Under the pieces are notes generated by a model, which had not been told where the DNA came from, ran no database searches, and saw only the letters and a program-made list of their open reading frames with translations. From positions 160,001 through 224,000 of the IMG/VR virus record IMGVR_UViG_3300021256_000002: a stretch of DNA of 64,000 nt; one strand, given 5' to 3'. This document shows positions 1 to 64,000 of the stretch, piece after piece. Within the stretch, counting starts at the first letter, position 1. The number at the start of each line of letters is the position of its first letter. The translations under genes and the position numbers were made by a program. Source of the stretch: a virus. Its lineage: Duplodnaviria > Caudoviricetes.

Positions 1-204
1 TTAGCGGTAATGGTTTTAGCCGGTATGTTGGCTCCTATTTTCCTAAATGGAGGTGATAATATCAAAAGTGATGAGGCTGATATCAAAGCAGTTGAAATCG
101 ACGATGTACGTCAATACAAATTCACCGATAAAGAAAATAATGTCGAATACGTTATAACCGACAAGCCAGACGGTGTTTCTGTTAAGCGTAAAAATATTAA
201 CTAA
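1..204 (+). CDS. small membrane-anchored hypothetical protein, probably 5'-truncated; paralog of 219-497
   Basis: Frame is open to the window edge; shares IKA.E.DDVRQYKFTD.ENNVEY.ITDKPDGV with the next ORF. Confidence 0.7.
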   Translation, partial: LAVMVLAGMLAPIFLNGGDNIKSDEADIKAVEIDDVRQYKFTDKENNVEYVITDKPDGVSVKRKNIN

Positions 205-218
205 GGAGGTAAAGTAGT

Positions 219-497
219 ATGAAGCTATCAGAAATACTTAATAATTCTGAGAAATGTATGAACGTGATGTGTCTTATGGTAGTAATTGCTTTTGCTATAA
301 CTTTAGCTATATGGGGAGCATGTAGGGGAATTGTTATAGTACTCGATTCCGTTTATGGTAATAACCCACCCAATATTAAAGCATTGGAAGTTGATGATGT
401 TCGTCAGTATAAATTTACTGATACTGAAAACAACGTTGAGTATATTATAACGGATAAACCCGACGGCGTTACTACTAGCCGTAAAAATATTGAATAA
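219..497 (+). CDS. small membrane-anchored hypothetical protein (tandem paralog)
   Basis: AAGGAGG RBS, one hydrophobic helix, C-terminal domain nearly identical to the preceding ORF. Confidence 0.8.
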   Translation: MKLSEILNNSEKCMNVMCLMVVIAFAITLAIWGACRGIVIVLDSVYGNNPPNIKALEVDDVRQYKFTDTENNVEYIITDKPDGVTTSRKNIE

Positions 498-510
498 GGA
501 GGCTTGATTA

Positions 511-765
511 ATGCATCATGCCGTGTTAATGTATCATATCCCGCGATTGTTGGGAAAAACGGTACCAATGTGTTGCAAAATAAAAGGAAAGAAAGGTAAA
601 AAGCCGCTTGATTTAAATTCAAATAAGTTTTTGTTTAATATGGTTATTACGTTAATGATATCCATGATTTTTAGTGTGTTTATACAGAATCTTATTATAT
701 GTATAGACTGTGTAAGGGGGATACTGGAATGGCTGGACAAGCTACTACAAAAAGATTCACATTAA
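511..765 (+). CDS. hypothetical membrane protein
   Basis: AAGGAGG RBS; Lys-rich patch followed by a hydrophobic segment. Confidence 0.5.
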   Translation: MHHAVLMYHIPRLLGKTVPMCCKIKGKKGKKPLDLNSNKFLFNMVITLMISMIFSVFIQNLIICIDCVRGILEWLDKLLQKDSH

Positions 766-944
766 CCTGTGTGTGGAAAAATGGCACTACGAGTCAGATG
801 AGTGAAGCGTTGGAAACTGAAGCCGAAGCTATCGACCTTCTTATTCATGATCAAGATGAGACTGCCGAGCCCGATGATTTGCAGCCATTTCGTTGGAACT
901 CGTTTTCGCCTAGCGTCGATTACTACATGATAACGAAAAGCTGA
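729..944 (+). CDS. hypothetical protein
   Basis: AAGGGGG RBS before ATG 729 (inside track ORF 699-944); terminator follows. Confidence 0.6.
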   Translation: MAGQATTKRFTLTCVWKNGTTSQMSEALETEAEAIDLLIHDQDETAEPDDLQPFRWNSFSPSVDYYMITKS

Positions 945-948
945 TGGT

Positions 949-989
949 AAAAAGAAGAAACGGAATTACTATGTTCCGTTTCTTCTTTT
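949..989. terminator. bidirectional intrinsic terminator
   Basis: AAAAGAAGAAACGGAA/TTCCGTTTCTTCTTTT inverted repeat between convergent genes. Confidence 0.8.
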
Positions 990-992
990 ATG

Positions 993-3128
993 TTAAACTT
1001 TGGATGCTTTGGCTTTAGCCATCATTTCAGCCATCCACTTCTTAGCTTCTTTATCTCTCTTGCGTTTCTTTTTACGAGCTTTCTGCTCTTTATAATAACG
1101 TTTGGAGTCCATATAAATACTCTCTTTGAAGTGTAAATCGTATTCGGATTTCTTGTACTTCCGATACGTATACGGACTCGTAATCTGCTTATTCATATAT
1201 TCAAACGAGATGGAAAGTGCCAGAGATGGGTTATAAATCAACGCATCTGTTACACGGAGAATCTGATAGTTCTCACATGTATCTGGGTCTTTCCAATTCG
1301 GTTCAAGCAAAATATCGTCGGCTTTACGAACAAGCCCTTTGATAAGCAACGAGCAATGAACAACGTCAACGTCGATACCAGACTCAATAGTCAAGTCGCA
1401 CATCTTATTGAGGATTTCATCAATCGTCGTACAACCAAGATGAGGAACTCTATCAAGCAATTTGACAATGTTCTTCAACGGAGTAGACATCTCGTTGTTA
1501 TGGATGTTTACTTTAGCAATTGGATTACCAAAGTCAATGTTAGATAACTTAATAGCCAAATAATCATCTTTCTTTTTCAGTAACTGAGCGATATCACCAT
1601 ACAGGAAGATATCATGATTACCTTTATCTGTAATAGGAATCATTGTACCAGTAGAACGATTTCCAATATAGAAACGCTCCATGCTATAGTTAAAGTCACT
1701 ATCGGTACTTACTTCATCAAGTACAAAGTAATCATCTGTACTGATGAGAAGTTCCCATTTATCGAAATCTTCATCCGAATCCGGATTGAGAAGAATTGTA
1801 CTCGAATCCAATATAAAGAACTTATAGAAGCTCTCATCGAACTCAATCAAATCAGAATGAGTTGAATTCATGTGTTTTGTAGAAAGTATCTTCTGCTGAA
1901 TAGGATTGTTAATCTTTGTAGCAGCGAACTTCCCGATATGGAAATTTGGATTGCAGTTAGTGTAATACAAATCGCCATAACATACATGACAGATTCCATC
2001 ATGTGCACAACACGTAATCGGGTCTCTCATAAGAACAGTCTGACCAATCAGATGATCATCTGTCCGATAATCGATAATGTGATAAGACCCATCCTCCAAC
2101 ACTATATAACGGTTATTGGCTCTCTTAAGATGCTCTTTATCCGCAATATAGTATTTGATTGGTCTACTAGAATGACAGTCATCTACAGTCTGAGACATTC
2201 TGTATGAAGAAGACAACTGCATTGTCTTGTATGCAAAGTGACCAGAACGACCCATTACCGTTTTATTCATAATCAACGGTTTACAACCAGCCTGACCATC
2301 AATATAGAAGTTAGATACGGAATCCAAACCTCTATGAATGTAGCTGGAGTTAATTGGGATAGGAATAACGTTTCCTTCTACGTCTGGCTTCAGACCACCA
2401 TTGATAGCGAACTGAGATAACTGACCAAGGTTCAAACCTTTACCACTTGCGATAAATGGTTTAAGAAGATTATTATCATCTTCCGTTATAATCTTAACCA
2501 TGGTCTTCAAATCGTTAGATAAGATATCTTCGATTTCTTTTGGCTGAATACCTTCAGCTAATCTACGTTCAGTTAATTCCTTGAATTTAGGATAACGCTC
2601 ACGTAAATCAGAGAAAGCTTCGATATCCATGGTCGTTCCCATAACTTCAGCGAAGTCATAATTGATTCTCGTAAGCAGGAAAATCATATCATCACGAGCT
2701 GCGCTGATATCTTCCATACGGAATTCTTTACGATATGGAATGACGATTTTGTTATTCACATATTCATCACTGTACTTCTGACAGAATTTATATCCGTCGA
2801 AAATATGAGAATCGTTTACATGATCTGGTATCTCCAAATACAAGAACGGATACCAATACATAAGGTTGATAATGAAATGACGAACTTCCATAGTCTTAAT
2901 AGGCTCACGTTCATCATTCTTAAAACGAAACTTTAACGGGTGTTTACGAACACGTTCCTGTTCAAACCCTTGCTTCATGTAATCATAAAGCTCACATAAA
3001 ATATGCTTGTAAGTTTTCTTATCGCTGAGAATTTCTCTAACGATGAAAATAGTTGAGTTTAGGCGTTCGTCGAATGCAGGGTAATCAATATCACCGAGCA
3101 ATTCATCTTCTCTAGATAAATCGAACAT
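993..3128 (-). CDS. non-virion multisubunit RNA polymerase, beta' C-terminal subunit
   Basis: GLKPD..G...PIPINSSY..GL, bridge-helix-like SGHFAYK, Zn ligands DDC / CCAHDGICHVCYG, trigger-loop-like QKILSTKH; preceded by the early promoter motif. Confidence 0.88.
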   Translation of the reverse strand: MFDLSREDELLGDIDYPAFDERLNSTIFIVREILSDKKTYKHILCELYDYMKQGFEQERVRKHPLKFRFKNDEREPIKTMEVRHFIINLMYWYPFLYLEIPDHVNDSHIFDGYKFCQKYSDEYVNNKIVIPYRKEFRMEDISAARDDMIFLLTRINYDFAEVMGTTMDIEAFSDLRERYPKFKELTERRLAEGIQPKEIEDILSNDLKTMVKIITEDDNNLLKPFIASGKGLNLGQLSQFAINGGLKPDVEGNVIPIPINSSYIHRGLDSVSNFYIDGQAGCKPLIMNKTVMGRSGHFAYKTMQLSSSYRMSQTVDDCHSSRPIKYYIADKEHLKRANNRYIVLEDGSYHIIDYRTDDHLIGQTVLMRDPITCCAHDGICHVCYGDLYYTNCNPNFHIGKFAATKINNPIQQKILSTKHMNSTHSDLIEFDESFYKFFILDSSTILLNPDSDEDFDKWELLISTDDYFVLDEVSTDSDFNYSMERFYIGNRSTGTMIPITDKGNHDIFLYGDIAQLLKKKDDYLAIKLSNIDFGNPIAKVNIHNNEMSTPLKNIVKLLDRVPHLGCTTIDEILNKMCDLTIESGIDVDVVHCSLLIKGLVRKADDILLEPNWKDPDTCENYQILRVTDALIYNPSLALSISFEYMNKQITSPYTYRKYKKSEYDLHFKESIYMDSKRYYKEQKARKKKRKRDKEAKKWMAEMMAKAKASKV

Positions 3129-3198
3129 GCTTTATACCTCCTATAACTACATATAAAAATTTGTACTTTAATTACTAGAATTTCATTACCGTACTAGA

Positions 3199-3217
3199 CC
3201 ATAATATATAGATGAAA
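3199..3217 (-). promoter_or_regulatory. early-class promoter motif
   Basis: Minus strand TTTCATCTATATATTAT upstream of the beta' C gene; motif recurs about 17 times in the window. Confidence 0.65.
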
Positions 3218-3248
3218 TTCGTGTTTAAAAATTGAGGGGTGTAATATA

Positions 3249-3764
3249 ATGAGTAAAAATATCGTAGTTGTTACTAACGAAGAGGGAATCATGGACCGCA
3301 TATTCAAACCGTTATATGCGAAATATCCAACCGACCTTACTCCTATTAAAAATGTTACTACCGATACTTCATCACTTGGATTCTGGGCTAAATGGATTGA
3401 AGATGGTTCTAATGGGCCAACTGTTATGGGATGTCCAATTAAAGATAATCCAGGTTACCAAATTATCAAAATTCCGTTTGCTGGGTTTGCTTATATGGTA
3501 GCATATAATAGAAAGTATCAGCTTGATAATCAAAACCTGATAATTTCTATTAAGGAAAAGATTCCAACTCAGACGTATTCGATGGAGTTATATCATCTAT
3601 ATATCAATAGCCGGGTTAAGGTTGGTATTTCCATGTTTGATGAATACTTCAATATGACAGAAGGTAATTCTCTGTTAGGATTGCTATTTGACCCTGTGAT
3701 GGAAATGATTGCAAATGACCAAATTCCTATGGTTAGTCCAGACATCAAGAATCTGTTGTCTTGA
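3249..3764 (+). CDS. hypothetical protein
   Basis: GAGGGG RBS, 171-aa ORF. Confidence 0.7.
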   Translation: MSKNIVVVTNEEGIMDRIFKPLYAKYPTDLTPIKNVTTDTSSLGFWAKWIEDGSNGPTVMGCPIKDNPGYQIIKIPFAGFAYMVAYNRKYQLDNQNLIISIKEKIPTQTYSMELYHLYINSRVKVGISMFDEYFNMTEGNSLLGLLFDPVMEMIANDQIPMVSPDIKNLLS

Positions 3765-3774
3765 CAGGTATTTA
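3763..3774 (+). promoter_or_regulatory. late-class promoter GACA-N6-TA
   Basis: GACAGGTATTTA just upstream of the RBS of 3800. Confidence 0.6.
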
Positions 3775-3799
3775 AAACCATGATAAGGAAGGTGCTAAA

Positions 3800-5413
3800 A
3801 TGGCTAGAACTTTATATGACCTCCTTGGAGATTTCTCATACACAGAATCAAGCTTTATTAAAGTAGGAGATATAAAACATCATAACGCGATTACTCTCTT
3901 AGCAATTGATCCGGTTAATATGGATAACTTGGTTGAGATATATCCAACCACAAACATTCTGAATGTATTCCTGTACAAAGATTCGAAAACTCCGATTGAC
4001 TTGCTCAATCCGGATTGTCATTTGTCTGAAGCAGACCATGACCTCCTTACCAAATCACCTTTGGCTGGTGGTGCAGTTTGCTTAGACCAGAATGGATGGA
4101 TTCCTCTGGAATTCATGGATAAGAAATTCATTGCGATGTTCGTAGAGTTTGCTACATACGAACAGATGCTCGCTGAATGTACATATAACCCCCAGACTGA
4201 TTATGGCAGATTGGTCATGGTATTCGATATTCGGGGTGAAAAACCTGAAACGTTTACCGATGATACTCCTATATGGGGTGTATATCGTTTGGTGGGAGAT
4301 CCTCATAGCAAGTCTGGATGGGTTCGTTGCTTTACCGAAGGCTATGATACACGTCGTATCACATGGGATGAAGTTGCTGGTGATTTGTTCAAATCAACCG
4401 TAGCTGAAATTGACCAGATGGTTCCGATGCGTCATGAGCATACAGATTTACGAGCACTTGATGCATTATCTATTGATGAAGATGGTAGACTTTGCTATCA
4501 AGGTAAACGAGTAATGTATCGCGAAGATTACAATACTCTCTTGATGGATGTAAAAGAAGACCAACTCGATAGATTACGTGATGGTGATAGTGGTTCAATT
4601 GTATATGCTGAACATGCAGTTATACCACCATCTAAAGCACAGTACGTTGACACGAGTGAATTGGATACGATAGACCATTTCTATGAGAACCGTGCTGATA
4701 TAAACGAGATTCTCTTGATGGATACTAACAAGTTTACTACATTCACTCGATTTGCTTATAATTGTTTCAATCTTGAAATCGTACCAGTATTCGACTTCTC
4801 TAACGCAGAGTCGATGACTGAATCGTTCAAGAACTGTACGAGACTTGACAACTTCTATGAAGTTACTGCTGATAAACTCGTATCCATGCTTGGTACATGG
4901 GAGAATTGCAAATCGTTAAAATTCATTGGTGATATTACCAATAGCGAATTGCTTGAAAATATTACCAATGTATTCAGGAACTGTAAATCGTTAGTATTTA
5001 TTCCTCAGATGAACTTCTATGGCGTTAAATATTTTGAATCGTTTGCTGAAGGATGCGAAACTATCACGATGTTTGATAACTTAATCAATCCGGTGAACTT
5101 CACGAACGCATTTAGAGGATGTGCGAACATAACGAGTATCGGCACTATAAACTTCTCGAGATGCAAATCTCTTGATGGTTGCTTCGAAGGATGCTCCAAT
5201 TTGGAAATGGTGAATATCGTTCCTAATACATTAACGAAATCTATTTCGTTTGAAGGTACTGCACTTAAAATCAGTAATGCAGTTGATATCATCGACGGAT
5301 TACCGTCAGTACCGGTAGAAAGAACTATCAATTTGCGTAATACTCCAGCTTCTGGTGTATCTGTAACATATCAAGATATTGCTAGAGATAAAGGTTGGAC
5401 TATCGTCGTATAA
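3800..5413 (+). CDS. putative tail-fibre/adhesin with C-terminal BspA/DUF285-like leucine-rich repeats
   Basis: N-terminal module shared with 5456-7864 and 7992-8765; repeated F.NC.SL units. Confidence 0.65.
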   Translation: MARTLYDLLGDFSYTESSFIKVGDIKHHNAITLLAIDPVNMDNLVEIYPTTNILNVFLYKDSKTPIDLLNPDCHLSEADHDLLTKSPLAGGAVCLDQNGWIPLEFMDKKFIAMFVEFATYEQMLAECTYNPQTDYGRLVMVFDIRGEKPETFTDDTPIWGVYRLVGDPHSKSGWVRCFTEGYDTRRITWDEVAGDLFKSTVAEIDQMVPMRHEHTDLRALDALSIDEDGRLCYQGKRVMYREDYNTLLMDVKEDQLDRLRDGDSGSIVYAEHAVIPPSKAQYVDTSELDTIDHFYENRADINEILLMDTNKFTTFTRFAYNCFNLEIVPVFDFSNAESMTESFKNCTRLDNFYEVTADKLVSMLGTWENCKSLKFIGDITNSELLENITNVFRNCKSLVFIPQMNFYGVKYFESFAEGCETITMFDNLINPVNFTNAFRGCANITSIGTINFSRCKSLDGCFEGCSNLEMVNIVPNTLTKSISFEGTALKISNAVDIIDGLPSVPVERTINLRNTPASGVSVTYQDIARDKGWTIVV

Positions 5414-5420
5414 AAGAATA

Positions 5421-5451
5421 AAGAGTATAGGCAGAAATTGCCTATACTCTT
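5421..5451. terminator. bidirectional terminator
   Basis: AAGAGTATAGGCA/TGCCTATACTCTT perfect inverted repeat between convergent genes. Confidence 0.75.
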
Positions 5452-5455
5452 ATAT

Positions 5456-7864
5456 TTATGCGTTAGGAACTACTACAAAGCGACCTTCGGATTCAGTTAC
5501 CTGATAACCTTCACCAATCCATTCATCATTCGGTCTAGCGCTGAACGAACCACCAGTAATGGTAAGCGTTACAGTATGCTTAGTACCGATAATAAAGATT
5601 GGAATACCAGTAGGTGCGTCGAACGTACCGCCAGTAATGGTGCAAGTAACATCACCGTAGCGAGCGTTCAAATTGATTACGGCTTCAGCCATACCAGCAG
5701 TGCCGTCTCCACCTTCACCAGTATCACCGTTACCAAGAACGCTAAGTTTACCACCGTTGATTTCAATAACGCCATCGTTCGCAGCAATAGCACCAGCACC
5801 ACCACGAATAATACCATCATTAACAACCAACTTACCTTTATGCGGATGGTAAATTGCATAGTCAACAGTAGAAGTCAACGTACCACCATTCACTGTCGTA
5901 ACAGCATCAGCGTTAGTCAACGAACCGTTACCAGACAAGCAATACCAGCCAGCAGTGAGTTCACCAGAGTTGACGGTGATTTGAGCATCACTAAATCCGC
6001 ATACACCAAACTGACCCTTGTTTACGGGATCGTCTTCGATAACAGCGGAGATACCACCACCATCAAAGGTGAGAGAGCCACCTTCGCTAACCTGAATAAC
6101 ACCGCTTGCATGAGTTCTATCATACGGAGTGGTATTAACAACTTTAGCGGTACCAGTAATAGTCAAACTACCGTTTTCTACTGCGATACCAGAGTTGCTA
6201 CCACCATCAGAGGTAATATCGTTATCCATCTGAATCGCTATATCGTGCTTATCAATTACGATAGGAGTACCTACGCTATTGAGTGCTGCACTAACAGTGA
6301 GAGTATCACCAGGCAGCATCGTAGCTATAGCATCGCTAAGGTCTTCCGGGTTCTCGATGATATAGTCAACAGGAGTGTGCACACCATATTCAAGTTTCCA
6401 ACCTTTATTCGTAACGATAGCACGTTGGTCAGCGGAAAGCAGACTAGCTGATTCTACATCCAAGATATTCAACGTCGGAGCATCACTCGGATCCCCAGTG
6501 TACGGAACAAGACCGTCGAATAAGCTAAGGAGCGAATCAACGTCCAGATTCGTACCCTGAACCGAAAGAGAGACAGACAGAGTCTCAGGAACGACTCTCA
6601 GATACGACAGCTCGATACACTCATTGAACATCCCAGCTACAGCACTGGCAGTTGCAATCGAGGAGAAATCGATAGGAGTATCAATTTTCTCCAGAGAGCT
6701 ATCGCCATTGAACATGGATTTCATGGAAGTTACTCCGTGCGTAGTACCGAACGGATATACACGAACCATATTCGGACAACCGCTATACATACCGATTGCA
6801 GACGTTGCCTGTACCATACTGATTTCAGGACCAAACTTCAGAAGAGAGCATCCACTGAATGCGTAGTCGAAAATATGGCATCTTATAGTATTCATATAAG
6901 GCACCTGTTCCAACTTAGAGCATTCCTGAACGAATCCACCAATGTCATTTGCATACGCAAAGTTATACTGCGGAATCTCTTCCAGATTATAATCCTGGTA
7001 GAACATACGACGGAAAGATGTGGTGCTATTGGTACGAACCTTAGGACCAACTTTCAAGGTGCTATTCTGAGCATACTTCTGATAGCAGGACGCACCTGCA
7101 TTAGGAATATTCTCATTATACCACCAAAGCTGACCTGTGACGGCTTTCAACCATAAATCACCATCAAGAATTTCCTCATCTTTGTAATAATCCCCAAACA
7201 GCCAATGTGAAACGTCTTTACGAAGAGCGACCTCTTCACCTTTGTAAGCAAAATGCTTACCATCAGGAAGTGCTGTAATGTCATTCAATACAGACAGATT
7301 GCCGTCATGAGAATGCATTTTAGCAACCATATCATCAATATCTTCCGGAGAAGACTGAGGCAAGATATGTTTAAGAGCTTCCCAAGTGAGTTCAAGGTCT
7401 AAAGCTTCATGCTCGCAGACTTTTTCCCAACCTTTATCAAGGCTGGTGTAGTCTGCATCACTCGTTCTCTTATAAATAGCCCAACCCGAATCAACTGTCG
7501 GATCGGCACTTGCATCTAATACGAAACAAATAGAGCCGGGATTGACGTTATCAGCAGCGAGCATTGCTGGAATATCAGCAAATTCGATTTTGATATAAGT
7601 CATCCCATCTGGCATATTGTCAAGAGAAACGTATCCGTTTTCATCTAACAAACAGAGACCAAGTGGTTCACCAGCTTTTGCCAGTGCAAGCTTGTTCTTA
7701 GCAGTTAAATGCTCGTTGGAGCTTACGTGATCCCATACAGTGACACCAGATCTACCTTCTATCTCAACCTGTTGAGCAACAGTTTTGGGAAGCATGGTAA
7801 TAATCTCATGGTTCTCGGGATTACGATAAACGAAACCAACAAGCCTTTCTACCGTAATAGCCAT
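5456..7864 (-). CDS. putative tail-fibre/adhesin: shared N-terminal module, LRR region, Gly-rich beta-helix C-terminus
   Basis: EFADIPAML..DASADPTVDSGWAIY module; MF.GC..L repeats; (I/V).GG repeats; late promoter at 7895-7906. Confidence 0.7.
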   Translation of the reverse strand: MAITVERLVGFVYRNPENHEIITMLPKTVAQQVEIEGRSGVTVWDHVSSNEHLTAKNKLALAKAGEPLGLCLLDENGYVSLDNMPDGMTYIKIEFADIPAMLAADNVNPGSICFVLDASADPTVDSGWAIYKRTSDADYTSLDKGWEKVCEHEALDLELTWEALKHILPQSSPEDIDDMVAKMHSHDGNLSVLNDITALPDGKHFAYKGEEVALRKDVSHWLFGDYYKDEEILDGDLWLKAVTGQLWWYNENIPNAGASCYQKYAQNSTLKVGPKVRTNSTTSFRRMFYQDYNLEEIPQYNFAYANDIGGFVQECSKLEQVPYMNTIRCHIFDYAFSGCSLLKFGPEISMVQATSAIGMYSGCPNMVRVYPFGTTHGVTSMKSMFNGDSSLEKIDTPIDFSSIATASAVAGMFNECIELSYLRVVPETLSVSLSVQGTNLDVDSLLSLFDGLVPYTGDPSDAPTLNILDVESASLLSADQRAIVTNKGWKLEYGVHTPVDYIIENPEDLSDAIATMLPGDTLTVSAALNSVGTPIVIDKHDIAIQMDNDITSDGGSNSGIAVENGSLTITGTAKVVNTTPYDRTHASGVIQVSEGGSLTFDGGGISAVIEDDPVNKGQFGVCGFSDAQITVNSGELTAGWYCLSGNGSLTNADAVTTVNGGTLTSTVDYAIYHPHKGKLVVNDGIIRGGAGAIAANDGVIEINGGKLSVLGNGDTGEGGDGTAGMAEAVINLNARYGDVTCTITGGTFDAPTGIPIFIIGTKHTVTLTITGGSFSARPNDEWIGEGYQVTESEGRFVVVPNA

Positions 7865-7894
7865 TTGGAATTCACCTTCTTTCTATTAGTATTT

Positions 7895-7946
7895 TATTCA
7901 TCTGTCAAAATATCAGTGTGCGCGTACTTAACACAACAAGGAAGTA
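7895..7946. promoter_or_regulatory. divergent pair of late-class promoters
   Basis: GACA-GATGAA-TA on minus (7895-7906) and AACA-AGGAAG-TA on plus (7935-7946). Confidence 0.6.
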
Positions 7947-7991
7947 ATCCAAAGGTGAATAACCAATTAAAATAGAAAGGAATGATAAGCA

Positions 7992-8765
7992 ATGCCTATC
8001 AATACTCAGAAATTGATTACTTTGACTCGGGTAAATGCTGACAAGTCCGTTACTGCATACTATCCGAAAACAGTCTCCAGCCAGGTTTACCTGACGGATA
8101 CGCTCACCGTTAAGGATCACGTTGACAATACCAACATCCATCTGTCCGCTGCTGAACGTTTGATGTTCACGAACATGAACCAGGCTAACGGCCTCGTACA
8201 GCTGGATTCCAATGGTTTTGTGCCGACTGCAAATATCAACCCGGCCGTTCTGGCTATCACGACTGAATTCGCTGATATCGCTGCTATGCTCGCAAGCACT
8301 GGTGTTGAACCGGGCCAGCTGGTATGGGTAAATGATGCTTCTGGTGATACGACGGTTACCTCCGGTTGGGCTATCTATCGTAAACGTGTTGGCGTAGGTA
8401 TCGACTACACGGATCTGGCTGGTTGGACGAAGGTTGCTGAATCTGAAGGCCTGGACGTTGTTGTTCAGTGGGCTAACATTCAGGGCAAACCGACCTCTGC
8501 CGTTGCAGATATCGATGACGCTGTTACGAAGAAGCATGAACACACCGACCTGACGGCTCTGAACAAGCTGACGGATGCTGGTAATGGCCTGCTCTATGAC
8601 GGCGCTGCCGTTGCTATGCAGAGCGAAGTTTCCCATCTGGCTCTGGCTACGGAAGCCAATGTTGATACCGTTGCAGCTGGCATGGCTGAAAACGACGTTA
8701 TCTTCGTTGTTACGAATGATAACTTCACGATGCCGACGACGGTTCCGACTCAGCCGACGACCTGA
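7992..8765 (+). CDS. putative virion protein made almost entirely of the shared fibre N-terminal module
   Basis: YYPKT..QV, GLVQLD.NG, EFADIAAML, DASGDTTVTSGWAIY; strongly biased codon usage suggests high expression. Confidence 0.7.
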   Translation: MPINTQKLITLTRVNADKSVTAYYPKTVSSQVYLTDTLTVKDHVDNTNIHLSAAERLMFTNMNQANGLVQLDSNGFVPTANINPAVLAITTEFADIAAMLASTGVEPGQLVWVNDASGDTTVTSGWAIYRKRVGVGIDYTDLAGWTKVAESEGLDVVVQWANIQGKPTSAVADIDDAVTKKHEHTDLTALNKLTDAGNGLLYDGAAVAMQSEVSHLALATEANVDTVAAGMAENDVIFVVTNDNFTMPTTVPTQPTT

Positions 8766-8790
8766 TTGGTTGAATCTGATTATTGCTCAT

Positions 8791-8824
8791 AAAAGAAAGA
8801 TAGAGGTTAATTCCTCTATCTTTC
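8791..8824. terminator. bidirectional terminator
   Basis: AAAGATAGAGG/CCTCTATCTTT inverted repeat. Confidence 0.75.
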
Positions 8825-8831
8825 TTCTGTT

Positions 8832-9914
8832 TCAATAATCCATTTGAACTACACCAGGTTCTAAGGTTTTCATCATCTTCTCAGTGAACCATTTCGGCGC
8901 TACTCGTATTACTTCAAATATCGTAGTTATATTATCTGGGAATGAACGATTCCCATATATTTTCTTACCATTACGAGAAATAACTTGGAATACCAAGACA
9001 TTCTTTTCTCGTGTATATGCACTTATAAAGCTTGGTCTTGGTAATACAATCTCATCGAGTATCATATCAATAAGTGCTGAGCATACCCATTCAGATTCTT
9101 TCAATACAGTTATATTACCCAAGTCATACGTATTATATCTGTTTTTTCCACCATACTCTTTATTTATATCATGATTCATTCTAAACTTAGTAATACCTTG
9201 CTTATTACAAAGCTCGATGAATTTTTCAATATCTTCAATTCCCATTACGGAACTGATTAAATTTAATAATACGGTATAATAGCTTGTATACGGATGATAT
9301 TCATTTATCGTTAATGGATTCTTTAGATGCTTATTTAAAGTTAGATACGTGCTATATTCATAATAATAATCCATATCGATGCCAGTGAATTCTTTTTCAA
9401 TTTCCTTTCGATTCTCTTCTATCCACCAAACGGTATGAAGTTCATTAGCGATTTCCATCCTCAGGTTATCATCTAACACAACATCTTTACCATTCATAGC
9501 ATCGTCGGCTTTCTCGAAGATAATTTCTGGCTGAGTTTTCTCTTCTTTATTCTGAGTTAATAACTTAATATTTTGCTCACAATGAGAAAGCTCATGGAAT
9601 ACAACTCCTACAATTAATCCAAGAGCTTTCTCCTCATCTAACCCACCAAGTCCATTTCGCATTCGACAGCTATTGATTTCTTTGAGAGAATCTATATTGA
9701 TAAAGATAACTCCTCCAGGAATACTCGAACCCATAACAGTTCGATTGATTCCTATATCAATATCTCTTTCTAAACTAAATTTCAAATACTTAGCTTTTAT
9801 AGTAGGATTTATTCTACCATTAGCAAAATTGTATGCGTGTCTTGCAACCATTTTTGTATATTCATAAATCAGGTCTTTAGTGACCAACTTAGTAACATTC
9901 GATTTTTTTCCCAA
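8832..9914 (-). CDS. putative zinc metallopeptidase-like protein (HExxH)
   Basis: VVFHELSHCEQ plus downstream E (MEIANE); overlaps the primase 3' end. Confidence 0.55.
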   Translation of the reverse strand: MGKKSNVTKLVTKDLIYEYTKMVARHAYNFANGRINPTIKAKYLKFSLERDIDIGINRTVMGSSIPGGVIFINIDSLKEINSCRMRNGLGGLDEEKALGLIVGVVFHELSHCEQNIKLLTQNKEEKTQPEIIFEKADDAMNGKDVVLDDNLRMEIANELHTVWWIEENRKEIEKEFTGIDMDYYYEYSTYLTLNKHLKNPLTINEYHPYTSYYTVLLNLISSVMGIEDIEKFIELCNKQGITKFRMNHDINKEYGGKNRYNTYDLGNITVLKESEWVCSALIDMILDEIVLPRPSFISAYTREKNVLVFQVISRNGKKIYGNRSFPDNITTIFEVIRVAPKWFTEKMMKTLEPGVVQMDY

Positions 9915-10920
9915 ATTTCAGCACGGCCTTTCTAAGTTTTATTCTTTCGGGTTTTATTCCAAAATCTTTCTCACCTTCCATATCGTTATAATATAAATTA
10001 ATACTATTGAACCAAAAGTCGAAGCTCTCTAAAGACTTCGCATACCAATACGGACTCTTATCAGAATCCGAGAATATATTTACGTTTAAATTCGTTAAAA
10101 ATCCTTTCTTTAAGAAATACTTTAAGACTCTAACATATCCAGAGCCACATACTGCAACATAGATATTATTATCTGTATTAGCCTTATTTACATGGAAGAA
10201 CACTCCATGTAAATCGAACGTTCCTTCACAGATATTCAAGTTAAGTTCATCTGTTAATGGGTCAGCTGGCATTGGTATACTATAGAATGTTTGACCGTCA
10301 GTAAACGCATTTGATACATGATACTTGATATACTTTAATGGATGATTCCCAGTAATATCTCTTAACGTAATCATAGATTTATCTGACGATAAGAACCCTA
10401 TATAATCTGTATCCAATACTTTGATATTCCAGTTACCAGTTGGACTCAATGCATTCAACATCAAGAAATCACTCATTGATGTTATTACTCGCATATATTC
10501 GAGACTAGAACATGTGTACGGTATACCCATTCTATTTTGCATATATTCAACTTTTCTTTCTGCATATGGGTCATTTTCCCGTATCTTAGGAACTTGAATT
10601 CTTTGATATTCTTTATAACTGATAAACTTTTTAGTACCACCTTTTCCAACTGAATTAGTTCTGTTGTAATGAGATAGTTCAGAATACATATTGATATCAG
10701 TTATACCCAGATCTCTTAAAAAGGAATACGTTGCGATACCGGATGCTTCACAAACCCAGCAATGGAATATTACTGGTTGACCTGGACGAAGCCATACGGT
10801 ACAATGAGGTTTTGTATTTTTATCTGAATCTCCACATATCGGACATCGAACCCATACATACTCTTTGTATGGTTTTGCATATGGAGTTGCTAATAAAGCC
10901 TCCTTTAATTTATCTAACAT
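9889..10920 (-). CDS. DNA primase (T4 gp61/DnaG-like)
   Basis: Zn finger CPICGDS...HCWVC, TOPRIM ICEGTFD and FSDSD, KDFG. Confidence 0.88.
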   Translation of the reverse strand: MLDKLKEALLATPYAKPYKEYVWVRCPICGDSDKNTKPHCTVWLRPGQPVIFHCWVCEASGIATYSFLRDLGITDINMYSELSHYNRTNSVGKGGTKKFISYKEYQRIQVPKIRENDPYAERKVEYMQNRMGIPYTCSSLEYMRVITSMSDFLMLNALSPTGNWNIKVLDTDYIGFLSSDKSMITLRDITGNHPLKYIKYHVSNAFTDGQTFYSIPMPADPLTDELNLNICEGTFDLHGVFFHVNKANTDNNIYVAVCGSGYVRVLKYFLKKGFLTNLNVNIFSDSDKSPYWYAKSLESFDFWFNSINLYYNDMEGEKDFGIKPERIKLRKAVLKFGKKIECY

Positions 10921-10935
10921 ATTACATCACCAATC

Positions 10936-10953
10936 TTATAATATATATTTAAA
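10936..10953 (-). promoter_or_regulatory. early-class promoter motif
   Basis: TTTAAATATATATTATAA upstream of primase. Confidence 0.65.
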
Positions 10954-10989
10954 ATCTGTATTGGGATTTTTATATCCCAATACAGATTT
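10952..10989. terminator. intrinsic terminator hairpin
   Basis: AAATCTGTATTGGGAT/ATCCCAATACAGATTT perfect inverted repeat. Confidence 0.75.
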
Positions 10990-10995
10990 GTATTT

Positions 10996-12540
10996 TCAGA
11001 TTTGATTTTCAAGCATCAGCATTTCCTGTTTGAGTTCAGTGTAATCAATATCTAAGATTTCACCGAATAAATCAGGAAGCTCGTAATCAACAATAGCGAA
11101 CTGAGTATTTGCAATATCAGCAATTGGCTCAGACAACAAGTCGCTACGACCCATATCATCCAATGCAGGATACTTTTCTTTCTTCAGGTTCTTGTAGATA
11201 TCAGAATGTTCGATATCCTCAACGAATTTACCATTCTGAACTGTCCTATTCGTCAAATATCCTTCTACGTTAGAAGAGATAATAATAGGAAGCCATTTAA
11301 ACCCAAGCATACGAAGTTTCTTCTTCATCATAATCATGAGCTTCATGTATCTAGTCAAACCAGCACTGTTAGAAAGGTCAGTGAATCCTCCAAAGTATTT
11401 AGCGTACCAATTGAACACAAGTTTACGATTGATACGTTCAACACGATGATGCTTGATGTAATATTCGACTTCTTTTTTCGGAATCTTGATATGAAGCTTC
11501 CGTTTCAAAGTCTTGATGGTATGTTTTGCGTTGATTTCAGAGAGGATAATCAAACTCTCATCAATCTTCGTGGTATTCATCTCCAACTTATCCAGATAGG
11601 ATAAACCATCACTATCCTTATCTTCGTTAATCTCTTGGAGAGTAATACCGAAATTCTTCACACATCTGTAAGTCAATTGAGTCTTCAAGATTACAGAGTT
11701 GAATGAAATGATATTCTGACTGAAGTTATATTTGAAGATATTATCTACAATCAGATTCTTGTTAAGCAATTCTTCGGTATAAGCTTCAGCATCAACTGAG
11801 TTAGCTTCATACTTATCCCAAATAACACGGTTTTTCATCTCGTTATATTTTACTTTGGTGCTAATTGAATTATACATTTTAGCATATAAACATACGTTCT
11901 CGGCTACTTCGGTAACCACGAATAACGGTCTGAAATACAGGTCTAATTTCTTAACTTCACCTTTACCTTTCGCTGTGCTAATATAATGCATTACCAAAGG
12001 AATAAGGAACTTTATGAATGTACTGATTAGAATCAGAATCTTTGCATGTTCATTAGTAAATTCTAATGATTCAGAATAATTCTTATCGGGGTCTTTGTTC
12101 TGAGACAAATCAATCCGATAGTTATCCTCTACAAAGTGAACTATCTTTGCATACATCGTCGGAGTGACGAAATGCTTGTAGATAAAGTCAATCATCGTTT
12201 CTCTATTAGGAACGAATTTATTATTATCAATAAAGCATTTACATGCTAGATAGTTAAGAATCAATTCACCGTCATCATAGAACTTGATGAAGTAATTGAT
12301 GTAATGTGTGATAAGCTCGAATTTCTTCACATAAGAATCCTTGAATAAGACGTAGAACATGTTTCTATCTTCAATCTCTACCCCATGAATAAGTTTATCA
12401 AATGGGATAATTACCGTCTTATCCTTATACGTGACAACATTGTCACTTGGCTCAGGACGCCATTCATCTACGGGAATAACTCCTGCTTTTACTGCTAATA
12501 CGTCTACTGGTTTTGGATTACTCAATTTTATTCCTCCCAC
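10996..12540 (-). CDS. non-virion RNAP promoter-specificity (sigma-like) subunit, AR9 gp226/phiKZ gp68 family
   Basis: Recalled similarity to gp226 (IPFDKL, EDNYRIDL, FLIP, VIW, IISF..VI, LS..DKLEMN, HSD.Y); two genes from the chaperonin, as with AR9 g226/g228; early promoter. True start may be TTG at 12525. Not confirmed by search. Confidence 0.72.
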   Translation of the reverse strand: MGGIKLSNPKPVDVLAVKAGVIPVDEWRPEPSDNVVTYKDKTVIIPFDKLIHGVEIEDRNMFYVLFKDSYVKKFELITHYINYFIKFYDDGELILNYLACKCFIDNNKFVPNRETMIDFIYKHFVTPTMYAKIVHFVEDNYRIDLSQNKDPDKNYSESLEFTNEHAKILILISTFIKFLIPLVMHYISTAKGKGEVKKLDLYFRPLFVVTEVAENVCLYAKMYNSISTKVKYNEMKNRVIWDKYEANSVDAEAYTEELLNKNLIVDNIFKYNFSQNIISFNSVILKTQLTYRCVKNFGITLQEINEDKDSDGLSYLDKLEMNTTKIDESLIILSEINAKHTIKTLKRKLHIKIPKKEVEYYIKHHRVERINRKLVFNWYAKYFGGFTDLSNSAGLTRYMKLMIMMKKKLRMLGFKWLPIIISSNVEGYLTNRTVQNGKFVEDIEHSDIYKNLKKEKYPALDDMGRSDLLSEPIADIANTQFAIVDYELPDLFGEILDIDYTELKQEMLMLENQI

Positions 12541-12570
12541 TAAGTTTAAAATTGTTTTTCTGTACGATAA

Positions 12571-12588
12571 GATAATATATATTTCAAA
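12571..12588 (-). promoter_or_regulatory. early-class promoter motif
   Basis: TTTGAAATATATATTATC upstream of the sigma-like gene. Confidence 0.65.
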
Positions 12589-13392
12589 TTATCTTTTCTT
12601 AATCCGTGGAGTTGTTTTTACGTGCTTGACCGTCTTAGTTGTACCTACAAATGGAACGGTTTTAACCATCTTAGTAGCAGCTCGTTTGACCTCTTTTGTT
12701 GCTGCTTGAACTGGTTTAACTACGTTCCGCTTAATCTCCTTTTCTAGACGTTTGATAATCGAACGTGAAGCTTCGGACCTCTTTTCCATAGCTTCATCTG
12801 ATGTTAATACCACTCCCGTGTTAAAGCTAGAGATATCACTTGCTCTCCGTAACGCATTTGACTTTCGTAAGTGGTAATCGTTAAGATGCAAGAAATACAG
12901 AGCAAAGAATATCGCATAATCATACCCGATAGCTAAATCAGGATTATTCTTCTTAGGTTTCTCTTGGAGAACCTTATCTGGAAATTTTTGCAATAACGAT
13001 GGGATAAGTAATTTGTAATGATTGTACGCATATGCATACGTAAAGGTAAACCCTGGGGAATTTGAGAACAGGCGAATTTCGTAGTTCTTCAAGTCGCTTT
13101 CCTGTCGGGTTATCTTTTCTTCTTTACGGTCTTTAATATCAAACTCAATCACTACATCGTATATCACTTCAGAATCAGTCAAAGATTCTATATTGAAATG
13201 ATATAACCATAAATCCTTATTCTTATCTACAAACACTGAATAAGGAAGAGTGTCATGCGAACGCATGTATTCATTAAATTTCTGAATAAGACCATTCTTA
13301 GCCATGATGGTCTTATATTTCTCACTCCTTCCTACGATAGATGGATCACGCATGAAATTTTCAAGAGTTCGTCGAACTTCTTTCTTCATCAT
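12589..13392 (-). CDS. hypothetical protein with basic C-terminal tail
   Basis: 267-aa ORF with RBS, between the sigma-like gene and the chaperonin. Confidence 0.75.
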   Translation of the reverse strand: MMKKEVRRTLENFMRDPSIVGRSEKYKTIMAKNGLIQKFNEYMRSHDTLPYSVFVDKNKDLWLYHFNIESLTDSEVIYDVVIEFDIKDRKEEKITRQESDLKNYEIRLFSNSPGFTFTYAYAYNHYKLLIPSLLQKFPDKVLQEKPKKNNPDLAIGYDYAIFFALYFLHLNDYHLRKSNALRRASDISSFNTGVVLTSDEAMEKRSEASRSIIKRLEKEIKRNVVKPVQAATKEVKRAATKMVKTVPFVGTTKTVKHVKTTPRIKKR

Positions 13393-13509
13393 GCTAATTC
13401 CCCCTTTAATTTATAAAAACTTAGGGACATATAATTCTCTTGTTGTGCATACTTTTTATTTTAATACAAGAATTAAAACCCCATCACCTCTTTGGTGATG
13501 GGGTCCATT

Positions 13510-15429
13510 TTACTTATTAGCATTCTTAGCTGCAACGCGCTTAACCTGAGATGCAATGTACTGATTAGCACTCATCAGAGTACCTACCAGAGAGATAGAA
13601 CCTTTAATGATTTCAATATCCGTTTTGATGGAATTGATAACATCACGGTTGTATTCTTCCGTTGTAAGGTCAAAGCACATTTCATCTTCAAGAGACTTGT
13701 TGATGACTGACTTAACATAATCAATCGTCGTATCCGGGTTCTTATTCTTATGAATCGTCAGGATTACTCGACAGAAAGTCTCCCAAAGAGCATTGCTAAT
13801 CTTCTTCTCAAACGGGTCTTCCAGCTTCGGCTGGATTTCTTTGAGAGCTTTGAAGATAGCCAGGTTATTACCGTAGTAATATCCATGCTTAACTGCAGAA
13901 GAGCAAGCCTTGATAGCGTCGTCAACCGAATCATTCTGCATAGAACGTTCAAGTTCAGACTTACCACCAATCTTGATAGTTGCAGACTTACAGGACAGAT
14001 GCTGGATACGTTCAAGAGCATACATGTACTCTTTATGAACATAACGAGAGTTCTCTACCTGAGCATACTCCTTATTCAGCATATCCTGAGCATCATGGAG
14101 ATGAACATCCAGCATAGGTTGGTCTTTGTTGCTGAAACCACTGAACTCGATTTCTTTCATACCAAGTGTAATGTTATCGCAACGACCAATGAAGCCCATG
14201 AACATCTCCATAGCTTCTTTGTAGATTTCTTCAGGCTGTTTTTCCAGTTCAATAGCCTTAATTTTGTCGAATTCTTCAGGGCTAAGACCTTTGGAAATAG
14301 CTTCCTGCTTAGCGCGTTCAACACGCATCTCTTCAGACTTCTGCTGACGAAGAGCATTCATGTAAGAATTCACAGCATTCATGAATTCTTCAGCCGTAAC
14401 AAGGTTGATGATAGTCGAACCAAGATACGGAGTAAGGTCATCGTAGATGTAATGGTCTACTGGACGAATGAACGGTGCTTTTGCAAATACCAGTGGGTAC
14501 GGCGGAGCACCAGCCTGACCTTTCTGTTTGTAGAATTCACGGAATTTGATTACATCGGCACGAATGCGGTCACCGATGAAGTTATCGTAGTATGGAGCGA
14601 TGACAACCACACGGCTCTGGTCATCAATCGTATTGAGGAATTGCATGAACATCTGAATCATTTGCCAATGCTTATCTTCGAGAGTGAAGTCGAAGAGAAG
14701 AATGATCGGATGTTCGATAACAGCCGTATTGTTATCGGTATTCACATAAGTCTTGTCAAGGAACGAACCACGAATGTGATACGTATCATCCTTAATCTGA
14801 ATACCGGATTCGGTTGTTTCGGAGAACTCTTTGCCGATATGGACATCTTTACCGCATTTCTCATAGATATCGATGATGTGTTTGGTATATTCTTCATCAC
14901 CATTAGTTGCGATATAAGATACTTTCTTGACGATATCAAGATAGTTATCGTCAGTTACCGGTATTTTCAAGGCTTCGATTTCCATGATAAGCTTATCAAT
15001 AAAGCCCTGAGTTTTGCTAACGAAGTCTTTCGGACGGAGTTCTTTAGACAACCCGCTGGAATCAATGATGTCCATGAAGTTCTTAGCTGCCATAATGGTA
15101 GTTGTAGAACCGTCACCGACTTTCATGACCATCTGATGACTCATCGTCTGAATCAAATCCATTACAGCATTTGCCGACGGTTCATCAAAATGAATGTGGC
15201 TCAGTGCAGTATAACCATCTTTGGTCATATGATATTCACCGAGGCGTTCAATGATTGTACCTGAACCATACGGGCCAGCTGTACGACTAAGAGCGTTATA
15301 AATCTTATTGAAAATTTGGAGCATAAGGGTCTTAAACTGATGCTCTTCGATAACGTTCCAAGGATGTTCATCCGGAACGTTTCTTTTCATATTCAGTTCT
15401 AATACACCTGTAGTGTTACTCATGATCAT
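13510..15429 (-). CDS. groEL: phage GroEL-like chaperonin
   Basis: TAGPYG, TKDG, VGDGSTTT, IKIGG.SELE, DDA; late promoter at 15456-15467. Confidence 0.92.
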   Translation of the reverse strand: MIMSNTTGVLELNMKRNVPDEHPWNVIEEHQFKTLMLQIFNKIYNALSRTAGPYGSGTIIERLGEYHMTKDGYTALSHIHFDEPSANAVMDLIQTMSHQMVMKVGDGSTTTIMAAKNFMDIIDSSGLSKELRPKDFVSKTQGFIDKLIMEIEALKIPVTDDNYLDIVKKVSYIATNGDEEYTKHIIDIYEKCGKDVHIGKEFSETTESGIQIKDDTYHIRGSFLDKTYVNTDNNTAVIEHPIILLFDFTLEDKHWQMIQMFMQFLNTIDDQSRVVVIAPYYDNFIGDRIRADVIKFREFYKQKGQAGAPPYPLVFAKAPFIRPVDHYIYDDLTPYLGSTIINLVTAEEFMNAVNSYMNALRQQKSEEMRVERAKQEAISKGLSPEEFDKIKAIELEKQPEEIYKEAMEMFMGFIGRCDNITLGMKEIEFSGFSNKDQPMLDVHLHDAQDMLNKEYAQVENSRYVHKEYMYALERIQHLSCKSATIKIGGKSELERSMQNDSVDDAIKACSSAVKHGYYYGNNLAIFKALKEIQPKLEDPFEKKISNALWETFCRVILTIHKNKNPDTTIDYVKSVINKSLEDEMCFDLTTEEYNRDVINSIKTDIEIIKGSISLVGTLMSANQYIASQVKRVAAKNANK

Positions 15430-15465
15430 ATACCTCCAATAAATTTATTTACAACTAGAGTACTG

Positions 15466-16158
15466 TCAACCGAAAAATATATCTTTAGTTGGTTTTTTAA
15501 CAACTGGGAACGAACCAACGTTGTCATGTTTACTCAATTCATACTTAAGCTCATCGTTCTCAAGATTGAATGGATAAGCTGCTACACCAAAGTATATATG
15601 GTTATGGTTTCCTCCATCTATGATAGTTTTAACCCTATCAATATCCCAATCATATACGAGATTTACATCTCCAATATCATCCAAGCAATCAACAAAGTTT
15701 TCACTAACGACATACTGGATATTGTTATTAGATTCTAGGATATCTTGTAAGTCAGCGTGTTGTCTTACATCATAATATGGATTCCATATATAAATCTTAT
15801 CAATACAATATGACCTAGAGTACGTCTTTAGAGTCTTATATTGATACAACTCAGGTGATTCGATATACAATTGCTTGAATTTCTTCTTCATTTTAGTATA
15901 GAACTTATCATAATCGAATTCTTTCTTAGCTAACCATTCTAAAGGATTCTTAATCTTTCGATGTAATGTAGCAAAAGAAAGAGCATCATCGTTTGCCATT
16001 GTATCAATTAAAGAGAAATCTAAGAAATCTTTAAAGTTTTCACGGTATTTAGTTTTGATTGATTTTATGATAAACGGGTCTGGTGATTTCAATACGTTAT
16101 CATATACAAACACAACATTTGCCGTTTCAACTTGTAATTTTTTATACATCTCCATCAT
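15466..16158 (-). CDS. hypothetical protein, possibly a degenerate HAD-like fold
   Basis: GAGGG RBS before ATG 16158; VVFVYDNVL and LVYDWD resemble HAD motifs I and IV. Confidence 0.55.
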   Translation of the reverse strand: MMEMYKKLQVETANVVFVYDNVLKSPDPFIIKSIKTKYRENFKDFLDFSLIDTMANDDALSFATLHRKIKNPLEWLAKKEFDYDKFYTKMKKKFKQLYIESPELYQYKTLKTYSRSYCIDKIYIWNPYYDVRQHADLQDILESNNNIQYVVSENFVDCLDDIGDVNLVYDWDIDRVKTIIDGGNHNHIYFGVAAYPFNLENDELKYELSKHDNVGSFPVVKKPTKDIFFG

Positions 16159-16220
16159 AAGTATACCCTCATAACAAAATAAAAGACGAGAGGAATGATT
16201 TCCTCTCGTCCACACTCGTC

Positions 16221-17060
16221 TTAGTTTATCCCAGGGATAGAATCCATCGAATCTGATGTCATCAGTGATGCAAGATCCTGCATACTGGATGGACTAGAAG
16301 ATACCGTGTTACTAGCCAAATCCGGCTGAGACGGTGTACTGCTCTTCCACGCATCTGCGCTGAAGTTACCTCCACCATTGTAGTTGTTGCCTCCCTGCTG
16401 ACCATTGTTAACAGGAACGCCAAGTTTACCAGCGATAGAACGGATAATATGGAAGTTATCGTTCTGACGGAATCTCTCGAAATAACGTTCGAAATGAGCG
16501 TTTGCGCCGATAAGTGCTGCGGCAGCATGTTCAAAGAACTCAGCCAGTACATATGCGCCATAACGATAATCCTCTAACGCATCAGATTCGCCTGTTTCCG
16601 GGTCATATTTGGTAATCGTAATCTTCGGACGGAACTTGAATACGCGACGTTCCATCGCACGTTTCTTCTCATCAAATCCTTTGAAGATTGCGATATACGG
16701 TTCAACTTTACCAGATTCCAATACACCATTGGAAATGCAGAACATTGTGTTCTGACCAGTCTGGATACCAGTAAAGCTGGCTTCAGCCGCTTCGGTCTTC
16801 GGTACAAATTTGTTACGAAGAACCCAAGCTAAATAGAGGCAATCCTCTTTAGAGATTACACAACTAACTCGGTTGTTGTAATCGTACATAGATTTCGGAC
16901 CTCTCTGGTCAGGCGGTTTGATTGGGTACAAAGCGATACTTACAAACGTATTGAAGTACCCAATCTGAGCCATAGACTCAGGCCCATAAAGGTCAATACC
17001 TCTGCTGTTTACGGGTCGGTCACTATTACCATTACCAACCATATTCGGATTAAAAGCCAT
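16221..17060 (-). CDS. putative single-stranded DNA-binding protein
   Basis: Folded N-terminus, G/N/Q-rich linker and acidic tail (SSB-like architecture); function inferred. Confidence 0.45.
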   Translation of the reverse strand: MAFNPNMVGNGNSDRPVNSRGIDLYGPESMAQIGYFNTFVSIALYPIKPPDQRGPKSMYDYNNRVSCVISKEDCLYLAWVLRNKFVPKTEAAEASFTGIQTGQNTMFCISNGVLESGKVEPYIAIFKGFDEKKRAMERRVFKFRPKITITKYDPETGESDALEDYRYGAYVLAEFFEHAAAALIGANAHFERYFERFRQNDNFHIIRSIAGKLGVPVNNGQQGGNNYNGGGNFSADAWKSSTPSQPDLASNTVSSSPSSMQDLASLMTSDSMDSIPGIN

Positions 17061-17091
17061 GTTAATTCCTCCTTATTCTAATAACATAATG

Positions 17092-17532
17092 TTACTTGGC
17101 TTTTGAAATGTTAACTGTCGTAACTACATACTCAACAGATACCGTTGGTTCTGATAAGAAGAATGCTTCGTATAACCAATCTGGTGCTGTCGTTGTATAT
17201 TCACGACGCTGACCAATGACTTCGCATACTTCAGATTCAGGCGATTCTGCTTCGTAATAATTTACAACACCTTTTGTAGTTACGAGTTCTTGACCTCTAA
17301 TAGTTACATAAAAATTCTTTCCATGTTCGCTTGTACGACATTTGGACATTGATTCTGTCATATTGAAGTTAGATACTTTATAAGTCCTACCGGTTGCTAA
17401 TACAGTCAACCCAATCAGAAGACAGCAAATCCCTACAACAACACCAAATGTCATTTTGATATGCTTGGGTTCAGAACGTAATTTAAACCCAGCTACCATG
17501 ATAAATAAACATACCAAACAGCAAACAATCAT
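17092..17532 (-). CDS. membrane protein (two N-terminal TM helices)
   Basis: AAGGGG RBS, hydrophobic segments, early motif at 17608-17625. Confidence 0.7.
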   Translation of the reverse strand: MIVCCLVCLFIMVAGFKLRSEPKHIKMTFGVVVGICCLLIGLTVLATGRTYKVSNFNMTESMSKCRTSEHGKNFYVTIRGQELVTTKGVVNYYEAESPESEVCEVIGQRREYTTTAPDWLYEAFFLSEPTVSVEYVVTTVNISKAK

Positions 17533-17688
17533 TTTATAAATTCCCCCTTATACCATATGAAATTATCTAAATAAACTTCTACATCAATTTCACCTCTTTT
17601 CTCATGACTATAATATATACTTGACTTGTGTTTTGACAAATCAAGACGGTATGAAAGCGGCTACCATATGGTAGCCGCATATAAAGCG

Positions 17689-18219
17689 TTAATTCAAAAC
17701 ATCACTAATTAACCTTTTATTGTAATCATCTGTATTACGTAATAAAATTCTTATTGCAGCATTAAACATATTTCCTATAAAATCAATGTCTTTAAAGTCT
17801 TTAGTTTTCATTATTGATTTAATATTGATTAGTAAACTGTGCAAGCGCTTTTTATCGATTATCCCACCGTCCTTAACTGTAAACGGTGAATTAATAACCA
17901 ACTCAAATACAATAAGCTTTACTACGTTTAAGGTAATCATTTTACCTTTAGTCAATAAGGTATTAACCTTTTCAGGTGCATTTAATCCCATTGCAAGATA
18001 CCCATAATAATCCATCATCAAGAGAACGTACTTAGCCACGGCATCTTTTACAATCCCATCTATCAGGAAATACTCTCCATCGTTCAATCTAGTTAGTTTG
18101 ATATCACCCGATATCATGGGTATTATCGAATCAAATTGAATCTCATACCCAATTCGATATTGGGGTTTGTAGAAATTACTATATACACCTTTTTCAATTT
18201 CTTCTTCCGTGAATCCCAT
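17689..18219 (-). CDS. hypothetical protein
   Basis: GAGGTG RBS, 176 aa. Confidence 0.7.
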   Translation of the reverse strand: MGFTEEEIEKGVYSNFYKPQYRIGYEIQFDSIIPMISGDIKLTRLNDGEYFLIDGIVKDAVAKYVLLMMDYYGYLAMGLNAPEKVNTLLTKGKMITLNVVKLIVFELVINSPFTVKDGGIIDKKRLHSLLINIKSIMKTKDFKDIDFIGNMFNAAIRILLRNTDDYNKRLISDVLN

Positions 18220-18230
18220 AATATATCACC

Positions 18231-19271
18231 TCATACATTTGTTTTGTCAAATATCCTAAAGAATTCAATGACCGCTTCGTAGAATGATAATCTTTCACTA
18301 TCGGATATGTTTGACTTTGTTTTAGCTGAAAGAGTATGCCTAGTCATGCTATATAATTGAATTGCATATCCATCTGATACAGAAAGGTCTTTTCCCATAA
18401 TGATATTTTTCAAACCAATTTTCTTAAATGTATGAGTAAGTTTTTCTTCTGGTGGGATACCATGAGTAACATATCGTACATAAAGTTCAATACCAAGACA
18501 ACGGATGATACAATCCTGAATGATATTCAATCTGTGAATTGTTACTTCACTACTAATGATTTCAATATCATGATTGAATCTAATAGGTAATACAGATTCA
18601 AGTGATTCGCAGAATGTTGTTGGCATTGCAAGATATGAGAAATCTACTCTAGGTAAACTCGCTAAGTATGGATTGAAGAACATTGAGATTGCTTGATTCT
18701 CAGATAATTTCAATTCTCCTATAATGTTCTGATCGTTGATAATATACCCTTCCAATCGTCTTTTATCAGATGATTTTATTTTAATAAATACCTTGGTAAA
18801 TTTATTCGTTTCAGGAAAATCAGCTTTAAGGTTTGCTGGATAGCACAAATCACCACAAACCGACCATAATCTGCCTAGTGCGAATTCAGCGATATCTACA
18901 TACCCCATGTTTTCAGCATACACAGCCTCGTCTGATTTTATAGGGTTATAGATATTGATTTGCTTACATAAGTTCATATCTTTATCGAACTGGTGCTCAC
19001 ACATCATCTTACATTCTGGGCAAGTGTAGATACGGATATTGATGAAATCCGTATTTGATGTATAAATCGTCCTTAGTTTAGTCCCACATTTAGGGCAATT
19101 TAAAAGGTCATCCTTTGTTTCTTTATCTAGTAAAGTATCCTCAGTCGCATTATCCTCAGGATTAGATAAAGTATTAACTGGATGGTCTGGTGTTGGAACT
19201 GGGTCTGACTTTTTACTACCAAATAAAAATGAAATAGTATCTTTTAAAGCTTCGCCAAGTGTAATACCCAT
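18231..19271 (-). CDS. zinc-ribbon hypothetical protein
   Basis: CPKC...CPEC; GAGGTG RBS. Confidence 0.7.
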   Translation of the reverse strand: MGITLGEALKDTISFLFGSKKSDPVPTPDHPVNTLSNPEDNATEDTLLDKETKDDLLNCPKCGTKLRTIYTSNTDFINIRIYTCPECKMMCEHQFDKDMNLCKQINIYNPIKSDEAVYAENMGYVDIAEFALGRLWSVCGDLCYPANLKADFPETNKFTKVFIKIKSSDKRRLEGYIINDQNIIGELKLSENQAISMFFNPYLASLPRVDFSYLAMPTTFCESLESVLPIRFNHDIEIISSEVTIHRLNIIQDCIIRCLGIELYVRYVTHGIPPEEKLTHTFKKIGLKNIIMGKDLSVSDGYAIQLYSMTRHTLSAKTKSNISDSERLSFYEAVIEFFRIFDKTNV

Positions 19272-19436
19272 TATATATCACCTCAGTTGTAAAAAAAGAA
19301 TCCGTGTCTATATAGACACGGATTTGTTCAAAAAAGCAGCAAATAAATCAACAAGTAGTGAATTACTATTATGTTAGTCGCATTAAAAGAAAATACCATG
19401 GATTGAACCACGGTATTTTCTTTTTGAGTGTTCATC

Positions 19437-20597
19437 TTACTGACGATAAGAACCCATGATGGAATCAAGGTCAAACTCAACTTTCTGAGTCTTCTTCACC
19501 TTGTTACCATCGTACTTCTCAAGGATTTCATCCATGGAAGACAACTTCGTTGTTTCAGGGCGTTTTACAATAGCAGCATCCGCTTTCTTAATACGGTCAC
19601 GGATTTCGTTGATACGATTTTCTGGAGCGCTCATACCGCTGAGAATAATACTCAGACGGTTGCCCTCACTATCGTCTTCATTTACAGCGAAATGACGGAA
19701 ATCTTCTGTCGGTTCACCAAACGTCTGACGAATCTTCGGAAGGTTCTCATCGAAGTACTGATGAAGTCCCGGCTCTAAGCAGCTAATGAAGCCCATGTAT
19801 TTCACCACATGATTGCGATCAGGCTTCACGCAGCAATTCTCTTTGTTGATGTGATCGATGATAACATCTTCCAGAGTACCATCAACAGGAACTGAGCCTT
19901 CATGGAAATCCTGAATCGTGTCGATGAAAATCATACCCGGAGTCGTGATGATTTTACGAGTATCATTTTCGTCTATCATGCTGTACTTAGAAGAGAACGA
20001 ATAGTCTCCGCGAATCACACGAAGAGCTTCAACCACTTCATTATTCACAGTTTCGTTTACTTCAACCATCGAGCCTTTAACACGGTTGTTGTCAAAGAGC
20101 ATATAACGACGATCTGGACGAAGTTCAATCAACTGCTCCAGATAGTCTTTCGTGTTACGCTGTGCCCCGATGGATTCGCCGATAGACGGAAGTACGCCGA
20201 TATTGATGAACATCTTCTTCTCATCATCACGTTCAATTTTGGAATTGTATACGTGGTCGAGAATATCAGCCAGCATCGGTGCCGTACCAGAACCAGTACC
20301 ACCACCAGTAGAAGTGATGATACAAATCAAATCGTTGTTTTCAACGACGTTCTTCAAGAACTTTTCCTGAAGAACACTTTCGATATTCCGCTGCAAGTAA
20401 TCATTTGCAAGGTCACGATTTTTCCCAGCACCACTGGTCGTACCAAATACGATTGCAGGGAACTTGTCATCATTTACAGCATCAATGTCACGCTGTGAAG
20501 AATTCATAATCACTGCCGGAAACTGAGCGGTTTTGTTTGCCAATACAGCAATCTGGGAACCACAACTCCCAATACCAATAACACCAACTTTTATCAT
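19437..20597 (-). CDS. tubulin/FtsZ-family GTPase (PhuZ/TubZ-like)
   Basis: VGVIGIGSCG, GAGKN, signature GGGTGSG, FDN, T7-like IDEND; AAGGAGG RBS places the start at ATG 20597. Confidence 0.9.
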   Translation of the reverse strand: MIKVGVIGIGSCGSQIAVLANKTAQFPAVIMNSSQRDIDAVNDDKFPAIVFGTTSGAGKNRDLANDYLQRNIESVLQEKFLKNVVENNDLICIITSTGGGTGSGTAPMLADILDHVYNSKIERDDEKKMFINIGVLPSIGESIGAQRNTKDYLEQLIELRPDRRYMLFDNNRVKGSMVEVNETVNNEVVEALRVIRGDYSFSSKYSMIDENDTRKIITTPGMIFIDTIQDFHEGSVPVDGTLEDVIIDHINKENCCVKPDRNHVVKYMGFISCLEPGLHQYFDENLPKIRQTFGEPTEDFRHFAVNEDDSEGNRLSIILSGMSAPENRINEIRDRIKKADAAIVKRPETTKLSSMDEILEKYDGNKVKKTQKVEFDLDSIMGSYRQ

Positions 20598-20661
20598 TCG
20601 GACTTTCCCTCCTTTATTTCTGTTGAAATTGTTAAAGTGTCCTACTGGGTTGTCCCAAACA

Positions 20662-20976
20662 TTAGTGTCGTACATATGCTGATTCTCCTTCCATATACCA
20701 TATAACTTCCCGTCGTATTGTTTTATTCGACTTAGAAAGACGAAATTTGCGCGGATTACCTTTGATATATTCCTTACCATGTTCAATAGATTCCGTAATC
20801 GATTTCAGATGATCATATATAGGTTCTGCAATCGACTTACCGTTAGAATCTAAAATGTGTTTAGCACTTAGTAACCATGAAATATGCCTACCACGCATAG
20901 TAAGACGACACCATACGTTATTATGATGGCGTCTCATAATTGAAACAGATTTTTTCATTTGGATTTTTCTTAACAT
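20662..20976 (-). CDS. small basic protein upstream of tubulin
   Basis: AGGAGG RBS, 104 aa, K/R-rich. Confidence 0.7.
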   Translation of the reverse strand: MLRKIQMKKSVSIMRRHHNNVWCRLTMRGRHISWLLSAKHILDSNGKSIAEPIYDHLKSITESIEHGKEYIKGNPRKFRLSKSNKTIRREVIWYMEGESAYVRH

Positions 20977-21019
20977 AATTTTCCTCCTATTAATTTCTAA
21001 TACTAGATAACAATAATGT

Positions 21020-21172
21020 AATCCATCTAGATGAAATGACTGTAGTCTAGCTGGAAGAATTTAGAGAGAAGCCTAGTGTTTCTTCTCGGAATTCTGCGCG
21101 TGGTGCAATGGCCGCACCACGCGTGTTGTTTGCCCTTTGCATACCAGATTCACCTCCTTTCATACTCTAAGA
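21020..21172 (+). ncRNA. candidate structured antisense RNA to the tubulin-operon leader
   Basis: AACA-ATAATG-TA late promoter at 21009-21020; hairpin GCGCGTGGTGC/GCACCACGCGT; closing ATGAAA/TTTCAT; G-U pairs favour the plus strand. Confidence 0.35.
21047..21142 (-). CDS. putative 31-aa leader peptide (MQRANNTRGAAIAPRAEFREETLGFSLNSSS)
   Basis: AAAGGAGGTG RBS directly after the early promoter at 21171-21188; not in the ORF track. Confidence 0.4.
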   Translation of the reverse strand: MQRANNTRGAAIAPRAEFREETLGFSLNSSS

Positions 21173-21227
21173 TAATATATATTTGAAATCAATATTGAGA
21201 TTTTCTATTATCCGTGACAAAATCCTA
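21171..21227. promoter_or_regulatory. back-to-back early (minus) and late (plus) promoters
   Basis: TTTCAAATATATATTATC on minus 21171-21188; GACA-AAATCC-TA on plus 21216-21227. Confidence 0.65.
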
Positions 21228-21249
21228 ACATAAGAAAGGGTGGTTTTAA

Positions 21250-22845
21250 ATGAAGCTTATTCTTTTAGATACAGAAAAATTCTGTCGATTGAATATGCTG
21301 AAAGAAGTAACCAATCCAATTGTACTTGATAGAGGATATACTCCTACATCAGATGGGCTTCTTTCAACATATATTTTTGGCACTTCAACCAAAGATAGAA
21401 AATCTACTTTTGCATATATTGATCTTCATTGCCATGTATTCCATCCGGTAATATATAAGTATATTCGTAGAATGGATAATCGTGTTGAAGGGATAATTGC
21501 TGGTAGAATACGTGTACGTATCGACTCAAAGACTGGGTATTTGATAACTGATGAAGAAGGTAGTACAGGAATTGATTTCCTATACAATAACTGGAACAAA
21601 ATCAAATGGCCTAAGAATGAATCGAAGATGAGATCCGATACGATTGACCTTCTTGCAGCGTATACGAGAAATGAAATTTTCATGAGTAAGCAAATCGTAT
21701 GTCCTGCATTCTATCGAGATGTAAATCTTCAGTCTTCTAAATCTGGTAGACCATCTATTCATAAAATCAACCGTCCGTATTCAAAGCTCATCCAGCTTGC
21801 TGGTACTTTGGATAATGGTGATTTTGCATTCAATTTGAACTATACTAAGTTCATGATACAGAAAACTACGATAGAGATATACGACTACTTCAAGAATCGT
21901 ATAGAGAAAAAACGTGGTTTGATAAAGCAGAATCTTCTGGGTAAGTCAACTGACTACGGTGCTCGTTTGGTAATTACCAATGAAGAGTTCATCTACAATT
22001 CAGTTGAAGAAATGCCGACATCATTCTACAAAACAGGCGTACCTGTTTCGTATTGTATGGCAATGGCAGCACCATTCTTCACTGGATGGATTCAGAATTT
22101 CTTCATTAGGGAATTTGAAGATTACCAATACAAATATCCGGGTTATGATGTAGAAAATAAAAAACCTATATACGTAGAACTTGAAGATCCTAGGATACAA
22201 TTCTCTGATGAGGTTGTACATGAGATGATGGAAGAATACTTACACTCATATGAGCACAGATTCGATCCAATATATCTCAAAACCAAAGATAAGAGATTTC
22301 CTAAGATAACTTTCCGTTTCAAAGGATACAGTGTAGCGGATTCTGAATTCGATCCTCATGACCCAGAGAAATTGTTGAGTCAGCGACCATTTACTTTAAC
22401 TGACTTAATGTACTTAGCTGCTGTTAATATATGTGAAGATAAACACATATATATCACTCGCTATCCGATGTCTGACCATTTAGGTATCTTCCCTTGCGGT
22501 ATAGCGGTATTATCAACTACGGTAACAGAAAAAATGATGATAGACGGAAAAGAATATCCGTTCTACCCAAAAGTTGAAGTTGGAAAAAGCTCTGCAAATG
22601 CATTTAAAGAAGTCTTAACTCTGTCTAATTGTTACTTAAAAGCACTCGGCGGCGACTATGATGGCGACCAAATCACTGGTAAAATAGTATTCTCACAAGA
22701 GGCTAATGCAGAGGCTGAAAGAATCATGCGGTCGTTTACGAATGTACTCGGAATTGATGGTGGTTGCATCAGAAAGACTGAGATTGAAGGCATTCAGACG
22801 TTATACTGCATGAGTCGTTGGAAAAATCCAAACGAAAAATTTTAA
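21250..22845 (+). CDS. virion multisubunit RNA polymerase, beta' N-terminal/catalytic subunit
   Basis: DGLLS..IFG, AYIDL, LIKQNLLGKSTDYGARLVI, TRYP, catalytic GGDYDGD; late promoter supports the virion assignment. Confidence 0.9.
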   Translation: MKLILLDTEKFCRLNMLKEVTNPIVLDRGYTPTSDGLLSTYIFGTSTKDRKSTFAYIDLHCHVFHPVIYKYIRRMDNRVEGIIAGRIRVRIDSKTGYLITDEEGSTGIDFLYNNWNKIKWPKNESKMRSDTIDLLAAYTRNEIFMSKQIVCPAFYRDVNLQSSKSGRPSIHKINRPYSKLIQLAGTLDNGDFAFNLNYTKFMIQKTTIEIYDYFKNRIEKKRGLIKQNLLGKSTDYGARLVITNEEFIYNSVEEMPTSFYKTGVPVSYCMAMAAPFFTGWIQNFFIREFEDYQYKYPGYDVENKKPIYVELEDPRIQFSDEVVHEMMEEYLHSYEHRFDPIYLKTKDKRFPKITFRFKGYSVADSEFDPHDPEKLLSQRPFTLTDLMYLAAVNICEDKHIYITRYPMSDHLGIFPCGIAVLSTTVTEKMMIDGKEYPFYPKVEVGKSSANAFKEVLTLSNCYLKALGGDYDGDQITGKIVFSQEANAEAERIMRSFTNVLGIDGGCIRKTEIEGIQTLYCMSRWKNPNEKF

Positions 22846-22951
22846 AATAATAAGGTATGATTGCATATGCAATCATACCGTTTTTACTCAGTTAATCCTC
22901 CTTTCAAATATATATTATATCTGTATCATACAAGAAAGGAGGATGGTTCAA

Positions 22952-23125
22952 ATGAGTGCTGATATTCTCAGCATTTCTCAGATCCAGGATTTGGTATCTG
23001 AGTTGACCTTTGCTAAAGGTCCAATCGCCGCTAAAGATTGGATTTTGACGCATATCCAGAATGGATATAAGCAGTCTGTTGCAATGGCGACCCTGATGTC
23101 AACTTGGATCGCCTTAACTTCATAG
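22952..23125 (+). CDS. small early protein, cassette 1
   Basis: GAAAGGAGG RBS; AKDWIL..I..GY.Q shared with cassette 2. Confidence 0.75.
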   Translation: MSADILSISQIQDLVSELTFAKGPIAAKDWILTHIQNGYKQSVAMATLMSTWIALTS

Positions 23126-23261
23126 CCAATTATGAAGTTAAACCTAAGAGGAGTAGCCGAAGCAACGCTCCTCTTTACTTTTTTGTTAATATATTGAAAA
23201 ATTAAACCCTCCTTTCAAGTATATATTATATCTATATCATACAAGAAAGGAGGTGAGTCCA

Positions 23262-23432
23262 ATGAGTAGTTGCCTTAGTGCAGTAAATTGTAGGGAATTC
23301 GTATTTGCTCTTATCCAGCAATATGGTCATAGAGCAAAGGAATGGATTCTTGATAACATTCCTCCAGGATACTATCAAGCATTAGCCCTGCATGATTATG
23401 CTGACTACTATTGGTATACTATGGGTAAATAA
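23262..23432 (+). CDS. small early protein, cassette 2 (56 aa, MSSCLSAVNC...YTMGK)
   Basis: Translated by hand; GAAAGGAGG RBS; AKEWIL..I..GYYQ. Confidence 0.75.
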   Translation: MSSCLSAVNCREFVFALIQQYGHRAKEWILDNIPPGYYQALALHDYADYYWYTMGK

Positions 23433-23544
23433 CTCGTTGGTATAACCATGGAAGAGGAGTAGCCGAAGCAACGCTCCTCTTTACTTTTTTGTTAGTGTAG
23501 ATAATTAAGTAAATGAAATCATATACTAAAGGAGATGTTTAATC

Positions 23545-23766
23545 ATGGATAAACCGATTTGTGAATGCTGTAATACTGACAAATTCATCGTTCAGCGTCG
23601 TGGTGGTGGATATAGATGTGAGCGATGCAAAACCATATGGAACGAAAGAGGTGCACTTATAGGTCCTCAAAGTACTAAAGCGTGTCGTCAACCTTCTGGA
23701 TTAGATTATATCATAAGTGAGTATTCGTATCAAAGTACCGTGTCATATGGCACAAAGTTAGCTTAA
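23545..23766 (+). CDS. small zinc-ribbon protein
   Basis: CECC...CERC; AAGGAG RBS. Confidence 0.7.
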   Translation: MDKPICECCNTDKFIVQRRGGGYRCERCKTIWNERGALIGPQSTKACRQPSGLDYIISEYSYQSTVSYGTKLA

Positions 23767-23892
23767 TAATAAAGAGAGAATAGAGAATGAATCTCTATTC
23801 TCTCTAATATTCCAAAATAAATTTCAAATATATAATATATACAGGTAAGCCAATTAAACTAAAGTGTTTTAAAGAAGAAAGGACTGGTTTTT

Positions 23893-24186
23893 ATGCTAAC
23901 TGCAAAAGAAGCATTTGAAAAACTTAAAGAGGTGCGTAAGCTTGAAAAGGAAAAAGGCGAAAAACGAATCGCTGAAATGGTTCAGGCCGAAGTTAAAAAT
24001 GTTGAAAAAGACATTGAAGGGGCAATTGCAATGTCTCGGCCGAATCTCACGTACACGTTCGTTGAACGCAACCGTACGATTCAAATGCGAGTCGTTCTCT
24101 TGTTAGAAGAGTTTGGCTATAGCGTAGATTTCGTTAAAGATTCATCCTCTATTACCATTGGATGGACTGATATGGTCGAACTGTAA
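23893..24186 (+). CDS. early hypothetical protein
   Basis: Early motif at 23823-23840, RBS, own terminator. Confidence 0.75.
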   Translation: MLTAKEAFEKLKEVRKLEKEKGEKRIAEMVQAEVKNVEKDIEGAIAMSRPNLTYTFVERNRTIQMRVVLLLEEFGYSVDFVKDSSSITIGWTDMVEL

Positions 24187-24249
24187 TCCATAGCGCAAAC
24201 AAAAGAAACGAGAGTTATTCGCTCTCGTTTCTTTTCTTCTTATGACGTA

Positions 24250-24552
24250 TCAATTTCTTTTGCTCTTGATATTTTCTATCGTAGAATAATACTTAGTGGG
24301 TAATGGGAACATTGTAATCAAGACAACTCCTCTGAACAGAAAGACCTGATGGTTGTAGATTCGGATGTTGTTTGCTTTCCGATATTTAAGATAAATTCCA
24401 TCTATATATCTGCATAATGAGCCAGATAACTCTGCATGGGTAATCCCATACATAAAAGCTTTTTCAGCCAATCTTTCAGAAGAACGCTTATTGATCCCTG
24501 CCCTAGATTTAATACGTCGTTTTGCATGCCGTGTTACAATCAAATCAACCAC
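24250..24552 (-). CDS. small basic protein, possible RelE/BECR-fold RNase-like (DUF4258-like)
   Basis: TRHAKRRIKSR motif and terminal LIT strand. Confidence 0.5.
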   Translation of the reverse strand: MVDLIVTRHAKRRIKSRAGINKRSSERLAEKAFMYGITHAELSGSLCRYIDGIYLKYRKANNIRIYNHQVFLFRGVVLITMFPLPTKYYSTIENIKSKRN

Positions 24553-24650
24553 CTTCTTATTTGATTTTATATATTAATTTACTTTCTTGTGATAGAAATT
24601 ATAACATAGAAATTGTAACGAAGAATTTATCTTCGTTACAATTCTCTTTA

Positions 24651-25427
24651 TCAAACAAAAACACAACTCAGACGGGTAAGCCCACTCTCTTTCTGGGACC
24701 AAGCGTTAAGGAGTTCAGCACGTTCAGCTGAAGCATTTTCCCATCTATTGACGAATAACTGCATATCAGCAAGTGCAGTAGGAGTCCCATCTTCGAATTT
24801 CAGAGTTTCATATAAGAATTGCTGTAAATCAAGTAAAGCTAACTTCGAGAAAGCTTTTCTATATTTACGAGGAATATCGAATGCCTCCGCTGAATATGAA
24901 ATCTCTAAAGTCAAAATTACTCTATCACGATAATAGTACCCAGTACTCAATCTGAATCTATTTGGTTCGATGAATTCAGTTATTACTGGAGGTTCAATTA
25001 CAGATGCTAAGTTAGCAGCGCCTTGTGCAACTGCCAACGCCTGATATGATTCAATTGTTTCGTATGTGGATGACAAAGCTTGATACCTCATATCATTATA
25101 CGGGTCAAGACTTTGAATACCTACAATGAATCTATCAGATTCTGGAGGGAATATCGGAGGGATTTCATATATATCCGATTGATCTCCTTGAAAAGCATCT
25201 CTATCATGAGGAACACGAATTTGATTCAAATCCACAGGAATTTTCATTTCTTTTGGAAAGTACGTTGAGAATGTTGGAATAGTTGAAGTCTTGATAACTT
25301 CATCATATATCTGTTCCATACTATAAGGAGTTGGTAAACGATGAAAACCAGTTTTAGTACGAAGTTGCTTCATCAGACTGGTTTTATCGTTAAACATAAA
25401 ACCGCCATCATGTGCCATGTTTACCAC
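24651..25427 (-). CDS. putative virion head-completion/neck protein
   Basis: Co-transcribed downstream of the prohead protease; function inferred from context. Confidence 0.5.
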   Translation of the reverse strand: MVNMAHDGGFMFNDKTSLMKQLRTKTGFHRLPTPYSMEQIYDEVIKTSTIPTFSTYFPKEMKIPVDLNQIRVPHDRDAFQGDQSDIYEIPPIFPPESDRFIVGIQSLDPYNDMRYQALSSTYETIESYQALAVAQGAANLASVIEPPVITEFIEPNRFRLSTGYYYRDRVILTLEISYSAEAFDIPRKYRKAFSKLALLDLQQFLYETLKFEDGTPTALADMQLFVNRWENASAERAELLNAWSQKESGLTRLSCVFV

Positions 25428-26338
25428 CTACCAAGCAAGTTCTTTACCTCTTCTTGAACAAAGGATTCCAAAGAAACAACGAAAGTTCTATTTCCACCAT
25501 GCTCATCAGGTTTCTCACCAAGAATAATATTCTTACGAGAAGAATCAAGATATGCAGATTCATACCCAACTTCGAAATGGTCGATAATCTCCTTCACATT
25601 ATGAGATTCTTCCATCAAGTAATTTACCAACTCGGCTTCGGAAGATTCCATATTGATAGCCCAGCTGAGGTTTACATCTTCCTCAGAGGTATTACCGAAA
25701 GATTCAAGTGTCGGCATCGCACATTCATACGTACCAGTACCCTGAATCAGAGTCGGAGTTTCTCCAGTTGCGTATGCAGCTTTATGAGAAGGAAGAATTA
25801 CACGGTCTTCAGTTACGATATGACACTTAGAACGAATCTCAACTCGTTTAGCATCAATCTTCGTAAGAGGTGCAAGTGCTCTCAAAGAGAATGCTGCAGT
25901 ACAACCCTGAAGAATATGTTTCGTGAACTGCTTACCATACAAATCATCATTGAGTGTTTCGATAGTACCATAGAGAGAATTCCCTTTGAACCAACGGTCA
26001 ACGATACGATGGCAGCAAACCTTCGGGTCAATCGATACAACACGAACAGGATCTTTGGTAACTGGATGTCCAGCTTCACCAAACAAATCCCCTCGCTTAA
26101 TCAATTCTGTAATATGAGGAGCATTCCAGCTTTCCATCATCGGAGCAAGAAGGTACTTACGATTGTTACGATTGAACACATTGAAGTCCTGTAAACAAGC
26201 TTCGAATCGTACGTAGAATAAATCAGGTGACTTCTCTACGTGAATGATTTTAGGCTTAACAGGTTCCATCGTTTGTTCTATAATAACCGAAGCTACAACT
26301 TCTTTTGCATCCGTAAACGGTTTTACAATTGGAGTCAT
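25421..26338 (-). CDS. prohead core protease (T4 gp21-like)
   Basis: NRNNRKY, GEAGHP (His), FSLRA (Ser), D.VILPS; late promoter at 26368-26379. Confidence 0.88.
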   Translation of the reverse strand: MTPIVKPFTDAKEVVASVIIEQTMEPVKPKIIHVEKSPDLFYVRFEACLQDFNVFNRNNRKYLLAPMMESWNAPHITELIKRGDLFGEAGHPVTKDPVRVVSIDPKVCCHRIVDRWFKGNSLYGTIETLNDDLYGKQFTKHILQGCTAAFSLRALAPLTKIDAKRVEIRSKCHIVTEDRVILPSHKAAYATGETPTLIQGTGTYECAMPTLESFGNTSEEDVNLSWAINMESSEAELVNYLMEESHNVKEIIDHFEVGYESAYLDSSRKNIILGEKPDEHGGNRTFVVSLESFVQEEVKNLLGRW

Positions 26339-26411
26339 ATTATTTCACCTACTTCTTTACATATTATTAGGGTAGTGTCCCGATGAATCAAATTCAAGGA
26401 GGTATAAAGAG

Positions 26412-26735
26412 ATGGAGCTTGATAAGTTATTTGAAGAGCAATTGATTGATGACTACAATCACTTTTTGAATATCAAAAAGTACGTGGAAACAGTTAAAAC
26501 TTTAAAAAATCCACGTCAACGAGGTGATTGTAAAGTACTTATTACCCTTACATTTAAAGCGATACGAGCTAGGGCTATTCAATATGGTTATATAAAAACT
26601 GGCATGGGGATTAAATTAACGGATGAAGAATACAAAAAGATTGAAGAAATCGTTAATTATGAAATTCCTCATAAAGGGGTCACTATTGCTATGTATGATG
26701 ATGACGATAAGTTTCATTCTTTTTCAATTTCATAA
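26412..26735 (+). CDS. hypothetical protein
   Basis: AAGGAGG RBS, 107 aa. Confidence 0.7.
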   Translation: MELDKLFEEQLIDDYNHFLNIKKYVETVKTLKNPRQRGDCKVLITLTFKAIRARAIQYGYIKTGMGIKLTDEEYKKIEEIVNYEIPHKGVTIAMYDDDDKFHSFSIS

Positions 26736-26753
26736 TTAGGAGGGTTTATACTT

Positions 26754-27449
26754 ATGAAGGTTAAACTGATTGATTACACGCAAAATGCTGAAGCTCTGGT
26801 AGCAACTGGAGCTAGAGTATGTTATTCTGCAACAGAGGTCGATAAGTTATTCGACGATATAAAGGATAACAAAGAAACTCAGCAGAAAATGATAAAGAAA
26901 GTGATTGAATCTAATCACATGAGTTGTTTAGAGCATATCTATTTCACTTTCGTAATTGGTGACGTATCTCGAATCATGTCCCATCAGTTTGTGCGCCATC
27001 GGTTGATGAGTCCTCATGAAAGAAGCCAAAGATATGTTAACCTTAACAAAATCAATGATGGCGAAAATTACTGCGTTATTCCAGATACAATCCTTGTAAA
27101 TTCAGATGCTTTATGCACATTTCTCGATGCAGTTGAAGAAGCAAAGTTTGCTTATGATAAAATGATAGAAGCTGGTATTCCTGAAGAAGACGCTCGATAT
27201 GTTCTTCCTGGTGCTACAAAAACAGCACTGATTGCTTCCTTCAATGGCCGTAGTCTTATTCATTTCCTGAGACTCAGATGTTGCAATCGCGCGATGACAG
27301 AAACACGCAAAGTTGCAATCGAAATGCTCAAGCAAGTTCGTGAAGTTTGCCCTACTATTTTCAACCAAGTCGGTCCTGGGTGTTATATGGACGGTAAATG
27401 CCCTGAAGGTAAAATGAGCTGCGGTAAGCCCGTTCTTGAAATATGGTAA
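26754..27449 (+). CDS. thyX: FAD-dependent thymidylate synthase
   Basis: H.S.LEH, HQFVRHR.MS..ERSQRY, EDARYVLP, HFLRLR. Confidence 0.95.
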   Translation: MKVKLIDYTQNAEALVATGARVCYSATEVDKLFDDIKDNKETQQKMIKKVIESNHMSCLEHIYFTFVIGDVSRIMSHQFVRHRLMSPHERSQRYVNLNKINDGENYCVIPDTILVNSDALCTFLDAVEEAKFAYDKMIEAGIPEEDARYVLPGATKTALIASFNGRSLIHFLRLRCCNRAMTETRKVAIEMLKQVREVCPTIFNQVGPGCYMDGKCPEGKMSCGKPVLEIW

Positions 27450-27460
27450 TCGGATTAAAT

Positions 27461-27496
27461 TAATAGGATAGGTAGTTGATTCTACCTATCCTATTT
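27461..27496. terminator. bidirectional terminator
   Basis: AATAGGATAGGTAG/CTACCTATCCTATT inverted repeat. Confidence 0.75.
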
Positions 27497-27499
27497 TAG

Positions 27500-28147
27500 T
27501 TAGTATCTCGGATGATACGGTACGATATTCTTCCATTCAACGTAATTATCATTACGAAGATGGAGATATGTCTGACCGTTCTTCAATGCGATATACAAAT
27601 TCTCATCGTATGGTATTCCCATAGGTTCTTTCAATTCAGGAGCCATTACGTATATCATATGTTGAGTAACCGAAGCTTTCTCCTTATCTGCTTTAGATAA
27701 GAAATTGTATGTGTTAGATACAAACTTGCGATTAATTTGTTCCTGATACTTCACATCAGATAAGAAGATTATCTGACGGCTATCATCGGGTAAATTTGTA
27801 ATCAACCCTCCATATGGGCTGTAGTGCTTGAAATACCTCAAGAATACATTCCTGAATACAATTGGTTCATCTCGTTCAGAATGAACCACTTCTTCTGTCA
27901 AAATACTATGACGGCTGATAACAAACATCTGATACTTGGAGTTATCATGCTGCTTTGGGAAAGATTTCAGTACATACATCAAATCTATCTTTCCTTTCAA
28001 CGTACCAGGTATATTCGTATCACCATACTCATATTTAGCGATTGGTTTATTGACAGGAGTATCTCTAATATTAAACATAGTCGTAGGAGTTAAACTTGAA
28101 AACTTCCTACAATACTCGATATAACTTGGAGGCATTTGTATTGGCAT
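27500..28147 (-). CDS. late hypothetical protein
   Basis: RBS and GACA-N6-TA at 28163-28174. Confidence 0.7.
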   Translation of the reverse strand: MPIQMPPSYIEYCRKFSSLTPTTMFNIRDTPVNKPIAKYEYGDTNIPGTLKGKIDLMYVLKSFPKQHDNSKYQMFVISRHSILTEEVVHSERDEPIVFRNVFLRYFKHYSPYGGLITNLPDDSRQIIFLSDVKYQEQINRKFVSNTYNFLSKADKEKASVTQHMIYVMAPELKEPMGIPYDENLYIALKNGQTYLHLRNDNYVEWKNIVPYHPRY

Positions 28148-28216
28148 AATATCACCTTCTTTTAAAATGCTGTCAAAATTCCATATACCCTACATATCAG
28201 GGTATATGGAATCAAT

Positions 28217-28390
28217 TTACATAATACTGTACATTATACAGATCGTATCGACTATCACTAAAAAAGTAAACACTGCAAAGAAGATTAACATAACTACCAT
28301 TAGAGCTGAAAGCATAAATTTATCTACGTTATCTTGATTTGCTATGTACCATCTTTTAAATTTAGTAAAGTTACGATTTAGAAAGTCCAT
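28217..28390 (-). CDS. small membrane protein (57 aa, MDFLNRNF...MYSIM)
   Basis: AAGGAG RBS, one TM helix, downstream hairpin; below the ORF-track cutoff. Confidence 0.6.
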   Translation of the reverse strand: MDFLNRNFTKFKRWYIANQDNVDKFMLSALMVVMLIFFAVFTFLVIVDTICIMYSIM

Positions 28391-28498
28391 TACGTGCTCC
28401 TTCTTTCTTATACTAACATTATTACATTCACAACAATGTTGCTTTCAATATACCAAAATACATTATAGATATATATTATATACACGTATAGAAAGGAG

Positions 28499-28951
28499 AT
28501 GGTTCATGTGACCAAAAAACAGAAACTGCCGATTGCAGTGAAATTCGAATTAGAGAATGGTGAAGATATCAATTTTCAATTCGAAGCCTTTGAAGAATTT
28601 AGGATTTGCGAAAATTCTAGCGTTCATTGGTATTCTAAATATGAAAATGATATCAAATTAGCTTTCGGAGGTGCTTATTTTAGAATAAAGAATAAATATA
28701 ACTATACGTTAGAAAATATGTATCATACTCCAGATGATACTACGACAGCATTTGATAGATTAATACAACACAAGGATATCATACAAATAGTGTTGTACTA
28801 TCCAGATAAAAAAATCAACTTTTCTCCTTGGATAGATGACGACGAAAGATGTTCATCGAATCAAGATCAAAGTAGTATGATTGATAAAGAATCTGGAGAT
28901 TTACTGATACTAATCAAAAGTTCAGTAATACCTAGTTCATTGGAGGGATAA
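28499..28951 (+). CDS. early hypothetical protein
   Basis: Early motif at 28465-28483, GAAAGGAG RBS. Confidence 0.7.
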   Translation: MVHVTKKQKLPIAVKFELENGEDINFQFEAFEEFRICENSSVHWYSKYENDIKLAFGGAYFRIKNKYNYTLENMYHTPDDTTTAFDRLIQHKDIIQIVLYYPDKKINFSPWIDDDERCSSNQDQSSMIDKESGDLLILIKSSVIPSSLEG

Positions 28952-28954
28952 TCA

Positions 28955-30544
28955 ATGTTTTACATTTTCGGAGATAACTACATTAACGCATATGAAGATG
29001 AAAATTACATTATACCTGAAATGCAAGAAGTGCTATTCGAGGCAATCAGTGTATCTCAAGTTAAAGAAGGGGAGATATACTTAGCTAATAGCTTCCCATT
29101 TTACGAAAAAGACAGAAATGGGTTAACTCTAGCTAAACAACGCCCAATACTAATCTTACGCGATGCTAAAGGTAAGCTTCGTGCATTCTATATCGGTACT
29201 GTTCATGACGGTATGACTAAGCATAAGTCCCCATTCAATTATGAACTAACTGAATGGAAAGCCTGTGGACTGCATAGATTATCATATTTTTCTGGACTTA
29301 AACGTCGGGATATTGATGAAGTTGGATTAGTACATTTTATCGGTAACGTACCGTCAAGTACTTTAACGAATATTAGGCGAGTTGTTGAGTATGCTGACCG
29401 TCATTGGGACGAAGATCCGTTCGCCATCATGGAATGGATGAAATCAAACAAGATCCAAGATACTGAACATTCTAGTGGAAATAACAACCTGAACAAGTTG
29501 CAATCAGTAAATGACGTTAAGCGTAGTTTGCGTGCTAATTGCGTTGATATAGCAACAATCGTGCACCAAGCGGCTAAGATTCAAGGTTATGAGCATATAA
29601 TAGCACATACTCAATATATCAAATCATCTGATTGGTTTGGACCAGGACATTTCTATTGTTGCTTTTCATCCAAGCAAGGTAAATGGCATATATTCCATTT
29701 TATCCCAGAAGATAAAAATGGTATTACAATCAATTACGATGAAAAGCATACCACCAAGCCTCATGATATGCAATACACAATCAATAGATATATTAAGGAA
29801 TGGTTAGACCCTCATTTTCATAGCATATATAGTGATAGAAAATCATCAACCGAAATAATTGATGATAATAAATTATTGTATTGGGATATGCTAGTAAATA
29901 AGAAAGAACCTCAACTTGTGCTTGTACGCTCATTTCAATTTATTTCAGCAGTTGTTAAACTAAATGAAGTCTTGTCTAAATATGACTGGGCTCAAGTTGT
30001 CAATGGTAAAAAATTACCAGACGGTAAATGGGACGAGAAGAATTATCGTACTCTAAACCCAAGGACATTCGAATTACTTCGTGCAGGGTGTTGCTGGGAT
30101 TATGTCCTTTATGAGCAAGAATGGTTCAAAAAGTATTTCCCATTCATAAAAACCCATTTGTATTATGCAGAGGGTGGTATTAATGGGCACGCCTATCAAA
30201 CTCATACATGGATAAGTTTTGAAATTCCATACGATCCTTGCGTATATGTGTTCGAAGCATCCTTTAAAAAGCATACTGGAATACATAAGTTTACCAAGAA
30301 TTCTGAATCTGGTTTTAGTGCTGTGAAAGACTCCGTCGTACATTGGTTTATGAACATATTCCCGAATCCCAATTATACTGGAGTTGTATATGAAGTAACT
30401 AAACCAGTTCGTAAAGACATGAATACTGAAGAGTTTATGGCTCATTGTATTCGGAATGGTAAGATTGTGTATAAGAAAGGTGATTACCTTGAAAAGTTTA
30501 TTCAACCTTTCATAGATAACAATTATAAGTTTACAGAGTCTTGA
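28955..30544 (+). CDS. multidomain protein: PemK/MazF-like domain plus two transglutaminase-like domains
   Basis: GEIYLA..PF.E......KQRPILI; ANCVD...GHFY; GCCWDY...THTW...VFE. Confidence 0.55.
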   Translation: MFYIFGDNYINAYEDENYIIPEMQEVLFEAISVSQVKEGEIYLANSFPFYEKDRNGLTLAKQRPILILRDAKGKLRAFYIGTVHDGMTKHKSPFNYELTEWKACGLHRLSYFSGLKRRDIDEVGLVHFIGNVPSSTLTNIRRVVEYADRHWDEDPFAIMEWMKSNKIQDTEHSSGNNNLNKLQSVNDVKRSLRANCVDIATIVHQAAKIQGYEHIIAHTQYIKSSDWFGPGHFYCCFSSKQGKWHIFHFIPEDKNGITINYDEKHTTKPHDMQYTINRYIKEWLDPHFHSIYSDRKSSTEIIDDNKLLYWDMLVNKKEPQLVLVRSFQFISAVVKLNEVLSKYDWAQVVNGKKLPDGKWDEKNYRTLNPRTFELLRAGCCWDYVLYEQEWFKKYFPFIKTHLYYAEGGINGHAYQTHTWISFEIPYDPCVYVFEASFKKHTGIHKFTKNSESGFSAVKDSVVHWFMNIFPNPNYTGVVYEVTKPVRKDMNTEEFMAHCIRNGKIVYKKGDYLEKFIQPFIDNNYKFTES

Positions 30545-30632
30545 TATTCTAAACTTCATTTCGAATATATATTATAAGAAAGTGAATAACAAATGGTTAT
30601 TCGTAATTTAATTCATTTAAGGAGGTATAAGC

Positions 30633-31850
30633 ATGGAATTGTTTGAAAAAGGAATTCCTAACAACCTCAGTCGCCAGTCACTGAAAAAGGCTGGTAAATC
30701 GAAAAAGAAAATCGAAAAGGTACTTGCTGCAAATTTGCCGATGCTGGTAGATTTCTACTTTGGCAAGTATCAGAAAGGAGATGTTCGTGCTAAGTATGAA
30801 GGTACGATTCTCCAGTTGCTTGGTTCACACGATTACTTCGTTGAACCGTTAGCAAGGCTGGTTAAGAAACTGGCTAAGCATAAGGAACTCGATGAGCTCC
30901 CGGCTGGTTTGTCTACGGTTCTGATGGATAACTTGGATGCTGTGCGTTCAATGTATCAGAAACAGAAGGCTAAGCTTTGCAGTAACGATAAGGTGAAGAT
31001 TGATGATGTTACGGCAGCACGTCTTGACACGATGACTCGCTTGAGCGAACGTCTGATTCAGGAAACGACTGAAATCTGTAAGGTTATCAATACCAAAATC
31101 GTGAAGAAACTTGTGAAGGAACTTGGTATCGAACGCAAATATGCTGAGGAATTGGCATGCTGCTATGTGCCGAGTGAATATCTCAATACCAAAAACATTC
31201 GTCGGTATGTATATCGGCTGAATCTTACTCTGTATTCCGTACAGGGCGTTGGTGTTGTGAATTCCGCATCGGATGATGCTGATAGCAAGTGGACTAACAC
31301 GATTGGGGCAAACCTGAGCGATCCTGAAACCATCAAGAAGATTTATGAAATCTTCTTCAAGGGGATTAACCGTAAGACGTTTATCTCTTTGCTGATTGGT
31401 ATCATGCTCGAACGCCGTGGCGGCAAGCTTGAACATTTCAAGGATCCGCAGCGTTGGCTTTACAATGACATCAGCACTCTTGTGTTGAATGTTCTTGAGG
31501 GCACTGACTTCATCAATATCGAAAAAGAGAAGTTGTCTAAGAAGAAGGCCAAGAAAGTTCTGCCTATTAACAAGAAGGAACTCAAAGCGTTCATGAAGAT
31601 TTATTCCGATGAAAAGGCACGTGATGCTATGCGGAATAATGATTCTCCGCGTCGTGTATCCTTCACTTCGTTGAGTGAAGAAGACTATCCGAAGATTCGG
31701 AAAGCATTCCGTTCATCCACGAAGGATTACTTCAACGACTTGTTTGATGATGCACCGCAGCAGAATCAGAACCACAACAGACCCAACAATCAGAAGGGTC
31801 AGAACAACAATAACCGACAGAACCAGAATAACAATCGTCGGGATAAGTAA
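30633..31850 (+). CDS. early hypothetical protein with N/Q-rich tail
   Basis: Early motif at 30560-30577, AAGGAGG RBS, biased codons. Confidence 0.8.
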   Translation: MELFEKGIPNNLSRQSLKKAGKSKKKIEKVLAANLPMLVDFYFGKYQKGDVRAKYEGTILQLLGSHDYFVEPLARLVKKLAKHKELDELPAGLSTVLMDNLDAVRSMYQKQKAKLCSNDKVKIDDVTAARLDTMTRLSERLIQETTEICKVINTKIVKKLVKELGIERKYAEELACCYVPSEYLNTKNIRRYVYRLNLTLYSVQGVGVVNSASDDADSKWTNTIGANLSDPETIKKIYEIFFKGINRKTFISLLIGIMLERRGGKLEHFKDPQRWLYNDISTLVLNVLEGTDFINIEKEKLSKKKAKKVLPINKKELKAFMKIYSDEKARDAMRNNDSPRRVSFTSLSEEDYPKIRKAFRSSTKDYFNDLFDDAPQQNQNHNRPNNQKGQNNNNRQNQNNNRRDK

Positions 31851-31926
31851 GTCATAAGAGTTGATATTGTGGGCCCAGTTGGAATTGATACTGGGTCCTT
31901 TTTTTATTCAAAAGGAGTATCTAGTT

Positions 31927-32913
31927 ATGATTACAATATACAATGAAATACCAGGTCGTAAAAGTTGGTCTGTAGTTGAAACGTACAAGAATAAGTACGT
32001 TATCAAGAATGAAACCAATGAAAACCTTAATATAGATATTAATACAGATGGAAAAAACAAGTATGCTCAGGATATTGGACAAGCGTTTGACAAATCTACT
32101 ACAAAATCCAATGTAACCTGTCACTTTAGTTACGGTACTGAAATCGGATTTAGTGCTAAATCCGGTAATCCGTATATCAGCAAGATTAGCGATGAGCCGA
32201 CAGAATATGAACGTAATATCGTATTCATTACGCTTTATCTGCTGAATGACTTGGTGAATATTGGTGTAAAGAATGCTACGGTATACGAGCATGATTATGA
32301 TAGCGAAAATCATATTCTTACTATGGTGCTTTCTGCTGATAGAAAAGACACGAGCGATTACAAGGATATGGCTTTTCTGTACATCATCACCTCTGATGGT
32401 AAAGAGGGGTATGAACGGTTGGTGTATCGGGTGAATGGACGGGAAATCAATTTGACCGCTAGGAGTACGTATTCTTCAGAAGATAGAATCCCTCGTAATA
32501 GTCATGGTTTGCCGAGATTCAGCACTAAGAGCATGATTATCAAGGACGTCAATGGAATTCCTAAACTGGCATTTCCTGTGTTCCGTCCTCGTCGTCCGTC
32601 TACGAATGTTATCTGCTGCTCTCAGAAGAGCATTCAGAGCGCGATTGATATCTTGACTGAAAAGTACCGGTATGAACCAAATTCCAAACGATTGGTACTT
32701 CATACTCCAGCAGATTCCAAGGAATTGAAAAAGAAAATTGATTTCTTGGTTAAATACGGTATCAAGTACATCACGTACTTCTTCCCGACTGTTGACAAGA
32801 AAGAGGTTTTCTCACCTGAGTTCTTGAGCAAGATGTATACCAACTACCGTGGGTACTACTTCAACCATATTGCTATTATGGATGCTGAAGGTAAAATCTA
32901 CCACATTTGCTAA
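31927..32913 (+). CDS. hypothetical protein
   Basis: AAGGAG RBS before ATG 31927. Confidence 0.75.
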   Translation: MITIYNEIPGRKSWSVVETYKNKYVIKNETNENLNIDINTDGKNKYAQDIGQAFDKSTTKSNVTCHFSYGTEIGFSAKSGNPYISKISDEPTEYERNIVFITLYLLNDLVNIGVKNATVYEHDYDSENHILTMVLSADRKDTSDYKDMAFLYIITSDGKEGYERLVYRVNGREINLTARSTYSSEDRIPRNSHGLPRFSTKSMIIKDVNGIPKLAFPVFRPRRPSTNVICCSQKSIQSAIDILTEKYRYEPNSKRLVLHTPADSKELKKKIDFLVKYGIKYITYFFPTVDKKEVFSPEFLSKMYTNYRGYYFNHIAIMDAEGKIYHIC

Positions 32914-33039
32914 TCATAAAACTGAATAAATTTAATTCCCTAGAGGTTCCAAACCTCTAGGGAATTTTTTAAAGTAGATTATAAATACATATTATATTCG
33001 TGACACAAATTTAATCTATAATTGAAAGGATGAAAGATA

Positions 33040-34422
33040 ATGACAGTTAGAGGAAAGATAATTGAAGCGTTAGAAAAACGTGCAAGAAGAGCTGCTATAT
33101 TCGAACAAGTTGGTGGATATAGTACGTCTTCTTTGCTACTTGATAGTTTATTGAAAAGTGATAAGAAAGGATTATTCAAGGTCGATAACACTTCTATTTT
33201 CGGGTTTCCTTCTGGAAATCCGCTTATTGACGCCTTGAATGGATATTTGGTCTGTGTACCAAATAAAGACCATACAGATTTAGACCATACTTGGTATAAT
33301 AAAGGTATCATGGGTGGTCAGTTCATTATGGTAATTGGTAACTCTGGTGTAGGTAAATCTGCATTCTGTATTCAATGCGCTGCCAACATCGTAAAAGATT
33401 ATGATGAAGGATTGGTTATTCATGCAGATGCAGAACATACTTCAAGTTATCCTCATATCATGAATCTCACTGGTTGGGGTCCTGATTTGATGGATACGAA
33501 ATATCGTCTGAATGAAATCAACTATATCGAGGACTTGCGCGCTGCGATTATTGATATTGCTCGTATCAAGGAAGAACATAAGAAAGAGTTGATTATCCAT
33601 ACGGGTCGATATGATTCTTTCGGTAGAGAAATCAAAATTTATGTGCCGACGGTAATTATCGCAGATTCGTTACCTCAGTTCCAGACGAAAGAAATCCTTG
33701 ATAAGGATGGTAATGTTCAGGCAGAACAGGAAGGTCAGACTTATGATATGCGCTTAGCTGCTGCTTATAGTAAGTTCTATAAAATCATGAGACCAATTCT
33801 TCATGATAAGAATATCATTCTGTTTGTAACCAATCATATCAAGGAGAAACCTCAGATGGGCTTTACGAAGAAACAAGCCAAGATTCAAGGTCTATCCCCA
33901 GATGAAACTTTGCCGGGTGGTAGTGCACCGATTTATCTGTCTCAGTCTTTGATTAGATTGATTTATCGTGGTAAATGCATTACTGAAAAGCATGGTTTCA
34001 ATGGTTATGTTACTGCCGTACAGACGCTCAAATCCAAAACAAATCGTTCTGATTTGACTGTTGAGTTGGTATTTGAACATGGTAAAGGATTCAACACCCC
34101 ATTATCTATGTTGAGATTTGCTGATAGTCTTGGTCTTGTTGGTGGTAGAAATCCGTACAGATATTTCACTGCTAATCCAGATAAGAAATTTAGTACGAAG
34201 AATTTCTGTGATTCCATCGACAAGGACCCTGAGATATACCAAACTCTGCTGAAGATAACAGAACCTTATATCAACAACATTTGTGCATCGAACAAAGCTT
34301 TCAATCCGAACAAGGATATCTCAGCCGCACAGCTTGAAAGTGTTGTTGATAACTCGTTCCATATGTACAAAGACGTTAGCAAAGATACTTTAGCTGACGC
34401 ATTAGAGGGGATTGGAGCATGA
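33040..34422 (+). CDS. RecA/UvsX-like recombinase
   Basis: Walker A GNSGVGKS, DAEH, Walker B IIADSL, TNH, PGG.A; GACA-N6-TA at 33002-33013. Confidence 0.85.
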   Translation: MTVRGKIIEALEKRARRAAIFEQVGGYSTSSLLLDSLLKSDKKGLFKVDNTSIFGFPSGNPLIDALNGYLVCVPNKDHTDLDHTWYNKGIMGGQFIMVIGNSGVGKSAFCIQCAANIVKDYDEGLVIHADAEHTSSYPHIMNLTGWGPDLMDTKYRLNEINYIEDLRAAIIDIARIKEEHKKELIIHTGRYDSFGREIKIYVPTVIIADSLPQFQTKEILDKDGNVQAEQEGQTYDMRLAAAYSKFYKIMRPILHDKNIILFVTNHIKEKPQMGFTKKQAKIQGLSPDETLPGGSAPIYLSQSLIRLIYRGKCITEKHGFNGYVTAVQTLKSKTNRSDLTVELVFEHGKGFNTPLSMLRFADSLGLVGGRNPYRYFTANPDKKFSTKNFCDSIDKDPEIYQTLLKITEPYINNICASNKAFNPNKDISAAQLESVVDNSFHMYKDVSKDTLADALEGIGA

Positions 34423-36185
34423 ATGGCTTACTAGAGAAGTATGATGGTCCTTTGTTATTAGGTGAAATAAACCCTAAGGACTGGGTTATGTGTAACACCA
34501 TATATCAAAGGCCAACAAAAGAAACCAAATGGCATGATTATGCATATTTGGTATTGAAGAATGTAAAGACCGGGGAGAAGAAGTTGTTTACTGCAATGGA
34601 CCCGGAAATGCTCATATATGTAGTAAATGAAGATGAGCGGGACTACAATTACTGTCCCGCTTATAGACCATTGAAAGAGTGTACTCCAGTACGAGTTAAG
34701 TATAAAGCTGTACTGGATGCAATTGCTCAAGTTGGAGGAGAAAAGTGCAAACAATTCTTGACTTCCAACAGAAAAGCCGGTGCTAGAAATCTGTGTAAGG
34801 AGCTTTTTAAGTATCCTTATGTACTTGGAGCCGACTATGATTATACAGATTATCTTAGAATAGAATGGGCTTTGCATTATCATAACAACGATATCCATGT
34901 TCACGTAGATAAGATGTTCATGGATATCGAGGTTGATGGTATTGATGTACCAGGGTTCCCAAAACCTGGTGAATGCCCAGTTAATGCAGTTTCATTAATA
35001 GATGAAGCTTCATCAACCGTATTCGTATTCTTACTGAGAAATGAAAAGAATCCTCAGATAGAAGAATTCGAACGGAATATGAATACGCATATTGCGGAAT
35101 ATCACGAAGCTTTTGATGAAAGTTATGGTGAGTTAGATTATAAAATAGCATTCTTCGATAAAGAGATAGATTTGATTGCAGCGGTATTTGAAGTAATCAA
35201 TACTCTCAAACGAGATATCTTAGGTATCTGGAATATGGGGTTCGATATTCCGTTCCTCATTGAGCGTATTCGAGTACTTGGGTACGACCCTGCAAGCATT
35301 ATTTGTAGCCCAGATTTTGCTACAAAGATTCTCAATTATCGTAAAGATACAAAACAGCATGATTTCAAGAGAAAGAATGATGTATTCTTAGTAACTGCGT
35401 ATACGGTATATATCGACCAGATGGGTACATATATCAAGATACGTAAACAATTCGCTGAGCAGAAGTCTTTGAAGTTGAATGCAATTGCTCAGAAAGAGTT
35501 GAAGGATACAAAACTTGATTATAGCGATGAAGCTAACATCAAGACTTTACCTTATGAGAATTTCCCGCTATTCGTAATGTATAATATTAAGGATACTTTA
35601 TTACAGCTTGGGATTGAAAGAAAGACCCATGATATGGATACGGTATTCTTAAATACCTTATCGAATGCGACTCCGTTTCATAAGATATTCAGTCAGACTC
35701 AAGTACTGAAGAATCATGCATATATATCGTATTTTACTCAAGGTTATATCATTGGTAACAATCGTAATATCGATTATACCAAAGATAGATTTAATGATGA
35801 TGAAGAGGAAGCGGCGGTCAAGAAGAAGAAAGAGGTTGAGGGCGCACTTGTTGGTGACCCTGAACTCAATCTTCATGTCGGAATCGAAATGTATGGGATG
35901 AAATCAAAATACATCTTCCCATATGTAATCGACTTTGACTATAGCTCCCTTTACCCATCGATAATTATAGCGTTCAATATTGGTCGTGAAACGATGATTG
36001 GCAAATTGGTTCTTGATGGATTTGCTCATCTGAATCCTGACCCAACTGATATTCTATATGACCAAGGACGTCATTTTATAGAAGCTTTATTATCCAAGGA
36101 CTATTCGTATATAGGGAAGACGTATTTCAATCTTCCCGATATAGAAGAATGTGTAAAGGACTTGGATGAGATATATAAAATCTAG
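34419..36185 (+). CDS. family B DNA polymerase, N-terminal part (3'-5' exonuclease and motif A)
   Basis: ExoI DIEV, ExoII WNMGFDIPFL, ExoIII YNIKD, motif A DFDYSSLYPSII; motifs B and C absent. Confidence 0.9.
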   Translation: MNGLLEKYDGPLLLGEINPKDWVMCNTIYQRPTKETKWHDYAYLVLKNVKTGEKKLFTAMDPEMLIYVVNEDERDYNYCPAYRPLKECTPVRVKYKAVLDAIAQVGGEKCKQFLTSNRKAGARNLCKELFKYPYVLGADYDYTDYLRIEWALHYHNNDIHVHVDKMFMDIEVDGIDVPGFPKPGECPVNAVSLIDEASSTVFVFLLRNEKNPQIEEFERNMNTHIAEYHEAFDESYGELDYKIAFFDKEIDLIAAVFEVINTLKRDILGIWNMGFDIPFLIERIRVLGYDPASIICSPDFATKILNYRKDTKQHDFKRKNDVFLVTAYTVYIDQMGTYIKIRKQFAEQKSLKLNAIAQKELKDTKLDYSDEANIKTLPYENFPLFVMYNIKDTLLQLGIERKTHDMDTVFLNTLSNATPFHKIFSQTQVLKNHAYISYFTQGYIIGNNRNIDYTKDRFNDDEEEAAVKKKKEVEGALVGDPELNLHVGIEMYGMKSKYIFPYVIDFDYSSLYPSIIIAFNIGRETMIGKLVLDGFAHLNPDPTDILYDQGRHFIEALLSKDYSYIGKTYFNLPDIEECVKDLDEIYKI

Positions 36186-36197
36186 GAGGTATTTTTA

Positions 36198-36803
36198 ATG
36201 GAGACAGATATCAATCAGAACGAAGCACTACATAAGGAGATAATGAGTGAGCTTTATCAGCTTTATGTAGGAAAATTTCCTATTCAACAGGACATGTTCC
36301 ACATCGGTGTTATTGGAAGCGGTAACGAATACATGTCTGGTAGATTGGCGCTTGCACTTAGTAAGTTTAAACGACTGAGTAAGGTTCATGCAAATGGTGC
36401 TGATATGCCACCAATAGTAATATATTCAGTGACCGAAAGTATTCGTAAGAGTTTGATGGATTTTGCTATTGAAGTCACCTATGCATTGGTTGAACTCGCA
36501 GACGAAGGTGGTGAGGCACCAAAGTTTGTTAAGAAGACATACGATGATCTTCATAAGCTTTATATCAAAAAGAATATGGATTATGGCGACAGCTTCCATT
36601 TAACTTTCCTTGAAGAAGGATTTGCCATGTCAAGGATTCGTCTTAATGATAAAGTTAGCAGGTTCAGTACTTTATCTAAGACCAAAGATCTTAAAGGTCA
36701 GGTATCAGATGAAAGTATTCAGGATACCTTGTTAGATGCGTTGAATTATTCTGTTATGAGTGTAATGGAGATAGACCGCGATGGCAAAAAAAGTGCAGAG
36801 TGA
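36198..36803 (+). CDS. DUF1599 / nucleotide-modification-associated domain protein
   Basis: KKNMDYGDSF...IRLNDK..R...DESIQDTLLDALNY. Confidence 0.75.
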   Translation: METDINQNEALHKEIMSELYQLYVGKFPIQQDMFHIGVIGSGNEYMSGRLALALSKFKRLSKVHANGADMPPIVIYSVTESIRKSLMDFAIEVTYALVELADEGGEAPKFVKKTYDDLHKLYIKKNMDYGDSFHLTFLEEGFAMSRIRLNDKVSRFSTLSKTKDLKGQVSDESIQDTLLDALNYSVMSVMEIDRDGKKSAE

Positions 36804-37455
36804 TTGGCTTGATAATTCCAAGCTGAGAAAACCTTTATATGAGTTTAATCAAGCAATCAAGCAAGTCTATACTGAGTATAGATTCCTTGACGACTTGGTG
36901 ATTCCATTGTTTATGAATTCAATCAAGAATAAAACGCTCTTCAAAAAGAGCCTGTTTCATTGGCGCGGTAAGAAATGGGACTTCTTGAATAACTGTGCAG
37001 TTGACCCTGAAGGACTCAATAAAGCCCTCAAGAATAAGGGTTATGAGTATCGTGAAGATGGTACTGAAAAGTATCTCAAGAGCTTGAAAGATGGTGAAGA
37101 GTACTTCGTCAGCACAGAACTTAGCGAAAAACAGATTGAAGATTCTGGCTCGTACATTGGAATGACTGAACTTAGAAGAATCCGTGCAAATGAACCAATT
37201 GGAGGGTATGTTCTAAGTCCTGAAGACATTAAAGCTCTGCTGGAGTATCAATCTATTGAACGTGTAATTGCGAACGATGATGGTATCGACGTGAAGATGA
37301 TTATGCTAAAAGAAGTCTTCCCAATGATTAAGAAAGCTGATACTATCAATATTACGGTCTATAAGACTGAACTGGAAAATGTGTATGATATCGTAATTGA
37401 ATCAATTACAGAGAGTTGGTCGTTTGTATCGGCACATTCTATCGTGAATTACTAA
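36781..37455 (+). CDS. hypothetical protein
   Basis: 224-aa ORF closing the recA-pol operon; terminator follows. Confidence 0.75.
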   Translation: MAKKVQSDWLDNSKLRKPLYEFNQAIKQVYTEYRFLDDLVIPLFMNSIKNKTLFKKSLFHWRGKKWDFLNNCAVDPEGLNKALKNKGYEYREDGTEKYLKSLKDGEEYFVSTELSEKQIEDSGSYIGMTELRRIRANEPIGGYVLSPEDIKALLEYQSIERVIANDDGIDVKMIMLKEVFPMIKKADTINITVYKTELENVYDIVIESITESWSFVSAHSIVNY

Positions 37456-37533
37456 GAGAAAAGGAATAGGCATAGCCTATTCCTTTTTTTGGTACTCGAC
37501 AAATCTTCTAATATATAAGGGGGCGAACTAATA

Positions 37534-39975
37534 ATGGCTAAAAAGACGTCTTCACAAGATATTGTAGATGCTGTCACGACTAAAAAGAATATAAATGATA
37601 TAAAGAAGCAAAATGACGTCATTCAGAAGATGATAAATAACTTTAAGTCTATTCCTATCATCTCTTCTAAACGTAATGACGATAAGCTTGATACTCTTGC
37701 AAAAGAGTTGGATGATATCATCGATAAAGAAACTGGTAGGTACGTGAGCAAATCACAAGTAACGTCAGGAAAGGATTTGGCGTTATTTTTTAATTCGCTC
37801 ATGACGAAAGCTATCAAAGGTGATAGTCCTACATCTAACTTCAATCCCAGTATGAATAAGCAGTCATTCACTGATTTGATGAATGACCAAACTGCTCAAG
37901 CTGCAATGGTTCTCAGCGAACGCTATAAGAATATCAATTCGATGTATGAAGATATTCGAATGGTAACTGAGCAGTTATCTGAATTGGCAACCGTTGTTGA
38001 TACTATGCGAGATACGATAACGAATAACGATAATCTTGTATCCGACTTATCTCGTATTGTGTCTTATGGTGAAATCAATAGTGATGATACTAAATCTGCC
38101 AATGACCTTGATACGGTTTATGCTATGGAGAAAGCGACTGGTATCAAGAATCTTCTTAAGAAGCAAATCATTCCGAATACTCTTAAGTATGGTAACTATT
38201 TCGTATATACTCAGCCGTATAAAGAAGTATTCGCCAAGTTTAAAGCTTATGAAGAAAAGTATAAGCATGATCCGTTTAGTATGAATGCTCGTTCATCTTC
38301 AAAGATTACTCGTGTAGGTGAAAACTACACGCCTGTACAAGAAGATACTCAGGTATTGACTGAGTTCTATAACGAGTTTTCTAATAGTATCAATGATACT
38401 TTCTTGAATGAAAGTGTTGATAATAAGTATAATGAAAAGAAGTTTGTTGATGACATGGAATCCTATTTTGAAGGTATTGACGTAATCAACGATGATTCTA
38501 TTCCTCTCATGGAAGATTCAGCCATCGCTGCATTAAGTAATGCTAAGGTTCGTGATTCTATTCTCAAAACTATCAATAACAAAAAGAAATCCAAGACTTG
38601 GAATGTTATCAGTCATTCTCCTGGCACTTCCAAGAATGGCGCATTTCATGATGGTGTACTTGGTGTGCATGGTGATGGATTTGACTTTGATAAAACTCAA
38701 GATAAGTATCTTGCTCAATTTGCAGATGTATCTGGTGTTTATATCAAGACATATGACCCTGGAAAGGTTATTCCTGTATACATGATGGATTATTGTATTG
38801 GATACTACGTTCTGTATGAGTCTGCTCAGAAAATCAGTTCTCATGCAATGAACGCAATTCATACTTTATCCCGTACATCTGTTCTCTTCCAGAATGATAT
38901 GAAGAAGAACTTCGAAGAGAAGTTGATTGGTATTATTGCAGATAGAATCTGTAAGAGTATCGATAAAGACTTCTTAAAGCAGAATAGTCAGTTCAAAGAA
39001 TTGATTGCGAATGCAATTTCGTATGATGATTTCTACAAGAAGTCATTCAAGGTTCAGTTCGTATCTTCTTCTTACATTACTCATTTCAAGATCAATGAAG
39101 ATCCTGATACTCATATGGGCACATCTGTACTGAAGAAATCTTTGTATTATGCGATGTTGTACTTGACTCTTCTGAATTTCAAAATCATCATGATTACGAC
39201 TCGTTCTATGGATACTCGAATGTTCCTTATTCACGTATCTGAAGAAGACCAAGATATATCTGGTCGTGTAAATAAGGTAATTGGGCAATTCAAACAGAAT
39301 CAGATTTCATACAACGACTTTGGTTCTGTTCGTGGTATTCTGTCCAAGGTTGGTAAAGGTCATGATATTGGTATTCCGATGACTCCATCTGGTGATAGGG
39401 CATTTGACGTTGAAGTAATGCAAGGTCAGCAGTATGATTTGGATACTCCATTGACCGATATGCTTCGTAAGGGAATGATTTCCAATACAGGCTGTCCTTC
39501 TGCAATGATGAGCGCGATGGATGAACTTGATTTCGCTCGTCAGTTACCGATGCTTCATGCAAATTACGTTGCTAGAATGATTGGTATACAGGAAGAAACT
39601 GAGCCAACTGTGACTGAGTTGTATCAAAAGCTGTTGTATTTTGGTGGATACGAAACTGACGATGATAAACTTGATTCTTTTGAATTCAAGTGGTCTCGTC
39701 CGAAGTCCATCAATATCACCAATACAACAGAAATGATAAGTAATGCTGATCAGATGGCTGAATTCATGATAAAGGTAATCGAGGGTGAAAACACTCAAAG
39801 TGATCCTCGTATCAAGGATAAGTACTTCAAATATATCATCACGAAGATGTTGTTACCTGGTGTATACGATTGGAGTCGTATGGAGCAGGATTTGAAGGAA
39901 TTCAAGCTCGACCTTCGTGCCGATATGAAGGAAGAACAGGCTGCTCAAATCAAAGCACAAGCAGACCAGCAGTAA
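37534..39975 (+). CDS. portal protein
   Basis: LKYGNYF, GTSVL, R.F.I.V, IP...G...DVEVMQG and TGCP pattern as in T4-like/jumbo portals; GACA-N7-TA upstream. Confidence 0.7.
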   Translation: MAKKTSSQDIVDAVTTKKNINDIKKQNDVIQKMINNFKSIPIISSKRNDDKLDTLAKELDDIIDKETGRYVSKSQVTSGKDLALFFNSLMTKAIKGDSPTSNFNPSMNKQSFTDLMNDQTAQAAMVLSERYKNINSMYEDIRMVTEQLSELATVVDTMRDTITNNDNLVSDLSRIVSYGEINSDDTKSANDLDTVYAMEKATGIKNLLKKQIIPNTLKYGNYFVYTQPYKEVFAKFKAYEEKYKHDPFSMNARSSSKITRVGENYTPVQEDTQVLTEFYNEFSNSINDTFLNESVDNKYNEKKFVDDMESYFEGIDVINDDSIPLMEDSAIAALSNAKVRDSILKTINNKKKSKTWNVISHSPGTSKNGAFHDGVLGVHGDGFDFDKTQDKYLAQFADVSGVYIKTYDPGKVIPVYMMDYCIGYYVLYESAQKISSHAMNAIHTLSRTSVLFQNDMKKNFEEKLIGIIADRICKSIDKDFLKQNSQFKELIANAISYDDFYKKSFKVQFVSSSYITHFKINEDPDTHMGTSVLKKSLYYAMLYLTLLNFKIIMITTRSMDTRMFLIHVSEEDQDISGRVNKVIGQFKQNQISYNDFGSVRGILSKVGKGHDIGIPMTPSGDRAFDVEVMQGQQYDLDTPLTDMLRKGMISNTGCPSAMMSAMDELDFARQLPMLHANYVARMIGIQEETEPTVTELYQKLLYFGGYETDDDKLDSFEFKWSRPKSINITNTTEMISNADQMAEFMIKVIEGENTQSDPRIKDKYFKYIITKMLLPGVYDWSRMEQDLKEFKLDLRADMKEEQAAQIKAQADQQ

Positions 39976-40077
39976 ACGAATTGAAGAACCGTTTTTCGGT
40001 TCTTCAATTTTAATTTCAAATATATAATATACATAGGATTAGATATCAAAACCATATAAAAAATAGGAGGAGATAAT

Positions 40078-40467
40078 ATGAAACAAATGGCAGGTATCAT
40101 AATCGAAGTTCCAGGTGATTTCAAAGATGTTAGGCTGGTATTATATAAAGATCCAGTCCTAGCTCAGCAGGACTTCACAAAGTATGGTGATAAGTATGGG
40201 ATAAGTGACATCACTCATACAATCGTTGTTCCTAATGAAGTTCTTCTTGGGTATTATCACTTTATTCATGAACCCATCAATGTTAGCGTTCCAGATAATG
40301 TCACTACAAACGTGATGAAGCTGAACTCTAAAGCAGCAGTTGCATTGTATGATGCATCTCGGATAGCTAGAGATATTAAGGTATATTATAAGTTGGATGC
40401 AAAATGGCTGAGCTCAGCTGGAACAACTGACTGGAAAGAGAATCCGATGGAAGAAGTTATTAAGTGA
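40078..40467 (+). CDS. early hypothetical protein
   Basis: Early motif at 40015-40032, GGAGG RBS. Confidence 0.7.
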   Translation: MKQMAGIIIEVPGDFKDVRLVLYKDPVLAQQDFTKYGDKYGISDITHTIVVPNEVLLGYYHFIHEPINVSVPDNVTTNVMKLNSKAAVALYDASRIARDIKVYYKLDAKWLSSAGTTDWKENPMEEVIK

Positions 40468-40485
40468 TTAAAGGAGAGGTGTAAA

Positions 40486-41412
40486 ATGAAAATCAAAAAT
40501 ATGGATATTAATATGGAAGTAGCCAACAAGTTTTTTGAAAACTTAAATAAGAAAGACACTATCAAATTCGTAACCCACCATGGTTTGTTCCATGCCGATG
40601 ATGTTTGCTGCGCTGCGATGATCAGTAATTTATATCCCGATAAGAATATCGAAGTCATTCGCACTAGGGAGAATATCGAGGATTTCGATATTATGCTGGA
40701 CGTCGGTCGGAGCGACGAGGTAACGGAAACCCAATTACGACTTGACCATCATCAAGACGAAGCTAAAGAAAATACTTATGACAACAAAGTCAGGGCTTGC
40801 GCCTTAGCTAAATTCGCTGAGGTATATTATGGTGATGACGCTCATATGCATCTTCTGAGAAAGAAGCTTCTTTATCCTGTATCAGCAAACGATAATGGGC
40901 AGGAAATTGAAAATTTACACCCAAGCCCATTTGCTTGGGTGAAATATATGAACCCTAATGGGGTTATTTCTCAGAAGGTATCTGATGGGATGTTCTGTAA
41001 AGCGGTGGAAATCTCAAGAGTGATATTAAAAAAGATAGAAGATAATATCACTTTTACTCTTGAATCTAAACCCATTTGGGATAAAGGTGTTCTAAACATG
41101 AGTATTGATGGTATTATCGTACTTGAACAGGGCATGCCTTGGATGGAATATCTCTTTGGTAGCGACGTTGAAGACGTTGCAAAATTTGTAATATTCCCGC
41201 ATGCAACTCATGGTTGGGTATTGAGAACTATTCCGACCAAAGAAGGTGGGTATGTTGCAAAGTATCCTCTGCCGTACGGCTGGTGGGGTACTACTGCCCA
41301 AGACAACAAATTCGACGGGATGGAGTTCTGCCACAATACCGGATTCATGGCAGTATTCACTACCAAAGAACAAGCGATTGCCGCTGCTGAGTATGTAATA
41401 TCTCAGCTCTAA
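40486..41412 (+). CDS. MYG1-family (DHH-superfamily) exonuclease/phosphoesterase
   Basis: THHGLFHADD, IRTR, DVG, DHHQ, DNG, LP..W.G, FCH..GF. Confidence 0.9.
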   Translation: MKIKNMDINMEVANKFFENLNKKDTIKFVTHHGLFHADDVCCAAMISNLYPDKNIEVIRTRENIEDFDIMLDVGRSDEVTETQLRLDHHQDEAKENTYDNKVRACALAKFAEVYYGDDAHMHLLRKKLLYPVSANDNGQEIENLHPSPFAWVKYMNPNGVISQKVSDGMFCKAVEISRVILKKIEDNITFTLESKPIWDKGVLNMSIDGIIVLEQGMPWMEYLFGSDVEDVAKFVIFPHATHGWVLRTIPTKEGGYVAKYPLPYGWWGTTAQDNKFDGMEFCHNTGFMAVFTTKEQAIAAAEYVISQL

Positions 41413-41612
41413 TACGTACTTCGTGACAAAAGAAAGAAGCCAAGCAGCAGGCTTCTTTCTTTTAGATAGAATGATGATGGGATAAAGAATAGTATAATGG
41501 GATTACTTACTTGTAGGTGAAAACCTAAATAAATGAAAATTTGAATATATATTATATACGTAGACGCAGAAGCAATTCAGCTTCCGTCAGCCATAGAAAG
41601 GAGAGATATACT

Positions 41613-41927
41613 ATGGCAAACGCAACTCTTGGTTACTCCCTACCGGGTAAAAATCCCGCGTACAAGCTGTTCAAGGTAAGCGGGTGGATGCTGGAAAAGC
41701 ATGCGCTCGAGTATCTCATGAGCGCTCGGGTCGACTCTAGGCATATGTATTTCCTGCCAGTGTCAGAGACCAAAAATCTCCAGATACCGGCAACGCCAGT
41801 GTCTAAGGAAAAGCCCCTCGACAGCCTGATTCGCTGGGCATCAGGCAACGCGGTAATGTACCGCATCGTTGAGGTGCAACTCAAAGGCGACAACTATACT
41901 ACCGTGACAGTAGTATTCAGAGTGTAA
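41613..41927 (+). CDS. early hypothetical protein (stand-alone cassette)
   Basis: Early motif at 41541-41558, GAAAGGAG RBS, terminator at 41931-41966; GC-richer than flanks. Confidence 0.7.
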   Translation: MANATLGYSLPGKNPAYKLFKVSGWMLEKHALEYLMSARVDSRHMYFLPVSETKNLQIPATPVSKEKPLDSLIRWASGNAVMYRIVEVQLKGDNYTTVTVVFRV

Positions 41928-42031
41928 CCCAAAAAGAAAGCGGACTCTACATCCGCTTTCTTTTCTTTTCAAAACGCAAAGGAAATCCCCCATGGGACGT
42001 AGTAAAACATCCCATGGGAATTGCTCTAAGG

Positions 42032-44125
42032 TCATTCAAGATTCATCAATTCTCGATGTGCATCATAGTGCCAGTCTTTAGTCTCATTCACTCGCGAATA
42101 AACTCCATTCTCATCCATAATCCAAGAGTTTGCGGTATCTTTCCATAATGCATCAAATATATCTTGAACCTTTGCTTGTGACGTAGCTGTTTCTACTTTC
42201 ACAAGTACCTCAATCCTTTTATAAAGGTTCCTGTCTAATAAATCAGAACTTCCAATCAGCACTGAACTTTGAACGTCGTCATCTGGGTCATCTGGTATTA
42301 GATCAGTTATAATGATTCGAGAATGCTCTAGGAATTTTCCTACTATGGATTTGATTTTGATGTTTTCCCTACAGTGCACCATTGAACATATTCCTCTACA
42401 GATGAGCTGAACCTCAAACCTATTAGGATATGTATTAGCCAAATTATAAATCGCTTTAATCAGTTCAACGTTATTGAACGAATTAACTTTGATTTTCAAT
42501 GTGGCTAAGTTTCCATCATTCGATGAGAGAAACTTCCCAATACGGTCTAGTTCATCCATCAAGCTGGGCAGCATGGTGGAAGGTGAATAACAGACCTTCG
42601 GCATTACCGAATTCCACTGGAATCCTGTAGCAAAGCTAAATACATTTATCAGAGATTCACATGTTTTAACGTCACTTGTGAAGTAACTGATATCAGTATA
42701 AATCTTTGCAGTCTTTTCATTATAGTTTCCAGTACCCACATGAGCATAGTTCTTCAACTTGTTCTTACCCTGTCGAGTAACTATACACACTTTGCAATGA
42801 GTCTTGAAAGTTTCTAATGAATAACTTACATTACATCCAGCTTCCTTGAGCGTATTAATAAGTTTGATGTTTTGCTTTTCATCAAATCTTGCTAATAACT
42901 CAAGCATTACATTGACGTGCTTACCATTTCTGGCGGCGTCACATAAAGCCTTTACAATTGGAGACTTTATGCTGCTGACTCTATAAAGAGTCTGCCTGAT
43001 GCAGATTACCTTAGGATCTTTAGCAGCCTCTTTCAGAAAGTCTATGACTACATTGAAAGACTGATATGGATGATGAACTACTAAATCAGTATTATCATCC
43101 AAATAATCCATAATGGAATCTTCATCAGCTAGTTCTATGATCGGCGAAGGAGAAAACTTATACGAATCTCCTTTGAACTTGGGTAATTCTTTCATCGTAT
43201 ACCCAATATCTACTAGCAACGAATCTGGATAGATGCAAAGATGCTCTTTCTGGACTTTCAAGAGTTTTCTCAAAGTAGTCATCATCTTGTTGGAATATTC
43301 CTGACCACCGAGAACTTTAGCACAGTCAATCCAGATAATACGATTATCTTCGCGATTAGTAATAATCTTATTGATTCTCGTAACCAATGAGACACTACTA
43401 TCACGGTCTAACGTCTCATTGCATTGCTTAATGACCTTAAACAGCACGCATCCCTCTACACTATACACGTCTTCAAAGACATGATCAAGATTAGATACAA
43501 TCATCCTTTCGATAGGTACTTTTACAGTTCCATCCTGAAGTGTATTAACCTTGTATAGTCTATCAAGACTCTTAGGGATTTGAATAAAGCAATGCAATTT
43601 CTTTTGTGAACTGTCTACCAATTTTACAAATAAATTCAGCTCGTCTGTCCTGAATTTTGGTATATCTTTGTTCGGTCCAACCATGACCGGACAGATAGCT
43701 GATTTTACCTTAGAGAGAAATATACTCTCTGTTGATGGACCTTGATCACCATTCATGATGACATTGGTCTCACTCCCTAACAAGAGTTGGACCATTTCAG
43801 AAATACTGAACTTTTGAGCCATGATGACTTTTCTAACAAAACTAAGATATCTCTTAAGGTCTTTATTATCATCATCAGCATCATAAGCTTCAACGATGTC
43901 AGAATATCTGACGGATATGAATTCATTTAGATTGCTTTCAGCAATTGCCAAAAAGTGAAACCGGGAAGGCGCCACACCTTCCCGCATCAATACCGTCCTG
44001 ACCCTATCGTTAAAGCTCAACCAGGATAACTCTCTATCAATCAATGGTACACCAAACTTCTTGGTGTTGATGATAGTAGTTTTATCATCTGGTATAAGAT
44101 AACCTTCTGATAGAGTAGCCGACAT
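42032..44125 (-). CDS. ppk1: polyphosphate kinase 1
   Basis: RELSWLSFN.RV, SNL.EF..VR, HHPYQSF, QTLYR, EL.ARFDE..NI, KTHCK (phospho-His), GTGNYNE.TA.IYTD, FLEHSRI, RNL..RIEV. Confidence 0.93.
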   Translation of the reverse strand: MSATLSEGYLIPDDKTTIINTKKFGVPLIDRELSWLSFNDRVRTVLMREGVAPSRFHFLAIAESNLNEFISVRYSDIVEAYDADDDNKDLKRYLSFVRKVIMAQKFSISEMVQLLLGSETNVIMNGDQGPSTESIFLSKVKSAICPVMVGPNKDIPKFRTDELNLFVKLVDSSQKKLHCFIQIPKSLDRLYKVNTLQDGTVKVPIERMIVSNLDHVFEDVYSVEGCVLFKVIKQCNETLDRDSSVSLVTRINKIITNREDNRIIWIDCAKVLGGQEYSNKMMTTLRKLLKVQKEHLCIYPDSLLVDIGYTMKELPKFKGDSYKFSPSPIIELADEDSIMDYLDDNTDLVVHHPYQSFNVVIDFLKEAAKDPKVICIRQTLYRVSSIKSPIVKALCDAARNGKHVNVMLELLARFDEKQNIKLINTLKEAGCNVSYSLETFKTHCKVCIVTRQGKNKLKNYAHVGTGNYNEKTAKIYTDISYFTSDVKTCESLINVFSFATGFQWNSVMPKVCYSPSTMLPSLMDELDRIGKFLSSNDGNLATLKIKVNSFNNVELIKAIYNLANTYPNRFEVQLICRGICSMVHCRENIKIKSIVGKFLEHSRIIITDLIPDDPDDDVQSSVLIGSSDLLDRNLYKRIEVLVKVETATSQAKVQDIFDALWKDTANSWIMDENGVYSRVNETKDWHYDAHRELMNLE

Positions 44126-44509
44126 TTATTTCACCTCAATTTTAACTGAGCTATTACCATCCTTGGCGTCAGGCTTAGCTTCTTTCGGAGCTTTAACCTT
44201 GCTCGGATTGATAATGAGCTTACTCATCAGAATCGCGACAGCATCAAGCTCAATGAACTTAAGCTTGCCGTCTTCGAAGTACTGCTGACTGGATTCAGTG
44301 CACTTCTTTGCCTTAACCTTAACAATCTGATCTTTGTGCTTCTTCAAGAAGCGTTTGATCTTCTTATCCGGAATATTGCCGTAGGTCGCCTCAGAATACA
44401 AATCGTTGCAAGCAACCAAAGAGCGTTTCTTTCCTTTGATTACTCGACATATGCCGAGGCCTACCACGTCAAGCTCCACGATTTTGATCTTCTTCTTTTT
44501 CTTACCCAT
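44126..44509 (-). CDS. Lys-rich protein, possibly Bro-N-like DNA-binding
   Basis: AAGGAGG RBS; LVACNDL...YGN...FIE..AV..L pattern; abuts ppk1; early motif at 44601-44618. Confidence 0.5.
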   Translation of the reverse strand: MGKKKKKIKIVELDVVGLGICRVIKGKKRSLVACNDLYSEATYGNIPDKKIKRFLKKHKDQIVKVKAKKCTESSQQYFEDGKLKFIELDAVAILMSKLIINPSKVKAPKEAKPDAKDGNSSVKIEVK

Positions 44510-44649
44510 TTAAGATTCCTCCTTTAAATATTTTAGATAATGGGTTATTATCAAAGTCCAATCACTTATATTATTATAAGGATTTGACTTCAATACGTGT
44601 ATATAATATATAGCTGAATTTTTTATTAAAAAATTGAAATGACGTAGAG

Positions 44650-45156
44650 TTAGTCCTCTACGTCATCATCATCATTGTGTTTCTTACTAGGGTGTATCCT
44701 GATAGATGGAATCAACGATGGATTCACATCTGTTGACCTCGGAGAATCATATTCATTCTTCTTTTCAGGCTTATCTATTTCAGTTTTATCCGGATTTGGT
44801 AATTTTGTTAGCAATCCATATAAACTTGTAAATTCGGAAATCAACTTCTTGATACCATCAATCGAACAAAGGTTTTTGAATATTTCAAATCCAAGCAAAC
44901 CAAGAGTAAAACTTATAAACACCATAACTGCGTACGATTGTTCTTCTAGATACATTGAGCGTAGTGCTACTGATACTGTACTAGCAGATATCGTACTTGA
45001 TATAACTCGATGAGCTTGGAACATATATCCTCCAACACTGTTAGTATTGAAAATCTCTTTTAGGAGAGAACCGATAAATGTAAATATCAAATAACCAATA
45101 ATCTCCATTACAAAGTAAAGATTTAATCCCGCATCCGTGAAGAGAGACGATGTCAT
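44650..45156 (-). CDS. putative holin-like membrane protein
   Basis: Three hydrophobic helices and a charged C-tail. Confidence 0.45.
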   Translation of the reverse strand: MTSSLFTDAGLNLYFVMEIIGYLIFTFIGSLLKEIFNTNSVGGYMFQAHRVISSTISASTVSVALRSMYLEEQSYAVMVFISFTLGLLGFEIFKNLCSIDGIKKLISEFTSLYGLLTKLPNPDKTEIDKPEKKNEYDSPRSTDVNPSLIPSIRIHPSKKHNDDDDVED

Positions 45157-45184
45157 TTCGATTGGTCCCTCCTTTCCCTATTAT

Positions 45185-46198
45185 TTATACTTCAATTTCT
45201 TCTTCGGGTAAAGTTCCTGTAGTATGAATCAAGAATACTAATATAAGAATGATATCAAGTAAAAGCATTGCTACAAAAGCAAACGTATAAAAGTGCTTGG
45301 TCTCATTAATTTGAGCTACCATGTCATTATACAGTTTCTCTTTTGCTTCAACCTGAGTTTCAAACGAATTCTTGATTATATCGTACACATTGAACCTCTG
45401 TACGACGATAATTTTATGAGTCATATTAACCAATCCATCTGAACCAATATCGGTATTACCAAACAAGTCACCGTTATCCGTGATGTATGCTGGGACTAAG
45501 AAGGTATAATTCTTAAGTCCTTCAAGTCCTTCTCGATAGTATACCTCACGAACTTGGTCCATTGAAGGATACATGATAATCGTATGGTTTTCATAGGTTG
45601 GATAATTTGGCTCATAGAAAACTAGAGCATCTGGATTCTTTTTGAGTATTATAGCCTCTAGAGAATTGAAAGCCAGCGTAGGATTGAAATGAGTATTTAT
45701 CTCATCTTTGATTCCTCTCTGGACTTTATCAAATTTCTCTACATTCATATCAGCGATAATTCCGCTTTTATTCATAACGAAGATATCGTTGTTGTGGCTA
45801 TGTATACCGAACAGATACTCACCTTCAATCGAGTTTAAAATGATTTTGATAAACTTTGGAGATGTGTAATTACCAGAATCAAATTCTTCCCTGAGTTCAT
45901 TGATATCAGGGTATTCAAGATCAATAGCTCGTACAATATGATTTGATACATCTACAGCACTTGCACGCGCCGTTATGGTAGATATATTGATGATATTTTC
46001 AACATCCTTCCAGCGATTAGCTTGGAAGGTTTCTGTTGCAGCTTTTAATCTATTATCAAGAGTATCATTCTGGTAATAATAAAGTGCATAATGGAATATC
46101 GTTATCAGCAGAATCATACCCATTATAACCCACCATGTATTAGGAGACACATGACTCCTAAATATTGATTTAAGTTTCATATAGCTCAGCCCTTTCAA
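45185..46198 (-). CDS. membrane protein with two TM helices flanking an extracytoplasmic domain
   Basis: Hydrophobic N- and C-terminal segments; CACA-N6-TA at 46212-46223. Confidence 0.7.
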   Translation of the reverse strand: MKGLSYMKLKSIFRSHVSPNTWWVIMGMILLITIFHYALYYYQNDTLDNRLKAATETFQANRWKDVENIINISTITARASAVDVSNHIVRAIDLEYPDINELREEFDSGNYTSPKFIKIILNSIEGEYLFGIHSHNNDIFVMNKSGIIADMNVEKFDKVQRGIKDEINTHFNPTLAFNSLEAIILKKNPDALVFYEPNYPTYENHTIIMYPSMDQVREVYYREGLEGLKNYTFLVPAYITDNGDLFGNTDIGSDGLVNMTHKIIVVQRFNVYDIIKNSFETQVEAKEKLYNDMVAQINETKHFYTFAFVAMLLLDIILILVFLIHTTGTLPEEEIEV

Positions 46199-46265
46199 CT
46201 GCCTATTGTATTACTCTTTTGTGGATAGAAAGAAAGAAGGGAATACCCTTCTTTCTTTTATTTTC

Positions 46266-46754
46266 TCACAGTACCTCAGTAATCTGACCCCATACAGTCT
46301 GGAGATTCATAACCGGACGACGTTCAGATACAATGAAGTTGTTTATGATAATCATATTGTTATCAAGTCCAAGAGAATCGATGATTTCCTGAGCATTCTT
46401 ATCGGTAATCTTGAACCATAACTTGTTACGACGAAGCTGAGGACGTTCCATGGAAACCACGGCGTAGTCTGTATATAAACCTTTCAGTTCGTCAAATACG
46501 CTCCATTCCTCCCAATAGCGACCATCGAAATCACCTGTTACATTGTTAGCCAAGCAAGCAATTATGATGACTTCACCCTCATCAGTCACGTATACACATT
46601 TATCGTCGATATTGTACACTTTAGTCGGGTCGTATGCACAAGGAGCACCAGTCATAGAGCTTATTATTGCCGTACTGGCAATTTTATTGAAAGAGAAATA
46701 TTTGCTTTTCTGCTCTTGATTTCTCATATCAACGAGTAACACTGCCTTATTCAT
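46266..46754 (-). CDS. putative virion structural protein
   Basis: Late operon; YDPTKVYNIDD.CVY resembles a small carbohydrate-binding module. Confidence 0.55.
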   Translation of the reverse strand: MNKAVLLVDMRNQEQKSKYFSFNKIASTAIISSMTGAPCAYDPTKVYNIDDKCVYVTDEGEVIIIACLANNVTGDFDGRYWEEWSVFDELKGLYTDYAVVSMERPQLRRNKLWFKITDKNAQEIIDSLGLDNNMIIINNFIVSERRPVMNLQTVWGQITEVL

Positions 46755-46771
46755 TTTCGTATCCTCCTTTC

Positions 46772-47428
46772 TTAAATCAACCCAAGTAATACATCATACA
46801 GAACGATTGCATGCTTCAACGGATCAAATTTACTATTCGTCTTAAACGTCAGAGTATTGATACGGAATACATAATCCGTACCATCACCAACCGTTACAGC
46901 ATCCATATCAATTTTGTATGCCTTAGTATTGATTTCATCAAGGTTACCTTCAATGAAGTAGTTCTTCGCAATGCCATTCTTGATGAGACTGAACTGGATA
47001 TTCAGAATCAAATCTTCAGGGTTGAGAACGTGCATATCATCTCTAGAGAAGATATCAACATCCAACCCCAACCGGAATGCGATAGCAGGTTTGTTCCCGA
47101 GCTCAACCGGTACTTCGTTAGTCAGAAGATTGTCATCCCCAACAATACCGCTCTGTACATGATTATCGTTGATGAAAATCTTATATACCAAACCAAGGGT
47201 ACAATCATCATAGCACCGCTGGCAGAAAGCTTTCAGGTGCTGTTTGCACCTAGCAACGTACTCAGCAGATACGATTTTATTATCCTGGGTATTGATAAAG
47301 AAGATACCTACGTTTTTATCGGTCATGAGTTCTTCAGGCTGAGCGTAGCCTTTATTACCTATAGATAATGGTGAGATACCAATACCGTACAAGTTCTTAT
47401 GTACGTTCATTTCACTCATCATTTTCAC
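46772..47428 (-). CDS. putative virion structural protein
   Basis: GACA-N6-TA at 47451-47462. Confidence 0.6.
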   Translation of the reverse strand: MKMMSEMNVHKNLYGIGISPLSIGNKGYAQPEELMTDKNVGIFFINTQDNKIVSAEYVARCKQHLKAFCQRCYDDCTLGLVYKIFINDNHVQSGIVGDDNLLTNEVPVELGNKPAIAFRLGLDVDIFSRDDMHVLNPEDLILNIQFSLIKNGIAKNYFIEGNLDEINTKAYKIDMDAVTVGDGTDYVFRINTLTFKTNSKFDPLKHAIVLYDVLLGLI

Positions 47429-47541
47429 CTTCCTTTAGTTTATTCAATATTAGAGGTTTGTCAAAACCTAGAAATCTAATAACTTGAATATATATTATAT
47501 TGGTAGTAAGCAGATTGTATATATAGAAAGGAAGTGTTATT

Positions 47542-47835
47542 ATGCTTACAATTCAAGTCCTAACCAACCGTGATTACTCCAAACGTGATCATATGTACTT
47601 TGATGTGCAGATAGGGCACATCGAGTACTACGAACCGAGTGGGACATTTACCCTATATGGCAGGGATGCCGCAGGTCTCGACATCTTAGAGACATTCGAT
47701 GTCCCGGCAATGTACGCTCCCACTGTACTTGATTCATTCCGCCGGGCCAGCGTTGAGGGTTGGTGTATTAAAGAGTTCAATGACGATGTCCTTGCGGAAG
47801 TCGTCAAAGATGGGATCGGAGCGTTCCCACTCTAA
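47542..47835 (+). CDS. early hypothetical protein (stand-alone cassette)
   Basis: Early motif at 47484-47500, GAAAGGA RBS, GC-richer than flanks. Confidence 0.7.
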   Translation: MLTIQVLTNRDYSKRDHMYFDVQIGHIEYYEPSGTFTLYGRDAAGLDILETFDVPAMYAPTVLDSFRRASVEGWCIKEFNDDVLAEVVKDGIGAFPL

Positions 47836-47990
47836 ATCGCTCCATCCAAAAAAAAATCCAATAGAAAGGGGTTGATCCAAATGGGTGAAACTCAGACTAT
47901 TGGATGGTGCGAATAATAGCAAAATGTTTATGGGGCGGCTTGACGAATGGTCTTGTCGCCCCGTTTACTGCACCTTATTTATTTTTTCTT

Positions 47991-49958
47991 TTATAAGTTC
48001 AATACATTGCTCATACGAATAACGGTTGACTTTGTCTTCATTGGAACTCCTCCAAGACTAACTAATACAGGATTGAACTTAGCTATATTATCATGAGCTA
48101 TCGAATCTGTATCTGCAAGTGTAGTTATCCAATCTGGCACTCTACCAATGTTCTGAGGAATACCAATAACAGCTAATCCATATCTAGAAATCAAAGGCTC
48201 TTTGTTATTGAATATCTTATCTATAATAGTATTATAGATTTTATCAGGAATCTTACCTTTGAATGTTTCTAAAGTCTTTAATTTCTCGGTCTTTAACTTA
48301 ACCAACAGAATTTTCTCTGGTAGCTGAATTTCCATATCAGGAACCAAGAGATTCCAAGCATTGACTGCTTTGATACCTTGCTCAGACCATGGGTCTTTAT
48401 ACGCACCCACATCCTTGACAGATTTGATTGGTAGATATTCAGTCTCACCATTCTCAACAGATTCGATGATTGTATTCTCAAACCATTTCAGTTTTCTCAA
48501 TACAACAGCAAGATTGATTTGCTCTGCATTTACGATATCTTTATCAATCAATTCATCAAAGAATTCTTTTACCTTATCAGATGTTTCTGCCTTAGCAAAA
48601 TCAAGTCCATGAACATCAATCTTTGGAGGATTGATTACCTTTCCTTCTTGCAATTTCATCTTGGTAATATAACGCTTCTTGGTATTCGTTGCAATAAACA
48701 ACGGATAATAGAATTCATTCTTCAAATCCAGCCATTCATGATATTCATCTGGGATATTGCAATCACATGCCAATCTTTCGAGGAATACAACCGACCATTG
48801 TTTCATGAGATACGATACAATATTCACCATGATATAGTCAAGTTCTTCCTCAGACTCAGCAGCAACTTTCTTCGCTACCAAATTATCAATGAACATCTGA
48901 ATTATCCCATAGATAGTCAAGATAGTCGAATCTGTATCCTGAGCTACAATAATTTTTCGTTTATCATACTTATCTCGTTCAATACGATTTCGTATCGTGT
49001 AGTTATGACAAACGAACTCTTCACAATATTCCCATAAGAGTTTCAAATCATCCTTTATTTCCTCAGGCGGTTTGTTCGGATCGATGAAACTCTTCGTCTT
49101 ATTAATTAGCTTCTTAGCTAACTTATTCACAACTGGAATATACAGGAAGAATGCTAAGATGTTATTCTTAAAATACAGCTTATGAAGGTCAACATCTGAA
49201 AGATTACTCAGAATTCTCTTAATCATCTCATGGTTGACTTTATCTTCATACTTAAACGAATTGATTATCCAATTATAAGTTTCTTCATAGATATTATCTA
49301 TCTTAGGAAGTAACTTAAGATCTGGATAATCTGCTTCTTTGGTTACTCTGTATATAAACAACACGCATTCATCCATATCGTTGAATTTCGCATTATTGCC
49401 GAATGCTTGTTCAAATGAAGTTTCTGCTGTACTAATCAACGCTTGACCAGTACCCGTTACAGACGCTCCAGTATATTTGTTATAGAATACCGAAGCCTTC
49501 ATTAAGTTAACACCATAATATGAATTCATCAAAGCTTTTACGTTCGTTTGTCCTACGTTTCTCTGACGAGCTTCATATGAATCCTTACCCTTAGTCTTAA
49601 CAAACTCGAGCATCTCTCCTTTAAGAACTTTTCTTTTCTTCTTAAGGTTAGATAGCATTTTTGCATCTGGATTATATACATCATGATGATTTGCATATAA
49701 TACACCATGACCTGCCATAATAGGTTTTCTATCATGAATGTAATCCATAATGTTAGCCAATGAAGATTTAGCTTCTTGATTTCGATGATTGTTATGGACT
49801 ACACATTTATGGTCTTTAAACGTTTCTTGGAATTTTTTATCCAAGTATTTTTCAATCTGTTTTGTTGTCAAATCTGGTCTAACTAATCTAAGTTTACCAG
49901 TCATTTCTTCTTTCCACTTTTTCATAATTTGCGGTTCATTTTTTGGCATTTTCATCAA
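47991..49958 (-). CDS. family B DNA polymerase, C-terminal part (motifs B and C)
   Basis: KALMNSYYG, VTGTGQ, AQDTDS, KKRY, GLD; early motif at 49969-49986. Confidence 0.9.
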   Translation of the reverse strand: MMKMPKNEPQIMKKWKEEMTGKLRLVRPDLTTKQIEKYLDKKFQETFKDHKCVVHNNHRNQEAKSSLANIMDYIHDRKPIMAGHGVLYANHHDVYNPDAKMLSNLKKKRKVLKGEMLEFVKTKGKDSYEARQRNVGQTNVKALMNSYYGVNLMKASVFYNKYTGASVTGTGQALISTAETSFEQAFGNNAKFNDMDECVLFIYRVTKEADYPDLKLLPKIDNIYEETYNWIINSFKYEDKVNHEMIKRILSNLSDVDLHKLYFKNNILAFFLYIPVVNKLAKKLINKTKSFIDPNKPPEEIKDDLKLLWEYCEEFVCHNYTIRNRIERDKYDKRKIIVAQDTDSTILTIYGIIQMFIDNLVAKKVAAESEEELDYIMVNIVSYLMKQWSVVFLERLACDCNIPDEYHEWLDLKNEFYYPLFIATNTKKRYITKMKLQEGKVINPPKIDVHGLDFAKAETSDKVKEFFDELIDKDIVNAEQINLAVVLRKLKWFENTIIESVENGETEYLPIKSVKDVGAYKDPWSEQGIKAVNAWNLLVPDMEIQLPEKILLVKLKTEKLKTLETFKGKIPDKIYNTIIDKIFNNKEPLISRYGLAVIGIPQNIGRVPDWITTLADTDSIAHDNIAKFNPVLVSLGGVPMKTKSTVIRMSNVLNL

Positions 49959-50048
49959 CTCCTTGTGTATATAATATCTATTTGAATGTGGTTTTGAAAA
50001 TTTGAGAATATGGGTAAATATGAGAGAACGTGAGTTCTCTCATATAAT

Positions 50049-53000
50049 TTACGGATATACCGTATCGATATCATGATTATCGATTATTGCATCATCACGA
50101 GCGCATTCAACGTCGTAGTGAATGCTAATCAATCTACCATCCTTACGTTCGACTTTCAACTGATCCCAATTGCTGTAATCTTCATACTCTGTATCGAGCA
50201 TACTCAGATACATCTCATGAGCATCCACTCTACCGATGATTTCAATATCATCATCTTCAAGCACGAAGCATGGGATAGAGTTCTGCGCATAATCAATTGA
50301 GATAGATTCGTCCGTCTGTTCAACAATCTCACCTGATGCATCCAAATCGGTTTCATCAGGTTCAACGTCTTCATCGCTGATAGCAAGACATACGTCAGAA
50401 GCATCAATCGAATGATATTCACCATCAATACGGATATCTTCAGGATGAATGCCTGGGTCTTCCATGGTAGCGTAATTCTTATCTACAAGTACCAAGTCAG
50501 TCATGACCATATCGTACTCTTCAGCAGGAATTACCAAAGCAATCTTGTCTTCAAGATGAGTTGGACCAGTACCATCATCAACCATGTCGATAGTAGTACC
50601 ATCTTCGAACTCAACTACCATGTCAAGATCAAGCTGCCATGGATTATACTGGCTATTCTTACGCAACCATTCAAGTTCTTCAGGAGTGAGAATTTCTCTA
50701 TCAACCCCATCAATATGATGGAAATCACCATCAGGAATGTACTTACGTTCTTCTTCAGAAGCGTCAATCTTATCCTGTGTAGGTTCAAGACCTGGATCAG
50801 GAATAATATCGAATGCTTCATCAAATACAGGATTATATTTATCCACGTAATATGATTTTTCCTGATAGTCTTTTTCATCGACCTCAATTGATGGGTCGTA
50901 TGGATACTGAAGACTATCATAGTCGTGTACCGGTTCAGGAGATACTTTACCTTCAATGGTCCAATCATGATTGAAGTAGAACATGCTTCTGATATTACGC
51001 ACGTACCGTACACGGTCATCAGCATTCAGAAGAGTACGTCCACCTTCAATATTGAAGATATGGGACCAACGACCATAATCGTATCTCTTATCACCATTAA
51101 TATATTTGAATACGAGGTAATTTCGAATCAAATCATACCAACTATCTACGATGTCATCAACATGCTTGAGACTTTCGCTAGTTTCAACTTTAGGATAGTT
51201 GATATCAATCGCTTCACCAAGTGCACCAGTTTCAACGAGTTCATCCATGATGTACTTGGATTCTTCATCAAATTCAAACTTAACGTATTCATCAATCTGA
51301 TGGCATTTCTCATAGATTTCAACACAGTTGATTGTACCTAAGCGTTTAGCCGCTGTAATCACAAACGAATGTGGAGAAATCTGGTCGATATCGTACTTAG
51401 TAAGACGATAACCATCAAGATATACGTCATGATATGCTAAACTGAAAGGTCTGGTTAAACGTCCACGTAAATCAACATATCCATTCGGATAAGTATATTC
51501 ACGATGGAATACCAGTCTTTCATCATAACCTACATAGTTCACCATGAACTGCATTTCGTCGCGTGGACGCATCGGAATGTTGAACTTAGGAACATCTTGG
51601 AAGTTATGAACGTTATATACTCTATAGGAAATCTTCGGTATCAGTCGGCCATCCATATCATAGACACGGAGACGAAGACCAATATCAGGTTTCACATGAA
51701 GAATACTCTTCTTCTCATTCAAGTTAATCAAACCTTCATATCCGTATTCCCAGTCAATACCAGATTCACGAGACTTGAATTTGATTACCTGATTACGACA
51801 TTTGAGCTGAATCTCTTTACCAATCATAGCAGGATTTACTGCCGTGATACGAAGAGTTTGCTCAGGTAAGAGATTGAATACCGAAATCAACGGATCAACT
51901 TTCACATCACCCAATTCATCGTCAACCACCGTAAGTTCAAAGTCAGGATTCTCGGAATTTCTATTCAGATAATTCCCATCAGAATCTACGAAGAACAAAG
52001 AGTTCACGATAATCGGATGCTTAGTAAGCTTGCTTACCGGGATTTCAATAGCATCATTCGAAGTCAATGTAAACGTGTGATTGAACTTCACACCATCAAA
52101 ACGTTCAACCTCAATTACAGAATCAGGATTGATTTTAGATGTTGGGAAGTACACGTACTGATATCCATGATATATTGCCGTGTATGTTGGGATAGTAAAC
52201 TTACCATCAATGAACCAGTTGAATGACTTTACATCACCCGAGATATCAGTATTCTTATACGAGAAAATATACTGAGGCTGATTGAAGTTTACAAAACCAT
52301 CGGATTCTGGTATCTCAGGAAGAGTACTCGTACGTACTTTCTTATTCAGATTTGAATATGAACTCATCCTATGATACCATCCAGGTAGGAATCCATACGT
52401 TCTACGTTGGTATTCTTCATAGAAAAGCATCCAGCGCTTCAGAATACTTTCAATCGTATTCATCTTGTACAGGAATCCATCCCAGAGATTATTGAAATTA
52501 ACATCCTTATACGGAGTTCCTTCGAACATGTCTTGGAAAGAATACTTCCAATCAATTGGTTTATACTCTCTAAGAATTTCAGGAACTCTTGCACCTTCCC
52601 TATAATACTCCAATTCGGTATTATCAAGGTCTGGTCCAGATGTAAAGGATGTATCTGCTAATTCGATAGAGGAATGAGTTATCTGATTTACCAGATAAGT
52701 TTCATCCATCTCATTTACAAATACAACTGTCTTATTCAGTGAGATATCACTCTCACGATAATCGACATTTGTATCTGTAACCTCAACCGTATCAGTCTGA
52801 GTATCAATCAACTCATAATGACGGTTATTGATAGAATTCTGAAGTTCAGTTTCATAAATCGTATCAACATAGTCAGTCGGGTCAATACTCTCAGTCTCAT
52901 ACATACGTTTGAGATTGAAGAACCTCAAATACGGCTGAATTTCGTTATCGAAATAAATATGGTCGTTATGAGGTTTCATATCATAGAACGCAACCATACG

Positions 53001-53984
53001 TAACGTATATCCTTTCGGATTGTTTACGTGGTAAATATTTGGATAGTACTCCTTTAACGAAACGGATAAGTCGTTAGGTACGTACATATCGAAATCTGCG
53101 CTCTTGACGAAAATAGCAATGTCGTCTTTAGGTAACGGCATTTTATCACTATTGAGCTCAAACCACTCTTGGGTTGGATCCAAATCAATCGTCTTGAATA
53201 TCAAATCCATACCAATAATCATAATTGAATACTTCGTTACATCCGTCGGCGGTGCGTCAGGAAGCATAAAGTATTTATATTCTTCATTCCACGTGATATA
53301 CGGGATGAAGAAATGATGCTGGTTGGTTTTGTTTATCCAGAACCCAAAGTAGTTGTAACTTGCTTTGAGTTTAGACACTGCAGAAGAAGGGAATCTATTA
53401 GAGTATAACATATTCCCAGAGAACTGCGATGCATCAAGTTCCACTGCAACCGTATTGATTGCATTAGGAAGAAGCAGGATACGAATATCTGTCACAATCC
53501 CATCCAGTTTCACATTCGGATCGTCATCCAAATGAGCAAGACGATTGAGGTCTTTGTACCTGAACAGAATCTCGACATTATCAACAGAAACCTTCACTCG
53601 ATAATCGTTGTAAATCTTACCATCTACATATACGAGCAGAGAGTTTCTGAAGTATTTCATGTTTGCAGTCACTTGCTCTGAACTAAGATACTTATTATAG
53701 ATATCCGACCGGATGTACTTATCCTTAGTTCCTGCTGAGAACATTTGATAGTCCTTCAACGTAACAGGATAGCATCTTTCTTTCTTAGGATTCCATGCGT
53801 TAATAAATTCCCATTTCAGAGGGTCAATAGTGAACCGAAACTCATGATAGTTAACCAAATCACGCTGGATATTGTAGTCGTAGGTAAATGCCCGGATTTT
53901 CATATCCCGCATAAATTGGTCAAGCATTTTAGGGTTTAATGTACCATTTGAAATCGATTGGGTAATGATCTCTTTGGTAACCAT
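50049..53984 (-). CDS. large putative virion structural (baseplate/tail) protein
   Basis: 1311 aa, repeated (V/F)(Y/I)(V/L)DG beta motifs, acidic C-terminus, in a late operon. Confidence 0.6.
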   Translation of the reverse strand: MVTKEIITQSISNGTLNPKMLDQFMRDMKIRAFTYDYNIQRDLVNYHEFRFTIDPLKWEFINAWNPKKERCYPVTLKDYQMFSAGTKDKYIRSDIYNKYLSSEQVTANMKYFRNSLLVYVDGKIYNDYRVKVSVDNVEILFRYKDLNRLAHLDDDPNVKLDGIVTDIRILLLPNAINTVAVELDASQFSGNMLYSNRFPSSAVSKLKASYNYFGFWINKTNQHHFFIPYITWNEEYKYFMLPDAPPTDVTKYSIMIIGMDLIFKTIDLDPTQEWFELNSDKMPLPKDDIAIFVKSADFDMYVPNDLSVSLKEYYPNIYHVNNPKGYTLRMVAFYDMKPHNDHIYFDNEIQPYLRFFNLKRMYETESIDPTDYVDTIYETELQNSINNRHYELIDTQTDTVEVTDTNVDYRESDISLNKTVVFVNEMDETYLVNQITHSSIELADTSFTSGPDLDNTELEYYREGARVPEILREYKPIDWKYSFQDMFEGTPYKDVNFNNLWDGFLYKMNTIESILKRWMLFYEEYQRRTYGFLPGWYHRMSSYSNLNKKVRTSTLPEIPESDGFVNFNQPQYIFSYKNTDISGDVKSFNWFIDGKFTIPTYTAIYHGYQYVYFPTSKINPDSVIEVERFDGVKFNHTFTLTSNDAIEIPVSKLTKHPIIVNSLFFVDSDGNYLNRNSENPDFELTVVDDELGDVKVDPLISVFNLLPEQTLRITAVNPAMIGKEIQLKCRNQVIKFKSRESGIDWEYGYEGLINLNEKKSILHVKPDIGLRLRVYDMDGRLIPKISYRVYNVHNFQDVPKFNIPMRPRDEMQFMVNYVGYDERLVFHREYTYPNGYVDLRGRLTRPFSLAYHDVYLDGYRLTKYDIDQISPHSFVITAAKRLGTINCVEIYEKCHQIDEYVKFEFDEESKYIMDELVETGALGEAIDINYPKVETSESLKHVDDIVDSWYDLIRNYLVFKYINGDKRYDYGRWSHIFNIEGGRTLLNADDRVRYVRNIRSMFYFNHDWTIEGKVSPEPVHDYDSLQYPYDPSIEVDEKDYQEKSYYVDKYNPVFDEAFDIIPDPGLEPTQDKIDASEEERKYIPDGDFHHIDGVDREILTPEELEWLRKNSQYNPWQLDLDMVVEFEDGTTIDMVDDGTGPTHLEDKIALVIPAEEYDMVMTDLVLVDKNYATMEDPGIHPEDIRIDGEYHSIDASDVCLAISDEDVEPDETDLDASGEIVEQTDESISIDYAQNSIPCFVLEDDDIEIIGRVDAHEMYLSMLDTEYEDYSNWDQLKVERKDGRLISIHYDVECARDDAIIDNHDIDTVYP

Positions 53985-53990
53985 TCAGTT

Positions 53991-54998
53991 TCACCTACCT
54001 TTTGCTCTAAGGCATATCTGACCATACACATCCATACCTGTACGGGCAATAATGTCTTTGAACGCATATTGATTGTTCAAGAAAGCACCATTCACAGCGC
54101 TAAAAATATTGAAAATAAAATAGGACGGATGCTCCAATGCAAGAAGAGCAGCGTTGCCATACATTCCAATGAAATCTTTAAGATAATCACGGACTGTGAT
54201 ATCATGAAGTCCAGTGGAAATCAGCACTCCCATTGTAGAGAGACACTGAATGAATGTAGCGATATTGTCATACGGATTCTTGCTATCATTTTCTCTCTTT
54301 TCAGATACCCAATGAGCAAGGAATTCCTGATCAATACGCTGGAGAGTGATTCTCTCTACATTTTTACAGAGTTTAGCCGCGTAGTTATTCGTAACTTCAG
54401 TAGCTTTCAACCCAAGTAAGTTAAGCAAATAGAACTTAGCAGCAAGGTAAAGCACTTTCTCAAATGCTTTTTTATCAATATTCAGAGCGAGTTTTTTGTT
54501 CAACAGACGAGTGAACATATGAGCCCAAATACCTGCACTAGAACTCAAGACCTGACCCATTCTCAAGATAGAAGGGTCTTTCTGAAGTGCTCTAGCAACA
54601 TATGCTGTTTCTAACAGCGTATAGAATTTCTGAGTATCGATATTGATTTTATCAATAGCCTTATCATGTGATACGTAGTTATCTACTATCGCAACAGCCT
54701 TGATATCATTACCAGCAGGTACAAGAATGAACGGGAAAGTGTTCGGAATCTTGTATTCTGCGGTAATCCCTTTAGGGAAGCATCTAGCTTCAACAATACC
54801 TTTCTCAAAAGCCTCCAATACATTCGTTTTAAGAACGCCTTTATAGAAGCTCGTGATGGTATTGATTTGCGTTGTAACATCTTCAGTTTTCAACACTACA
54901 CCTTTTGTAAGGAGTGTATGAATATTTTTATCCAGAACTTCATTCTTGTTTATCTGGCTATACAAATAAGTCGATCTTACAGATTTCAGACCATCCAC
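53991..54998 (-). CDS. putative virion protein
   Basis: 335 aa, GAGGTG RBS, in a late operon. Confidence 0.65.
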   Translation of the reverse strand: MDGLKSVRSTYLYSQINKNEVLDKNIHTLLTKGVVLKTEDVTTQINTITSFYKGVLKTNVLEAFEKGIVEARCFPKGITAEYKIPNTFPFILVPAGNDIKAVAIVDNYVSHDKAIDKINIDTQKFYTLLETAYVARALQKDPSILRMGQVLSSSAGIWAHMFTRLLNKKLALNIDKKAFEKVLYLAAKFYLLNLLGLKATEVTNNYAAKLCKNVERITLQRIDQEFLAHWVSEKRENDSKNPYDNIATFIQCLSTMGVLISTGLHDITVRDYLKDFIGMYGNAALLALEHPSYFIFNIFSAVNGAFLNNQYAFKDIIARTGMDVYGQICLRAKGR

Positions 54999-55013
54999 GA
55001 AATGTCACCTCAC

Positions 55014-55505
55014 TTAAACAGCATTAACCCAGCGAATTCCTTCAGCAATGTAATCTGCATCAGGATTGAACACGCAAGCTTCGTAACGCTTAGATATGGT
55101 TGTACCATCAATCTTCGTAATGGACATAATCACTACGTTAGGCTCTGTAGATACGTTTTCATCTGGGTTAGGGATAAACGTTTTTGAAATATCTTTGATA
55201 CTAGGAGTCTTAAATTTAACGTCGGTCCAATGTTCATACTTGTACGGTCTGAGAGCGAATTCAACGACAATCAATTCCACTTTAGGTGGACGAATTCGTG
55301 ACGCTTCAACGATAGTATGCTCAGTAATAACGTTGTTAAATGCGTTAATATCACCAAACGCTCGATATGAGAAATTGTTTGACTGAATATCCTGATGATG
55401 ATAGAAAAAATCATTCAGAGCTTCAGCTTCTTTCTCAGTGAATTTGATTCCATACTCAACAAACTGCTGAGTTGCATCATATTTGGCATCTTTCGTTTCT
55501 TTCAT
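55014..55505 (-). CDS. late hypothetical protein
   Basis: GACA-N6-TA at 55534-55545, AAGGAG RBS. Confidence 0.7.
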   Translation of the reverse strand: MKETKDAKYDATQQFVEYGIKFTEKEAEALNDFFYHHQDIQSNNFSYRAFGDINAFNNVITEHTIVEASRIRPPKVELIVVEFALRPYKYEHWTDVKFKTPSIKDISKTFIPNPDENVSTEPNVVIMSITKIDGTTISKRYEACVFNPDADYIAEGIRWVNAV

Positions 55506-55589
55506 AATTAGACACTCCTTAACCTAAATACATTACTATTCTGTCAAAAGGAACGTATCTTGGTAGAACTAACCAAGATACGTCTCTAC

Positions 55590-56024
55590 TTACAAACCAG
55601 CTTCAGCTGCCCATCCACTCAATGCTCTAAACTCTTCATCGGTCATTACTTCTTTTTCATCTTCATTAAGTTCAACCTTGAAGATGATTACCCCACGAGC
55701 AGTTCTTATATAGAGAAGATTACCCATTGTAGGATCAACCATAAATCCAAAAAGAGGGAATTCTGCTTCTCTATTCAGCATAACAACTTCTTTTCGAATT
55801 TCTTTTGGTTCAACTGAGCAGATGATATCCTTAATCACTTTGGTTTCAGGCAAGCAGTGCTTACCATTCGTAGCCAGCATGAATACAGGGTCTGACATTT
55901 TACCGTTTTTATACTTGAAGCGCATTGTGGTCTTCACACCATATACGTCCTTCGGATCGTATTTAGCAATACCTTCGATTGCTGTAAAAAGAGCTTTCAT
56001 TTTCTTTCTTTTCATAGAAATCAA
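55590..56024 (-). CDS. hypothetical protein
   Basis: AAGGAG RBS, 144 aa. Confidence 0.7.
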   Translation of the reverse strand: MISMKRKKMKALFTAIEGIAKYDPKDVYGVKTTMRFKYKNGKMSDPVFMLATNGKHCLPETKVIKDIICSVEPKEIRKEVVMLNREAEFPLFGFMVDPTMGNLLYIRTARGVIIFKVELNEDEKEVMTDEEFRALSGWAAEAGL

Positions 56025-56098
56025 TCTCCTTTTATGATAGTTCTAAGTATGCAATAAGAGAATAAAACATACGCAATACCAAATACAATTTTCATCAT
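56021..56098 (-). CDS. 25-aa hydrophobic peptide MMKIVFGIAYVLFSYCILRTIIKGD
   Basis: Fills the gap between two genes; AAGGTG upstream; stop overlaps the next start. Confidence 0.4.
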   Translation of the reverse strand: MMKIVFGIAYVLFSYCILRTIIKGD

Positions 56099-56114
56099 CA
56101 CTTTAACATCACCT

Positions 56115-57443
56115 TCATGTGTCTGGATTGAGTTTCTTTTCGTAGCTATTCTCGAGGTCGTTGATACGATTAATTAGAGTCATGATGTAAAGATTGTTAA
56201 CGTATATAATGATTCTATACGTTGAGTTATACTCTTTATTATAGATATTAATCTTCTGGTTATCAAGGTCTATTTCATAGTCGTATTTCTGATCTTTAGC
56301 GAATTTGCTTCCTTTAAGAATACCCTTCAATAAGGTACTGTTTTTCATGATATAGAAATTGAAAAGCATTGCATTTGATATCCCATGTTTCTTATGATAA
56401 TCCAGAATATCCTTAAGAGCGGAGTCTTTAAAGATACCAGATATATCAAGTACATCAGGTTTATCCTTAGGAATATCTTTACTCAGCATAAAGATATTGG
56501 AATAGAAGAGAATGTATCCATCATGGTCAGTTTCTCTAAATATCTGCTGAGGGGTATAGAACGGGATTATCTTTGTTGCTTGGTTAGTATCCATCAGAAG
56601 AGCAGTATTTGCTTTCTGGACAACATCATCTCGCTCAGTTGTAAGAGCGTACATACCCATGGTATTAAATTCACTTGTCATAATGAAGTTAATAACTGCT
56701 CTATCATATACATCACCATGCTTATTAGGATCATCTCTACTATAATTGGTAAAGATGTATTCCATGGCAATCGGATTGTATATAAAGAATTCTTCTTTCT
56801 GACTAGCATTCTTTTCTTTGAATGTGAAGAGTCGGTTTGAATTTGACGTAAGATAATTCAAGAACTTACGTACCAAACCAGTATCTGGGTCACGAATAGG
56901 CATACCAGATATTTCAGAAATTGCATTGATGAAAGCCATTGGTACAAGGCATTCTGTTGCAGTATGCTTCTTGTATATCTGATTTTCATTATGTAAGTTG
57001 AGAAGTTTGTTGTAGAGATTAGCCTGTTGATATTCCGTCTCTACGATAATCGAACAGGTCAATTCAACACGAATACGGTTCATGAGATACGAGAGAGTTA
57101 CGTCATTCACGTTATCCCGAAATATCTTATGAAACCATCCACCAGTTCGTTCATAATTATATCCTTCAATGTTTCGAGTAAGTCTACTCATTGACATGAA
57201 GATATCGTTATCACCCATAATCACTCGAGGTTTTACAACCAGTATAGGTTTATTCTTATGAATGAATTTATCAGATTGACGATTCTCTTCAATCATGAAT
57301 TCTCTATACGGCATCTTACTTGTGATATGGATATGCTTAAAAAAATTATCAGGGAACATTCCTTTGAGATATTCAATCATTATAAAGGTAACATTTCCTG
57401 TAGTATGAGCAATTGATGCGTTAGCCATCGCTGTATTAGGCAT
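56115..57443 (-). CDS. putative virion structural protein
   Basis: 442 aa; TACA-N6-TA at 57461-57472. Confidence 0.65.
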   Translation of the reverse strand: MPNTAMANASIAHTTGNVTFIMIEYLKGMFPDNFFKHIHITSKMPYREFMIEENRQSDKFIHKNKPILVVKPRVIMGDNDIFMSMSRLTRNIEGYNYERTGGWFHKIFRDNVNDVTLSYLMNRIRVELTCSIIVETEYQQANLYNKLLNLHNENQIYKKHTATECLVPMAFINAISEISGMPIRDPDTGLVRKFLNYLTSNSNRLFTFKEKNASQKEEFFIYNPIAMEYIFTNYSRDDPNKHGDVYDRAVINFIMTSEFNTMGMYALTTERDDVVQKANTALLMDTNQATKIIPFYTPQQIFRETDHDGYILFYSNIFMLSKDIPKDKPDVLDISGIFKDSALKDILDYHKKHGISNAMLFNFYIMKNSTLLKGILKGSKFAKDQKYDYEIDLDNQKINIYNKEYNSTYRIIIYVNNLYIMTLINRINDLENSYEKKLNPDT

Positions 57444-57493
57444 TATTATTCACCTACCTTTATTCTTCTGTATTACGAATAAAACATTAATGT

Positions 57494-57790
57494 AATGGGA
57501 TATTTCGATTTGGTTCCATTGGCGTTCAAAGTATACCTCCTTTTCAATATAGGGGGCGAAGTGGTGGAATTGCTTAACCGTTTCTAATCGGGGCGTCTTT
57601 CTTTCTACTGGTTGGATGATTTGCTCAGACCAGACAGTTTGTTAGGCTTTGTCAGTATTATAGCCCCCATTTATGTATACTATTTGCGATTTGCTTGGAA
57701 CCAATTTCCATATCCTATTCATGACTATTTCTCTTTCTAAATATAATACACAAAAGAAAGCTAGAGCGATTGTGCTCTAGCTTTCTATCC
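57494..57790 (+). ncRNA. candidate novel structured non-coding RNA
   Basis: Late promoter AACA-TTAATG-TA (57483-57494), nested long-range stems 57494-57719, terminator 57752-57786. Confidence 0.55.
57752..57786. terminator. bidirectional terminator
   Basis: AGAAAGCTAGAGC/GCTCTAGCTTTCT inverted repeat. Confidence 0.75.
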
Positions 57791-57796
57791 AACTTT

Positions 57797-60221
57797 TTAG
57801 ATAGTGCAGAAATTGTACAGGCTAATTGTTTCGTCTTTGATGAAACCGAAATCTGAATTAATTAAACCATTATTATGGTCAATCATAAAGCCTGTTCTTG
57901 GGAAGAAGACTTCCTTAAATGCACGTTTAAACTCAGTTGTAATTTCCTTGGTGATATTCAAAGTATCTCCATCAACAGTATCTTCACATAGAGTCGTTAC
58001 TTCTATGCAGTTCTCTTATGAACTTCTCCATGTCACCATGGAAGTTGAGACTATATCTTTCTTCCTATATAGGAAGTACCCCATTTCGATTTAAGGGATT
58101 CTCACCCACTCACTTGAGCCCTACTCCTGTAGCCGATTCTAACGGCACCATTTGGATAGTCGTTGAACGTTCCTATTTTCATAAGCTTCGCTGCTGATTG
58201 TCTCATTTGAGAGTTTCCAGCAATTAAAGGTTTGGTGAATCATAGATTACTCTATGAAACGACCTAATTTAAGTCAGCATTCAGAGATTGTAAACACTGA
58301 ATAGGTAAACTACAACTAAGGTCAGAATAATCATCCTTAACTGAGGCCACGTTCATAGCTAAATATGACCCCATATTGATTGTTGGATTCCGATTGAGTA
58401 AAATCGACGAGTCGAGTTTTTCATGCGTAAGGATATACTGCATGATGCTATATACCTTAGTATCAAATTCTCGATACGCATAATACCATCTCTCATATGC
58501 TTGTGAGTATGAATAACCTTCTAATTTAACCAGAAGGTTAACGATATCAGGCTTCCACAACTCACAGAACGCTACATCCTTTATATTCACATAGATTCGT
58601 TACTTCTATGCCGTTCTCTTATGAACTGCTACATGTCTCCATGTAGAGTAGACTATATCACCAACTCATATAGAGTTGCTCTCTATTTCGAGTTCACTTG
58701 AACCCTACTCCCATAAAGGGATAGTCGTTGAACATTCCTCCGTAGAGGCTTCGCTGCTGATTGTCTCATATGAGAGTTCCCAGCAATTAAGAGAGTTTTA
58801 CATATTATATCACTATAATACGCCGCTAATAACTAACGGTAAGCGTACTTCATATGAACGCAATGACGCATCCGGTACAATAACGCATCTAGCTGCATTG
58901 TTAATACGACCACCTAAAATCGATCTCCTTATACCTTACATTCACATAGAGTCGTTACTTCTATGCAGTTCTCTTATGAACTTCTGCATGTCATCATGCA
59001 GAGTAGACTATATCTTCATCCTATTCGATATGAATAGGAGGCTGCTGTTTCGATTTAAGGGGTTTTCACCCGCTCACTTGAGCCCTACTCCTGTTGACGA
59101 ATTTCACGTCCTAAGGGATAGTCGTTGAACGTTCTCTCTTACGAGAGCTTCGCTGCTGATTGTCTCGTTTTGTGATAGCTTGTATCCACGAGATTTCCCA
59201 GCAATTAAGCAACTTTTCCTATACAATTACTCGTATAGGGACCTATAAAGTTAAGCCCTTCGTTTTCATGAATAGACGTAAATACAGAATCGAATACCTG
59301 GTTAAGATTATTCTGTGCTCTAAAGAGCGTATTGTTAAGTTTTGCAATATTACTGGTTTTGATTTCATGCTCATCATTGATACGACAAACGTTACCATAT
59401 AAGGCGTTGTAACATCTATCTACTTTTCTATATGAGAATTTCTCATTAGAGAAGAATACTTCACGTAATACTGCGGAATAAACCGGAATTTTAGTTACGA
59501 AGATTTTATTCTTATTCTCCATGATGAGGTCATATTGTGCCTTGCGGTTTTTCTTCTTCCGGTAGAAGAAATCCATAATCTCATCAAATCTTTCGTGGAA
59601 TTCTATCATACCAATTCCGGCGAAAGGATTCTTGTTAAGGTCTACATCAGTCGTTCCTCCATAGAAACCATCAAGTTTCATATCTTTATCAAATCCAATG
59701 ATTTGAGACAGAATAGAGGTTTTATTTGCTTTACCAAAGAACACATCAAGTTCTTTATAGAGTAATGGTTGAATGATAGAGAATCTTGCATCGTTAATCA
59801 CTATATAAGCAAAGAGCTTGAGGTTCACATCTACGAACTCAACCTTTGTCCCGCAATCAGGGCATCTACGACCTTTGAAAATCTTACCAATCATCTTACC
59901 ACAATCGCATGAATATCTGTCGGCGAATGCGTTATCATCGAGCCAATCGGTGCCAAACAACGGAGAATGGATACCATACATTTCTTTAGTTCCTTTAGCC
60001 GATGGTTCAGAACTCTTATCGTTCTTAGGATTCTTCTTAAACGGTTTTGCTCTTACGATGAAACCGAATTTACGTTTCATATCGTTCTCAAAGTCAGCTT
60101 CCCAATCACGAATAACTGGCATAGGACCAATCGTCTCTGCATTGTACAGCTCAGGAACCAATTGCTGTGCAAGTTCGAGTTCTTTCGGCGTTAAGTTATA
60201 ATCGATACCTATATTCTTCAC
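57797..60221 (-). CDS. non-virion RNA polymerase beta' N-terminal/catalytic subunit, four exons (60221-59254, 58933-58836, 58577-58272, 57975-57797; 516 aa)
   Basis: Zn finger CDCG...CPDC; spliced junctions give GLIRRSILGGRINNAARCVIVP, LPYVAFCELWKP, LNRNPT and LNADFDGD. Confidence 0.93.
57976..58271 (-). ncRNA. group I self-splicing intron 3 (296 nt, no ORF) inside NAD|FDGD
   Basis: P1 GACU/GGUC, same core, terminal G; removal gives AAT GCT GAC T|TT GAT GGA GAT. Confidence 0.94.
58578..58835 (-). ncRNA. group I self-splicing intron 2 (258 nt, no ORF)
   Basis: P1 CCGU/GCGG, same P/Q/R/S core, terminal G; removal restores the codon T|AT. Confidence 0.92.
58934..59253 (-). ncRNA. group I self-splicing intron 1 (320 nt, no ORF)
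   Basis: P1 GGGCU/GGUCC with U-G, P AAUUGCUGG, Q AAUCAGCAG, R GUUCAACGACUA, S AAGAUAUAGUCU, terminal G, P10 CUUUAUA/UAUAAGG. Confidence 0.93.
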
Positions 60222-60240
60222 GTTGATATACCTTCCTTTC

Positions 60241-60504
60241 TTATCTGCTAATCAGACTCATGATATACCTCGCATAATTCTCTGGAGTATGTTCATCTGA
60301 TGAGTCAAGATAGCTAAGATCATCTGGACAAACCGTGTCCGAGTATGAAATTGTAATTTTGCTTTCATCTCCTTTCTTAATGCTAAAAACCCGATACAAT
60401 TGTAATGCGCCGGGTTCACCATCTTCCACACAAGCTTTAAATTCAGGGTATGATTTATTAATCACATTAGCTGTCTTGTGTAAGAAGTCTACTAAACTTA
60501 ACAT
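60241..60504 (-). CDS. early hypothetical protein
   Basis: GAGGTG RBS, early motif at 60523-60540, first gene of the nvRNAP beta' operon. Confidence 0.7.
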   Translation of the reverse strand: MLSLVDFLHKTANVINKSYPEFKACVEDGEPGALQLYRVFSIKKGDESKITISYSDTVCPDDLSYLDSSDEHTPENYARYIMSLISR

Positions 60505-60522
60505 TTTTACTTCACCTCGGAT

Positions 60523-60616
60523 TAATAATATATAATTGAATTGTAGGTTAAAAAATTGGGATTCATTGAACTATTCAGGAAATCCAAAACTCTAAAATCT
60601 CAAATATATATTATAT
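60523..60616. promoter_or_regulatory. divergent early-class promoters
   Basis: TTCAATTATATATTAT on minus (60523-60540) and CTCAAATATATATTATAT on plus (60599-60616). Confidence 0.65.
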
Positions 60617-60663
60617 AGGTAGCCGAATAAGAAATACGCATATCTTGAAAGGATGTGATTATT

Positions 60664-61107
60664 ATGCGTATTAACGACATCGACAAACTGCCGAGCAATC
60701 CCAAAGGGGTTGCTATGTTTCTAGCCCTTTACGGGGGCGAAGAGATTACCATTCAGGTTCGTGAGAACCTGATGGTTCTTATCCCGGTGGATGATGACCA
60801 CTGGGATGTCGAGTTCAACGGTGAGTACTTAGGTACACAGGCCGTTGAGCAAGTCGCAAGTGGTATCTGCCAGTTCAAGCGGCAAGTCACCGCCGCAAAC
60901 CGGTATCGGGCTTTCCAGCACGCTACCGCACAGCCAACCTGGCAACAGTCGGCTCCGCCACAAGGTGGTTATCCTCGTCTACCGCTCCAGCCGCAGAGTG
61001 GATATTCTCTGCCCCGCCGCACCACCACACCGGAACCTGATATCATTGATATTGGGTCCAGGTTGATTGGGTCGGTCTTCGGCGGCATCCGTCGCGGATT
61101 GTACTGA
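60664..61107 (+). CDS. early hypothetical protein with P/Q-rich C-terminus (stand-alone cassette)
   Basis: Early motif, GAAAGGA RBS, own terminator, GC-richer than flanks. Confidence 0.7.
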   Translation: MRINDIDKLPSNPKGVAMFLALYGGEEITIQVRENLMVLIPVDDDHWDVEFNGEYLGTQAVEQVASGICQFKRQVTAANRYRAFQHATAQPTWQQSAPPQGGYPRLPLQPQSGYSLPRRTTTPEPDIIDIGSRLIGSVFGGIRRGLY

Positions 61108-61221
61108 TTAGAGGAAGGAAGTTGGAGGGCACGGCCGATTCTCCAACTTCTTTCTTTTCTTCTTTTTGTATGAATCATCACAATTTTATAATGATTAATC
61201 GAAAATAAGGGGTGTAAAACT

Positions 61222-62247
61222 ATGTTCCATAATACAACTAAAATTTGGGAAGGTATTAAGAATGTTAAAATTCTTACTATCAATGATTTAGACCATCAAG
61301 TAGCTCTGGCGTATGCATGTCAAGGGATACGTGAAATAGATAGCGACATTACTATCGAAATCATTGATTGCACATGCAAAGCGGTAGTCCCTCCCATAGT
61401 AGAAAACCCTGTTGATGATACAATGATTTTATTTTTAGGATACGTTCCTAACATGATGTATTTACACAACGTGATTTGTATGGTAAAGGATTACCATGTG
61501 ATATATATCGATAATGATATAATCCGTTTACAGAATCTTCGTAATCTGGAATGTGCTAAGAATATCAACGGGTTGATTATTCCTAACTTCAGTATAGGTG
61601 TATTGACGTATATGTACTTCAAATACAATATGAGATACGCTACATATGAATGGTCAACTCAAGTATTCTGTAAGGCGTACAATTATCCGTTGGAATTAAC
61701 CAACCCTGTTGAAGCTGCAAAAGTTTTGAATTTGGTAGATAGACCGGTTACAGACATTTCGATGTATACGTTATATCCAAAGGAACTGAAGTTTGCTGAA
61801 TTCCGTAGATGTTGTGTATATCAAAATATCCTTGATTCCAATTTGGAAGATTTGAATGATCCTGGTATAATCAGTACTCTTAATGATTATATTGATGCAG
61901 AGACTCTTGATACAGCAGCTGAATCTACTGATGTAGCGAACAAGCGTATCATGAATAACGCATATAAAGGTGTTCTTCGTAAATGTGAACATCTGAAAGT
62001 AATTGCTATCAATACACCAGAAGGAACTGGAATGACTTTCATAAACGGTAAAGTATGGGATAAATTCCATCTTGGTATATCATTCCACTTTGACGGCAAT
62101 ATGTGGTACAAAGTATGGAGACTGGGTCTTGAACCTGAAAAGAAAATCAACTGCGCAAAGATTGCTGAATCTTATGGTGGTCATGGCAGAGAATCTTATG
62201 GCGAATTCAGAACATCCGGTCAATTAGAAGTTTTAGCGATTAACTGA
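61222..62247 (+). CDS. degenerate DHH/DHHA1-like phosphoesterase
   Basis: NDLD, YIDND in place of DHH, C-terminal IAESYGGHG. Confidence 0.55.
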   Translation: MFHNTTKIWEGIKNVKILTINDLDHQVALAYACQGIREIDSDITIEIIDCTCKAVVPPIVENPVDDTMILFLGYVPNMMYLHNVICMVKDYHVIYIDNDIIRLQNLRNLECAKNINGLIIPNFSIGVLTYMYFKYNMRYATYEWSTQVFCKAYNYPLELTNPVEAAKVLNLVDRPVTDISMYTLYPKELKFAEFRRCCVYQNILDSNLEDLNDPGIISTLNDYIDAETLDTAAESTDVANKRIMNNAYKGVLRKCEHLKVIAINTPEGTGMTFINGKVWDKFHLGISFHFDGNMWYKVWRLGLEPEKKINCAKIAESYGGHGRESYGEFRTSGQLEVLAIN

Positions 62248-62251
62248 CTAG

Positions 62252-62284
62252 AATCCCACATGAGGAATTACCTCATGTGGGATT
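62252..62284. terminator. bidirectional terminator
   Basis: AATCCCACATGAGG/CCTCATGTGGGATT inverted repeat. Confidence 0.75.
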
Positions 62285-62290
62285 TTTATG

Positions 62291-62647
62291 TTAACGCTTA
62301 GCTATAACGATAGTCACCGTATTACCATCTGTTTTGGTAATTTCAGCTGAATATTCATCATGATTCCAAGCACAACTTGATTGACACTTCAAAAGATGAA
62401 TCAAGTCATCACCAAATTCAACATTCGTAGTCAGGATGAAAGAAAGAGTATCACTCAAAAGACACTCAACATCATCTATTTTTTTGATGATTTCATCAGC
62501 CGCTATGATATTATAGGCATAAGCGAATTTCAAATAATGATTTGTTATCAAGTCTTCGAAATACGCAAGATCATTCAGATGCTTATCAAGAGTTTTGTTG
62601 AAGACTTGGATTCGATTTTTTTCCATACCAATCATCCTCGTGTCCAA
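62291..62647 (-). CDS. hypothetical protein
   Basis: 118-aa ORF in operon. Confidence 0.65.
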   Translation of the reverse strand: MDTRMIGMEKNRIQVFNKTLDKHLNDLAYFEDLITNHYLKFAYAYNIIAADEIIKKIDDVECLLSDTLSFILTTNVEFGDDLIHLLKCQSSCAWNHDEYSAEITKTDGNTVTIVIAKR

Positions 62648-62650
62648 CGT

Positions 62651-62836
62651 CTACCTTTTACTTATTCGATTTCTAATCTCGTTCATTTCACGTTCACGAG
62701 CTTCTTTCTCTCTCAAACGTTTTTCTTCTTCAGCTTCTTTGAGTTTTCGTTGTATACGAATATCTCTCCGTTGAATTAGTTCTTTGAGACTCATTGATTC
62801 AAGTACATGAATATCACCAAGTTCACCTTTGAACAT
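62651..62836 (-). CDS. small coiled-coil ORF, possibly a -1 frameshift extension of the upstream gene
   Basis: No SD before the ATG; frame open from 62920. Confidence 0.55.
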   Translation of the reverse strand: MFKGELGDIHVLESMSLKELIQRRDIRIQRKLKEAEEEKRLREKEAREREMNEIRNRISKR

Positions 62837-62871
62837 TTCAGCGGTTTCATCAATCAGCTGCCAATAACGAG

Positions 62872-64000
62872 TTATTCGATCGTTGTCTGAGTTCGGCGTT
62901 GGACTCGCTGAAAAAGCAATCTATCCAGATTCATGCTGTATGCACCATGGTGATGTCCGCAATTCGTACATACAACGTCATCAAGACCGTAAGTAACTGT
63001 ATACGGACGGAGCATACGAGTAATCATAGTTTCGATGGTTGCCAGCTGTTCATCATTGAAAGTCTTCATGAATTCAACAATGTCTTCCAGAGTGTCGATT
63101 TCATCATACTCGAGATCATCGAAGTTATCTACCTCATCCAGATTTACCGGAACCAGAATACGACGAATGTTATGAGCAAATACAACCATACGAGTATCAG
63201 CACCGTTTATCATTTCCGGAGTGATACGCGGCAGGATGTTTTCAACCTGCTCCTTGACACTCGGCACATAGATATCTACAAGGATTGCACTGATATCATC
63301 CGTACGGAAACGTACCAACGAAGAAACAACAGAGTTGTCAATCATGTACTTGTAGTTATCTTCCTTGCTGTGATACATACTGCGTTCGAACAAGTCGTTC
63401 ATTACCGCAACACGTTCAGGCGGAACATCGGTTGTACGAAGAAGAGCCCGATTGTTGTACTTGACCGTAAAGTCTTTCTGACAGTTCGGACGAGTACATG
63501 TAAAAGTTACGCTATCTTCTTCAGGATAAGAGTTACACAGAATCGTGTAGATAAAGTTATTGTAATCGGCATATGCCGTATGAGAAATGAAATCATCAAA
63601 CGTCTTGAAATCACCTACAGAGCAATCAGTCAGTTTGCTGTAAATCAAAGACCATTTCTCAAGCAGACTAGCCGTGCTTTCATTCTGCGTCGGGCGCTGA
63701 ATGAGCTGAAGAGATTCAGAAGACGACACATTCATCATCTTACCAGTATACAGTGAAGCCAATGCCATCACCGGTGCATAAGAACGGTTATAAGACCGCT
63801 TGGTGTACGTCGTCTTTTTAGTTTTATCATCCTTCTTACGGATTTTTACCGTATGAAGTTTCTTGTCTTCCACCTCAACGAGATGGATTTTCTTAGCCGC
63901 GTCGATACGTTTCTGCTCTTCTTCAGTGAAGTTCATCTGGCCCATACCGACCTTATCAATCAGAATGGTTACTTCATTTGCAAGGTCAGCGTTACGAGCT
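62872..64000 (-). CDS. baseplate-hub/tail assembly chaperone-like protein (T4 gp26-like), 5'-truncated
   Basis: CTRPNC and CTNC Zn pairs; frame open to the window edge. Confidence 0.55.
   Translation of the reverse strand, partial: ARNADLANEVTILIDKVGMGQMNFTEEEQKRIDAAKKIHLVEVEDKKLHTVKIRKKDDKTKKTTYTKRSYNRSYAPVMALASLYTGKMMNVSSSESLQLIQRPTQNESTASLLEKWSLIYSKLTDCSVGDFKTFDDFISHTAYADYNNFIYTILCNSYPEEDSVTFTCTRPNCQKDFTVKYNNRALLRTTDVPPERVAVMNDLFERSMYHSKEDNYKYMIDNSVVSSLVRFRTDDISAILVDIYVPSVKEQVENILPRITPEMINGADTRMVVFAHNIRRILVPVNLDEVDNFDDLEYDEIDTLEDIVEFMKTFNDEQLATIETMITRMLRPYTVTYGLDDVVCTNCGHHHGAYSMNLDRLLFQRVQRRTQTTIE

Follow-up and report, generated by a model that had tools for sequence, protein, structure and literature searches.

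Judging from its sequence, the feature described here is real and unusual. Most likely, an AR9-like jumbo phage of the gut carries a new gene for a late small RNA here, at 57483-57790 on the plus strand of the window, by which we mean the whole 64,000-nt stretch analysed (bases 160001-224000 of an IMG/VR phage genome of 253,296 bp with terminal repeats). The best explanation, to which we assign a probability of about 50%, is a stand-alone late ncRNA gene whose product would pair with ribosome sites through an exposed 12-nt box. A new phage ncRNA gene with a late promoter had been suggested in a preliminary description of this DNA, and the suggestion is supported by the rank of the promoter, the conservation of the unit in two further lineages, the finding of 0 polymorphic sites in 298 nt and a late transcription start mapped in AR9.

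The source is an uncultured AR9-like giant (jumbo) gut phage; its virion proteins are of the phiKZ type, and its genes for multisubunit RNA polymerase are split. All genes around the locus are on the minus strand. The RNA unit sits in a gap of 353 nt (window 57444-57796) that separates the last exon of the non-virion RNA polymerase (nvRNAP) beta gene from a late gene for a 442-aa protein, and it is present in one copy in the 253-kb genome. Three introns of group I interrupt the polymerase beta-like gene (RF00028 matches at 58026-58280, 58629-58845 and 58984-59263). In L033, a strain about 97% identical to the window, the polymerase exons are joined directly at 57974-58270 and 58578-58840, the sites of two of these three introns, so that polymerase alleles lacking these two introns circulate. 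The features of the locus are as follows.

56115-57443, minus strand: 442-aa gene, phrog_21946, with no assigned function; anchor for finding relatives.
57461-57472, minus strand: probable late promoter of the 442-aa gene, TACA-N6-TA, +1 at 57461; inferred from relatives.
57473-57529, minus strand: 18-codon TTG ORF preceded by a perfect ribosome site, to which the box is complementary.
57483-57494, plus strand: AR9-type late nvRNAP promoter, AACA-N6-TA; 16.2 bits with the position weight matrix (PWM), +1 at A57494.
57494-57719, plus strand: rod-like folded RNA domain of 226 nt; the 5' end pairs with 57710-57719.
57533-57544, plus strand: conserved 12-nt box AUACCUCCUUUU in a one-sided bulge, at +40 to +51.
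57720-57751, plus strand: hypervariable linker from rod to hairpin; 17 of 33 positions (57719-57751) vary, and there are indels.
57754-57786, both strands: 13-bp hairpin; terminator of the polymerase operon (minus) and probable RNA 3' end (plus).
57797-57961, minus strand: last exon of the nvRNAP beta gene, with phrog_2987 matches on the neighbouring exons.

Late promoters of AR9 have the consensus AACA-(6N)-TA/G, the final base of which is the transcription start, and early promoters the consensus AAATATATATTAT-(6N)-G (PMC5312081). The early and late consensus sequences of the window genome are those of AR9. An AT-rich long box with TATATATTAT occurs in about 55 intergenic copies and is over-represented upstream of genes, as is AACA-N5-GTA, with 23 of its 45 copies in the intergenic 14% of the genome; AACA-N4-AGTA is intergenic in 17 of 23 copies. 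The intergenic sequence at 57483-57494 (+) has the AACA-(6N)-TA/G arrangement of an AR9-type late unit, with AACA at 57483-57486, six further bases, T57493 and A57494, and because the AR9 rule sets the start at the last base, +1 falls on 57494, where the preliminary description had also put it. With a PWM trained on 16 late sites located just upstream of genes, this position ranked 13th among about 506,000 genome positions, within the score range of the training sites themselves, and it outscored everything else in 57400-57800, on both strands, by 14 bits.

Back to back with the RNA promoter, within 57461-57494, lies the probable late promoter of the 442-aa gene, 18-29 nt ahead of its start. 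Its PWM score is under 1.3 bits, below the four best listed for 57400-57800; at the corresponding position L005 and L007 have a perfect AACA-N6-TA and L032 has TACA-N6-TA. As the AACA and TACA elements of the two promoters are 10 nt apart, the RNA and the 442-aa gene may compete for polymerase.

A second good late promoter, AACAATAATGTA (14.7 bits), was seen at window 21009-21180 (+); about 145 nt downstream, its transcript would cross a minus-strand gene's early promoter and ribosome site in antisense. Outside the window, short units running from a late promoter to a hairpin without an ORF were found at genome 250822 (-), 236635 (+) and 124717 (+), the first of them with UUUUCCUCCUAU at about +31. 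These three units suggest that the phage has several late small RNAs. Three other "orphan" late-promoter matches (window 23187 and 23493, both (-), and genome 134738) were discarded as reverse complements of terminator U-tails; the U-tails of plus-strand terminators, such as those at window 23187 and 23493, are a trap for motif-based promoter calling.

For the transcript, RNAfold reproduced the nested stem series that had been described from +1 onwards, namely 57494-57503/57710-57719, UUGGUUCCA/UGGAACCAA, a 4-bp stem with G-U pairing, GUAUAC/GUAUAC and 57552-57557/57663-57668. The fold is more stable than shuffled controls, as anticipated: the rod (57494-57719 (+)) reaches -67.8 kcal/mol (z -3.55; 1 shuffle in 200 did equally well) versus -49.5 kcal/mol (z -1.89) for its complement on the minus strand, and inclusion of the hairpin (57494-57795) gives -89.7 kcal/mol (z -4.92). 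The duplex of the 5' 30 nt with downstream sequence has a z score of -3.6, matched by 2 of 500 shuffles. Both the minimum free energy and the centroid structure have a branched interior and a one-sided bulge of 10 nt, CUCCUUUUC, with a probability of being unpaired of 0.96-1.0, in agreement with the exposed anti-Shine-Dalgarno bulge of the preliminary description. For the whole 12-nt box, the mean probability of being unpaired is 0.69-0.83, compared to 0.43 for the entire RNA. Nine of the 12 box bases are identical to what we take to be the 3' tail of Firmicute 16S rRNA (the anti-Shine-Dalgarno sequence), and the box is complementary to the AAAGGAGG-type ribosome site, the commonest one in the window genome.

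A terminator had been proposed at 57752-57786. The hairpin itself was found (57754-57786), but in a simple terminator scan it passes on the minus strand only, where it ends the polymerase operon; since the plus-strand U-run is weak, the hairpin is at best bidirectional.

Selection at the locus was assessed in four strains, the window and the approximately 97% identical L030, L033 and L034. Not a single segregating site was seen in the 298 nt from 57421 to 57718, where 13.9 would be expected at the rate of the 442-aa gene (P about 1e-6) and 37 at the rate of third codon positions. By comparison, 61 sites segregate over 1306 nt of the 442-aa gene (55 are third codon positions) and 14 over 164 nt of the polymerase exon. 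Variation sets in immediately 3' of the final rod base pair, with a sharp conservation boundary at 57718/57719, and within the hairpin the strain differences are confined to the loop (57772 and 57773). The absence of any change at wobble positions disfavours a plain protein-coding explanation. The RNA gene looks genuine, and selection on it is very strong.

Relatives were found via the 442-aa protein, in metagenomes only, and their contigs were compared. Among GenBank phages, BLAST matched neither the region nor the 442-aa protein, protein and pattern scans of IMG/VR yielded no relatives (the single match, L031, is due to chance), and a pattern scan of metagenomes returned 16 matches, of which L030 alone is real. 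The comparison comprises three lineages: the window, L002-L004 (85% protein identity) and L032/L011 (81%); the RNA unit is absent from distant relatives (61% identity or less). In L002-L004 and L032/L011, the unit is likewise encoded on the strand opposite to the 442-aa gene, and these two diverged lineages retain the promoter, the first 8 nt, the 12-nt box, the long-range closing duplex and an end hairpin. In the promoter, AACA and TA are identical and five of the six spacer bases are changed, and the motif is not kept on the opposite strand at this place. The first eight transcribed bases are the same in all three lineages, and the box AUACCUCCUUUU lies at +39 to +41 in them (3/3); these are the only in-register blocks of 8-mer length or more that are common to the three RNAs.

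Past about 95 nt the three RNAs can no longer be aligned. In each lineage the 5' 30 nt form a long-range duplex (z about -3.6, equalled by at most 2 of 500 shuffles), and the box is predicted to be unpaired in all three. In every lineage the RNA strand gives a more stable fold than the complementary strand (z -4.9 versus -1.9 in the window, where the complement figure refers to the rod alone; -107.4, z -4.15, versus -87.7, z -2.91, in L032; -85.9, z -4.35, versus -66.0, z -3.55, in L002). In a G-rich helix after the box, pairing survives two-sided changes, e.g. G-C to A-U and C-G to U-A. The 3' partners of the long helix are non-homologous segments in the window and L002, and strict covariation is limited because the long-range helices use such partly non-homologous segments. 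Of the covariation that the preliminary description had looked to homologues for, compensatory changes in one helix were therefore obtained, but not covariation over the whole rod, and our claim is restricted to the lineage-wise significance of the fold and to this helix.

The end hairpin of L032 is homologous to that of the window, with one G:C to U:A swap, and passes the simple terminator scan on the opposite strand only; L002 has a different end hairpin with a U6 run on the RNA strand only, and the scan found no terminator there. Beyond the hairpin, the window has the convergent polymerase gene, whereas L002 and L032 carry unrelated genes on the RNA strand, each behind its own early promoter. 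As the genes past the hairpin differ in all three lineages, it is the RNA unit itself that is conserved. The gap is also a hotspot for inserts in relatives. Two of the distant relatives have other inserts there, namely a free-standing HNH_3 endonuclease in L009 (3152-3613) and a 28-aa hydrophobic (small membrane) peptide behind an early promoter in L014 (1020-1587); L032 (1834-2616) has a NUMOD4/HNH gene, next to which lies a weak match to a group I intron.

None of the known RNA families considered in the preliminary description, such as 6S RNA and tmRNA, matched the locus. An Rfam scan of 57200-59500 at E<=10 gave no 6S RNA and, apart from the introns, only chance-level matches to NrrF and SurA, a search for 6S RNA in L002 and L032 at E<=1 was equally negative, and no tRNA or tmRNA was found at the locus. 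A group I intron was dismissed, the RF00028 matches lying at 58026-59263 and none in 57444-57796. A multicopy inverted-repeat mobile element is at odds with the single copy in the 253-kb genome, and a retron ncRNA with the distance of 172 kb to the sole RVT_1 ORF. The latter, a 436-aa ORF (E 8e-15), is located outside the window at genome 44805-45506 (-); a late-type promoter, AACACTAATGTA, was noticed on the same strand at genome 46050.

The closest counterpart we know is found in AR9 itself. Its late start at 75478 on the minus strand, mapped by dRNA-seq and given the class "Antisense" (g090) in Table S3 of Lavysh et al. 2017 (PMC5312081), has a step height of 3757, the highest among the table rows listed. 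According to the AR9 record, this start comes directly after g089, which encodes the C-terminal part of nvRNAP beta, and the small gene g090, both on the opposite strand, and it is 51-60 nt away from the next, divergent gene g091. The AR9 RNA starts with AAUGUCCUCC, predicted to be unpaired, followed by a 21-bp hairpin shared with g090. It resembles the window RNA in promoter type, place and orientation, in the A-AUG start, in the unpaired CCUCC, and in an end hairpin shared with the convergent operon. On the other hand, it extends over only about 70 nt to the hairpin, has its box at +6 and forms no rod. Because sequence homology ends after the promoter and the first bases, and because g091 is unrelated to the 442-aa protein, we regard the AR9 RNA as a positional analogue only; by this analogy, the window RNA is most likely a larger relative in kind of this abundant, uncharacterised AR9 transcript. 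Phage vB_BpuM-BpSp has a weaker analogue, a similarly short unit that is displaced by one gene and whose motif is degenerate, and no comparable unit was found after the beta gene in Staphylococcus and Listeria relatives of AR9.

RsaE/RoxS and S. aureus RNAIII are regulatory RNAs of Firmicutes with C/U-rich seeds. Like the window RNA, they combine an exposed anti-Shine-Dalgarno pyrimidine stretch and a stable fold with a subsequent terminator hairpin. The window RNA differs from them in being phage-encoded, a predicted transcript of the phage polymerase and without an Rfam match; it is also longer, has paired ends, and exposes a single long rRNA-tail box instead of several short C-rich loops. 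Among phage RNAs, lambda OOP, P22 sas and P1/P7 c4 are cis-antisense RNAs (reviewed in PMC12197685). These and the antisense RNAs of the jumbo phage phiR1-37 are likewise short, are encoded on the opposite strand and could pair with ribosome sites. Phage cis-antisense RNAs, however, act on a defined overlapping or nearby message, whereas at our locus the complementary strand may be silent in two of the three lineages.

The gap contains no long ORF, as had been noted, but the 18-codon TTG ORF is not the sole short one: there are further ORFs of 30, 42 and 35 codons on the plus strand and of 26 codons on the minus strand. No short ORF of the locus is conserved as a protein among the three lineages. 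Plus-strand short ORFs, including a leaderless one of 30 codons at +2, were rejected as coding because their frames and ends differ and one is truncated in L030, and a type I toxin-antitoxin or other small-protein gene was rejected as well (the three lineages use different frames, L030 and L033 lack the ATG, and synonymous polymorphism is absent).

It is nevertheless conceivable that the minus strand is the functional one, providing the 442-aa gene with a structured leader in which a ribosome site and a translated uORF of 15-18 codons control late translation, perhaps together with a second small ORF bearing a [VL]YI[NK]G motif. The preliminary description gave this strand little weight. A perfect ribosome site followed after 7-9 nt by a start codon and an ORF of 15-18 codons is indeed found in all three lineages, the short peptides of L002 and L032 are identical at 10 of 15 positions, and the codons of the [VL]YI[NK]G motif differ mainly at third positions. 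Between L002 and L032, however, the reading frame is shifted and shifted back, the frame of the window peptide differs relative to the conserved DNA, and the 26-codon ORF lacks its ATG in L030 and L033. The four strains show zero third-position polymorphism here, as opposed to 55 such changes in the adjacent gene. L032 has an open frame of about 100 codons across the region, though without a canonical start. On this strand, neither gene nor promoter was found upstream in L002 and no gene upstream in L032, the 442-aa gene seems to own a late promoter shortly ahead of its start, and the minus strand folds worse than the RNA strand in all lineages. Some standing is left to a minus-strand leader by an AACA-N6-TA match upstream in L032, and we rate it as unlikely, although it is the chief competitor of the RNA-gene reading.

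Other readings accept the plus-strand transcript and give it a different role or none. Readthrough from 57494 past the weak terminator would yield an RNA complementary to the 3' message of beta, which might lower polymerase late in infection. Such feedback would suit the poor plus-strand U-run, the position of the unit next to a polymerase gene in both the window and AR9, and the listed classification of AR9 75478(-), beside the beta C-terminal gene, as antisense to g090. We consider it quite unlikely, given that the RNA of L002 and L032 precedes not polymerase but unrelated same-strand genes with early promoters of their own, and it leaves both the invariant 226-nt rod and the conserved box unexplained. 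A protein might instead be the target, if the rod presents its mimic of the 16S tail to a factor that binds or cuts this tail (a host defence nuclease, or a ribosome or phage factor). The 9-nt match takes in flanking bases beyond CCUCC, the rod is invariant at every base, beyond the needs of a simple seed-pairing RNA, and the AR9 counterpart is very abundant as far as the listed rows of its table go. The rod outside the box, though, is not conserved between lineages, which disfavours a shape-specific protein site and makes this reading very unlikely. There is an even slimmer chance that the element acts as DNA, e.g. as a divergent promoter region, a binding array or a recombination relic, with the plus-strand RNA as a by-product. 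Its inverted repeats can fold on either strand, relatives have an insert hotspot here (the L009 endonuclease and the L014 membrane peptide), and conservation ends sharply at 57718/57719; against this, the element is single-copy in the genome, G-U pairs favour one strand in all lineages, a promoter and a hairpin flank it in all three, and AR9 has, among the listed starts, an abundant RNA at the corresponding place. Finally, the preliminary description had envisaged a 6S-like decoy, i.e. an RNA that sequesters host or phage RNA polymerase by mimicking an open promoter. With 6S RNA (RF00013) the window RNA shares paired 5' and 3' ends, an elongated, rod-like outline and an internal unpaired region, and it adjoins a polymerase gene. 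The AR9 polymerase reads a single-stranded, uracil-containing template motif (according to the abstract of PMC9209446), which an RNA could imitate. However, there is no match to the 6S model at E<=10, the bulge is one-sided and the interior branched in place of a two-sided central bubble in a single rod, UGUU motifs are no commoner than expected by chance (estimated from base composition), and the conserved unpaired sequence is a copy of the rRNA tail and not of a promoter motif, so that we abandon the 6S-like identity as extremely improbable.

We thus return to the stand-alone late ncRNA with a ribosome-site-pairing box. According to this proposal, the phage nvRNAP would start at A57494 from the AR9-type promoter and produce an ncRNA of about 295 nt. 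The RNA would close on itself, its 5' end pairing about 215 nt downstream, and its 3' end would be the hairpin that also terminates the convergent polymerase operon; within the fold, the 12-nt box at +40 to +51, its copy of the 16S rRNA tail, would stay unpaired. This RNA, which on this view is abundant late in infection, would most likely use the box to pair with AAAGGAGG-type ribosome-binding sites and so reduce translation from them. The targets might be early phage or host messages, reached in trans, or minus-strand transcripts across the locus, reached in cis, or both. A role in blocking ribosome-binding sites is plausible from the conservation and exposure of the box and its complementarity to the commonest ribosome site; conserved, unpaired and complementary to the ribosome site is what the seed of an anti-Shine-Dalgarno sRNA is expected to be. 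No specific phage target stood out above generic ribosome sites, the longest box match being 11-12 nt. Predicted pairing of the box was somewhat stronger at the first genes behind early promoters than at those behind late promoters (-10.7 versus -9.1 kcal/mol, p=0.02, based on a crude gene call), which lends the mechanism weak support.

Tentatively, and with considerable doubt, the proposal may be extended to the group: AR9-like jumbo phages could share very abundant late RNAs, transcribed by the phage polymerase, that carry an rRNA-tail copy and act as a global switch of translation by soaking up strong ribosome sites of early and host messages after late genes have been turned on. If this is true, the window RNA would be an unusually large, rod-shaped member, placed like the AR9 late 5' end of greatest abundance, as far as the listed rows show.

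To our knowledge, very few regulatory RNAs have been described from strictly lytic phages, and for jumbo phages of the AR9/phiKZ type, which transcribe with machinery of their own, we know of none that has been assigned a function. The idea is testable despite the uncultured state of the source phage, since AR9 and Bacillus subtilis are tractable, and the abundant AR9 transcript published in 2017 only as "antisense" thereby gains a concrete, testable meaning. A conserved late RNA that displays the docking sequence of the ribosome would suggest that jumbo phages, in addition to running their own transcription, also act on translation by means of RNA.

Follow-up and report, generated by a model that had tools for sequence, protein, structure and literature searches.

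Three ORF-less group I introns in the predicted non-virion RNA polymerase beta'-N gene of an uncultured jumbo phage

An uncultured 253-kb AR9-like jumbo phage from an animal gut carries a gene for the RNA polymerase subunit beta'-N on the minus strand, at 60221..57797 of the window (the whole 64,000-nt stretch of DNA that was analysed). In the unspliced DNA this gene shows open reading frame (ORF) fragments only; an annotation blind to the introns would call four separate pieces and leave the phage seemingly devoid of an intact catalytic subunit. What are the three inserts that break up the gene, and are they used to regulate it? A first-pass annotation, made from the letters of the sequence, had read them as three ORF-less group I introns of 258-320 nt with a common ribozyme core, spread locally by retargeting, and had proposed that splicing gates the switch from early to late transcription. 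Our analysis bears out the structural part of this reading in nearly every detail, qualifies the account of the spread, and argues against the gating. The explanation that we prefer, with a probability of roughly 0.8, is that the inserts are three ORF-less group I introns that persist as selfish mobile elements and do not form a regulatory switch.

Structure and identity of the interrupted gene

Joining the four exons (60221..59254, 58933..58836, 58577..58272 and 57975..57797) yields 1551 nt, i.e., 516 codons and a stop, with zero internal stops. The motif NAD|FDGD, which the first-pass annotation had expected in an unbroken 516-aa beta', is restored (NADFDGD, residues 455-461 of 516). The features of the locus, in the direction of transcription, are:

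60231..60238, minus strand: Shine-Dalgarno-like AAGGAAGG, upstream of the GTG start and separated from it by 9 nt; in the alignment, the homologues share this start position
59254..60221, minus strand: exon 1, 968 nt; residues 1-322 and 2 nt of codon 323, with the GTG start at 60221
59253..58934, minus strand: intron 1 (site S1), 320 nt, between EGL and IRR; P1 GGGCU/GGUCC; terminal G at 58934
58836..58933, minus strand: exon 2, 98 nt, IRRSILGGRINNAARCVIVPDASLRSYEVRLP; gap-free against intron-less homologues
58835..58578, minus strand: intron 2 (site S2), 258 nt, between RLP and YV; P1 CCGU/GCGG; short P7.1-7.2 type
58272..58577, minus strand: exon 3, 306 nt, ending in ...LQSLNAD and 1 nt
58271..57976, minus strand: intron 3 (site S3), 296 nt, splitting NAD|FDGD; P1 (U)GACU/GGUC(G); long P7.1-7.2 'type A'
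57797..57975, minus strand: exon 4, 179 nt including the stop codon (57799-57797); it starts with 2 nt of the F codon, followed by DGDTLNI...
57755..57786, minus strand: intrinsic terminator hairpin with a 13-bp stem and a T-rich tail, 10 nt past the stop codon

The best phage matches of the gene are AR9 g270, which ranks first and is annotated as the non-virion RNA polymerase beta'-N subunit, and phiR1-37 g274, with one matching place per genome. Exon 1 matches positions 47-270 of PHROG 2987 and exon 3 matches positions 320-418, the latter exon also matching AR9 g270 and relatives in tblastn; the sole Pfam match among single exons is a weak, sub-threshold one of exon 2 to positions 1-26 of RNA_pol_Rpb1_2. 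An uninterrupted, vRNAP-type paralogue at 21250-22845 of the window is matched by a different family, PHROG 2986, and by the Madawaska genes that are annotated as virion-RNAP beta'. Thus, the features of an AR9-type non-virion beta'-N are all present, namely, closest similarity to the gp270 type, DFDGD near the C-terminus and a separate vRNAP paralogue in the genome, and by these sequence features we assign the gene, as the first-pass annotation did, to the non-virion enzyme: it is the predicted N-terminal half of beta' and an orthologue of AR9 gp270. In AR9-type phages, the non-virion RNA polymerase transcribes the late genes; by orthology, the subunit described here would be expected to act in late transcription and to be absent from virions. 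No close relatives emerged when the region was compared by megablast with the phage collection, only short matches to the intron core, and a scan of viral_contigs with an exon 1 protein pattern gave no match; the homologues discussed below came from a larger protein search.

Ribozyme features and boundaries of the introns

All three inserts match the group I intron model RF00028 (Intron_gpI) on the minus strand with scores well above its gathering score of 50: intron 1 at 59263-58984 (100.5 bits), intron 2 at 58845-58629 (91.3 bits) and intron 3 at 58280-58026 (84.8 bits), with model positions 1-253 covered in each case. As proposed earlier, each insert starts after a U (59254, 58836 and 58272) and ends in a G, the omega-G (58934, 58578 and 57976); in the relatives L013, L016, L018 and L022, the same-site introns likewise have a G immediately ahead of the conserved start of the exon. 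The three P1 pairings given in the list had been claimed as well and are present in the sequence. Across 19 related introns, P1 covaries with the exon, and in 17 of them the 5' splice site retains its U.G wobble. In an alignment of these 19 introns, with pairs predicted by MAFFT and RNAalifold, compensatory changes occur in 44 of the 57 consensus pairs, and helices P2, P3, P4, P5, P6, P7.1/7.2, P9 and P9.x are predicted. RNAalifold gave no score to P7 and P8, owing to the pseudoknot and to a shift in the alignment; the two strands of P7 hardly vary, CGACTA and GATATAGTCT each being identical in 19/19 introns.

The P10 pairing, which had been considered plausible in all three introns, is clear for intron 1 (UAUA/UAUA, with UAU/AUA retained by the introns that L018 and L022 have at this site), but in this genome's introns 2 and 3 it is weak, just one or two pairs being possible there. 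The common core and 3' domain of the inserts are captured by the repeat families D1-D6. All three introns have an insertion of 34-80 nt between P7 and P3', i.e., at the P7.1/7.2 position of subgroup IA, and the P7.1/P7.2 hairpins covary (for example, GACG/CGTC, GCCG/CGGC, GCAG/CTGC and GCTG/CAGC). On this predicted structure, with its additional P7.1/P7.2 domain, the introns are classified in subgroup IA (IA2-like phage introns).

If the introns were left unspliced, translation would proceed 17, 8 and 3 codons into introns 1, 2 and 3, respectively, before meeting a stop. None of the three contains an endonuclease ORF: the longest stop-free stretches, in any frame on both strands, are 61-73 aa, and none matches HNH_3, for which matches occur only elsewhere in the genome. 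The insertion sites all lie inside highly conserved protein motifs (EGL|IRR, RLP|YV and NAD|FDGD).

Junctions, intron-less alleles and intron RNA

The exact boundaries are established by comparison with uninterrupted genes. The 516-aa product aligns colinearly with, and is gap-free at all three junctions against, uninterrupted homologues of 510-513 aa (P0006, P0008, P0011, P0012, P0020 and P0024), in all six of which the three introns are absent; intron-less homologues are 46-59% identical. Closer alleles show individual absences at the nucleotide level. In L023, in which exon 1 has 95.5% nucleotide identity to the gene described here, exon 1 is fused exactly to exon 2 and intron 1 is absent. 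In a close relative represented by a sheep-gut DNA contig (X4 record 18), exactly the 296 nt of intron 3 are missing, and the contig reads GAC TTC GAC GGT GAT. Taken site by site, S1 is empty in L023 and L013, S2 in L016, L019 and L021, and S3 in the X4 contig.

These comparisons also bear on whether the inserts are introns at all. The restriction of the unspliced DNA to ORF fragments could be taken for a decayed pseudogene, and the repeats that the inserts have in common could mislead an assembler; inteins or other insertions are further candidates. However, contigs of the source DNA run span the whole region with no listed difference, the same architecture is found in relatives from independent samples, excision of the inserts brings back an entire conserved protein with nucleotide precision, and the ribozyme pairs covary. 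Inteins are excluded because each insert contains in-frame stops. We rejected inteins, a pseudogene and an assembly artefact, and give a negligible probability to any reading in which the inserts are not introns.

Under the preferred explanation, each guide would base-pair with the last nucleotides of the preceding exon and form the U.G wobble where the 5' splice site lies; an attack by free guanosine at this site would be followed by exon ligation directed by the terminal G. The expected outcome is a single 516-codon frame, and the excised intron could circularise. This guanosine-dependent self-splicing chemistry and the ligation of the exons in vivo are predicted from the sequence.

Circular intron RNA was found in the metatranscriptome X19, which derives from the sample that also gave the source DNA. 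Its record 9, a contig of 345 nt, has identical first and last stretches of 30 nt, so that it represents a 315-nt circular permutation of intron 1; it runs from 59066 to 58933 and then from 59247 to 59037, with 0 mismatches. The circle joint (58934/58933 to 59248/59247) connects the terminal G to intron position +6, and the three nucleotides that precede the joint, ACU, could pair with the guide GGU. It should be noted that the circle is a single contig with a depth of 3.7x, known by its alignment coordinates. A homologous joint in a related intron is present in a second RNA study (X20 record 11). The RNA contigs leave the exons and ligated junctions uncovered, and those of X19 also leave introns 2 and 3 uncovered; these gaps in coverage are neutral with respect to splicing, for which the excised and circularised intron 1 is indirect evidence.

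Intron lineages, mobility and the question of regulation

The genome contains a total of 8 group I introns in four genes, as revealed by the whole-genome search for further copies that the first-pass annotation had recommended along with the comparison to intron-less alleles. Two of the eight, at 225.6-226.3 kb and 27.1-27.8 kb of the genome, carry HNH endonuclease genes. In the kinase-like gene, two Rfam matches are the halves of a single HNH-bearing intron, and in the beta-like gene, two of the four Rfam matches are likewise the halves of one HNH-bearing intron. Lineages were assigned from segment-wise identities and from separate trees of the 5' and 3' halves, i.e., from short segments of 70-200 nt, in which the key splits have bootstrap support of 75-100 and other splits have less; a whole-intron tree was set aside because its signal was mixed, partly owing to the included exon flanks.

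Six members, distributed over the four genes and with differing guide sequences, form one family, which includes intron 3 and, by its 3' half, intron 1; two of the six still have an HNH endonuclease gene. Intron 3 is most closely related to the HNH-bearing intron in the kinase-like gene; the guides of the two differ by one base (GGUCG in intron 3 and GGCCG in the kinase-like intron), and the respective exons, GACU and GGCU, match them. The 3' half of intron 1 is of type A, whereas its 5' half resembles a same-site intron of another phage. Intron 2 stands apart as a lineage of its own: its 3' half is 87% identical to that of the same-site intron of L013 (L013_S2), its nearest relative, the site-2 clade has bootstrap values of 86-90, and S2 is also occupied in L013, L018, L022 and L023. 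Thus, the proposed spread of one ribozyme by retargeting fits intron 3 and, within intron 1, the 3' half, but fails for intron 2, and the family is genome-wide rather than local. The free-standing, trans-acting endonuclease that had been suggested as a vehicle was not found in the genome, in which HNH, GIY-YIG, LAGLIDADG_3 and T5orf172 had no match; the sole two HNH_3 genes are inside sibling introns. We consider it possible, although on balance doubtful, that a single type A ribozyme 'chassis', the form in which P7.1-7.2 is long, came to occupy six positions in four genes with no change other than that of its guide; intron 1 looks recombinant in this reading. If true, this would amount to a natural record, inside a virus, of ectopic transposition, whether by reverse splicing or by illegitimate homing, and of core swapping between group I introns.

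All three insertion sites are occupied in distant relatives, too. Relatives have 0, 1, 2, 4 or 5 introns at the sites S0, S1, S2, SX and S3, some with HNH_3 ORFs, located at S2 (L015), SX (L016) and S3 (L019 and L021). The introns of this gene have no homing endonuclease of their own and show presence/absence polymorphism among close relatives. This pattern would be explained if they were elements of a homing-endonuclease cycle whose endonuclease gene was lost or never present, with the insertion sites serving as homing hot spots throughout the phage clade; intron 2 would be the lineage that is tied to its site.

Why would such ORF-less introns be kept? One idea, compatible with their being selfish elements, is that a filled site resists the homing endonucleases of co-infecting phages. 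The HNH_3 genes in relatives' introns listed above agree with it, as does the finding that the PhiPA3 intron endonuclease directed against the vRNAP gene harms a co-infecting intron-less phage (PMC11620839). Furthermore, substitutions adjoin two of the sites in intron-less alleles: at S1 the reading is GGTCT instead of GGGCT, and at S3 it is TTCGACGGT instead of TTTGATGGA. However, these substitutions may be ordinary divergence, and the HNH cleavage specificity is only putative, so that we regard protection of the sites as a tentative suggestion.

The gating model holds that three guanosine-dependent splicing events set the output of the late polymerase and thereby govern the early-to-late switch. 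Each unspliced intron ends translation within 3-17 codons and one intron splits the catalytic motif; therefore, active beta' needs all three splicing events. Moreover, seven of the eight introns of the genome are in RNAP subunit genes. Against regulation, the introns are dispensable and variable, intron 1 being absent from the 95.5%-identical allele and intron 3 from a close relative, and the homologues at 46-59% identity have none; a conserved gating role is disfavoured because such intron-less alleles exist. Other relatives have four or five introns at the same conserved sites, some of them HNH-bearing, which is the pattern of homing and not that of a conserved regulator. Intron positions in AR9-like RNAP genes have been described as highly plastic (bioRxiv 10.1101/2020.12.14.422802), and placement in conserved motifs is a known preference of homing elements (PMC12908238). 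We conclude that a regulatory switch is very improbable and that selfish mobile introns are the likely explanation.

The splitting of phage RNAP genes by multiple introns is already known from related giant phages, and the present gene is a well-supported new example. In Bacillus phage AR9, the orthologous gene g270 has an intron in the same catalytic Dx(D)GD motif as intron 3. That intron is single and carries the HNH homing endonuclease g271, whereas the phage studied here has three introns, all ORF-less; the AR9 position (GDYDG|D) is 8 nt downstream of that of intron 3, two of the three sites are unused by AR9, and the proteins are approximately 30-35% identical. MarsHill, Madawaska and Machias, AR9-like jumbo phages of Staphylococcus, have multi-intron RNAP, DNA polymerase and gyrase genes, but the MarsHill nvRNAP beta'-N was reported to be intact (bioRxiv 10.1101/2020.12.14.422802), and those introns were deduced from protein alignments only, whereas for the gene described here there is documentation of the class, the boundaries, alleles that lack an intron and an RNA circle. 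In PhiPA3, a nucleus-forming Pseudomonas phage, the vRNAP gene gp210 has a mobile, HNH-bearing group I intron at the conserved aspartates of a jumbo-phage RNAP gene (PMC11620839); that is a single endonuclease-bearing intron, in contrast to the ORF-less ones described here.

This locus, for which the exact junctions, alleles that lack an intron and a naturally occurring circular RNA of an intron are known, adds a well-documented case to the jumbo-phage RNAP genes that are hot spots of group I introns. The same five conserved sites carry from 0 to 5 introns across an uncultured gut clade, and the mix of site-bound and genome-bound lineages is a usable data set on how ORF-less introns persist and move.

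Several small ORF-less introns of the IA type within one phage gene are likewise known from Twort orf142 and from lysK and polA of phage K (IA2). Three self-splicing introns were reportedly described in Twort orf142 by Landthaler and Shub in 1999. The Twort and K introns reside in other host genes and in another phage family, and self-splicing was demonstrated experimentally for Twort, whereas here it is predicted from sequence. The long P7.1-7.2 element of intron 3 is approximately 87% identical, over 58 nt, to that of Staphylococcus phage K-type introns.

The interrupted beta' gene and its product

The virus record spans 253,296 bp with direct terminal repeats, and the stretch is contained in DNA runs of animal gut origin (sheep, bovine and unspecified). 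Scanning with the Rfam group I intron model RF00028 (gathering score 50; the model stops at P9) matched all three inserts in the beta'-N gene of the non-virion RNA polymerase (nvRNAP) above that score, in agreement with the group I identity proposed in the first-pass annotation. Beyond P9, each intron runs about 50 nt more through a common 3' domain (repeat family D1).

Introns of the beta'-N gene: model matches, and boundaries read from the sequence
59263-58984, minus strand, intron 1 match, full model, 100.5 bits
59253-58934, minus strand, intron 1, 320 nt
58845-58629, minus strand, intron 2 match, full model, 91.3 bits
58835-58578, minus strand, intron 2, 258 nt
58280-58026, minus strand, intron 3 match, full model, 84.8 bits
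58271-57976, minus strand, intron 3, 296 nt

The same annotation had placed each intron after a U and ended it in G, with P1 guide pairings GGGCU/GGUCC, CCGU/GCGG and GACU/GGUC; these boundaries and pairings are present in all three. Joining the four exons yields 1551 nt, i.e., 516 codons and a stop with 0 internal stops, so that the predicted unbroken beta', with its NAD/FDGD junction (slash, intron position), is recovered, and the product carries the motifs RRSILGGRINNAARCVIVPD, LLNRNPT and NADFDGD. Unspliced translation ends after 17, 8 and 3 codons in introns 1, 2 and 3, respectively, as expected from the early in-frame stops noted before, and splicing is obviously needed for an active enzyme. 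The longest stop-free stretch in any frame of the three introns is at most 73 aa, which bears out the claim that none encodes an endonuclease. A ribosome-binding site, AAGGAAGG, was read from the sequence 9 nt 5' of the GTG start, and a 13-bp terminator hairpin begins 10 nt past the stop codon, both on the minus strand. A 300-nt non-coding gap (57483-57790) separates this terminator from the next gene (442-aa product, PHROG 21946).

A protein search returned 76 relatives, six of them uninterrupted (510-513 aa), and the spliced product aligns to these six with no gap at EGL/IRR (site S1, intron 1), RLP/YV (S2, intron 2) or NAD/FDGD (S3, intron 3); the residues from the three split codons are the conserved ones. 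Intron-less alleles also support the junctions. In contig L023 (95.5% DNA identity over exon 1), exon 1 is fused straight to exon 2, GAAGGTCT/TATAAGAAG, followed by intron 2, and a sheep-gut DNA contig (X4 record 18), in which 303 nt are skipped and 7 letters replaced, reads GAC TTC GAC GGT GAT; intron 3, with its 296 nt, is therefore precisely what it lacks. Same-site introns of other phages all have a G immediately before the identical exon start. Substitutions adjoin both vacant sites. At S1 (L023:1350-1375), GGGCT is replaced by GGTCT and AAGGAG by AAGAAG, and at S3 of the sheep-gut contig, TTTGATGGA is replaced by TTCGACGGT; the changes may mark tracts of co-conversion or variants that resist an endonuclease.

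The top phage matches of the gene are AR9 g270, annotated as non-virion RNAP beta'-N, and phiR1-37 g274, and it is colinear with PHROG 2987. A paralogue of the virion type matches PHROG 2986 and genes annotated as virion-RNAP beta':

21250-22845, plus strand, second beta'-N gene, 531 aa, uninterrupted

The AR9 g270 match together with this separate paralogue argues for the non-virion assignment made earlier, which holds by orthology. AR9 g270 is also intron-split; however, its intron carries an HNH gene (g271) and follows GDYDG, 8 nt downstream of the intron 3 position.

A circular form of intron 1 and the ribozyme fold

In the metatranscriptome from the sample of the source DNA (X19), a 345-nt contig matches intron 1 with 0 mismatches in the RNA-sense order 59066 to 58933, then 59247 to 59037. 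The 30 nt at its two ends are identical, as in the output of a k=31 assembler for a circular molecule. In this 315-nt circle, U59248 follows directly on 58934, the predicted terminal G, and the intron has lost its first five bases, UAACU; the ACU preceding the joint can form pairs, including a U.G wobble, with the GGU of the guide, like a 5' splice site. Circularisation after splicing is classic group I intron behaviour. The circle, which was read from match coordinates, not letters, of a single contig at 3.7x depth, supports the predicted 3' boundary and catalytic activity. A homologous joint occurs in a related intron in a second RNA study (X20 record 11). No RNA contig crosses a ligated exon junction. 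The X19 contigs leave the exons uncovered, whereas DNA runs cover the exons evenly; therefore, the circle signal does not resemble DNA carry-over.

In a structure alignment of 19 ORF-less introns from the source genome and relatives, 44 of 57 consensus pairs (P1, P2, P3, P4, P5, P6, P7.1/7.2, P9 and P9.x) have compensatory changes, and the splice-site U.G is retained in 17 introns. Each of the three beta'-N introns carries inserted sequence between P7 and P3', the position of P7.1/7.2, a marker of subgroup IA. The P10 pairing previously considered plausible throughout is convincing for intron 1, but not for introns 2 and 3.

Insertion sites among relatives

Introns of the orthologous gene in relatives (amino acid identity; S0 and SX, further sites)
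L022 (positions 5700-8120 of the locus, which is from a 258.5-kb ENA scaffold), ~50-60%: five ORF-less introns, S0 (~residue 135), S1, S2, SX (~residue 421-427, in NRNPT), S3
L018, ~54%: four ORF-less introns, S1, S2, SX, S3
L016, ~57%: SX (with HNH), S3
L019, ~53%: two adjacent introns at SX; S3 (with HNH)
L015, ~57%: S2 (with HNH)
L021, ~53%: S3 (with HNH)
L013, 85%: S2, SX; S1 empty
X4 sheep contig, close relative: SX; S3 empty

The five introns of L022 are the densest load met. Guide sequences are conserved site by site; thus, the sites are common hot spots within conserved motifs, and insertion into conserved motifs is expected of homing elements (PMC12908238). L019 (2327-2932) has two complete group I introns in direct succession at SX, and the spacer of about 16 nt (ACAATAGATTTTGGCT) would be a micro-exon.

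The first-pass annotation made the early-to-late switch dependent on three splicing events. Because even near-identical phages differ in which introns they have, and several homologues have none, a conserved gating function is unlikely. Another possible role is protective occupancy, in which intron-filled sites would guard against the endonucleases of relatives (PMC11620839). Introns in AR9-like RNAP genes have already been described, one of them in nvRNAP beta'-N, with the number varying between relatives (bioRxiv 10.1101/2020.12.14.422802); what this case adds is its clade, a map of the sites, alleles that lack introns, the circular RNA and a structure of two lineages.

Other introns of the genome and the lineages of the three

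RF00028 has 10 matches over the whole genome. Two pairs are halves of introns with an HNH_3 gene (231 or 235 aa) in the P6 loop; thus, the genome has eight introns, three of them in beta'-N.

Remaining introns (whole-genome coordinates)
225400-228300, minus strand, RNAP beta-like gene (PHROG 2943; loci L002, L007), just past the window end: three group I introns from the same family, the last with the 235-aa HNH_3
26880-27960, minus strand, kinase-like gene (PHROG 4301; ...DISLKPKNF...LDYG; L008): one intron of type A (the set with a long P7.1-7.2 element), with the 231-aa HNH_3
36095-39349, plus strand, other RNAP beta gene (PHROGs 3148, 14872; L006): one ORF-less type A intron at ~37590-37915, within the conserved ...MSVKQSN motif

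In the genome, HNH, GIY-YIG, LAGLIDADG_3 and T5orf172 all went unmatched and HNH_3 was matched only inside introns, and the free-standing trans-acting endonuclease envisaged earlier thus found no counterpart.

We compared 3' halves (J6/7 to P9.2) and built separate trees for the 5' and 3' halves. Over this half, intron 1 has its nearest relative in the beta-like gene, namely the intron with the HNH gene (85%), versus 82% to intron 3 and ~60% to S1 introns of other phages. For intron 3, the values are 87% to the HNH-bearing kinase-gene intron, 82-85% to three other introns of the genome and ~60% to S3 introns elsewhere, whereas intron 2 shows 87% to the S2 intron of L013 and only 68-69% to its two neighbours in the gene. 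The 3'-half tree splits type A (introns 1 and 3, the genome's four other long-P7.1/7.2 introns and, from L016, the SX intron with an HNH gene) from all other introns (bootstrap 83). The tree of 5' halves also has a type A clade (bootstrap 94), but there it excludes intron 1; the kinase-gene intron and intron 3 form a pair (bootstrap 100), and intron 2 falls in the site-S2 clade (bootstrap 86-90). With a type A 3' half and a P3-P6 segment nearest the L018 S1 intron (87%), intron 1 looks mosaic. Local spread of one ribozyme, as first proposed, is therefore only partly supported: descent from one family fits intron 3 and the 3' half of intron 1, but not intron 2, and the spread reaches other genes across the genome.

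Guides differ among type A members (GGUCC, GGUCG, GGCCG, GCCU, GCUC); for example, those of intron 3 and the kinase-gene intron, GGUCG versus GGCCG, differ by one base, matching exons GACU versus GGCU. These short segments are consistent with retargeting or core exchange inside the genome. The 58-nt P7.1-7.2 element of intron 3 (58081-58138) has ~87% identity to introns in over 100 Staphylococcus K-type phage records, e.g., under lysK, with further matches in Listeria phage LPJP1 and in RNAP genes of Vibrio jumbo phages, which suggests a widely shared ribozyme module.
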